DNA from: Candidatus Heimdallarchaeota archaeon
GTDB taxonomy: Archaea; Asgardarchaeota; Heimdallarchaeia; Heimdallarchaeales; Kariarchaeaceae
DNA: 32,000 nt
NCBI GenBank assembly: GCA_030149205.1
Contig: JASBSB010000007.1
Location: 600,001 to 632,000 of the forward strand
Direction: 5' to 3'
The position numbers and the translations under genes were made by a program. The notes under the pieces were generated by a model. That model was not told where the DNA came from, searched no databases, and saw only the letters and a program-made list of their open reading frames with translations. This document shows positions 1 through 32,000 of this stretch, piece by piece. Position 1 is the stretch's first letter. The number at the start of each line of letters is the position of its first letter.

Positions 1-2511
1 GGTTCGAGTTCAGTTCTTGTGGCAGTAATTGATGAAGGAATCGATATCAATCATCCTGATTTAGCTGCTAACATATGGACAAACCCAGGTGAAATTCCAA
101 ACAATGGAATTGACGATGACAACAATGGATACATAGATGATATTAATGGCTGGAACTTTTTGGACAAGAACAATCTTGTTTATGGTGGAGATCCAACCAA
201 GGACACCCATGGGACCCACGTTGCAGGGACAATTGGCGCTGTTGGGAACAATGGAATAGGTGTTGTTGGGGTAAACTGGAATGTGAAAATCATGTCCCTT
301 AAGTTTCTAGGGGCGACCGGTGGTTCTACCACAGATGCAATCTCAGCTGTACAGTACGCTTCAGCTATGGGGGTAAAGATTATCTCAGCATCTTGGGGTG
401 GTGGTCCATACAATCAAGCTTTGAAGGATGCAATTGATGCTTTTCCTGGTTTATTTGTTGCAGCAGCAGGGAACTCCGCAGCAGACAATGATGCAACACC
501 TCACTACCCATCTTCTTATACATCAACAAATTTGATATCAGTTGCTTCAAGTACATCAACTGATGGGATGTCATCATTTTCAAATTATGGTGCTACATCT
601 GTAGATATAGCTGCACCAGGATCCAATATCTTGAGTACCTACCCAGGTAACTCATATAACACAATTTCAGGAACTTCTATGGCAACACCTCATGTTTCAG
701 GGGCTGCTGCTTTATTGTTGGCTAGGGATCCAACATTAACCACCGCTCAGCTAAAACAGAAACTGATAGATGGAGTTGACGTTGTACCAGCATTTCAAGG
801 GAAGGTTGTTTCTAACGGTATTTTGAACGTTTATAAGTCAATGACTGGTTCTACCCCACCTCCATCATCAACAAAGACCAGTACATTCACAGGTACAGTG
901 TCAAGCACAACTGTAGATCAGGTTCACTATTTCGACCTTACAGCAACCGGAACAATCAGTGCTACTCTCTCCTGGCCAGCAGGTCCTGATGTGGACATGT
1001 ATCTATACGCTCCAGGAGTTAACGTATATGGGACTGGGTATGTCACAAGGGCATATACCACCGCAAATCCTGAGACACTTTCCTACTCAGCAACAATAAC
1101 TGGTACATGGGCTATTCGTGTCAACTACTACAGTGGCTCATCTGCCAGTTACACATTATCTGTTACATACCCCGTCTCTGGAACAGTTGATACAACACCT
1201 CCAGCTCAGGTGACTGGTCTGACTGCAAATGCTGTCTCTACATCCCAAATCAACCTGGCATGGAATGCAAACACTGAACCAGATCTTGCAAACTACAAGA
1301 TTTACAGAGGTGGTATTCTTCTCACAAGCACTACAGTTACTTCATACAGTGATACTGGATTGGCTTCTGGCACCAGTTACTCCTATCAGGTCTCTGCTGT
1401 AGATACCTCTACAAATGAGGGACTAAAATCAACAACAGCAACTGCTACAACTCTAACTCCTTCAGATACAACCCCACCAAGTGTGACCATTGTCACTCCA
1501 ACAGGAACAGTATCTGGAACAGTTGTCGTGGAGGCAACAATTACTGATAACATAGGTGTATCCTCAGCAGATTACAGAATTGATACAGGTGTATGGGTTG
1601 CACTTATCAAAGGAACGGGCTCCTCATGGACCGCAAATCTAGATACGACAACTTTGACAGATGCTAATCACACCATTGAGGTCCGAGGACTTGATGCAGC
1701 AGCAAACACTGGAACAGCAACTGGGACTTTCACAGTAAGCAATACTCCACCATCAACTCCTGGTAAATACACCTTCACAGGAACTGTTTCGAGCACATCT
1801 CCTGATCAGGTATTTTATTTTAATGTTACCACAACTGGAACAATCAGTGCAACTCTATCATGGCCAGCAGGTCCTGATGTGGATATGTATCTGTACGCAC
1901 CTGGTGCAAATGTCTATGGGACTGGGTATGTCACAAGGGCATATACCACCGCAAATCCTGAGACACTTTCCTACTCGGCTACTACAACAGGTAAATGGGC
2001 AATCCGTGTCAATTACTACAGTGGAGCATCCGCAAGTTTCACACTTGATGTTACAGTCCCTGTACCTTCAACCACAAAAACCAGTACATTTACTGGAATA
2101 GTGTCAAGCGCAACTGTGGATCAAGTCTATTATTTTGACCTTACGGCAACCGGGACAATCAGTGCAACTCTATCATGGCCAGCAGGTCCTGATGTGGATA
2201 TGTATCTATACGCCCCTGGTGTTAATGTGTATGGAACAGGTTATGCAACCCGAGCATACACGACTGCCAATCCAGAGACATTATCTTTCTCAGCCACCAC
2301 AACAGGCACTTGGGCAATCCGTGTCAATTACTACAGTGGAGCATCAGCTAGCTTTACTTTAAGTGTTACTTATCCTGTTGCTGCTGCAACTCCTGCTAAT
2401 GTAGGATCAGTTTATGGGACATCATCAATTACTGCACAGTTACCTTCTGGTTCCTTTGGAAGTGATATGGTAGGCACCTATAGTCCAGCTGTTATTTGGA
2501 ATTACATCTAA
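1..2511 (+). CDS. S8 subtilisin-family serine protease with PPC x3, FN3 and Ig-like domains (5' partial)
   Basis: Frame 1 is open from base 1 (GSSSVLVAVIDEG), so the real start is outside the window. Catalytic triad motifs VAVIDEG (Asp), HGTHVAG (His), GTSMATPH (Ser) and oxyanion AAAGN are present. These are followed by PPC (871-1176), FN3 (~1189-1455), Ig-like (~1465-1743) and two more PPC domains. Confidence 0.95.
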   Translation, partial: GSSSVLVAVIDEGIDINHPDLAANIWTNPGEIPNNGIDDDNNGYIDDINGWNFLDKNNLVYGGDPTKDTHGTHVAGTIGAVGNNGIGVVGVNWNVKIMSLKFLGATGGSTTDAISAVQYASAMGVKIISASWGGGPYNQALKDAIDAFPGLFVAAAGNSAADNDATPHYPSSYTSTNLISVASSTSTDGMSSFSNYGATSVDIAAPGSNILSTYPGNSYNTISGTSMATPHVSGAAALLLARDPTLTTAQLKQKLIDGVDVVPAFQGKVVSNGILNVYKSMTGSTPPPSSTKTSTFTGTVSSTTVDQVHYFDLTATGTISATLSWPAGPDVDMYLYAPGVNVYGTGYVTRAYTTANPETLSYSATITGTWAIRVNYYSGSSASYTLSVTYPVSGTVDTTPPAQVTGLTANAVSTSQINLAWNANTEPDLANYKIYRGGILLTSTTVTSYSDTGLASGTSYSYQVSAVDTSTNEGLKSTTATATTLTPSDTTPPSVTIVTPTGTVSGTVVVEATITDNIGVSSADYRIDTGVWVALIKGTGSSWTANLDTTTLTDANHTIEVRGLDAAANTGTATGTFTVSNTPPSTPGKYTFTGTVSSTSPDQVFYFNVTTTGTISATLSWPAGPDVDMYLYAPGANVYGTGYVTRAYTTANPETLSYSATTTGKWAIRVNYYSGASASFTLDVTVPVPSTTKTSTFTGIVSSATVDQVYYFDLTATGTISATLSWPAGPDVDMYLYAPGVNVYGTGYATRAYTTANPETLSFSATTTGTWAIRVNYYSGASASFTLSVTYPVAAATPANVGSVYGTSSITAQLPSGSFGSDMVGTYSPAVIWNYI
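871..1176 (+). repeat. PPC-domain repeat copy 1 (306 nt)
   Basis: Encodes TKTSTFTGTVSS...WPAGPDVDMYLYAPG...YTTANPETLSYSAT...WAIRVNYYSG...VTYPV. Bases 1027-1088 are identical to 1915-1976. Confidence 0.95.
1759..2064 (+). repeat. PPC-domain repeat copy 2 (306 nt)
   Basis: Same 102-aa module. Shares identical blocks with copy 1 (62 bp) and copy 3 (53 bp and 35 bp). Confidence 0.95.
2074..2379 (+). repeat. PPC-domain repeat copy 3 (306 nt)
   Basis: Same module. Bases 2155-2207 equal 1840-1892, and 2311-2345 equal 1996-2030. Confidence 0.95.
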
Positions 2512-2574
2512 GAATCCTGTAGAATTTAAATAAAATCAAACTATTAATATAAACAAAATAAACTTAATAATTAT

Positions 2575-3462
2575 GTGAATGACATTATAGAAATCAATAT
2601 GGTAAATTTACGTTTTTTTTGGAATTATGTCGATGAAAGATACCTCATTCTTCACAAAAGAAAGCAAGGTCACCTTCCACCATGGACTGAGGATTCAATT
2701 TTGCGAAAATACAAATTCACCAATGTGTTTAGACGTGATGATCCGGGGACTCAATTTGTTCTTAACAAAATTATTCCCTTTTATACAGAGGATATACAAA
2801 ATCTCTTATTTAACATAATTCTTTATAGACTTTTTAACAAGATTGAAACTTACGAGCTTATAGGTGGTCAAAACCATAAAAAATTCGATAAGCTAGAAAT
2901 TAGGCATGCCCTTGAAGAAACAAGGCACCCTGTCTTTACGAATGCATTTATAGTTTCTCCTTATAATTTTTTGAAAGAAGAAGGTACTAAAATTGCTCGA
3001 GTTGTTAAGTTGTTGGAACTTATAGCCAAAGATATTCCTATTGTAACAGAAAAAATCATAAGGAACAGAGCGTCAGAAGTTACCTACTCTGTTCTCAAAT
3101 CCTTACCGGGAATAGGTGAATTTCTTGCATATCAAATTTGCGTGGACCTCGGCTATTATTCACATGAATTTTATGATGAAAACAAACATGTGGTTGCAGG
3201 AAAAGGGGCTTTAAATGGTCTTAACTTTCTATTCCCTAATTCATTTAAGCGTCATTCAACATATCTCATAAAATTTTTAGTTGATACACAATCTTATTGG
3301 CTTAGAAGACTTTCTCAATCTAATTCTCCCCTTATCAGAGACTATGGATATAAACCCTTGAATTTAATGGCAGTAGAAAACTGTCTCTGTGAGATTTCTA
3401 AGTATCTCAAGGCATTGTATGGATTGGGGCGTCCCCGTGTAAGGTATAAAATCAAGTATTAA
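2575..3462 (+). CDS. aGPT-Pplase1 / 5-hmdU DNA kinase helical-domain family protein (putative DNA base hypermodification amino acid:DNA transferase)
   Basis: Family-type motifs along the full length: FFWNYVDER, PPWTEDSILRKYKFTNVFRRDD, LFNIILYRLFNKIET, GIGEFLAYQICVDL, DENKHVVAGKGALNGL, ENCLCEISKY, GRPRVRY. Start is either GTG 2575 or ATG 2599. Confidence 0.85.
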   Translation: MNDIIEINMVNLRFFWNYVDERYLILHKRKQGHLPPWTEDSILRKYKFTNVFRRDDPGTQFVLNKIIPFYTEDIQNLLFNIILYRLFNKIETYELIGGQNHKKFDKLEIRHALEETRHPVFTNAFIVSPYNFLKEEGTKIARVVKLLELIAKDIPIVTEKIIRNRASEVTYSVLKSLPGIGEFLAYQICVDLGYYSHEFYDENKHVVAGKGALNGLNFLFPNSFKRHSTYLIKFLVDTQSYWLRRLSQSNSPLIRDYGYKPLNLMAVENCLCEISKYLKALYGLGRPRVRYKIKY

Positions 3463-3520
3463 CTGATACTCATCTTTGGTATTATCGAGTGTTATTTAAA
3501 CCTGCAAACATAGGTAATAT

Positions 3521-5368
3521 ATGGAGCAGCTTCAGATCGTAAAGGATTTGATTGGGGCTGATAAACTTAGTGAGGCAGAGAAAAAGCTAAATGTAATCCA
3601 AGATCAGATTTCTGAGTTTGAATATATTAACCAAGTCTCAATCATTCAAGAAAAAAGAGGGTTAAATGATGACCTTTTCAAATCTGCTCTGAAGCTATAT
3701 GAACTTGCACAGCATTCTAAACTTGATGCTGAACTACTACAATCCTATATTCGGTTGATCTATGCCAATTGGAGGCTAGACAAACTTGAAGAAGCCCAGT
3801 CGTTTATAGATCTAGGGGTTAAATTACTAGATGGGGCAAATGATGATACATTACTTCCATTAGCTGGGGAACTCTATTACCTTGCGGGAGTAATTAATCA
3901 TGTTATGGGAGAGTCACTGGTTTTGATCAAAAGTTGGTTTGATAAATCTTTAGAGATTAGGCTTGAACTCGATGATGAACTGTTGTTATCATATACCTTA
4001 AATGCTCTTGCAATCGTTGAAGAGGACTTAGGGAATATTAGAGCAGCTATTTCCTATTATTTGAGTAGTCTGGAAATAAAAGAAAAGTATTCTAACAGCT
4101 TGGGACTTGCCCGGGGTTATTTTAATTTGGCTCAATTATATATCTCTACAGGAGACCTGAATAGAGCGAGAGAATTAGTTCCTAGGGTGGAGGAATTTTA
4201 TTCTAAAGTTGAGCATAAAACAGAGAGGCGGATGGTTCGCGAATTGAAGGCTCAAATTGCATATCAATCTGGTGACATTAAATCTGCTATTAATGAAAGA
4301 AAAACCAAAATCAATATTGCAGGTTTAAAACCTGATACGGATCAATATTTCGCTGAACTGCAAAAGTTGATAGATCCTTATATGTTGTTAGGACAGCGAT
4401 ATGACGCAGAAAAGATATTACAAGAGATAGCAAACTTCTACAATTCTGATGAGAGTAAGTTAACATATTTATTAGCATTACAATCCTATTATGCAAATCA
4501 TCCATCTACTCGTGAAAAGCTTAAATCGAAACCGATAGCCTACAAAATCTTAAACCATAAAGATTCTGGCAATTATTTGAAAATAAATACAATCTATACT
4601 ATTTTGACTGTAACTTTTTTGGAGATTTCCTTATTTTCAGAACCTGAGAAGATTCAAGAGGTGAGGGGACTTCTTAACAAATTGGAAGATTATTTTATTC
4701 AACCAACCATTCATGTTAAGGTAATAAGAGACTATATTTTAGGAAAAATAGCTTATTTTGACCAAAATTCACTTGAAATGCAATATAGATATAACAAAGC
4801 GCAAAAGTTAGCAGAAAAGAATGGACTGACTGCCCTTGCAACACAGATTTCGAAGGATTTCTACTCAAACACGGTTCATCTGTCTCCAGAGATGAACAAT
4901 GCATTTTCTGCCAACCATAACCAAACAAGGTACTTTGGTTCTGATCTTCAGTCTCTTAATTTAATCAGACCATTAAGGATATCTGAGCCACCTCGAGCAT
5001 TTTACATTATTGACTCATCTGGATTGTTAAGATACCAAAAAAATTTTAGCATGAATCTAAAAGTGAGTTCTTCTCTATTTTCAGCTTTCATAACGGCTAT
5101 CAAGCAATTCGGTGAGGAAGCATTAGAATCAGACCAGTTGAAGCGAATATGGATTGAAAATTACGTAATTGTATTCGATCAATGGGAGCAACTGACTCTT
5201 TGTCTTATCGTAGGGGGAAACTCATCAAACTTGGAGGAGAAAATCAGAAGATTTAAAGAAAAAATCGATAACGATCTGGAACTAAAAGAGTTGCTTATCA
5301 ACTCTAAATCAAAAATCATCTCTAATGACAAATTGGAGCTTCTCTCAGAATCAATTTTTATTCGCTAA
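3521..5368 (+). CDS. TPR-repeat protein with C-terminal longin-like domain
   Basis: TPR-like helices (AGELYYLAGVINH, LSYTLNALAIVEEDLGNIRAAISYYLSSLEIKE, LARGYFNLAQLYISTGDLNRA). The C-terminal ~125 aa (FYIIDSSGLLRY...LFSAFITAIKQFGEE...LKRIWIENYVIVF...LTLCLIV) follows the longin beta-beta-alpha-beta-beta-beta-alpha pattern. Confidence 0.75.
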   Translation: MEQLQIVKDLIGADKLSEAEKKLNVIQDQISEFEYINQVSIIQEKRGLNDDLFKSALKLYELAQHSKLDAELLQSYIRLIYANWRLDKLEEAQSFIDLGVKLLDGANDDTLLPLAGELYYLAGVINHVMGESLVLIKSWFDKSLEIRLELDDELLLSYTLNALAIVEEDLGNIRAAISYYLSSLEIKEKYSNSLGLARGYFNLAQLYISTGDLNRARELVPRVEEFYSKVEHKTERRMVRELKAQIAYQSGDIKSAINERKTKINIAGLKPDTDQYFAELQKLIDPYMLLGQRYDAEKILQEIANFYNSDESKLTYLLALQSYYANHPSTREKLKSKPIAYKILNHKDSGNYLKINTIYTILTVTFLEISLFSEPEKIQEVRGLLNKLEDYFIQPTIHVKVIRDYILGKIAYFDQNSLEMQYRYNKAQKLAEKNGLTALATQISKDFYSNTVHLSPEMNNAFSANHNQTRYFGSDLQSLNLIRPLRISEPPRAFYIIDSSGLLRYQKNFSMNLKVSSSLFSAFITAIKQFGEEALESDQLKRIWIENYVIVFDQWEQLTLCLIVGGNSSNLEEKIRRFKEKIDNDLELKELLINSKSKIISNDKLELLSESIFIR

Positions 5369-5420
5369 TTATAATTGCCTAAATTAATTGAATGATGATT
5401 TTATTATATTATTATGTGTT

Positions 5421-6749
5421 CTATTTATCATTAAATTTGTGCCAGAAGTGCTGTGCCTCTTGCCATCCGATATCCTTTCTATAATGAAGGTTATTTCCTT
5501 CTATAAAAATTTTTGATATTTCTCTGTAAATCTTTGATCTGAGATCGATGATGTCTTCTCCTTGTGCAACAAGGCTAAAGAGTCTCCCCCCATTAACAGT
5601 TGGTAAAGGGTCGAGTGCTATACCTCCACTGTAGAGAGAGACATTGTTTGCAACCTTTTCTAACCCATAGATCTGTTTGCCTTTGACATTTCTATAGTCT
5701 CCAGGATATCCTTTTGAAGCTCCTACAACACAGAGTCGTTTGATTTCGTCGTGAAACTTCTGTGATTGTGTAAGGTTTCCTTTAATACATCTCTCTATCA
5801 TCTCATAATATGATCCTAGAATACCCGGAATAACCACCTGACTTTCAGGGTCTCCCCACCTGGCATTGTATTCAATCGCTTTGATCTCCCCTGAGGGTAG
5901 AACTATCCCACTGAAGTATAATATCCCAACAAAAGGTTCTCCTTCATCTTTTAATCCCTTGATAACTGGTTGTACAAATACTTTCACAATTTCATCAATG
6001 CGGTTCTTAACTATATATGGGTGAGAGATTGACCCCATTCCCCCAGTTTGTTCACCCGTATCGAAATCATCTGCCAATTTAAAATCTTGAGCAGGTGGGA
6101 AAACGATGAAATTTTCACCATCAGATAATGCATAAACAGAGAATTCCTCTCCAATTAATCCTTCTTCAATAAGAAAGGTTTTTCCGGAATCTCCAAAGTT
6201 TTTCATTTTTCGAATATTTTGTTCTGCCTCTTTGAAGTTCGTTGATTTTAATGCCCCTTTTCCTGCAGCGAGTCCACTCGCTTTGACAAACAGAATTTTA
6301 TCCTTTTGATTACCGTAAGCTTCAGAAATATATTGAAGTGCGTCTTTTTCTGATGTGAATACCTCAAAATTTGGGTGTGGGATGTTATGTGTCTTCATAA
6401 ATCGTCTTGACCATGCCTTGTCCCACTCTATTCTTGCTGAGTTTCGCCTTGGACCAAATACCTTGTATCCATAGGTTTGTAACAGATCAACGGTTCCATG
6501 TGCCAGAGCATCATCCTGGGCGACGTCCACAAGGTCTGGTTTGTATTTTTCTGCAATTTTTAAAATGCTTTCGGGCTGTTTTAAATTAGAATTTTTCTCA
6601 ATTATTATAGTTTTATTTCGCTTAAAACCGATATAGTCATTCCCTGGGCTTATAATTATTGTGCCGACTTCAGGACTGTTTTCATATGCTTCTGAAAGTA
6701 CATGTTCTCTGGCTCCGCTCCCCACTATCAGTACAGTTTTTAAACTCAA
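5421..6749 (-). CDS. purD: phosphoribosylamine--glycine ligase
   Basis: VLIVGSGAREH, VKASGLAAGKG, EEGLIGEEFS, QTGGMG, EYNARWGDPESQ, VNGGRL. TTG start overlaps the purF stop by 4 nt. Confidence 0.97.
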   Translation of the reverse strand: MSLKTVLIVGSGAREHVLSEAYENSPEVGTIIISPGNDYIGFKRNKTIIIEKNSNLKQPESILKIAEKYKPDLVDVAQDDALAHGTVDLLQTYGYKVFGPRRNSARIEWDKAWSRRFMKTHNIPHPNFEVFTSEKDALQYISEAYGNQKDKILFVKASGLAAGKGALKSTNFKEAEQNIRKMKNFGDSGKTFLIEEGLIGEEFSVYALSDGENFIVFPPAQDFKLADDFDTGEQTGGMGSISHPYIVKNRIDEIVKVFVQPVIKGLKDEGEPFVGILYFSGIVLPSGEIKAIEYNARWGDPESQVVIPGILGSYYEMIERCIKGNLTQSQKFHDEIKRLCVVGASKGYPGDYRNVKGKQIYGLEKVANNVSLYSGGIALDPLPTVNGGRLFSLVAQGEDIIDLRSKIYREISKIFIEGNNLHYRKDIGWQEAQHFWHKFNDK

Positions 6750-8143
6750 CTTACTCCACTTCCATTGACCTTGAGCAAAAACGCTCTCTCACTAATCTCT
6801 TTGAGTTGCTCACCAAAGGGTGTAGGGTAGTTTCCATCAATACATGCATAACAGGCTTCTAACCCCTTCAAAGAGGTTTTTAACCCATCTAATGATAAGT
6901 AAGTCAAGCTGCTTGCATTGATTTCCTCTTTTATTTCACTCTCAGATTTTTCAGCTGCAATAAGTTCACCTCTGGTTGGAAAATCCACTCCATAGTAACA
7001 GGCTTGCGAAATGGGTGGACTTGTGATAGCAACATGAACCTCATTAGCTCCTTTTTGTTTTAGCAACTTTATAAGATATTTTAAGGTTAACCCTCTAACT
7101 ATTGAGTCATCAATTAATAGCAAATTCTTACCTTCTATTAAGCTGTCAATAAAGAGGTATTTTTCCATTGCTGCTTTAATTCTTGTTTCAACTGTTGGCA
7201 TGATGAAGGTTCGTTTTGATGATCTGTTCTTGATAATTGCATCTCGAAGGGGAATCTGTAATATTTCTGAAATTGGCTGTGCTGCTGTCTTTGAGGTGTC
7301 AGGAACAGGGACAACGTAGTCTGCTTTAATGTTTCTCTCCTTAAGTTGAAGAGCCAGTTCCTCCCCTAATGCGATCCTTGTTTGATAAACGCTGATATCT
7401 TCAATTTTAGAGGCAGCCGAAGCAAAATAGATGTATTCGAACATACAGTGAGTGTGTTCTTTACTCGTTACCAATTCTACTGGTCTACTTTGTAATCCTG
7501 AAAATAGAATATAATTTCCGGGTTCAAGAACTGAAATGCTATCAAATCCGGCCTGTTGTAAAACCACAGACTCTGATGCCACTAGACAGAAGTTTTCATT
7601 TTGTGCATAGACTATGGGTCGGATACCTCGTGGATCTCTAAAAGCAAACAATTTGTCTCCAATTATCCCCACACAAGAGTAAGCACCATCCATGGTGAGC
7701 ATTAATTCCTTGATAGATTCCTCCAAGGATTTACCTTGATTGATGAGTTTTCCCAAGAGATGTGTAATTAACTCTGCATCACTGCTGTATTCTTTGTCGC
7801 TTAATTGACTCATATTTAAAATTTGACCATTATGTGCCAGAGACAATGAACCAAGTCTGGTTTGAAAGCTAAATGGCTGTGCAAATTTATTTGTGGCTGA
7901 TCCTCCGGTTCTGTCTCCATAAGTGGGATACCTGGTACTACCAATAATTGCTGTCGATATGTCAGCTCTATCTATATTGATAAACTTTGGTTCAGACTTT
8001 ACCTTTGAGTCTCTGTGAATTCCATACTCATCCACCCAAGCAAGCCCAGAAGCGTCCTGTCCTCTGTGGACTAGTAATTGTAGTAGGTTTTGAGCAGTAT
8101 TTAGTTGCATTTCTTTTCCACATATTCCAATAATACCACACAT
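6746..8143 (-). CDS. purF: amidophosphoribosyltransferase
   Basis: N-terminal nucleophile MCGIIG, HRGQDASG, AHNGQI, FRDPRGIRP, PRPP motif LLIDDSIVRG, and the Cys pattern of [4Fe-4S]-type PurF (CMFEYIYF, ACYYGVD, ACYAC). Confidence 0.97.
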   Translation of the reverse strand: MCGIIGICGKEMQLNTAQNLLQLLVHRGQDASGLAWVDEYGIHRDSKVKSEPKFINIDRADISTAIIGSTRYPTYGDRTGGSATNKFAQPFSFQTRLGSLSLAHNGQILNMSQLSDKEYSSDAELITHLLGKLINQGKSLEESIKELMLTMDGAYSCVGIIGDKLFAFRDPRGIRPIVYAQNENFCLVASESVVLQQAGFDSISVLEPGNYILFSGLQSRPVELVTSKEHTHCMFEYIYFASAASKIEDISVYQTRIALGEELALQLKERNIKADYVVPVPDTSKTAAQPISEILQIPLRDAIIKNRSSKRTFIMPTVETRIKAAMEKYLFIDSLIEGKNLLLIDDSIVRGLTLKYLIKLLKQKGANEVHVAITSPPISQACYYGVDFPTRGELIAAEKSESEIKEEINASSLTYLSLDGLKTSLKGLEACYACIDGNYPTPFGEQLKEISERAFLLKVNGSGVS

Positions 8144-8144
8144 G

Positions 8145-8744
8145 TCAGTTTTCCCCCTTATTCACTTCATTTTGCAATTTTTCCTCTGCAAGTCTTTCCA
8201 CAACTCTAGGGAGGAGTGTATGTTCAACCTGAAGAATTTTATGCGTAAGTGTCTCAAGAGAGTCAGTACCTAAAATATGTACACATTCTTGATCAATAAT
8301 TGATCCACTATCAAGTTCTTCAGTAACGAGGTGAACAGTTGCTCCAGTGACCTTAACACCATATTCAAATGCTTGCTTTTGTGCATTTAACCCCTTAAAG
8401 GCTGGTAGGAGACTTGGGTGAATGTTTATAATTTTGTTCCTGAACGTACTAAGAAACTCTCCACCTATGATTCTCATGTAACCAGCCAGAACTATGAGAT
8501 CTAAGTCATACTTTGTTAGTTCTTTTAGGATCTCTTTTTCATGATCATCCCTATTTGTAAATTTATTGTGGGGGATACATCTGGAATTTATTCCAAATTC
8601 TGAAGCCCGTCTTAATATTGGGGCTCCATCTATGTTAGAGATAACAACCTTAATTGAAATGGGTAGATCTTTAGTCTTAATGTATTCTGCGAGAGCTACG
8701 AAATTTGACCCTCTTCCTGAACCAAGAACTGCGATATTAAACAT
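8145..8744 (-). CDS. purN: phosphoribosylglycinamide formyltransferase (folate-dependent)
   Basis: IAVLGSGRGSNF, LAGYMRI, NIHPSLLPAFKG, GATVHLVTEELDSG. The start is probably ATG 8744 (GAGGG lies ~7 nt upstream) or 8750, not the track's 8765. Confidence 0.95.
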   Translation of the reverse strand: MFNIAVLGSGRGSNFVALAEYIKTKDLPISIKVVISNIDGAPILRRASEFGINSRCIPHNKFTNRDDHEKEILKELTKYDLDLIVLAGYMRIIGGEFLSTFRNKIINIHPSLLPAFKGLNAQKQAFEYGVKVTGATVHLVTEELDSGSIIDQECVHILGTDSLETLTHKILQVEHTLLPRVVERLAEEKLQNEVNKGEN

Positions 8745-9594
8745 TTCCATCCCTCTTGTTTGCATGTACTGTGTTTTTTAGTAACATAGCAATTGTCATT
8801 GGACCCACACCACCCGGTACAGGTGTTATCTTTCCTGCTATGGGTGCAACCTCATCAAAGTTTACATCACCTGCTAACTTACCATTGACACGGTTTATTC
8901 CTACATCGATAATTACCGCACCTTCTTTAACATGTTCTTTTCCTATGATCCCTGCTTTTCCAACAGCAACGATCAGAATATCTGCATCTTTGGTGTATTT
9001 AGCAATATCGCGAGTTTTGCTATGACAGATTGTGACTGTAGCATTTTCCTCTTCCAAAAGATGTGCGATTGGTCTTCCCACCAGATTGGATCTCCCGATT
9101 ACCACAGCATGCTTCCCTGGTATATCCACATCTGACTGTTTGAGGAGCTCAATTATTCCTTGTGGTGTACAGGGAACAAAGGATCTGTGCCCTGCGAACA
9201 ATCGTCCAAAGTTGTTTACTGTTAATCCATCTACATCTTTTTTTGGAGAGATTAGTTCGAGAGCTCGTTCTTCATTAAGCCCAGAGGGAAGAGGTAATTG
9301 AAGGAGTATTCCATCAACCTCCGTATCATTGTTTAACTTAATAATTGTCTCTTCGAGTGAAGATTGAGAAACATCTGATGGAAGTTTCATAACTCTTGAG
9401 GTGATTCCCACGTTCTTTGCTGCTTTTTCTTTCATCCTCACATAAATCTCTGAAGCTGGGTCGTTACCAACTAGAATTACAGCAAGTGTTGGATGCGATT
9501 GACTGTGCTCTAACTCTGTTCGCAAATCATTCAATATTTTCTGAGAGATCAATTTTCCATCAATGATGTTGTTTTGTTTAACTTCTTGTATCAT
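8737..9594 (-). CDS. folD: methylenetetrahydrofolate dehydrogenase/cyclohydrolase
   Basis: YVRMKEK, DGILLQLPLP, KDVDG, PCTPQG, VIGRSNLVGRP, DVGINR, TPVPGGVGPMT. Confidence 0.97.
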   Translation of the reverse strand: MIQEVKQNNIIDGKLISQKILNDLRTELEHSQSHPTLAVILVGNDPASEIYVRMKEKAAKNVGITSRVMKLPSDVSQSSLEETIIKLNNDTEVDGILLQLPLPSGLNEERALELISPKKDVDGLTVNNFGRLFAGHRSFVPCTPQGIIELLKQSDVDIPGKHAVVIGRSNLVGRPIAHLLEEENATVTICHSKTRDIAKYTKDADILIVAVGKAGIIGKEHVKEGAVIIDVGINRVNGKLAGDVNFDEVAPIAGKITPVPGGVGPMTIAMLLKNTVHANKRDGNV

Positions 9595-10571
9595 TTTTCT
9601 GCCTCCAGTCTGATATCACCTATCTGAATGGAATTTCCCTCCATAACAGTTCCGATTCGGCTTGTACCATGGAATTTTGAAAGTCTCTCTACTATCTCCT
9701 CTGCCTGCTCTCGTGAGACTATTACGATGAACCCATATCCCATGTTAAAGGTTGTAAACATTTTCTCTGGAGAAATTAAACCCTTTGCTTGAATTTGTTG
9801 AAACACCTCTGGGACTTCCCAACTGTCCAGATTATACATGAATTTTCCTAGTCGCAATAAATTTAGATACCCACCTCCAGTTATGTGAGCCATTCCATGT
9901 ATACTTTGTCTTAAATCTGATCTAAGAAGGTCTTTAATTGCTTTAACATAAATCGTAGTTGGTTCCAGTAACTCTGGAAACATTTCGTCTTCTTTGAAAA
10001 GGTTACGAATCAATGTAAAACCATTAGAGTGAACACCAGAGGATCTTAAGCCTAAAATGACATCCCCTTGTTGTATTGTAGCTCCTGTGATGGGCTCTCC
10101 TCCGTCATATCCACCAATAGCAGTACCTGATAAATCATAAAGGTTGTGTGAACCTCGAAGAATATCTGGAAGAATTGCAGTTTCTCCACCTAAAAGTGGA
10201 ATTTCCGACTCTTTACACCCTTGAATTATGCCAGAAAGAATTTGATCAATTTTTTCAGAATCAGGTTCTCTTAGTGCCAAGTAATCCACAAACCCCTTTG
10301 GAATTGATCCAGAGCAAATAAGATCGTTCACATTCATTGCCACACAATCTATACCGATTGTTGCATATGAATTAAATAGTTCAGTTAAGAGAATCTTGGA
10401 ACCGACGCCGTCAGTTGCAATGCTGATAAGTTCATCACCTATAGGGATAGCTCCACAATAAAATCCTGATGGAAGCTTATTTTCTGAATGCTTTTGGGAT
10501 CTGGAAAGAATTTTGCTAACTGCATCATCCTCCCTTTTCCTAGACTCAAAATAGAGGTCAGAGGTGTCCAT
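9591..10571 (-). CDS. purM: phosphoribosylformylglycinamidine cyclo-ligase (AIR synthetase)
   Basis: ATDGVGSK, IGIDCVAMNVNDL, LGGETA, SSGVHSNGF, AHITGGG, TFNMGYG. Confidence 0.96.
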   Translation of the reverse strand: MDTSDLYFESRKREDDAVSKILSRSQKHSENKLPSGFYCGAIPIGDELISIATDGVGSKILLTELFNSYATIGIDCVAMNVNDLICSGSIPKGFVDYLALREPDSEKIDQILSGIIQGCKESEIPLLGGETAILPDILRGSHNLYDLSGTAIGGYDGGEPITGATIQQGDVILGLRSSGVHSNGFTLIRNLFKEDEMFPELLEPTTIYVKAIKDLLRSDLRQSIHGMAHITGGGYLNLLRLGKFMYNLDSWEVPEVFQQIQAKGLISPEKMFTTFNMGYGFIVIVSREQAEEIVERLSKFHGTSRIGTVMEGNSIQIGDIRLEAEK

Positions 10572-10970
10572 CTAATTCTCCTTTACCTTTAATATTCTAA
10601 CAGCAAGATGGGCTGCATTTTGTCCATTATCTATCCCTACAGCTGCCACAGGGACACCTTTTGGCATCTGAGCAATAGAGAGGAGAGCATCTAGTCCTCC
10701 CAGCTTTGATGAAACTGGCACTCCAATCACAGGTTTATCTGTTTTTGAAGCGACTACTCCTGGTAGTGCTGCTGACAGACCTGCGATACAGATAAACACA
10801 TCTGTCTCGACCTGATCCTTAATAATCTGGTCTAATCTGTCTGGTTCTCTATGAGCAGAAGCTACAAATACCTTGTATTCAACTGAGTGCTCATCAAGAA
10901 CACTAATCACCTTATCAATTACATTTTGGTCGCTTTTTGACCCTGCTAATACACACACCTGTCCCTTCAT
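10572..10970 (-). CDS. purE: AIR carboxylase/N5-CAIR mutase PurE
   Basis: [45 protein letters not shown]. Confidence 0.95.
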
Positions 10971-13105
10971 AAATTTAATGCCTCCTTCATAGGCTTATTC
11001 CATGCCTCTTCTAATTCCTTTAGGGTATGGGAGTTGTTGTTATAGATGAAAACCTCCTCTGAGGAGGTTCTTCCTAAATCAACAAAATTAATCTTTAGAT
11101 CCCTCATCTTCCCCTTTAACTCAACTTCTTCTTCTGGTCTTACCTGAATTAAGAAGCGAGGTGCGAATTCTCCAAACTTTTCTTCTACACCCAGATTGAC
11201 AAGAGCTCTGTTAGCCTTGAACCCTACCTTGCTTTCAATTAACCATTTGATTAGAGATACCAAAAGTCCTCCTCTCCCAATATGTCTTGCAGCAGTTAGC
11301 TGAAAGGAGGTTAGAAAACCCATCAGTTTTTGTTCTTCCTCATAGTAAACCTCTAATTTTTTCATATTTGTGGGAGTTGAAACCTGTTTGTGATACTGGC
11401 TTCCAATAAGTTGACCTTTATTACTACCAATTAAGAATATCCGAGAATTAACCGTAGTTAATACTGGTGAAGTTGGTGCTTGATCGCTTATTCCTATAAT
11501 CCCAATAAAGGGACTGGGGAGAATCTTTTTTCTTGCACTCTCTGTCTGTTTTTCATTGTAAAGAGACACATTTCCACCAACCACAGGAATCTTCAGTTGT
11601 TGAGAAAAATTAGCCACCCCTTTAATTGCCTCCACAAACTCCCAATAAGAATCAGGAAAATCTGGATTGCCAAAATTTAATGAATCAACCAAACCTATTG
11701 GTGTTCCACCTCTAGAAACTATCTTATGAAGAATTTCGAGACTTGCCAACTCTGCACCAAGCTTTGGAGATTGATTTACCAGAAATGAATTGGTTCCTGA
11801 GGCTATGGATAAATACTTCCTGTTGGGTAGGAGTAGAACCCCTCCACCATTGAATGGAGAAACCACAGTATTCCCTTGAACGTGTTGATCATATTGGATG
11901 AAAACTTCTTTTCTAGACGCTAGATCGACAGATTGCAACAATGAGAGAGCAATTTGCAGGTCATCACCACCTGAACGACGGTTTGAGTTAAATATTGGTC
12001 TATCGGGTTCTGTCATTGGGCGTGGTGGTTCAGGAAATCCATTTATAACAAAATCCACAGGGAGTTCTGCAACATTTTCCCCATTAAATTCAGCTGTAAA
12101 CAGCTTAGATTCATTAATCTCTCCCACAACACTCCATTCCACCTCAAATTTATCAAGAGATTCTGTTATTTTTTTCAGATTAGCAGGATTAATAATGGCC
12201 AGCATTCTTTCCTGAGATTCTGAAATAAGTCTTTGCCAAGCTTTGATATCATCAATTTGAGTATGTACCTCATTTAAATTCAAGTGAACTCCCTTTCCAC
12301 CTTTCTCAGCCATTTCAACAGCTGCGCAAACCAATCCTCCTCCTCCTAAGTCTTGGAGAGCTGATAAATGTTCACTTATCTCGAGGGTCACATCAATGAG
12401 CTTCTTCTCTGTTAAGGGGTCTCCTATCTGTACAGATCCTCTTTGTTCCAATGTGTTGTTGGAGTCCGAAAACACCTCTGAGGCAAAAGTTACACCACCA
12501 ATCCCATCTAACCCAGTCTTACCCCCATATAGAACCAAAATGTCCCCCGAATTTTTGGCAACTGACCTGATTATTTTGTCTTTATCAACAACACCCACAC
12601 ACATGGCATTTACAAGTGGGTTTTCTTCGAAATTCTCATCAAATTCTAGGTCTCCTCCTAAATTAGGAACCCCAACACAGTTCCCATATGATGATATTCC
12701 AAGTATTACCTGATCTAACAGAAGTTTCTGTCTGTTTTGAAATGGAAGTCCAAACCTCAGATTGTCTAAGATAGCTATGGGTCTGCAACCCTGACTTAAA
12801 ATATCTCTGATTATACCTCCAACCCCAGTGCTTGCCCCATTAAAGGGATCTACAGCAGATGGATGATTATGGCTCTCTAACCCAAGCCCCACAAGAAGAT
12901 CTTCTCCGACATCAATCAACCCAGCACCTTCCCCAATTCCCAATGCCACCCTTTCACTCTCTGTATAAAAAAGATGGAACCACCTCTTACTCGATTTGTA
13001 AGAGCAATGTTCACTCCACAAAGCATCAAAGGTTGAAAACTCCTCTATGGTGGGGTCTCTACCTAAAGTCTTCTTAATCTTTGTTATTTCAGGTTCAGTT
13101 AACAT
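10967..13105 (-). CDS. purL: FGAM synthase subunit PurL (small type)
   Basis: [54 protein letters not shown]. Confidence 0.97.
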
Positions 13106-13758
13106 TTAATTGCCTCCACAAATACTTTTAATATTTTTCTGCCATCTGTAGATCCCTGATGCTTGAAAAAAGCTCTTTCTGGATGTGGCATCATACCTGC
13201 CACTGAATTTTTGACCATCCCTGCGATGTTATCGAGTGACCCATTGGGGTTTGAATCTTCTGTATCTCGTCCATCAATGTCACTATATCTGGCTAATACT
13301 CCATCAGGTCGAGTGGTATTCCAATAATTTCCCTCAAAATGAGCGATTGGAATTCTCATAACTTGATTAAAAAGGTCTCCAAATAGCTTATCATCAGATA
13401 TCTTGATGTTGATAAATTTACTAACAAACCTCGTATGCCTGTTAGGTAATAATGCCCCAGGTAAAAGACCTGCTTCAGTCAATATCTGAAAACCATTACA
13501 TATACCGAAAACTAGCTTCCCAGATAAAGTTTCATCCCTTAAGAGTTGAACAGTTTCTGTTGTCTTTGCTATTGCACCAGCCCTGAGTATATCCCCAAAG
13601 CTAAATCCACCCGGTATAACAAATGCATCCTGATCATTGATTCTCTGTAAATCTTTATATTCAATTAGATTTGCAGAAACCCCCTCAAAATTGTTTAAGG
13701 CACGCAATGTTTCATGCTCATTGTTGGTGCCTGGAAAGCGAAAAACTCCAATTTCCAA
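13099..13758 (-). CDS. purQ: FGAM synthase glutaminase subunit PurQ
   Basis: RFPGTNNEHET, PGGFSFGDILRAGAI, GICNGFQILTE (catalytic Cys), NPNGS, MMPHPER. Confidence 0.97.
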   Translation of the reverse strand: MEIGVFRFPGTNNEHETLRALNNFEGVSANLIEYKDLQRINDQDAFVIPGGFSFGDILRAGAIAKTTETVQLLRDETLSGKLVFGICNGFQILTEAGLLPGALLPNRHTRFVSKFINIKISDDKLFGDLFNQVMRIPIAHFEGNYWNTTRPDGVLARYSDIDGRDTEDSNPNGSLDNIAGMVKNSVAGMMPHPERAFFKHQGSTDGRKILKVFVEAIKC

Positions 13759-13763
13759 TTATC

Positions 13764-14762
13764 TCACCGAATCTGGATTTTGAAGACCTCAATTAGAGGA
13801 TTGGTCAGCAATTCATTATTGACCTTGTGAAATTCTTCCTTCCAATTTCTTGATTCAAGGTTTTCTTGAAAACTTATCTGAATGAATTTACCTAACCTTA
13901 CAGATTGGGTATTTATTCCAAAATTTTCAATGGCTCTTTTAACCACGTTCCCTCCAGGATTAGGGATACCCTCTTTAGGTGTTATGATAATATTCACATT
14001 CAATGGTTCTCTCAGTGGTTCAAACTCTATTTCTGATAGTCTCTTCTCTAAGGTTCTGTACCCTTCAAGGACGTCTCCCAAGTCTTTTCGAAACACGTCT
14101 TTATCGAGTTTTTGTCTGGTCTCTTTATCCCAAACTCTCATTGAATCTCCTGAAAGCTCATCAGCTAACCAGATTAATCCATTTTTGTCCCTCCCAAACT
14201 CCAATTTAAAATCCACCAAAATCAAACCCGCTTTGTCAAAATTGTGTTTGAGAACCTTGTTTACTCTGTGTGCGTATGCCTTAACTAACCCTAGTTCAAA
14301 TTCTTCTATGTAACCCAATGAAACAGCTACAGATTCAGAGATCAATGGGTCATGTAATTCATCATCTTTCACGAAGATTTCCAGCAAAGGCTTTTTGAGC
14401 TCTTCACCCTCAGGTATTCCATATCGTCTGCAAATACTTCCTGCAAGTGTGTTTCTGATTACCACTTCAACAGGGAAAATTTTTAGAGGTCTTACTAAGA
14501 AAGTAATATCATCCTCTTTTTTTAGAATATGTGTTGGGATCCCTGAGGATGTCAATAAGTTAAACAAGATTTCTGTCATTCTAGCGTTGAGAGCCCCCTT
14601 ACCATTGAGATTGTCCTTTTTAGCACCATCTCCAGCAGTGATATCGTCTCTAAAAATCATTTTAGCTGTTTCAGAATTCAATATTTCAAGTGTTTTAACC
14701 TTTCCTGAGTAGCTTTTTTCCTCATTTTCCTGTCTCATCATTTGATAAGTTATTGCACTCAA
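13764..14762 (-). CDS. purC: SAICAR synthetase fused to C-terminal PurS
   Basis: PurC motifs YSGKVK, FRDDITAGDG, EVVIRN, KDDELHDP, VDFKLEFG, LADELSGDSMRVWD, DKDVFR. Residues ~252-332 (13764-14009) match PurS (ITPKEGIPNPGG...VRLGKFI...LLTNPLIE). The start may be a downstream ATG. Confidence 0.92.
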   Translation of the reverse strand: MSAITYQMMRQENEEKSYSGKVKTLEILNSETAKMIFRDDITAGDGAKKDNLNGKGALNARMTEILFNLLTSSGIPTHILKKEDDITFLVRPLKIFPVEVVIRNTLAGSICRRYGIPEGEELKKPLLEIFVKDDELHDPLISESVAVSLGYIEEFELGLVKAYAHRVNKVLKHNFDKAGLILVDFKLEFGRDKNGLIWLADELSGDSMRVWDKETRQKLDKDVFRKDLGDVLEGYRTLEKRLSEIEFEPLREPLNVNIIITPKEGIPNPGGNVVKRAIENFGINTQSVRLGKFIQISFQENLESRNWKEEFHKVNNELLTNPLIEVFKIQIR

Positions 14763-15029
14763 TTTAGTTTAATAAAACTAATGTTCAAACCAAAACTCTG
14801 TCAAAAAATTACATATTATTGTAAATATGTGACTATAATAATTATATTTTTATCAAATACTCAAATTATTTTACAAATTTATGCAACTAATTTCTGGAGT
14901 ATAGATTTTTGAATTGACCAAATATGCTTTTCTTGTTAATTTTAGATAAATTTAGATGACTCTCCTTAAATTTTGCTGAAATCTATTTATCGGTAGATTG
15001 TTAAGCGGTCTCTTTTAATATGATTACAA

Positions 15030-15872
15030 GTGACACATAAAGTTGTACTAACTGTCGACCTTGACCGAGATTACCCCATTGAATCCATGGGTAAGATGAG
15101 TGCACATTCTGCGGTCTCTCAAGATACAGACTTAGACCCTGAAATTAGAGGAACGATGGCAGGAACTTCATTGGTTTTGGATTACCTTTCAAAGCTAAAA
15201 ATACCCTGTATATTTTTTATAGAAGCATCAGTCTTGAAGAAAATGGGGGAAACTGAACTGGTTGAAAGATTATTGCCATATGAGATTGGGTCGCATGGGG
15301 TATCCCATGAAGATTTTACTGGAGAGCTTTCAGGTTATATACCCACAAGTGATGAGATCACAACTACACTGAAGACTTCAATTCAAATCATTTCAAAGTT
15401 TCTAAAAACTCCAAGAGGGTTTCGAGCTCCCTTTTTAAATGTGGATTCAAGAGTCATGAAACGGGTTGAAAACTTGTTCGAATACGACTCAAGTGTTACA
15501 ATTAAGCAGATTCAATCCTATTCCAATGTATCCATCGATAAGGAATTTGACTGGATAAACATTCCAGAGTTGTTTCTGAGCACAACAAATGACAAAAGAG
15601 ACAAACCAATTTCTGGATATCTTTGGCAGTTGTTCGAAGGAAGCAGAACTGAGGAAGACTATCTTTTTATGTTAGATCGGTGCTTTAGAATCAATAAACT
15701 AACGTACACAACTCTAGCTTTTCATCCCTGGCATCTGAGTATTAATACAAAAGAGAGAAGGTACCTAACAAAGCAGGAGGTTCATAACAACTTCAGAAAG
15801 TTATATAATTTACTTGACAAAGTACAGTCTTCTTTTGAGTTTGTAGGTGTTGAAGATATTTTGAGTCTATAA
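15030..15872 (+). CDS. polysaccharide deacetylase family (NodB homology) protein
   Basis: LTVDLDRD, CIFFI, EIGSHGVSHE, GFRAP, FEYDSS, FHPW. Confidence 0.88.
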   Translation: MTHKVVLTVDLDRDYPIESMGKMSAHSAVSQDTDLDPEIRGTMAGTSLVLDYLSKLKIPCIFFIEASVLKKMGETELVERLLPYEIGSHGVSHEDFTGELSGYIPTSDEITTTLKTSIQIISKFLKTPRGFRAPFLNVDSRVMKRVENLFEYDSSVTIKQIQSYSNVSIDKEFDWINIPELFLSTTNDKRDKPISGYLWQLFEGSRTEEDYLFMLDRCFRINKLTYTTLAFHPWHLSINTKERRYLTKQEVHNNFRKLYNLLDKVQSSFEFVGVEDILSL

Positions 15873-15934
15873 GTGCAGAAATAAGAAAGATTTATCTTTG
15901 TGAGACAGCAAAAATTTATGTACATACTTAAAGA

Positions 15935-16594
15935 GTGAACTTTATGCCCACAAAAGATGTTAGGTTAGATGACTTGGACTCTGATGTGTTAATGAATGAG
16001 ACTATTGCTGCACTCAAAAAAAATAATCTCAAACCTAAACTAACATTAAAGGAAGATCGAACTCTTAGGTTCACTGTCTCAAACTCTGTTGCATCAACTG
16101 GGCTATTAATGGAGAGACCGAGGGCTCGTCCGCTATTTGTTGAGATTTCAACAGGAAAATCCTATGATGTTAACCCAAGCTACCAAGTTGTTAGAAAAGA
16201 AAAATCTAGAGATGGTCGAAGCAATAATAATCTCTTTTGGATAGTAATTATTGCACTGTTTTTTTTGGGGGCAATAATTTGGTTTGTCTCATTGACTATC
16301 CAATTAATTCTACAAACAGTACCATGGTTTCAAGCTCAATTGCCTTGGATTGCAGGAGGAATCGGCTCACTTTTGGTAATATTTGCCGGATTTAAAATCT
16401 ACAAGCGAAATGCAGAAAAGTACATGGAAATTAATGTGCTTGAAATTGTGTATAATCATCTTAAATCCTTAAATTTAGGTAAATCAGAGAAAAAAACACC
16501 TAGAAAGTGTTGGAACTGTTTTGCCGAATTGCAGCCAGATGAAAGGTTCTGTTCAAATTGTGGTCAAGATCAAATTGGTGAAAAGCTTAACTAA
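15935..16594 (+). CDS. two-TM membrane protein with C-terminal zinc ribbon
   Basis: Two hydrophobic helices (LFWIVIIALFFLGAIIWFVSL; WIAGGIGSLLVIFAGF) and CWNC-x10-CSNC at the C-terminus. The start may be ATG 15944. Confidence 0.8.
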   Translation: MNFMPTKDVRLDDLDSDVLMNETIAALKKNNLKPKLTLKEDRTLRFTVSNSVASTGLLMERPRARPLFVEISTGKSYDVNPSYQVVRKEKSRDGRSNNNLFWIVIIALFFLGAIIWFVSLTIQLILQTVPWFQAQLPWIAGGIGSLLVIFAGFKIYKRNAEKYMEINVLEIVYNHLKSLNLGKSEKKTPRKCWNCFAELQPDERFCSNCGQDQIGEKLN

Positions 16595-16611
16595 CCGGTG
16601 TAGTGTTACTG

Positions 16612-17895
16612 ATGTCTGAATCAAACCACAACTTGAAATCATACTACGTATTCTGGTTCGGACAATTAACTTCGATACTAGGGTCAGCAATTGTGCAATT
16701 TGTGATAATTTGGTGGATCACTCTAACAACCCAAAGTGCATTCTATCTAGGATTAGCTGCCTTTCTTGGTTTTGGTTCAATGATGTTAATTATCCCGTTT
16801 GCAGGTGTACTTGTAGATAGGTGGTCAAGAAAACTTGTTCTAGCCATATCCGACACATTACAGGCGATTTTCTCACTTTGGCTTATTTTTCTATTCTACA
16901 CGAACACAGCTGATATAACCTCTGTACTGGTAATTCTGACAATACGTGGGTTTCTAGAGGGATTTCACACACCAGCGTTTGAGGCTATTATTCCAGTGCT
17001 TGTTCCTGAAGAGAAACTTCGGGAGATCAACGGTCTTAGTTATTTTGCTAATGGACTCATCAACGTTTTTGGTCCAGTATTAGGGGCAGTCCTTCTAGAC
17101 TATTTTGGAATACAGAACATTGGGCACATCATCTGGATAGACATGATCACCTTTCTTATTGCGGTGATTCCTCTGTTTTTTATTACAATTCCATCAGTAA
17201 GGTCAAAAGAAGATCGAGAGCCATTTTTTACTGAATTAAAAGGAGGTATCCAATTCATAAGGAACAGTAATGGGTTACTTTCACTTTTAAGCGTGTTTAC
17301 AACTGTAAATTTCTTTACCACCCCCGTGTTTGTGCTTTTACCCTTAATTATAAATTCACCAAGTTATTTTAACTCCTCCCAAAATCTTCTTGGATATGTT
17401 TTGGCAGTAAGTCAGATAGGGGTTATCATTGGCTCATTGTATATGACCAGATTTCAACCATTCAAGAAACATGTTAAAGGAGTGATCCTTGGGGTCTTTT
17501 TTATGTACCTTTCCTCAATCCTTCTATCAATAAGTGCAATCGATAAATTGGTTTGGCTACTCTATGCCTCTTCGATAATTACAGGACTATCTCTCCCTGT
17601 TTCAAATGTTTCTTCTCAAACCATCTGGCAAAAAGTGGTTCCATTAGATAAGCAAGCAAGAGTGTATTCTGTTAGATTAGTAATTGCACAGGGGCTTGGA
17701 GCGATTTCTATGCTTCTATCAGGTATTCTAGCGGGAATATTTGATCCCATCTCGGTTATTTTCTATGGAGCGATTGCTGGAGCAATTATATTGACATACA
17801 GTGTTTTTAGGACAAACCTTTTGCATGTGGAACAAAACATCAATCAAAATACACGGGAATCTATCATAAATCCCTCTCAACTATCATCAGATTAA
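16612..17895 (+). CDS. MFS transporter (DHA3/MefA-like efflux type)
   Basis: WFGQLTSILGS, motif A AGVLVDRWSRK, about 12 hydrophobic segments. ATG 16612 is preferred over GTG 16603 because GGTG lies at 16597-16600. Confidence 0.93.
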   Translation: MSESNHNLKSYYVFWFGQLTSILGSAIVQFVIIWWITLTTQSAFYLGLAAFLGFGSMMLIIPFAGVLVDRWSRKLVLAISDTLQAIFSLWLIFLFYTNTADITSVLVILTIRGFLEGFHTPAFEAIIPVLVPEEKLREINGLSYFANGLINVFGPVLGAVLLDYFGIQNIGHIIWIDMITFLIAVIPLFFITIPSVRSKEDREPFFTELKGGIQFIRNSNGLLSLLSVFTTVNFFTTPVFVLLPLIINSPSYFNSSQNLLGYVLAVSQIGVIIGSLYMTRFQPFKKHVKGVILGVFFMYLSSILLSISAIDKLVWLLYASSIITGLSLPVSNVSSQTIWQKVVPLDKQARVYSVRLVIAQGLGAISMLLSGILAGIFDPISVIFYGAIAGAIILTYSVFRTNLLHVEQNINQNTRESIINPSQLSSD

Positions 17896-18164
17896 ACAAT
17901 AATTTCCAGTAAATTTCTTTGTTTGCATTCAGTTAGCACAAATTAAATTATTGTTAATGTATTGTTTCATGGATATGACCATGGAATAATATTAAATGAC
18001 CAAAAAATCAATTTTAGTCAATGGTTAATTTAAATGATCAATTCATGAAATATGATTGTAGAATTTAATTTCTTTCATCCTTTAGTGAAAAAATAACACA
18101 ATTTGATAAATCAAACGTTTTTGAAGGATTTAAAGGAGAAGTTGACTCTACTCTTGCAGGTCTA

Positions 18165-18746
18165 ATGGCTGCTGCACTGGTTGCTTATAAAAACACGAAC
18201 CTTGAGGAACTTTATAAAACCAGTTTACAATTCACATTTAGGTTTAATGCAATTAGCAATGGTGCAAAATTAGACCCACTTGCAAATTCAGAATCAGGGT
18301 ATGAAATCGCCTATGAAGTTGAGTACAGGACAAATTATGTCTGGAGTGTTCCGTATTATGCTGAAAATATTCTATGGATAAATATGGATAACCCTAATTG
18401 CAATTGGTATTTTTTCTTAGGAAGTGGGTTAAATGCAATAATTCATATTTTAACTAAAATGGCAGTGCTTGCAGCAACTGGAACAATTCCTACAATTGGT
18501 GCTGTAATTTTCTTATATGCACTTACAATTTGGTCCACAACATTCCATAGGATTCGGGGAGATTGCAAATTTGGTATATCAGGGCAACTCCTTCCTATAC
18601 CTGCTAATACCTTATGGTTTGATTATGGTAATGACGGATATGGACAGAATAACATGTATGGGGTTCCTATACCTGGGTTAGCGGGTGTTACTTTGTTTTA
18701 TGCATTAAATTTAGGTAGCCCTCATTGGACTCCAATTGTCCCGTAA
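18165..18746 (+). CDS. hypothetical protein with hydrophobic Gly/Pro-rich C-terminal half
   Basis: 193-aa ORF with no family I recognise. The frame stays open upstream to 18069. Confidence 0.65.
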   Translation: MAAALVAYKNTNLEELYKTSLQFTFRFNAISNGAKLDPLANSESGYEIAYEVEYRTNYVWSVPYYAENILWINMDNPNCNWYFFLGSGLNAIIHILTKMAVLAATGTIPTIGAVIFLYALTIWSTTFHRIRGDCKFGISGQLLPIPANTLWFDYGNDGYGQNNMYGVPIPGLAGVTLFYALNLGSPHWTPIVP

Positions 18747-18768
18747 TCACACTCTTTAAGAAGAGTCT

Positions 18769-19008
18769 TTGAAAATAAAAATAAGAGTTGAATTAGAAAT
18801 GAAAATTAAAATACCTTCAATAAAACACCCTGAAAATTTAATGCTATTTACTATAATATTCGCTGTTCTTATCGGCACAGTTGACAAATTTTATCGGTCC
18901 CCTGATGTCAGTTTCTTACTTTTTGGAATAGCGTTCATTATGACTTTATTGGTAATTGTTTCTTATATAGTAAATATGTATCAAGAAAAAAGCGATTCCA
19001 AGGTATAA
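18769..19008 (+). CDS. small two-TM membrane protein
   Basis: Hydrophobic segments LMLFTIIFAVLIGTV and VSFLLFGIAFIMTLLVIVSYIV with a basic N-terminus. The start may be ATG 18799. Confidence 0.6.
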   Translation: MKIKIRVELEMKIKIPSIKHPENLMLFTIIFAVLIGTVDKFYRSPDVSFLLFGIAFIMTLLVIVSYIVNMYQEKSDSKV

Positions 19009-19271
19009 GATATCTTTAGTCATCACAAGTAAAAATCACTTAGTGATTAGTAACACATGGATAGAAAATAACATTGGGGGATTAGCTACAAATTAACATT
19101 CTTGATTTCAAAAAGATGATTTGATAATTAATAATTATATTAAGCTAGAGTTTTTATTTAGTATTTTTTTTTAATATTCATATTTCAGAAATAAGTTTTG
19201 AAGTAATGTGATTTATTTGAATAAATTCTCCTGATGCTCAAAATTTAAGTAATGATTAAGGTAGATAACCC

Positions 19272-20063
19272 ATGGATAAATCCTCCACAATTCAATTATC
19301 AAATGGAGTTGGTATGCCTATAGTTGGGTTAGGGACTTGGAACCTAAGGGGTAAAGTTATGCAATCAATTTCTCAAAGAGCCTTAGAAATTGGATATCGA
19401 CACTTTGATACTGCAACGTACTATAATAATGAGAAAGATCTCGGTTTAGGGATTAAAGACTCAGGAGTTCAACGCTCAGAACTGTACATCACCACTAAAG
19501 TCTGGCCAAATGATTTCGGAAGAGATAAGACACTTAAAGCATTCGAAAACAGCTTGCGGGATTTAGGTATGAGTTATGTTGATCTCTATCTTATTCACTG
19601 GCCCTCCAATCAAAAAATAACTGATGAAACCTGGCTAACACTGAATGATATTTACTCTGATCAAAAATCCCGTGCCATAGGAGTTTCAAACTTTAGTGTC
19701 TCTCAATTAGCCCATTTAAAATCTGTTTCAGATGAGATTCCAGAGGTGAATCAGGTGAGATTTAATCCATTCAACTGGTCATCTGAATTATTGGATTATT
19801 GTAAGTCTGAGGGAATTGCTGTAACTGCGTATAGTCCATTGAATGAGGGGAAGGGATTAGATGATGAACTTCTTGTTCAGATAGGGGACACGTACAACAA
19901 ATCTTCAGCACAAATCATGCTGAGATGGGCACTTCAAAAAGGCACGGGCATAATTCCTAAATCTTCAAAAATCGATCGGCTACGGGAAAACTTGGATATT
20001 TTTGATTTTAAGCTGTCAAGGAGTGAGATGACCGAAATTGATAATATTCAAAGCAAAAAATAA
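19272..20063 (+). CDS. aldo/keto reductase (2,5-DKG reductase-like)
   Basis: VGLGTW, GYRHFDTATYY, ITTKVW, DLYLIHWP, IGVSNF, IIPKS. Confidence 0.96.
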   Translation: MDKSSTIQLSNGVGMPIVGLGTWNLRGKVMQSISQRALEIGYRHFDTATYYNNEKDLGLGIKDSGVQRSELYITTKVWPNDFGRDKTLKAFENSLRDLGMSYVDLYLIHWPSNQKITDETWLTLNDIYSDQKSRAIGVSNFSVSQLAHLKSVSDEIPEVNQVRFNPFNWSSELLDYCKSEGIAVTAYSPLNEGKGLDDELLVQIGDTYNKSSAQIMLRWALQKGTGIIPKSSKIDRLRENLDIFDFKLSRSEMTEIDNIQSKK

Positions 20064-20152
20064 TAACTCCACAGATCATGTATCTAAATCATATAAAGAA
20101 GAACAACAGTTTTGAGAATTAGAAATCACACGATATAGACAACAACCCTTAT

Positions 20153-20160
20153 TTTATATG
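20153..20160 (+). promoter_or_regulatory. candidate archaeal TATA box for aIF-1A
   Basis: TTTATATG about 33 nt upstream of the TTG start at 20193. Confidence 0.4.
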
Positions 20161-20192
20161 ACAGCTATACTATAATAGAGGACAGACACAAA

Positions 20193-20549
20193 TTGGTTAG
20201 AAAGAAGAATGCAAAGTCAAAAAGTAGGTCAAAAAATTCACAAGGGGATGTAATTAGGGTAAGGCTTCCTAAAAAGGAAAATGGAGAGGTACTTGGGCAG
20301 ATTATTCAACTTTTAGGGGGAAACCTTTTGCTTGTGAGATGTGTTGATGAGAAAGTCAGAAAGATTAGGATACCCGGTAAATACAGGAAAAGAATGTGGT
20401 CAAGGACAGGCGATATTGTAATTATAATTCCAGAGTTTGGACTTCACCCTGATGAGAGAGGCACATTAGAACATAGATATCGTAAGAATGAAGCCCAGTT
20501 TCTCTATGATCGAGGGTTGATTCCAGAAGAGTACATTACCTCACTTTGA
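20193..20549 (+). CDS. eif1a: translation initiation factor aIF-1A
   Basis: RVRLPKKENGEVLGQIIQLLGG, CVDEKVRKIRIPGKYRKRMWSRTGDIV, HRYRKNEAQFL. This is the archaeal eIF-1A pattern. Confidence 0.94.
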   Translation: MVRKKNAKSKSRSKNSQGDVIRVRLPKKENGEVLGQIIQLLGGNLLLVRCVDEKVRKIRIPGKYRKRMWSRTGDIVIIIPEFGLHPDERGTLEHRYRKNEAQFLYDRGLIPEEYITSL

Positions 20550-20645
20550 CGATTATCGTAAATCAAATTCGAATGATAAAAAATCGTAGTATCAAATAAT
20601 TATCTTTTAATAAATGTTATATCGATATATAATAGTGAGACAAAA

Positions 20646-22094
20646 TTGAGTCTTGAAGAATTCGAAAATTTCGATATTAATGCAAAGCGAAAAGAATTAA
20701 TTGCAAAATATGCCCCTGGGTTGGGTTTCAGTGCTGATGAGATTGAAACACTTTATGATATAGTTTCAACTCTGAATACCATTCTCGAAAAAAACAAGGT
20801 GAGAGAAGCAGCAAGAGACTGGGATCATGTAGGTGTCCACGTAAAGGATGGCAATGTTGTACTTCCTGATAACTTTATCAAAGTTGTTGATGAGATTGTT
20901 AAGGAAAACCAACTGTACAGTTTCTTTCTTCCCCGAGATTTAGATGGTCTGGGATTCGGCAATCTGTTCCAGGGTGTAATTTCGGAAACAATCGCAAGTC
21001 ATGATATAGCTCTCCAGATTATGGTTCTTATTTCATTATCTGTTGTTGAAGCTTTGGTTCAATATTATAAGCCTAATTTTGAACAGACATTGCATGAGTT
21101 CGCTGAGGGTAAAAGATTGGGATATGTTGCGTTCACAGAACCCAATGCAGGTTCAAATTTAGAGGCAATCAAATCCACATCAGAGCTGGTTGGTGACGAA
21201 TATGTTTTGAATGGAACTAAAATCTTCATCTCAAACGGAGGATATGCCAATACAGGTCTGTTTCTGGCTCAAAATATGGTAAACGGAAAGAGAGAGGGAA
21301 CCAACGTTTTCTTAGTTGATAAACTGGATGGGATCACAACCTTAAGGGTCGAGGAAAAGTCAGGATTACATGTTTCACCAACATCACAAATCCAATTTGA
21401 AAATGTTACTGTTCCGAAGGAGAACATAATTGCAGATGTTGGGAATGGCTACAGAAAAGTTCTTGAAAGATTGATGGGGATGCGAATCGGTGTGAGCTTT
21501 CAGGGAATTGCGGCTGCCAAAAGAATGTATCAGGTATCATTAGATTATGCCCAAACCAGAGAACAGTTTGACCAACCTATAATCTCTTTCCCAATAATTA
21601 GAAAGAAACTTTCAGAAATGCAGAAAACTATCCCAAGAATGGAAGAATATGGGTATAGAGCAGCCTTCAGCTTAGATAGGTATAATCATGGTTGGATACC
21701 CACTGATGTTGGTGCAGGTGGTAAACCTGGACCGGAAAAACAAGCAGCGAGTATGGTTCCTGGTGCAGTTCGAGGTGGAATTGCTCATCATTACGTATCA
21801 TCATCTAAATTATACACCTCAGAGATTGTGAATCAGATGGGATATGATGCTGCACAGATTTTCGGAGGAAACGGGTTCATCGCAGAATACGAGGTAAACA
21901 AGCTGGCAAGAGACGTGCGTGTGTTGCCTGTTTATGAGGGAACATCCGAGATCCATGATGCAATCTTAACAAGAGCAGAAAGGGCAGTACAGATGATTCC
22001 GACATTCAAGAGATTGTACGAAACCTTCCCAGACTCAACTGTGTATGAAAGAATCTTATTTGAGAGATTTCCTGAGATGAAAAAGATCATATAA
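20646..22094 (+). CDS. acyl-CoA dehydrogenase
   Basis: FTEPNAGSN, LNGTKIFISNG, EEKSGLH, YAQTREQFDQPI, QIFGGNGF, VYEGTSEI (catalytic Glu). Confidence 0.96.
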   Translation: MSLEEFENFDINAKRKELIAKYAPGLGFSADEIETLYDIVSTLNTILEKNKVREAARDWDHVGVHVKDGNVVLPDNFIKVVDEIVKENQLYSFFLPRDLDGLGFGNLFQGVISETIASHDIALQIMVLISLSVVEALVQYYKPNFEQTLHEFAEGKRLGYVAFTEPNAGSNLEAIKSTSELVGDEYVLNGTKIFISNGGYANTGLFLAQNMVNGKREGTNVFLVDKLDGITTLRVEEKSGLHVSPTSQIQFENVTVPKENIIADVGNGYRKVLERLMGMRIGVSFQGIAAAKRMYQVSLDYAQTREQFDQPIISFPIIRKKLSEMQKTIPRMEEYGYRAAFSLDRYNHGWIPTDVGAGGKPGPEKQAASMVPGAVRGGIAHHYVSSSKLYTSEIVNQMGYDAAQIFGGNGFIAEYEVNKLARDVRVLPVYEGTSEIHDAILTRAERAVQMIPTFKRLYETFPDSTVYERILFERFPEMKKII

Positions 22095-22188
22095 ATAATT
22101 AAACAGTTATGATAAATTTAGCTTGTTTATTTTCCTCTTTAACATGAATAAAGTTTAATTTAATTGAAGTTCATAAAGAATTGTTAAC

Positions 22189-23394
22189 ATGAGTGCCCTT
22201 GAAACAGCATTTTTTTTTGTTCATTGGTTGAATGTTGTGGCTGGAATCAGCCTGGCACTCACGAATCTCATCAAATTCAAACAAACCAAAATTTACTCAT
22301 TGATTTTGATGGTTGGGGCACTGCTAAATTATGCATTCATTAACCTGATCTTGATTTTTGTCAATATGAACACCTTTCTGAAATATGATCACTTTATATT
22401 CTATTATATTACGCATCCTATCTCACTTCAACAGTTATTGGGGAACATCACCGTCATTTTGATGGCAATTGTCGTAGCTAATCTTATAGTATTTTTTAAT
22501 CAGTTCAACTCAAAAAATTTTGCAGTAAATAACTTATTGGGCTTAGTAACCATTATTGGGATACTTTCAATATTTTTTGTCTCAATTTCAGAGGATAACT
22601 ACCTTATCCTCTCAATTCCCGAACTAAAGAGTGATATCTTAATCTATCTCTGGACTCCACTTTCATACTTATTTTTAGTTCCACCAATTGCTTGGTTGGC
22701 AATCGTGGTTACTAAAAATCTCAAAGCTTCACTTACAGAGAACACCCCCAAAAAACAAAGAACCCAAATTAACCTGATGAGGTACGGGCTTTGGGCAAGT
22801 TTTATTATCGGTCCATCTTTATCTTTTCTTGGTGATTTGCTGGTCTATTTCAACTTGAATTCTCTAGGGTTTTGGGTCTCAGAGATTTTAGGATTTTTGG
22901 TTATTACTCTGGGTATAAGCACCATAACAATTTCCTATGTGATTGATGACAGTTTACTCTTCTTGCAGGGCAGTAGAGTAGAACGGATCATGGTCATTCA
23001 AGATTCTGGTCTTACGTTATTTAATTATGAATTTCAGCCACATCTTGGGAATTCACAGAGTCAATCTTTGATTGGAGGTCTCTTACTAACAATTCAGAAT
23101 GTCTCAAAAGATGTAATTGGTGAAGAAGACCTGTTGGAAACCATAAAGTTTGGTAAATCTGAAATTATCTTTAGAAATCTGAATAACCTATTGTTTGTTC
23201 TCCAGACAAAACGAACCTCAAACTTTCTTTACTCTGCACTCAAGCAATTTTCAGAGGAGTTCTGTACATATTTTGAGGATGCAACCTATCAGAAAGTTGT
23301 CTCAGATAGGTTTTATAACCAAATTCTCCCTCAGTTTGAAAGAATATTTGGAATTAAATCATCAGTTAAAAACATTAGAGAGATTAATGTCTAA
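22189..23394 (+). CDS. seven-TM membrane protein with C-terminal longin-like domain
   Basis: Seven hydrophobic helices in aa 1-250 counted by eye. From aa ~264, IMVIQDSGLTLF...LIGGLLLTIQNVSKDV...LETIKFGKSEIIF...LLFVL...LYSALKQFSEEF follows the longin pattern. Confidence 0.72.
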   Translation: MSALETAFFFVHWLNVVAGISLALTNLIKFKQTKIYSLILMVGALLNYAFINLILIFVNMNTFLKYDHFIFYYITHPISLQQLLGNITVILMAIVVANLIVFFNQFNSKNFAVNNLLGLVTIIGILSIFFVSISEDNYLILSIPELKSDILIYLWTPLSYLFLVPPIAWLAIVVTKNLKASLTENTPKKQRTQINLMRYGLWASFIIGPSLSFLGDLLVYFNLNSLGFWVSEILGFLVITLGISTITISYVIDDSLLFLQGSRVERIMVIQDSGLTLFNYEFQPHLGNSQSQSLIGGLLLTIQNVSKDVIGEEDLLETIKFGKSEIIFRNLNNLLFVLQTKRTSNFLYSALKQFSEEFCTYFEDATYQKVVSDRFYNQILPQFERIFGIKSSVKNIREINV

Positions 23395-23462
23395 ATAAAC
23401 TACAATTCAATTCACGATTTCATCATACAGTGTTATAAACTGATTTCTTTTTTTTAGATTAA

Positions 23463-25187
23463 GTGTCGATATTTAAAAAACTCAGTCAACGAGTTATCCT
23501 GAATGACCATGAAGATTTTCTTCATAAAGCAAGGATATGGTTTCCCTTTGCTCTAGTAACAGGAATCTCTGTGGGACTCCTTATGGCACTTTTTTTTATA
23601 TTCATGACACTTATTCAAAGGGTTGCCTCGTATTTACATCCTCTATTAGCTGTTACCATCGGTTCTCTATTTGTGATTCTTTTATTTATTATAAAATTTG
23701 AGGATCCAACTAAAAATGGGATTTCATATGTGATCGGGAAAAGACACACAGAAGAAACAATACCAATTAATGAGGCACCTAAAAAATTCTTAAGCTCTGG
23801 GGTTCTCATAGGGAGTGGGGTACCTGTTGGACGAGAAGCTCCAGCACTAATAATTGGTAGTGCGATTGCAATTAGAATTGCAAGATTTTTCAAAATTCCC
23901 TCAAATCGTCTTTATCAGGCGATCACCGTTGGAAGTGCGGCATCTACCGGTGCCCTGTTTCAGGCACCTTTTGGGTCTGCTATCTTTGCAGCAGAGGTGC
24001 CTTACAAAGAGGATGCAGATGAACCAATACTGATGGTTGCATTTCTTGCCTCGGTGGTAGCAGCAGTTACCGCTTTTCAATTCATATCTGCTTTTTCAAA
24101 GATTGTGACACCCATTGATTTTCATATTTTCACCTTACCTATCAAACCAGTCTTAGTTGTCAATTTTGAAACTGCTACTCTGTCCATACTTTTGGGTGCT
24201 ATTGCTGGGCTTGTTGGTAGGCTATTCATAATCTATTACAATTGGTTTGACAGAGAGTCTCGACGGAGGTTTAGTGGTTCCACAAGGTTACTAGTTGGTT
24301 TACTCTTGGCACTTTTATCACTTGCAACTGGGATCTTGATTTTGCAAGATATTACACCCTTTTATCACATATCCATATTCGATTTAATCAACAAACTGGT
24401 AATTGGGAGACAATATCATGTAGTTTATCTTCTCATACCATTAATATTGGTCCAAATTATAAGCACCTCTTCATTTGTGGGTTCAGGGTTCCCAGGAGGT
24501 GTCTTTGCTCCATCACTAGCGGTTGGAGGATATACAGGGATATTATTTTCAACATTTTTAGGGGTTCATGATCCCACAACCGTATTTGCCTGGGTAATTA
24601 TTTCTATGAGTGCAACACATGCTGCCACCACAAAAACACCAATAGCCTCTGTCTTGCTAATTTTAGAAATCTCTGGATTACCAGCACTCATTATTTTTAT
24701 GGTGCTTGGAAATATTTCATCCTATCTAATTTCTGGATCAAACTCCCTCTATAAAGGTCAAATAAGATCTAGAGATGCAAAAATTCTAAAACAGTTACAT
24801 GAATATGATAGGCATGAAAACCTATTGGTCAAGGAGATAATGACTCCTAGGAATATGACAGTAACTGTAAGTTCGACGGTAACCCTGTCTCAAGCGAAGG
24901 AAAAATTAGAATCTTCAGGTAAACGAGAATTCCCTGTCCTTAGCGAATCTGGGAAGGTTTTAGGTATGTTAGACTTAGACACAGCACAAAAACATTTCAC
25001 AGATAGACCACAGCTTAGAATTTCTGAACTTATGAATAAAGATTTTCCACAAATAAATGAAGCGATGAATGGTAAAGAGGCACTCTATAGTATGTTGGAA
25101 TTTGATGTGGAAAGAGCTCCCGTTCTTTCAGAGGAAAATGAACTATTGGGAATCATTAGTATCAAAGATATTGTTCATCGTGGATAA
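23463..25187 (+). CDS. ClC-family chloride channel/antiporter with two CBS domains
   Basis: GSGVPVGREAP (gating Glu), FQAPFGSAIFAAE, GGVFAPSL, KTPIASVLLILE, LYKGQ; C-terminal CBS pair (VKEIMT...FPVL...ERAPVL). Confidence 0.93.
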   Translation: MSIFKKLSQRVILNDHEDFLHKARIWFPFALVTGISVGLLMALFFIFMTLIQRVASYLHPLLAVTIGSLFVILLFIIKFEDPTKNGISYVIGKRHTEETIPINEAPKKFLSSGVLIGSGVPVGREAPALIIGSAIAIRIARFFKIPSNRLYQAITVGSAASTGALFQAPFGSAIFAAEVPYKEDADEPILMVAFLASVVAAVTAFQFISAFSKIVTPIDFHIFTLPIKPVLVVNFETATLSILLGAIAGLVGRLFIIYYNWFDRESRRRFSGSTRLLVGLLLALLSLATGILILQDITPFYHISIFDLINKLVIGRQYHVVYLLIPLILVQIISTSSFVGSGFPGGVFAPSLAVGGYTGILFSTFLGVHDPTTVFAWVIISMSATHAATTKTPIASVLLILEISGLPALIIFMVLGNISSYLISGSNSLYKGQIRSRDAKILKQLHEYDRHENLLVKEIMTPRNMTVTVSSTVTLSQAKEKLESSGKREFPVLSESGKVLGMLDLDTAQKHFTDRPQLRISELMNKDFPQINEAMNGKEALYSMLEFDVERAPVLSEENELLGIISIKDIVHRG

Positions 25188-25241
25188 CCAGTCCATTAGA
25201 ACAAGAAAACCCTTTATTGTCATCAAAGAAATAAACTGTGT

Positions 25242-25769
25242 ATGGATAAAATATTTGTACAAACATTAAAAACCCCTTTTGCAACATTTTTAGTAGGAAT
25301 CTTAAATGATTCTTGCTGTATTTTTGAATATAAAGAAAGGAGAGGTCTAGAAAATTTTCTAATGAAGCTAGAGGAAAATCATTCTGCATTAATTGTAAAT
25401 GAGGAACATAATTTACATAAGGATATTCAAAAAGAATTTAAGATGTATCTTGATGGGACTCTCAAAACTTTTAGCATTCCATTAATATTTACTGGAACAG
25501 ACTTTCAAAGGTTGGTCTGGAATGAAGTATTAAAAATTGAATTTGGGAAAACATCAACTTATAAGGATCTTGCTAAGAAACTCAATTCAAGTCCCCGTGC
25601 AATTGGAAGTGCAAATGGTGCAAATCATCTAGCGATTCTTGTACCTTGTCATCGTGTTGTCTCAGCGACTGGTGGATTAGTTGGCTATGGTGGGGGATTG
25701 AATCGTAAAAAGAAGTTGTTGGAATTTGAAAAAAAATATTCCCAACCGAGACTTTCACAATGGGTTTGA
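25242..25769 (+). CDS. ogt: methylated-DNA--protein-cysteine methyltransferase
   Basis: GTDFQRLVW, PRAIGSANGAN, VPCHRVV (active Cys), LVGYGGGL. Confidence 0.95.
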   Translation: MDKIFVQTLKTPFATFLVGILNDSCCIFEYKERRGLENFLMKLEENHSALIVNEEHNLHKDIQKEFKMYLDGTLKTFSIPLIFTGTDFQRLVWNEVLKIEFGKTSTYKDLAKKLNSSPRAIGSANGANHLAILVPCHRVVSATGGLVGYGGGLNRKKKLLEFEKKYSQPRLSQWV

Positions 25770-25774
25770 TCTGC

Positions 25775-26251
25775 TTATTTGTCTGAATAAACCCTAGAAA
25801 GAAATGTTAAGAGATCTGTATTCTCTGTTTTACAGTTGTAGAGTTTGAGAACAACTGTAAGTTGACCCCTATGATACGCACTGTGGAAAGGGAACTGCAG
25901 AACAAAATTAGTTGCTTTTATTCCTGAGAACTGTTGGAGTTCAATTTTTGTTTCTTCTGATTTGTGTGATAGGTTCTTCAGTCCTACGTCTAGCTTCTTC
26001 CAATACTGAAATAACTCCCGAAGTTCTAAGTTTTTAACATCTTTCCTGTCATCCTTGTTCAAATCTCTTTGTTCAGAAAGAATCAAGACACATCTCAACT
26101 CAGCAAGTACAATATGTTGGCATAGCTCAAAAAGAGATTTGAACCCAGGGAGCTTAGTCTTAATCATTGACTCGTCAAGCTTTTCAATCATCTCTCTGTA
26201 TTTTTCGTTAGCCCAGATATTATACTCAAATATTAGGTCTGATGTAGTCAC
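25775..26251 (-). CDS. DinB/YfiT family protein
   Basis: YNIWAN, SLFELCQHI, HSAYHRGQL metal-binding His motif. Confidence 0.85.
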   Translation of the reverse strand: MTTSDLIFEYNIWANEKYREMIEKLDESMIKTKLPGFKSLFELCQHIVLAELRCVLILSEQRDLNKDDRKDVKNLELRELFQYWKKLDVGLKNLSHKSEETKIELQQFSGIKATNFVLQFPFHSAYHRGQLTVVLKLYNCKTENTDLLTFLSRVYSDK

Positions 26252-26272
26252 AAATCAGACTCCTATGATTTT

Positions 26273-26280
26273 TTTATAAA
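26273..26280. promoter_or_regulatory. palindromic TATA box between divergent dinB and MFS genes
   Basis: TTTATAAA reads the same on both strands. It lies 22 nt from the dinB start and 30 nt from the MFS start. Confidence 0.45.
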
Positions 26281-26310
26281 TTTTGGTCAAGATAAACTCT
26301 AAAAATTCAT

Positions 26311-27606
26311 GTGACAACTACACAAGACTTTCAAACACATAGCACAATCTCAGGTATGAGTGGTATCCGGAATCGTTATGTAGGTCTATCTGCATATGCT
26401 TTATTCTGGTTTGGTCAACTTGTGTCATTCCTTGGTTCGTCTATAGTCCAATTTGTGTTGATCTGGTGGATAACCATAACCACTCAAAGTGCATTTTACC
26501 TGGGTCTTGGTTCATTTTTAGCATTTGGAACAATGACTGTAATTATGCCCTTTGCTGGGGTGCTGGTCGACAGATGGCCTCGAAAATTAGTTTTAGCAGG
26601 GGCTGATGGTTTACAGGCCCTTGTTACACTGGGGGTAATCTACCTGTTTTATATCAACAGAGCAACAGTTGGAGTTATCTTAATAATGATAACAATCAGA
26701 GGTATATTGGCAGGCTTTCACTCCCCCGCTTTTCAGGCGGTGATTCCCTTATTGGTTCCAGCCCAACATCTTGAAAAAATTAATTCACTTGGGTTCGTAG
26801 CTGATGCATTGACAAATATTATTGGTCCAATCTTAGGTGCAGTTGTTATTAACATCTTCACCATTGAGAGAATGGGTGATATATTATGGATAGATATGTT
26901 AACATTCCTTGTGGCATTGCTTCCTTTGATTTTCATAGCTATTCCGTTTCAGGGCAAAGATGAGGAAAGCACGTATTTCGAAGAACTTAAACAAGGGGTC
27001 TCTTATCTGAAGAACCATCAATTTCTCTTTAAGATTATAATTGGGTTTAGTGTAATGAATTTATTTGCAACGTCAACAGTAATTCTATTACCTCTTATCA
27101 TCTCATCACCAAATTATTTCAACGGAAATGAGAACCTTCTCAGTTGGATGATAGTCATAAATCAAGTTGGTGGGATTATAGGGGCTCTGTTCATGACCTT
27201 CTATCCAATTTTTAAGAATCATATCACTGGAATTAGGGTAGGTATCATGTTAGTGTTCATAGGGGCTGGACTAATTGGGATTGGTGCATTATTTATCAAT
27301 ATCATAGCATTGTCACTTGGGTTAGCTATCTTGGGATTTGGTTTTCCAGTAGCACTAATTTCAGCTCAAACACTGTATCATAAGGAAATTCCAAAACAAC
27401 TACATGGAAGAGTTATTTCAGCAAGTCTGTTTATTGCTCAAATTTTTGCAGCTATTGGGATGTATCTGGTCGGTATTTTAGCACAAGAATATGGGTTAGC
27501 TACAATCATACTTTCGTTTCAAGTTGCTGGGGTATCCCTTTACCTTCTAACCCAGTTATTTGTCAAGTCCAATGGGGAGCCATTAAGAGAACAAACACTT
27601 TCTTGA
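26311..27606 (+). CDS. MFS transporter (DHA3-like), paralog of 16612-17895
   Basis: WFGQLVSFLGSSIVQFVLIWWITITTQSAFYLGL, motif A AGVLVDRWPRK, about 12 TM segments. Confidence 0.93.
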   Translation: MTTTQDFQTHSTISGMSGIRNRYVGLSAYALFWFGQLVSFLGSSIVQFVLIWWITITTQSAFYLGLGSFLAFGTMTVIMPFAGVLVDRWPRKLVLAGADGLQALVTLGVIYLFYINRATVGVILIMITIRGILAGFHSPAFQAVIPLLVPAQHLEKINSLGFVADALTNIIGPILGAVVINIFTIERMGDILWIDMLTFLVALLPLIFIAIPFQGKDEESTYFEELKQGVSYLKNHQFLFKIIIGFSVMNLFATSTVILLPLIISSPNYFNGNENLLSWMIVINQVGGIIGALFMTFYPIFKNHITGIRVGIMLVFIGAGLIGIGALFINIIALSLGLAILGFGFPVALISAQTLYHKEIPKQLHGRVISASLFIAQIFAAIGMYLVGILAQEYGLATIILSFQVAGVSLYLLTQLFVKSNGEPLREQTLS

Positions 27607-27611
27607 GTTTT

Positions 27612-27625
27612 GAAACATTTATATC
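27612..27625 (+). promoter_or_regulatory. candidate BRE-TATA upstream of Dna2-like gene
   Basis: Purine-rich GAAACA immediately followed by TTTATATC, about 60 nt upstream of the GTG start. Confidence 0.3.
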
Positions 27626-27686
27626 GTTGTATTTTCACATAATTTCAAGCAAACTATTTATTAGATAGAGGGAGAGACAAAATTTA

Positions 27687-30600
27687 GTGAAAATTAAGAA
27701 TCAAGTCAAGCGGCAACAGATTCTCTTTCAGGAGTATACCGAAAATAAATTGATTGGTGTAGATGAATCAGGAAAATCACACAAATTTTCAATTGATGAC
27801 CCGTGGGTAGAATTTCTAAAATATTTAGAACCCTTTGACATATTGTTAATTGAACATGTGGGAGGTAGGGTGGATAACAGAGGTTTTATGGTAATTGAAC
27901 CACACTATTTGGTCGCAGTAACAAGTGTTATTGATTCTATTACTTGCCCAAGGAAGGTTTATGTCAAATCACTGGGTGCTGATCAATTAATGGATGCAAA
28001 TATAAGGAAGAGAGTGGTTGAGGGTAATTTACTGCATGACGTTTTTTCTAAACTCGTTGCAACAGATATGGATGTTGAATCTGCCATAGATTCAACATTA
28101 GCGCATTCAGAGCTTGATTTGCTACATTTACAGATAGAAAAAGATGAGGCTCATGATTACCTTCAAAAAGATACTGGACCTCTAAGTGGGCTAAGTATCC
28201 GTGGAGATACTGAACTAGACTGTCAAAATTGGCATCTGGGATTACACGGGAAGTTTGATGGAATCTCAGGGAACCAAATCATTGAGTTGAAATCATCCAA
28301 GATACCTCAAACAACACCTTGGCCAAGTCATAATATTCAAATGAACATGTACACCCAGATGATGAAAAAAAGGGGTGTTTATACAGGAAGTGTCCTATAT
28401 ATAAATGATGGTGAGATGGGTTTAAAACTCCCTACCGTATTTGAGCGAAACCAGAGCATTACAGCAAGAAATTACTCCTATCTTGTTCTGACAAAGCGAT
28501 ACACCCCTCCTGTCCTAAGAGGAGACAAACTTAAGGAATGTAGAACCTGCTTTGTTAAAGAAGGATGTAGAAAACTCTGTGCTGGATTGGGCACTCAAAG
28601 AGACTGTCAGAACTGTTATCATGAATTTTCCTGTGATAAGAACCTTTGGAGCTACCAATCACTAAACTATTTTAGCACCTTTAATTCCTCACTCTATGCT
28701 GAAGAGATAGGAAACATACGAGAATCTTACACCTATTCACGTGTTGGGATAAGAGATGAAAAACATAGGAAGAAACTACTTGAAAACGGATATGCTGTTG
28801 AAACAAGAGAAAAACTTTCAGAAAAATTAATTGATGGATATTATGTCAGTCAGTTTTCACAATATTCTACAATTCCAAGGTTTAGATCAGGAGATAGAAT
28901 TAGGGCTTACAATATCGGTGATACCCACGACTTTGTAACATTATATTACACTGCTGTAATCCTTGAAATAAACGATGAATCTATTATACTTAGATCAGAA
29001 AACTCTCTCCCCCAAAAATTGGCTTTAGTACCGGCTAACATAAGCTCTGTCTTACGTAGATCAAGATTTGCAGTATTTCAAGCAGTTCAGCAACAACAAG
29101 ATTCAATTTTGATGCAAATTATTGTTAAATCTTACTCAGAAAAGAAATTCAAACTAGAAGATATCAAAAATACAGACACTAAGATCATTGATCCACTTAA
29201 AATGTATAACAGTGATCAAGAACAGGCAATTCGATTCTCTCTTTCAACCCCTGATATCTTTCTGATACAAGGACCTGCAGGGACGGGAAAAACAAGTGTA
29301 ATAATTGAACTTGTGAACCAAATTCTAAAGAGGGGAAAATCAGTCCTTTGTACAGCATACACAAATATGGCTGTTGACAATATTGGTCTTAAACTAATAG
29401 AGAATGATTTGGATTTTGTAAGACTAGGATATGAATACTCTATCTCCACTGAGCTAAGAGATCATATAATATCAAATAGAAGAGAATACTATTCAGAGGT
29501 TATTCAAAACAAAGGTGGATATGTCGTCCTCTCAACAACAAGTACAATTGCACGTGATGTGTTCCAAGATTTACGTTTTGACTATGTAATCATCGATGAA
29601 GCAGCTCAGATGACTGAACCAGACAGTATTAAACCAATTTTATTAAGTGAAAAAGCAATTTTTGTTGGTGATCATGCACAATTACAACCTATAATTTCAT
29701 CTCAAGAAGCTCTTGATAAAGGGTTACAGATCTCTCTTTTTGAAAGACTAGTGAATCAGTTTCCGAATAGATATTCACTGTTGTCCTATCAATACAGAAT
29801 GAACGATGAGATTCTAAGTTTTCCCAACCATAGATTTTATGAGGGGAAACTCAAATCTGCGTCTGTAGAAATTGGACATAAGATGCTCAACCTACCAGAA
29901 AAACTGCAGACGATAGAAAAGAACAATGCATATCAGGTGTTTTCTGTAAGTCAAGAATCCAATGGCACTATCTCACAAATTAATCTCGCAGAAATTGCCA
30001 TTGTTATTAAGATTTTGTACGACCTTATTGTTTTGAGTGAACTTGACCCAACAGAAATAGGGATAATAACTCCTTTCAGAGCGCAGGTTGCAAAACTTAG
30101 GTCATTTCTCCCAAAATCTTTGATTAAAATAGATACCGTGGACAGATTTCAAGGATCAGAGAAACCAGTAATAATTTTCTCGACAATCACAAGTTTAGAG
30201 GTTCCCATTTTAACAGATGAAAGACGTTTAAATGTGGCTTTAACGAGAGCTCAAAAACTATTGACACCAATTGTTACTAACCCCACAATAACAGGTAAAA
30301 CAAGTATCATTCAAGAATTATATGCAGATGCGAAACTGAGGGGACTGGTAACTTCAGAATTTGGTTCTGATGTTCTGGATGAGTCATTGCTTAACACACA
30401 ACTCCAAGAAATTTGGGCTAGTTGCGGCTTATCTAGGGATCCAGTTTCCAGATTTAGACTTGAACTTGAAGTCTCATCAGTAAAGATAAACTCAATTGAT
30501 GTTTTCTTCGACTCGATCCAATTAATTATAGAACAACTTTCCACCCCTGAAACCTGTATGATCTGTTTTAGTGAAACGGATAATGCAGTTTCCTGTCCTG

Positions 30601-30695
30601 GGTGCTTGAACTATTACCATCAAGAGCACCTAATTACGTGGCTTCAATCCAAACCATTCTGTCCAGTGTGTAAACATCACCTATCTTTGGTGTGA
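27687..30695 (+). CDS. dna2: Dna2-like PD-(D/E)xK nuclease-SF1 helicase with C-terminal RING-like zinc finger
   Basis: Dna2-type EPHYLVAVTSVIDSITCPRK; nuclease GLHGKFDG...IIELKS...HNIQMNMY; CxxCx5C; SF1B motifs QGPAGTGKT, TAYTNMAVDN, IIDEAAQ, VGDHAQLQP, YQYRM, TVDRFQGSE, RRLNVALTRA; C-terminal CMIC-x9-CPGC-x4-HQEH-x10-CPVC. Confidence 0.88.
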   Translation: MKIKNQVKRQQILFQEYTENKLIGVDESGKSHKFSIDDPWVEFLKYLEPFDILLIEHVGGRVDNRGFMVIEPHYLVAVTSVIDSITCPRKVYVKSLGADQLMDANIRKRVVEGNLLHDVFSKLVATDMDVESAIDSTLAHSELDLLHLQIEKDEAHDYLQKDTGPLSGLSIRGDTELDCQNWHLGLHGKFDGISGNQIIELKSSKIPQTTPWPSHNIQMNMYTQMMKKRGVYTGSVLYINDGEMGLKLPTVFERNQSITARNYSYLVLTKRYTPPVLRGDKLKECRTCFVKEGCRKLCAGLGTQRDCQNCYHEFSCDKNLWSYQSLNYFSTFNSSLYAEEIGNIRESYTYSRVGIRDEKHRKKLLENGYAVETREKLSEKLIDGYYVSQFSQYSTIPRFRSGDRIRAYNIGDTHDFVTLYYTAVILEINDESIILRSENSLPQKLALVPANISSVLRRSRFAVFQAVQQQQDSILMQIIVKSYSEKKFKLEDIKNTDTKIIDPLKMYNSDQEQAIRFSLSTPDIFLIQGPAGTGKTSVIIELVNQILKRGKSVLCTAYTNMAVDNIGLKLIENDLDFVRLGYEYSISTELRDHIISNRREYYSEVIQNKGGYVVLSTTSTIARDVFQDLRFDYVIIDEAAQMTEPDSIKPILLSEKAIFVGDHAQLQPIISSQEALDKGLQISLFERLVNQFPNRYSLLSYQYRMNDEILSFPNHRFYEGKLKSASVEIGHKMLNLPEKLQTIEKNNAYQVFSVSQESNGTISQINLAEIAIVIKILYDLIVLSELDPTEIGIITPFRAQVAKLRSFLPKSLIKIDTVDRFQGSEKPVIIFSTITSLEVPILTDERRLNVALTRAQKLLTPIVTNPTITGKTSIIQELYADAKLRGLVTSEFGSDVLDESLLNTQLQEIWASCGLSRDPVSRFRLELEVSSVKINSIDVFFDSIQLIIEQLSTPETCMICFSETDNAVSCPGCLNYYHQEHLITWLQSKPFCPVCKHHLSLV

Positions 30696-30871
30696 CAAAA
30701 ATGATTGCATTGAGTCTCAAATCAGAGGTTTTACATAGATATAGTTTATACTAATAGAAACATATTTGAATTCTTATCTAAATTTTTACTGATTTAATTC
30801 TCATTGTAGGTAACATTTAAATAAAGTCCTCAAATTTAGATTTACTCAAAATTAATTGAACGGTGTTATAT

Positions 30872-32000
30872 TTGAAAAAAAAATTTGCTATATTTCTGAG
30901 TTTGATACTGCTGTTACCAGCATCTGTAAGTGCAAACTCAATCGGAACAATGAATTATGATATTAATATCTCACCAGTTACCAATGGGATCAATTACGGA
31001 GTTTCAAAGATTGTTAGTTCTTTGAGAGACTCAATATTAACCCCACAGGCAACTGACCTTGATGTTATTATTGAAATGACAGGGGATAAGGCTAACCTCA
31101 AACATAATCTATTTAGTTTTGGTGGTCAGGTAACCCATGATTACCAGTTTGGATCCTTGATGGCAGCTACAATCCCAAGTGATAGATTGCTTGAATTGGC
31201 AAGAACACAAGAAGTTGTAAAAATTTACAAAAATGAGAAGATCTCCTTGGGAGAGGAATGGGCTATGAAAGGTGAAGCAACAACGTCTGAAATAAACATG
31301 GACGACTTTGTTGCCTCTTCTTCATTTGACCTTTCAACCTTGCCTGACACCTATGCAAACGCCTATCTGACAAACGCAAATCAAGTCTGGGCAATGACAA
31401 ACGCAGGAGCAGGACAGGTTATTGCAGTAATAGACACTGGTGTCCTCCCTCACTTTTTACTTGGTAGTAGATTGATTGGTGGAGTTGATTTGACTCCTGA
31501 TGTAGGCACTCCCTTTGAGGGATATGACAACCCGTATAATTTTTATCATGGTACTTTTGTTTCCACTCAGGCAGCAGCTAATGGAAGAGTCTTGTTTTAT
31601 GCTAATTCTTCTGTTGGACAAGCCTTTCTTAAATTTGATCCAAACGCTATGCTTAGAGCTGATGGATTGGTTCAGGTTGATTTGTTAGGTCCCGCACCTC
31701 TCGCTTCAATCTATGCCATCAAAGTTTTTACAGCTTCATCCTTTACCACAACAGCCATTATTTTAGCTGGGATTGAACATGCAATCCTGCAAAATGTCGA
31801 TGTGATTAACCTTTCACTTGGAGGACCAAGCAATATTCCTGGGGAAGACCCAATGGATATCCTAGTTGATGTTGCAAGTTCTAGAGGAATTGCTGTAACT
31901 ATTTCTGCCGGGAATTCTGGACCTAATCCATTGCAAATAGGTTCTCCTGGCACATCAATTTCCGCAATTACCGTGGGTGCAGCATCCACACCTGAACAAG
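30872..32000 (+). CDS. secreted S8 subtilisin-family protease (3' partial; absent from ORF track)
   Basis: Translated by hand: TTG start with GGTG upstream, signal peptide MKKKFAIFLSLILLLPASVSA, probable propeptide, VIAVIDTGV (Asp), YHGTFVS (His), VINLSLGG, ISAGNSGP (oxyanion Asn). No stop before base 32000; the catalytic Ser would lie beyond the window. Confidence 0.92.
   Translation, partial: MKKKFAIFLSLILLLPASVSANSIGTMNYDINISPVTNGINYGVSKIVSSLRDSILTPQATDLDVIIEMTGDKANLKHNLFSFGGQVTHDYQFGSLMAATIPSDRLLELARTQEVVKIYKNEKISLGEEWAMKGEATTSEINMDDFVASSSFDLSTLPDTYANAYLTNANQVWAMTNAGAGQVIAVIDTGVLPHFLLGSRLIGGVDLTPDVGTPFEGYDNPYNFYHGTFVSTQAAANGRVLFYANSSVGQAFLKFDPNAMLRADGLVQVDLLGPAPLASIYAIKVFTASSFTTTAIILAGIEHAILQNVDVINLSLGGPSNIPGEDPMDILVDVASSRGIAVTISAGNSGPNPLQIGSPGTSISAITVGAASTPEQ

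Follow-up and report, generated by a model that had tools for sequence, protein, structure and literature searches.

The aGPT-Pplase family was reportedly named by Iyer et al. in 2013. Within it, only clade 2 (PF18724) has members proven to transfer amino acids or amines to phosphorylated 5-hmdU, namely M6 gp51, ViI gp247, PaMx11 gp46 and PhiW-14 gp109 (PMC8989533), and the diaminopropane enzyme of 2026 is also a proven transferase of clade 2. In PaMx11 gp46 (PUGT), the flipped thymine enters a pocket in which Cys247 serves as the nucleophile, a divalent metal is bound by Glu243 and Thr244, and Trp146 provides stacking against the base, with D24 as a ligand-pocket residue and Lys150 as a glycine-binding residue (PMC11472151); the cysteine equivalent to C247 is essential in M6 gp51 and ViI gp247 (PMC8989533).

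Two findings concern clade 1 (PF18723). In the M6 lysate reconstitution, gp54 and gp51 were sufficient and gp55 was excluded (PMC8989533); gp55, the other Pplase-type protein of M6, is probably a clade-1 member. The kinase activity of SP10 gp186 persists without its Pplase-type C-terminal half, and the phage kinases of thymidine hypermodification phosphorylate DNA rather than nucleotides (PMC8989533). No activity has been demonstrated for any clade-1 member. Since transfer has been proven for clade 2 only, the "established" amino-acid or amine transfer that the preliminary description of the present locus had extended to clade 1 was overstated and does not apply there.

In phages, the clade-1 gene adjoins those of two partner enzymes, a dUMP hydroxymethylase and a P-loop 5-hmdU DNA kinase; the PaMx11 genes, for instance, run gp49 (kinase), gp50 (clade 1), gp51 (TS). 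In some phages, the clade-1 gene is accompanied by glucosyltransferases and a TS homologue. Cellular homologues of the PF18723 family have already been reported (PMC5889632). The aGPT-Pplase domains have been predicted to serve in defence, and E. coli DS-4 ("NTTI", DefensePredictor) is a five-gene operon, experimentally validated as an anti-phage system, comprising a thymidylate-synthase homologue, a dNMP kinase, a PF18723 protein, TIR and NMAD (PMC13092281). Our literature search found nothing on Asgard DNA hypermodification.

Gene, family assignment and predicted fold

We analysed a stretch of 32,000 nucleotides of archaeal DNA (the window), which encodes one PF18723 protein. The features of the gene and its product are as follows.

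2512 to 2598, + strand: AT-rich intergenic stretch upstream of the PF18723 gene, a possible archaeal promoter region judging from its sequence
2575 to 3462, + strand: longest open reading frame, uninterrupted, with a GTG start and 295 codons plus stop, encoding the PF18723 protein (P0001)
2599 to 3462, + strand: probable true coding sequence, from an in-frame ATG, 287 amino acids, equal to the recorded protein P0002; homologue starts agree
2680 to 2742, + strand: N-terminal family motif PWT.D..L.KYKFTNVFR..D, residues 36-56, including the invariant R53 and D56
3103 to 3147, + strand: helix-hairpin-helix element LPGIGEFLAYQICVD, residues 177-191, with the invariant F183 and D191 (alignment and PMC11472151)
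3196 to 3207, + strand: AGKG loop, residues 208-211, which is AGPG or PGPG in every family clade
3376 to 3405, + strand: putative catalytic motif ENCLCEISKY, residues 268-277 (alignment with gp46; PMC11472151, PMC8989533)
3427 to 3438, + strand: conserved basic GRPR motif, residues 285-288, with R286 invariant

Because the recorded protein starts at ATG 2599 and the homologues have equivalent starts, we took 2599-3462 (+) as the gene, ATG 2599 being a more likely start than GTG 2575. The promoter scan used a sigma-70-type consensus, which is uninformative for archaea. The composition of the gene was not anomalous (GC 0.34, versus 0.35-0.39 in its neighbours), and its product has a pI of 9.5, with 43 K/R versus 29 D/E residues.

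The protein matched Pfam PF18723 (HMUDK_hel, formerly aGPT-Pplase clade 1) with an E-value of 8.4e-63 and 212.8 bits, against a curated cut-off of 25 bits, spanning positions 5-274 of the 281 in the profile. The family assignment, which the preliminary description had made from the motifs of a full-length protein and proposed to check by HMM, was thus confirmed: the 295-codon frame contains both ENCLCEISKY and GRPR, and the putative catalytic residues E268, N269 and C272 are kept. PHROGs returned phrog_2396, a family label without a function (E 1.9e-54), and searches of NCBIfam and PADLOC gave zero matches. In Pfam, neither PF18724 (ADDT, clade 2; E up to 1) nor any glycosylase family matched the protein, and sequence searches of the PDB, either with the single sequence or with a 61-sequence profile, yielded nothing meaningful.

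The 61-sequence family alignment has 16 invariant columns, and the window protein retains each of them, as follows by construction of that list; the residues kept include R22, R53, D56, N88, T92, F183, Q187, D191, Y194, N269, C272, K276, Y277 and R286, together with the near-invariant E273. The positions of E268, N269, C272, F183, Q187 and D56 are conserved at 97-100% in every PF18723 clade. As a deviation peculiar to the window protein, the GPG loop reads G209-K210-G211; at the position of K210, every PF18723 clade has proline in at least 92% of its rows. The GRPR motif may contact phosphate or DNA.

Phage clade-1 proteins (PaMx11 gp50 and the C-terminal half of SP10 gp186) belong to the same Pfam family, are of similar size and share the C-terminal motif E-x-x-x-C-E...K-Y...G-R/K-P with the window protein; PaMx11 gp50 is 29% identical to it over the full length (E 7e-25). 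They differ from it in falling into separate tree clades, and in adjoining the kinase and dUMP hydroxymethylase genes, neither of which the archaeal genome has. The PF18723 protein of DS-4 shares the C-terminal CE...K...G.RP motif and resembles the ViI-like tree group, as read from its N-terminal sequence outside the tree.

We modelled the window protein with AlphaFold2 on the 61-sequence alignment and compared the model exhaustively with 48,161 chains using VIA-align. The model was all-helical and confident (pLDDT 92.1, pTM 0.90). Three groups headed the exhaustive comparison: QNG1/DUF2419, a queuine-salvage enzyme (7u07: Z 10.0, rmsd 5.8; 7u5a and 7ulc: Z 9.9), apo PaMx11 gp46/PUGT (8z2m: Z 10.0, rmsd 4.1, 217 residues aligned) and helix-hairpin-helix DNA glycosylases (Z 8-9.7). 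A second comparison ranked the PaMx11 gp46/PUGT-DNA complex first (8z2n: Z 10.3, with 211 residues aligned at rmsd 3.9); over both, the glycosylases scored Z 8-10. These three kinds of protein accounted for each of the 25 rows with Z of at least 6, and the next row had Z 4.3; the match to gp46 at Z of about 10 is tied with those to ordinary glycosylases and to the nucleotide-acting QNG1. Foldseek against the PDB gave weak rows alone (best E 0.26). These results show that the predicted structure shares its fold, of the helix-hairpin-helix glycosylase type, with the phage 5-PmdU transferases, in agreement with the fold named in the preliminary description.

The HhH-GPD glycosylases (EndoIII/Nth, AlkA, Mag1, Ogg, MutY) share the two-lobed helical fold and the hairpin with the window protein, whose hairpin reads LPGIG and is followed 21 residues later by the near-invariant E202; however, there is no sequence-family match, and the signature of the window protein is a Cys-Glu pair as opposed to the Asp/Lys of the glycosylases. 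The likeness to QNG1/DUF2419 is likewise one of fold (Z 9.1-10.0, rmsd 5.7-5.8), and the sequences do not match; the substrate of QNG1 is queuosine 5'-monophosphate, a purine-type nucleotide.

Both hhalign and MAFFT aligned ENCLC (268-272) of the window protein with ETILC (243-247) of gp46, pairing E268 with E243, N269 with T244 and C272 with C247, and further F183 with W146, Q187 with K150 and D56 with D24. Since the sequence alignment alone is not significant (hhalign E 0.055), we infer this residue mapping with the support of the fold match. On these grounds, the window protein probably keeps counterparts of the metal ligands (E268, N269), the thiol nucleophile (C272) and the base-stacking aromatic (F183). 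Its likeness to clade 2 (gp46/PUGT, M6 gp51, ViI gp247) thus lies in the top fold match (Z 10.0-10.3) and in an alignable E-[T/N]-x-x-C, stacking aromatic and N-terminal Asp, whereas the glycine-binding Lys150 of gp46 is replaced by Gln187 and the clade-2 substrate, 5-PmdU, is not makeable by known enzymes in the archaeal genome.

Host genome and the stand-alone subclade

Upstream of the gene lies a subtilisin-type protease (1-2511) with visible D/H/S motifs, and downstream a TPR protein (3521-5368), followed by purD and purF of a purine-biosynthesis cluster. The protease and TPR neighbours had been recognised in the preliminary description and stand; the longin domain ascribed to the TPR protein has just a faint match (PF19036, E 0.072). 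As described there, the window contains none of the partner enzymes and no viral genes. There was also no tRNA in the window, no repeat flanking the gene and no compositional shift, and the operon layout of DS-4 is absent at this locus, whose neighbours are the protease, the TPR protein and the pur genes.

The host genome (3.3 Mb, 93.5% complete) carries one PF18723 gene, as determined by a six-frame search. The attribution to an Asgard-type archaeon was correct: the genome encodes a full-length actin match (445 bits), and the best named relative of its PurD comes from a Heimdallarchaeota MAG. Across this 93.5%-complete genome there were zero matches to the ThyA family (PF00303), one ThyX being present instead, and no TET/JBP (PF12851), no clade-2 enzyme (PF18724) and no 5-hmdU DNA kinase (PF18748), with one Tmk and no paralogue of it. 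Because PF18748 is an insensitive probe, which gives the proven kinase PaMx11 gp49 no more than 17 bits and misses a Sulfuricaulis kinase, the absence of the kinase leans on two other searches of the whole genome: tblastn with phage kinases, gp46 and four phage TS homologues as queries, and a search with an HMM made from 46 kinase domains taken from fused relatives. The housekeeping Tmk alone was matched, and the four TS queries had no match. A weak P-loop match on C2, considered as a partner kinase, was rejected as FtsY/SRP54. With no partner enzymes in the genome, the known hypermodification pathway cannot run on the PF18723 gene, which is truly an orphan in its host. The window protein is thus a real, ordinary-looking PF18723 member in an unusual, partner-less setting.

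The tree with phage, bacterial and eukaryotic homologues proposed in the preliminary description was built from 111 PF18723 domain sequences. It resolved three large groups, comprising kinase-linked or kinase-fused bacterial proteins, ViI-like phage proteins, and 37 stand-alone proteins of about 290 amino acids (clade C) that include the window protein (SH-aLRT 92). The members of clade C come from Peribacteria (CPR), Nanoarchaeota, Heimdallarchaeota, a giant-virus-like contig, an uncultured bacterium of 1.27 Mb, foraminifera (transcriptomes of Nonionella stella and Bolivina argentea) and large contigs. The sister lineage of the window protein includes P0031, which is encoded on a contig of giant-virus-like content with a Pox_A32 packaging ATPase and TFIIS.

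Within 6 kb of the clade C genes, a kinase was found at 0 of 17 loci, a clade-2 gene at 0 of 17 and a TS-family gene at 1 of 17, compared with TS at 5 of 9 and kinase at 3 of 9 of the other bacterial PF18723 loci and TS at 40 of 80 viral loci. PF18748 had no match in five other carrier genomes, and a canonical ThyA was present in one of these five, about 325 kb from the PF18723 gene. No neighbour gene was conserved across the 17 clade C loci. The partner-less state therefore characterises a whole, apparently undescribed subclade of PF18723. Several of its copies stand among housekeeping genes, and one Peribacteria copy adjoins DNA methylases and a Z1 protein. Many of the carriers are small-genome CPR and DPANN organisms.

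Within the host lineage, the gene was found in 2 of 201 sampled genomes of the phylum, namely the host genome and one other of the same genus. The copy of the latter is cut by a contig end, has a different gene context and is not the nearest relative of the window protein. Two same-genus genomes lack the gene; their orthologues are about 52% identical and their purD-side neighbourhood is rearranged. In a Heimdallarchaeota MAG, just an 85-codon C-terminal remnant is left. Related strains from two other studies, at about 96-97% identity, still carry the gene. These results indicate that the gene is accessory in this lineage, gained and lost, and not a core function.

Candidate functions of the orphan protein

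We tentatively favour the explanation that a stand-alone PF18723 enzyme flips a base from DNA and that Cys272 acts on a substituted pyrimidine arising from damage or foreign DNA, reasoning by analogy with the phage transferases. The protein would bind DNA and flip out a C5-substituted pyrimidine, most plausibly a uracil or thymine derivative such as 5-hydroxymethyluracil; Cys272 would attack C6 of the flipped pyrimidine, so that the C5 substituent would be changed or removed; and the reaction would proceed without a dedicated kinase. The substrate would be supplied by base damage or by incoming foreign (viral) DNA and not by a host hypermodification pathway, because the genome is devoid of known routes to make or phosphorylate 5-hmdU.

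Several points count against this explanation. The active-site columns are identical in the kinase-linked and partner-less PF18723 clades, an argument that a phosphorylated base may still be the substrate, and such a base is not makeable in the host genome by known means. The chemistry of Cys272 is extrapolated from clade 2, by way of a residue mapping whose sequence alignment is statistically weak and whose fold match is shared by glycosylases and QNG1. Given the insensitivity of PF18748, the lack of a kinase depends on the tblastn and HMM searches. GKG replaces the near-universal GPG loop. Finally, the strain differences classified (10 non-synonymous and 7 synonymous, of those listed) show no strong constraint, although this ratio is weak evidence because the contigs are of low depth.

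Among the rival explanations, an enzyme of free nucleotides survives best, though we hold it to be doubtful. Such an enzyme would salvage or sanitise a modified pyrimidine mononucleotide or nucleoside in the manner of QNG1/DUF2419 and would not act on DNA. QNG1 ties for the top structural match (Z 9.9-10.0), but its alignment is poorer than that of the DNA enzyme PUGT (rmsd 5.7-5.8 versus 3.9-4.1). The commonest fusions in the wider PF18723 family, to Thymidylate_kin (PF02223) and to MazG (PF03819) plus PF18722, join it to nucleotide-metabolism domains, and the many small-genome CPR and DPANN carriers of the subclade fit a salvage role as well. Against this, the helix-hairpin-helix hairpin and the basic GRPR tail suit DNA binding, the phage kinases of the system act on DNA (PMC8989533), and the subclade members have no conserved nucleotide-metabolism neighbour.

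It is unlikely that the protein is a stand-alone antiviral or counter-defence factor that recognises or disables hydroxymethylated or hypermodified pyrimidines in invading viral DNA, which was the second idea of the preliminary description. A PF18723 protein does belong to the validated DS-4 system and the domains are predicted to be defensive (PMC13092281), yet DS-4 needs TS, kinase, TIR and NMAD, all of which are missing here (TIR and NMAD: at the locus). The gene has a patchy distribution suggestive of horizontal transfer, its closest relative, P0031, lies on a giant-virus-like contig and the Peribacteria copy stands beside DNA methylases and the Z1 protein; however, PADLOC found nothing, no defence genes adjoin the window gene, which is set in a purine-biosynthesis region, and the subclade copies among housekeeping genes likewise speak against a defensive role.

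We assign a similarly low probability to a functionless or decaying horizontal acquisition, gained recently, neutral in its host and heading for loss. K210 stands in place of a proline that each clade keeps in at least 92% of its rows, and one related-strain variant alters the near-invariant G97. The 10:7 ratio of non-synonymous to synonymous differences, again from low-depth contigs, resembles that of the neighbouring, fast-evolving TPR gene. The C-terminal remnant in the other Heimdall MAG and the rarity of the gene in the phylum also point to decay. Nevertheless, the gene has an intact, full-length reading frame and retains every residue invariant in the family, its composition is host-like and the strains at about 96-97% identity still carry the gene. 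If decaying transfer is the true explanation, the finding is an ordinary one.

The weakest rival, a dispersed endogenous pathway in which unlinked partners unrelated to the phage ones modify host thymidines, was put forward in the preliminary description and is highly improbable: the catalytic-type residues are those of the kinase-linked clades and would fit the same phosphorylated substrate, but this reading fails because a 93.5%-complete genome with no ThyA-family, TET/JBP, PF18748 or clade-2 enzyme and no Tmk paralogue offers no known way for 5-hmdU to be made or phosphorylated, and the other carrier genomes are likewise without partners, with no conserved neighbour at the 17 subclade loci.

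Beyond the favoured explanation of a base-flipping enzyme acting on damaged or foreign DNA, it is conceivable, if improbable, that the partner-less subclade constitutes a new kinase-independent DNA pyrimidine-C5 enzyme, for example one for thiol-dependent direct reversal or conversion of 5-hydroxymethyluracil or a similar C5 adduct of DNA, or a writer of an unrecognised DNA base modification in the carrier lineages. Clade-1 proteins occur abundantly in phages, in defence islands and across scattered cellular genomes, and have no assigned reaction. The subclade keeps the putative active site and has lost the links to hydroxymethylase and kinase, which makes it a clean test case for the domain acting alone: does the domain need a phosphorylated base, and is the C5 substituent repaired, erased or written? 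The presence of the gene in an Asgard archaeon, with giant-virus-like and foraminiferal relatives, is a further, modest argument for gene exchange around the boundary between archaea and eukaryotes.

Neighbouring genes in the window

The PF18723 (aGPT-Pplase clade 1) gene (2575-3462, + strand) lies in the window with the following genes:

1-2511, subtilisin-type protease with C-terminal repeat modules and an FN3-like segment
3521-5368, TPR protein (solid TPR_12 match, E 5.8e-16)
5421-6749, purD

The C-terminal part of the protease comprises three modules of ~110 aa that are almost the same in sequence, each beginning with TFTG.VSS and finishing with SVTYPV/DVTVPV. Contigs of the source run fragment precisely at these repeats (1059-2340), where their depth was 116-181 compared with ~80, which makes the assembly less certain across these repeats. 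At its 'longin' end, the TPR protein matched PF19036 at E 0.072, under the cut-off, and it shared just ~25% identity with homologues from the same genus. The closest named relatives of PurD were one Heimdallarchaeota match, ranked first, followed by DPANN archaea, all at 52-55% identity. A gene for a eukaryote-like actin is present in the genome to which the window belongs.

A sister of the window protein and a remnant homologue

The closest sister of the window protein was P0031 (292 aa), encoded on contig L027 (714-5365). Other proteins encoded on this contig are a packaging ATPase of the Pox_A32 type, TFIIS and a protein resembling I-HmuI, and its gene content is giant-virus-like. In the Candidatus Heimdallarchaeota MAG B11T1B5, the homologue from the partner-less PF18723 subclade was reduced to an 85-codon ORF (locus L042, 3741-3998), which retains the C-terminal LNLMAMENCFCEISKY...GRPR portion only, with many in-frame stops upstream.

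Kinase and thymidylate synthase homologues

The PF18748 model under-detects the 5-hmdU DNA kinase family. The proven 5-hmdU DNA kinase gp49 of phage PaMx11 (W01, 39220-39627) scored 17 bits, under the model's cut-off, and a Sulfuricaulis kinase homologue (G206) was found by tblastn and missed by PF18748.

Among the subclade loci, a thymidylate synthase (TS)-family gene was found near a member at L020 only (7982-8686). Its called product was 156 aa, while tblastn matches reached ~230 residues; the gene may be truncated or frameshifted. In phages LuckyBarnes and PhiJL001 (L024, 840-4855; L025, 3562-7850), genes for glucosyltransferases and a TS homologue accompany the clade-1 gene, and no clade-2 (PF18724 amino acid:DNA transferase) gene is annotated in the displayed stretches. 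This combination suggests that clade 1 may work in pathways besides amino-acid transfer.

Follow-up and report, generated by a model that had tools for sequence, protein, structure and literature searches.

A Dna2-type nuclease–helicase of Heimdallarchaeia with a conserved C-terminal RING-H2-type finger

Ubiquitin controls how eukaryotes replicate and repair their DNA, with PCNA, RPA, and the Fanconi and resection factors among the proteins concerned. The Heimdallarchaeia are widely discussed as standing near the eukaryotic ancestor. Proteins that unite a nucleic-acid motor with a RING-type module are familiar: Rad5, HLTF, SHPRH and Rad16 are SF2 Snf2 ATPases in which the RING is inserted between the helicase lobes, and UPF1 is an SF1B helicase with an N-terminal, regulatory RING-like CH domain; none of them has a nuclease domain. 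Among archaeal RING proteins, that of Caldiarchaeum subterraneum (srfp) is, to our knowledge, the only biochemically proven E3. The Caldiarchaeum E1/E2/RING-E3 cascade has been reconstituted, with a ubiquitin precursor, one E2 and an Rpn11/JAB protease, and the RING substitutions I30Q, W58A and R69A impaired ubiquitylation (PMC5654768). In a published phylogeny, eukaryotic Dna2 is linked with certain homologues from Asgard archaea (PMC12680538).

Here we describe a gene, hereafter Dna2-RING, in a 32,000-nucleotide stretch (the window) of contig JASBSB010000007.1 from a Candidatus Heimdallarchaeota archaeon. Its product is a chromosomal, single-copy homologue of Dna2 to which the lineage has added a RING-H2 module, and this module probably works as a RING E3. 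It joins a core DNA-processing enzyme physically to a module of ubiquitin-ligase type in this archaeal class. An earlier note, made from the sequence alone, knew of no described example of this fusion, and we likewise found none in open-access papers and preprints.

Domain organization and integrity of the gene

Dna2-RING is a single uninterrupted open reading frame of 1002 codons (Table 1). It encodes, in order, an N-terminal beta domain, an Fe-S PD-(D/E)XK nuclease, a barrel/stalk region, an SF1B helicase, a helical linker, a beta-hairpin and a C4H2C2 finger. In an alignment of 38 family members sharing 27–48% identity, the nuclease motifs, all SF1 helicase motifs and the eight finger ligands are invariant, which is far beyond chance; all three modules are under joint purifying selection.

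Table 1 Features of the Dna2-RING gene, in window positions
Feature	Position	Strand	Details
Whole gene Dna2-RING	27687..30695	+	1002 aa; GTG start; stop 30693-30695
N-terminal all-beta domain, residues about 7-70	27705..27896	+	Model strands E7-18, 21-25, 31-36, 52-58, 67-70
PD-(D/E)XK nuclease with predicted Fe-S ligands	27900..28577	+	Pfam Dna2/Cas4; C87 at 27945-27947, C285/C288/C294 at 28539-28568
Second four-Cys cluster (C298, C307, C310, C316)	28578..28634	+	Adjoins the canonical Fe-S motif on its C-terminal side
Stalk helices and beta-barrel, residues about 323-484	28653..29138	+	H323-366, strands 371-449, H454-484; within 5EAN match
SF1B (Upf1-like) helicase, domains 1A/2A	29199..30281	+	Pfam AAA_11/AAA_12; phmmer; invariant motifs
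Walker A, residues 529-536	29271-29294	+	Helicase motif
Other helicase motifs			DEAxQ 637-641, GDxxQ 661-665, QYR 702-704, motif V 816-823, motif VI 847-854
Family-specific helical extension, residues about 870-932	30294..30482	+	Helices 874-884, 899-912, 922-930
Beta-hairpin, residues 936-956, packed on finger	30492..30554	+	Strands E936-941, E944-957; pLDDT 96-98 in tail-only model
RING-H2-type finger C4H2C2 with 7-residue C-terminal strand	30555..30692	+	Invariant ligands; profile and fold matches

The body of the protein is well supported, by sequence and by predicted structure, as a genuine Dna2-type nuclease–helicase, as the earlier note had proposed from its intact nuclease and SF1B helicase motifs. 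The Pfam family Dna2 (PF08696) matches residues 27–163 (E 2e-12), with a Cas4 match in the nuclease region too, and AAA_11/AAA_12 match residues 507–860 (E 1e-40 to 1e-43); in a phmmer search, the helicase part matched the helicase of mouse Dna2 (E 5e-52). The D...E-x-K and Q-x3-Y nuclease motifs (D191, E200, K202, Q218 and Y222), the predicted [4Fe-4S] ligands C87 and C285/C288/C294 (pattern C-x2-C-x5-C) and helicase motifs Q and I to VI are all intact and invariant (n = 38). The full-length AF2 model (pLDDT 88.3, pTM 0.88) has mouse Dna2 as its best Foldseek match (5EAN, E 1e-47, TM 0.70/0.67, about 1050 columns). It matches 5EAN, 5EAW and 5EAX end to end, clearly above the helicase-only relatives IGHMBP2 and Upf1. 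The N-terminal all-beta domain is probably OB-like, to judge from its position, which is as in Dna2 and lies inside the end-to-end match to 5EAN. ssDNA-flap endonuclease and 5'-3' translocase activities are predicted.

Like mouse DNA2, the archaeal protein runs from nuclease through barrel/stalk to SF1B helicase, with conserved catalytic and cluster residues; the overall identity is about 21%. A RING tail was found in 0 of the 27 eukaryotic Dna2 sequences among our database matches, in agreement with the earlier note's statement that characterised eukaryotic Dna2 has none, and the second four-Cys cluster is likewise a feature of the archaeal family. This cluster is present in 33/38 family members and missing from one subclade (P0045–P0051, labelled Hodarchaeales); the model has low pLDDT at residues 308–315 in this region.

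About 95 residues separate the helicase from the finger and, in the predicted model, they are largely structured as helices and a beta-hairpin; the earlier note had given a linker of some 75 residues. The helical extension is poorly conserved in sequence and closes with a low-confidence hinge (pLDDT < 50 at residues 928–932). A conserved aliphatic-aromatic-aromatic motif before the finger was considered as a PIP box and rejected, as it lies in a confidently modelled strand of the hairpin and is not kept in more distant subclades.

The earlier note had named a separate RING gene joined by a frameshift or an assembly error as a scenario that would overturn its reading. A join of this kind, through a frameshift, a chimeric assembly or a miscalled stop, now has a negligible probability. 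The one circumstance that we could note on the side of an artefact is the nature of the source genome, which comes in 12 contigs from an assembly of metagenome type. The same architecture recurs in dozens of independent assemblies, closed genomes among them, and the tail is present in 51/53 archaeal relatives in the database set and in 28/29 orthologues in the genome survey. In the probable source run, the stretch lies within one contig at a depth of about 79, and an unrelated hydrothermal-vent metagenome contig spans 30379-30724, including the linker–RING junction, with substitutions only and 0 indels. Together, the repeated architecture and the indel-free junction exclude a frameshift or assembly join, and we count the artefact as already refuted by the orthologues and by the read and contig evidence. 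The fusion is real and old.

The C-terminal finger and its E2-contact positions

The finger ligands C957, C960, C970, C973, H978, H981, C992 and C995 follow the string C-x2-C-x9-C-x2-C-x4-H-x2-H-x10-C-x2-C (residues 957–995, DNA 30555-30671), exactly where the earlier note had placed it; the positions I959, L982, W985, P993 and K996 accompany them. We infer from sequence alignment and predicted fold that the finger is a cross-brace RING of the RING-H2 type with a variant, C4H2C2 spacing, the cross-brace being taken from the alignment with Arkadia and from the fold matches. The Pfam family zf-RING_2 scores 22.6 bits at residues 956–996 of the whole protein, below its cut-off of 27.3, and 28.0 bits, just above it, when the last 102 residues are searched alone. 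Against the PDB, the profile of the finger family matched Arkadia, synoviolin (Hrd1), AMFR (gp78), RNF165, RNF126, RLIM and RNF38 (E 3.6e-11 to 1e-7). A model of the tail alone is confident over the finger (pLDDT 96–98), and its top Foldseek matches are the RINGs of RNF12, RNF165, RNF13 and RNF38 (TMt 0.57–0.70, rmsd 1.8–2.9 Å), from crystal structures with E2 or E2~Ub.

Other classes of zinc finger fit less well. The earlier note had seen a resemblance to RINGv/Nse1-type RINGs, which does not hold: the RINGv model reaches 16.8 bits, short of its cut-off (21.6), ligand 6 is His as against the C4HC3 pattern, and Nse1 appears only at Foldseek rank 20, the best matches being RING-H2 E3s. Nor does the finger fold as a PHD or a zinc ribbon, two outcomes that the note had held against a RING: the Pfam list contains no PHD family, ribbon families reach only E 0.26–0.28, and all confident fold matches are RINGs. 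In relation to eukaryotic RING-H2 E3s (Arkadia/RNF111, RNF165, Hrd1, gp78, RNF12, RNF13 and RNF38), the finger shares profile homology, fold, the hydrophobic E2-binding triad and a basic residue after the last Cys. It differs in having C-x2-C for C-x-H, with Cys in place of His as ligand 4, two residues before the usual partner position of ligand 3, in having His as ligand 6, which gives C4H2C2, and in being joined to a nuclease–helicase.

The positions that would contact an E2 are conserved in most of the family. Residue 959, between C1 and C2, is aliphatic in all 38 members; the helix Trp that the earlier note had set at the E2-binding surface is W985, kept in 34/38; P993, after C7, is found in 33/38; and Lys or Arg occupies the linchpin position 996, after C8, in 28/38. 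By the published description of Caldiarchaeum srfp, used here without an alignment, I959, W985 and K996 are the equivalents of the validated I30 (between C1 and C2), W58 (in the helix) and R69 (after C8), and the two fingers also share the RING-H2 type, a shift in the place of ligands 3 and 4, and an additional Cys (PMC5654768). Unlike Dna2-RING, whose finger ends a 1002-residue DNA enzyme encoded far from the ubiquitin and E1 genes, srfp is a small stand-alone protein of a ubiquitin operon. In the P0045–P0051 subclade, Val/Ala replaces the Pro and Gln/His replaces the Lys at two of the contact positions, so that E3 function there may be weakened or different. Co-folding of residues 931–1002 with the full-length E2 and two zinc ions gave scores of 0.55, 0.01 and 0.02, which are neither support nor counter-evidence.

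The same data bear on a non-catalytic role, in which the finger would be a RING-fold adaptor that tethers a partner, such as a replisome or repair protein, dimerises the enzyme or stabilises its C terminus, and recruits no E2. RING folds act as interaction domains in many proteins, in some as their only role. The borderline Pfam score, the non-canonical C4H2C2 ligand set and the relaxed contact residues of the P0045–P0051 subclade agree with such a module, and the hairpin and C-terminal strand around the finger may, by analogy, resemble the flanks of dimeric RINGs. Yet the non-ligand residues that are kept are exactly those that, in RINGs of eukaryotes as well as in the archaeal RING of proven activity, contact E2 or prime the transfer of ubiquitin. 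The finger is also a paralogue of the other RING proteins of the genome, and the lineage keeps a single E2. We regard the non-catalytic module as unlikely, though with a real chance of being correct. Even an inactive finger would mark the lineage cleanly, and would warn that a RING in an Asgard archaeon need not be an E3.

The RING family of the finger has nine matches in the source genome.

Distribution, descent and possible defence roles

Among the Asgard genomes sampled, this architecture occurs only in Heimdallarchaeia, where it is single-copy; a survey of orthologues, which the earlier note had suggested, found the RING in 28/29 of them. The gene is present in 9/11, 1/1 and 31/31 genomes of three families, and in 0/3, 0/12 and 11/22 high-quality genomes, closed ones included, of three others. 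Its distribution is thus housekeeping-like in the first three families, in which it is single-copy and near-universal, and the high-quality genomes of this class that lack it indicate that it is dispensable.

In a quick tree of 59 rows with IGHMBP2 as outgroup, in which one branch is long and which drew warnings on composition, Dna2-RING falls within the Dna2 clade of Upf1-like helicases (99% SH-aLRT), consistent with its identity as a Dna2. A single clade of RING-bearers is compatible with the data (p-AU 0.52). Eukaryotic Dna2 forms the sister group of the prokaryotic Dna2-like proteins taken as a whole, and a specific sisterhood with the RING-bearing clade was not recovered in this tree. The two main protein clades bear different taxonomic labels, as expected from vertical descent. 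A search of the N-terminal half against 1.84 billion representatives gave only 39 matches at E <= 1e-3, nearly all from the Dna2-RING family, and revealed no closer RING-less sister.

Within the window, the gene is flanked by genes for a CLC channel, MGMT, DinB, an MFS transporter and a subtilase. Neither conserved neighbours nor an island context was found across the family; the only recurring neighbours, an SBP_bac_5 protein and an unannotated ORF, are limited to one sister family, and an operon reading was rejected.

Dna2-like nuclease–helicases also occur in defence systems. Prometheus, in which an N-terminal DUF4011 and a C-terminal DUF3320 surround a Dna2-like nuclease with an insertion, has been reported in Asgard archaea, including Kariarchaeaceae (PMC13700489). 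Dna2-RING could on this pattern be an immune or conflict nuclease–helicase, comparable to Prometheus, ZNFX1 or systems of the MkoA type, with the RING as a signalling or effector domain. Strong but helicase-only PADLOC matches to MkoA, nuclease matches to Cas4, the dispensability of the gene in part of the class and the very lineage-specific N-terminal half all accord with that role. PADLOC gave no specific defence-family match for the protein, only generic helicase and Cas4 ones, and the Pfam scan contains neither DUF4011 nor DUF3320, so that Dna2-RING lacks the Prometheus architecture. The end-to-end Dna2 fold, the single-copy and near-universal occurrence in three families, the clade labels that fit vertical descent and the lack of a conserved neighbour or island context also argue against defence, and we consider it improbable.

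Ubiquitin machinery and a possible DNA-guided ligase

The earlier note had pointed to the ubiquitin components of Asgard archaea, and had taken a genome without E2 or ubiquitin as evidence against its proposal; the source genome encodes both. It contains a ubiquitin precursor ending in GG-LEY with an E1 gene directly after it, one active-type E2 with the invariant HPN...C site and the PFKPP and W-x-P-A loops, and a JAB protease, the same set of components as in the reconstituted Caldiarchaeum cascade. The 152-residue form of the E2 starts at a conserved codon upstream of the first ATG. This E2 was found in 81/83 genomes of Heimdallarchaeia, and its presence does not track that of Dna2-RING across the class, which leaves no co-occurrence signal.

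If the finger is an E3, as we think probable, its action can be outlined. The Dna2 body would cut 5' flaps and DNA ends with a nuclease that is coupled to an SF1B helicase of 5'-3' polarity. To this body the lineage has added a C-terminal module, in which a helical spacer and a flexible hinge lead to a beta-hairpin and then to the RING-H2-type finger. I959, W985 and P993 would form the docking site for the one active E2 of the organism in its ubiquitin-charged state, and K996, after the last Cys, would prime ubiquitin discharge. Ubiquitin could then pass to Dna2 itself or to adjoining proteins on flapped, resected or stalled DNA.

A more specific form of this reading, which we put forward tentatively, is that of a ubiquitin ligase guided by DNA structure: threaded on DNA that bears a 5' flap, on a resected end or on a stalled fork, the enzyme might recruit E2~Ub through its hinged RING and ubiquitylate nearby replisome or repair proteins, or Dna2 itself. 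PCNA, RPA, Fen1 and Mre11–Rad50 are candidate targets. Such a ligase would be the first prokaryotic link from ubiquitin signalling to genome maintenance, and a hallmark of eukaryotic DNA-damage responses would already have been under construction in the archaeal relatives of eukaryotes. The conserved fusion suggests, without proving it, a tie of ubiquitin tagging to DNA maintenance that is older than the eukaryotes. The toolkit is minimal (one ubiquitin, one E1 and one E2), so that five or six recombinant proteins would be enough to put the question to a direct test.

Among the known motor–RING proteins, UPF1 has a helicase of the same Upf1-like SF1B family as Dna2, a kinship also seen in the phmmer and Foldseek results. 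The analogy to Rad5/HLTF/SHPRH drawn in the earlier note stands as a functional likeness only, as these proteins, like Rad16 and UPF1, combine a nucleic-acid motor with a RING-type module in one polypeptide; Dna2-RING is not a member of that group, since its helicase is SF1B and its RING is C-terminal, so that both superfamily and domain order differ. An SF2 helicase encoded in the same genome is also fused to a RING of this type, so the lineage may more generally have wired ubiquitin to nucleic-acid motors.

A Dna2 body joined to a terminal finger

Dna2–RING, the nuclease–helicase with a C-terminal RING-type finger, is encoded as one polypeptide (see the table), as the earlier note had observed; the open frame, the Pfam matches and the conservation of the fusion all confirm this, and the position reported for the Cys/His string was exact. 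The zf-RING_2 match scored 22.6 bits in the whole protein, below the curated cut-off of 27.3, and 28.0 bits when the last 102 residues were scanned alone.

Features of Dna2–RING, its surroundings and the ubiquitin-system and RING proteins of the source genome (G000), with E2 orthologues of two other genomes (C, contig; L, locus)
Feature	Location	Strand	Details
Dna2–RING ORF	window:27687-30695	+	one open frame, 1002 codons, GTG start
Dna2 nuclease region	residues 27-163		Pfam, E 2e-12
SF1 helicase halves AAA_11 + AAA_12	residues 507-860		Pfam, 9e-40 and 5e-43
Hinge ahead of finger	residues 928-932		low confidence in model
β-hairpin ahead of finger	residues 936-956		confident in model
zf-RING_2 match	residues 956-996		Pfam
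Finger ligands	DNA 30555-30671		C957, C960, C970, C973, H978, H981, C992, C995
Second four-Cys cluster	window:28578-28634		C298, C307, C310, C316
MGMT (O6-methylguanine methyltransferase) and divergent DinB-family genes	window:25242-26251		two genes upstream of Dna2–RING
Ub precursor + E1 pair	L004:1459-2682 (G000:C2:577097-578320)		81 aa ending GG-LEY; E1 325 aa
Active E2	L048:1450-1905 (G000:C8:171690-172145)		outside window
Two UEV/Vps23-like UQ_con paralogues	L002, L003 (G000:C8:40450-41196; G000:C2:502927-503565)		249 and 213 codons, without catalytic Cys, coiled-coil tails
E2 orthologues with in-frame TAG	G048:C10:19632-20030; G054:C20:29860-30258		other genomes of the class
SF2 helicase with N-terminal RING of Dna2-tail family	L079:191-3112 (G000:C2:619490-622411)		973 aa; ResIII/DEAD/Helicase_C
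Protein with PCI-like region, double zinc ribbon and C-terminal RING of Dna2-tail family	L080:235-2307 (G000:C7:264934-267006)		690 aa

The helicase half matched mouse Dna2 with an E-value of 5e-52. The full-length AlphaFold2 model (pLDDT 88.3, pTM 0.88) most closely resembled the three crystal structures of mouse Dna2, aligning over about 1050 columns (E 1e-47, TM 0.70/0.67); the helicase-only relatives IGHMBP2, Upf1 and Sen1 had much lower scores. Judged from sequence and predicted structure, the body is Dna2.

About 50 full-length relatives, at 27–48% identity, emerged from a database search, the named ones being labelled Heimdallarchaeota, Kariarchaeaceae or Hodarchaeales. The same terminal finger was found in 51 of 53 archaeal family members; of the two exceptions, one has its sixth ligand replaced by Asp and one is interrupted by an in-frame TAG. 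When each species was represented by a single genome, 28 of 29 orthologous ORFs had the finger. In a full-length alignment of 38 sequences, no member deviates at the nuclease residues D191, E200, K202, Q218 and Y222, at the Fe–S cysteines C87, C285, C288 and C294, in any helicase motif or at any of the eight finger ligands. In the probable source run, the region lies within one contig at a depth of about 79, and a contig of an unrelated hydrothermal-vent metagenome covers positions 30379–30724 (linker, finger and stop) with substitutions as the only differences. Because the fusion is conserved in relatives and recovered intact in both contigs, a frameshift or chimeric join as its origin is excluded.

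Immediately after the canonical Fe–S ligands of the nuclease domain, 33 of 38 family members have a second four-Cys cluster, which the subclade labelled Hodarchaeales (P0045–P0051) lacks. This cluster may hold another metal centre.

Nature of the finger and its predicted E2 surface

A profile built from 34 tails and run against solved structures matched the RING-H2 E3 ligases Arkadia (3.6e-11), synoviolin/Hrd1 (6e-10) and AMFR/gp78 (6e-10) and, more weakly and in this order, RNF165, RNF126, RLIM and RNF38. Alignment to Arkadia yields a C4H2C2 ligand set, comprising one Cys2His2 site and one Cys4 site. Where ligands 3 and 4 are usually C-x-H, the Dna2 tail has C-x2-C, by means of a Cys three residues upstream, and its ligand 6 is His. 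In the tail model, the finger (pLDDT 96–98 throughout) is followed by a short terminal strand. Its best Foldseek matches were the RNF12, RNF165, RNF13 and RNF38 RINGs crystallized with E2 or E2~Ub (TMt 0.57–0.70, rmsd about 2–3 Å, probability 1.0), with E-values limited to about 5e-3 by the small size of the domain. Profile and model together solidly support a RING-H2-type finger. RINGv, PHD and zinc-ribbon readings were rejected on Pfam scores and fold matches.

Besides the ligands, the kept positions of the finger are those important for E2 engagement: the residue between the first and second ligands is aliphatic in all 38 sequences, the helix Trp is kept in 34, a Pro follows the seventh ligand in 33, and Lys or Arg stands straight after the eighth in 28. 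No archaeal RING E3 other than Caldiarchaeum srfp is known to have been reconstituted biochemically. This protein is described as a RING-H2 type whose ligands 3 and 4 are out of register and which has one additional Cys, and its I30Q, W58A and R69A mutants are impaired (PMC5654768). These three residues occupy the same positions as the aliphatic residue, the helix Trp and the Lys/Arg of the Dna2 tail, and this homology is the strongest argument that the tail would serve as an E2-docking module. In the Hodarchaeales-labelled subclade, Val/Ala replaces the Pro and Gln/His replaces the Lys, and the function of the RING surface may have changed or be eroding there.

The earlier note had read the protein as a possible DNA-processing-coupled ubiquitin ligase. 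This reading is partly supported: the evidence is solid for the domain architecture, for the tail being a RING and for a cognate ubiquitin system in the genome, and ligase activity itself is somewhat favoured. We found no description of a Dna2–RING fusion in the searchable literature; the protein combines two known kinds, Dna2 and a putative RING E3 module.

Ubiquitin system of the source genome

In the source genome (3.3 Mb, 12 contigs, 93.5% complete), the stop codon of a Ub precursor gene abuts the E1 ATG, and the two genes form a compact pair; those for the E2 and a JAB protease are located elsewhere. Among three UQ_con-like ORFs, one has the HPN...Cys active site. This E2 is found in 81 of 83 genomes, with 52–78% identity across the class, and its PFKPP and W-x-P-A loop residues vary little or not at all. 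Its presence and that of Dna2–RING do not co-vary among genomes of the class. Translated from the first ATG, the E2 has 135 aa and lacks helix α1. The 18 codons ahead of that ATG encode a peptide that all of its orthologues retain; at the position of an ATT or ATC codon in this genus, many of them carry Met. The E2 probably starts at this non-canonical Ile codon, giving 152 aa.

Two E2 orthologues (G048 and G054) and one Dna2–RING orthologue (L025 of G036) carry an in-frame TAG within otherwise intact ORFs; in these three genomes, the TAGs may represent sequencing error, pseudogenes or recoding.

The Dna2-tail profile recognizes all nine zf-RING_2 hits in the source genome (E 5e-6 to 1e-26). 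The SF2 helicase at L079 is a second helicase–RING fusion in this genome.

Distribution and phylogeny

Dna2–RING is single-copy within the class. Three families have it in most or all genomes (9/11, 1/1 and 31/31) and two more in half of theirs (11/22 and 1/2); two further families lack it altogether (0/3 and 0/12), and closed or >95% complete genomes are among those without it. Across 251 genomes sampled from the phylum, other Asgard classes gave helicase-only matches and no Dna2–RING. The flanking genes are unrelated and lack conservation between families; the neighbouring MGMT/DinB arrangement is likewise not kept in other families. PADLOC returned only generic helicase and Cas4 matches for Dna2–RING. 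Prometheus defence systems have a DUF4011...DUF3320 architecture (PMC13700489), which the Pfam scan did not find in Dna2–RING, and this identity was rejected. A vertically inherited, dispensable genome-maintenance gene fits better than a mobile defence gene.

A 2025 study of the Asgard replisome relates eukaryotic Dna2 to some Asgard homologues, and the words RING, ubiquitin and zinc finger appear nowhere in it (PMC12680538). A quick maximum-likelihood analysis with IGHMBP2-type helicases as the root united all Dna2-like proteins in a single clade (99% SH-aLRT). Within it, eukaryotic Dna2 (100%) is the sister group of the prokaryotic members (98%), among which two Heimdall clades with the RING and the bacterial and haloarchaeal forms without it meet at an unresolved fork. 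Constraining all RING-bearers to one clade was not rejected (p-AU 0.52), and a single origin of the fusion is therefore compatible with the data.
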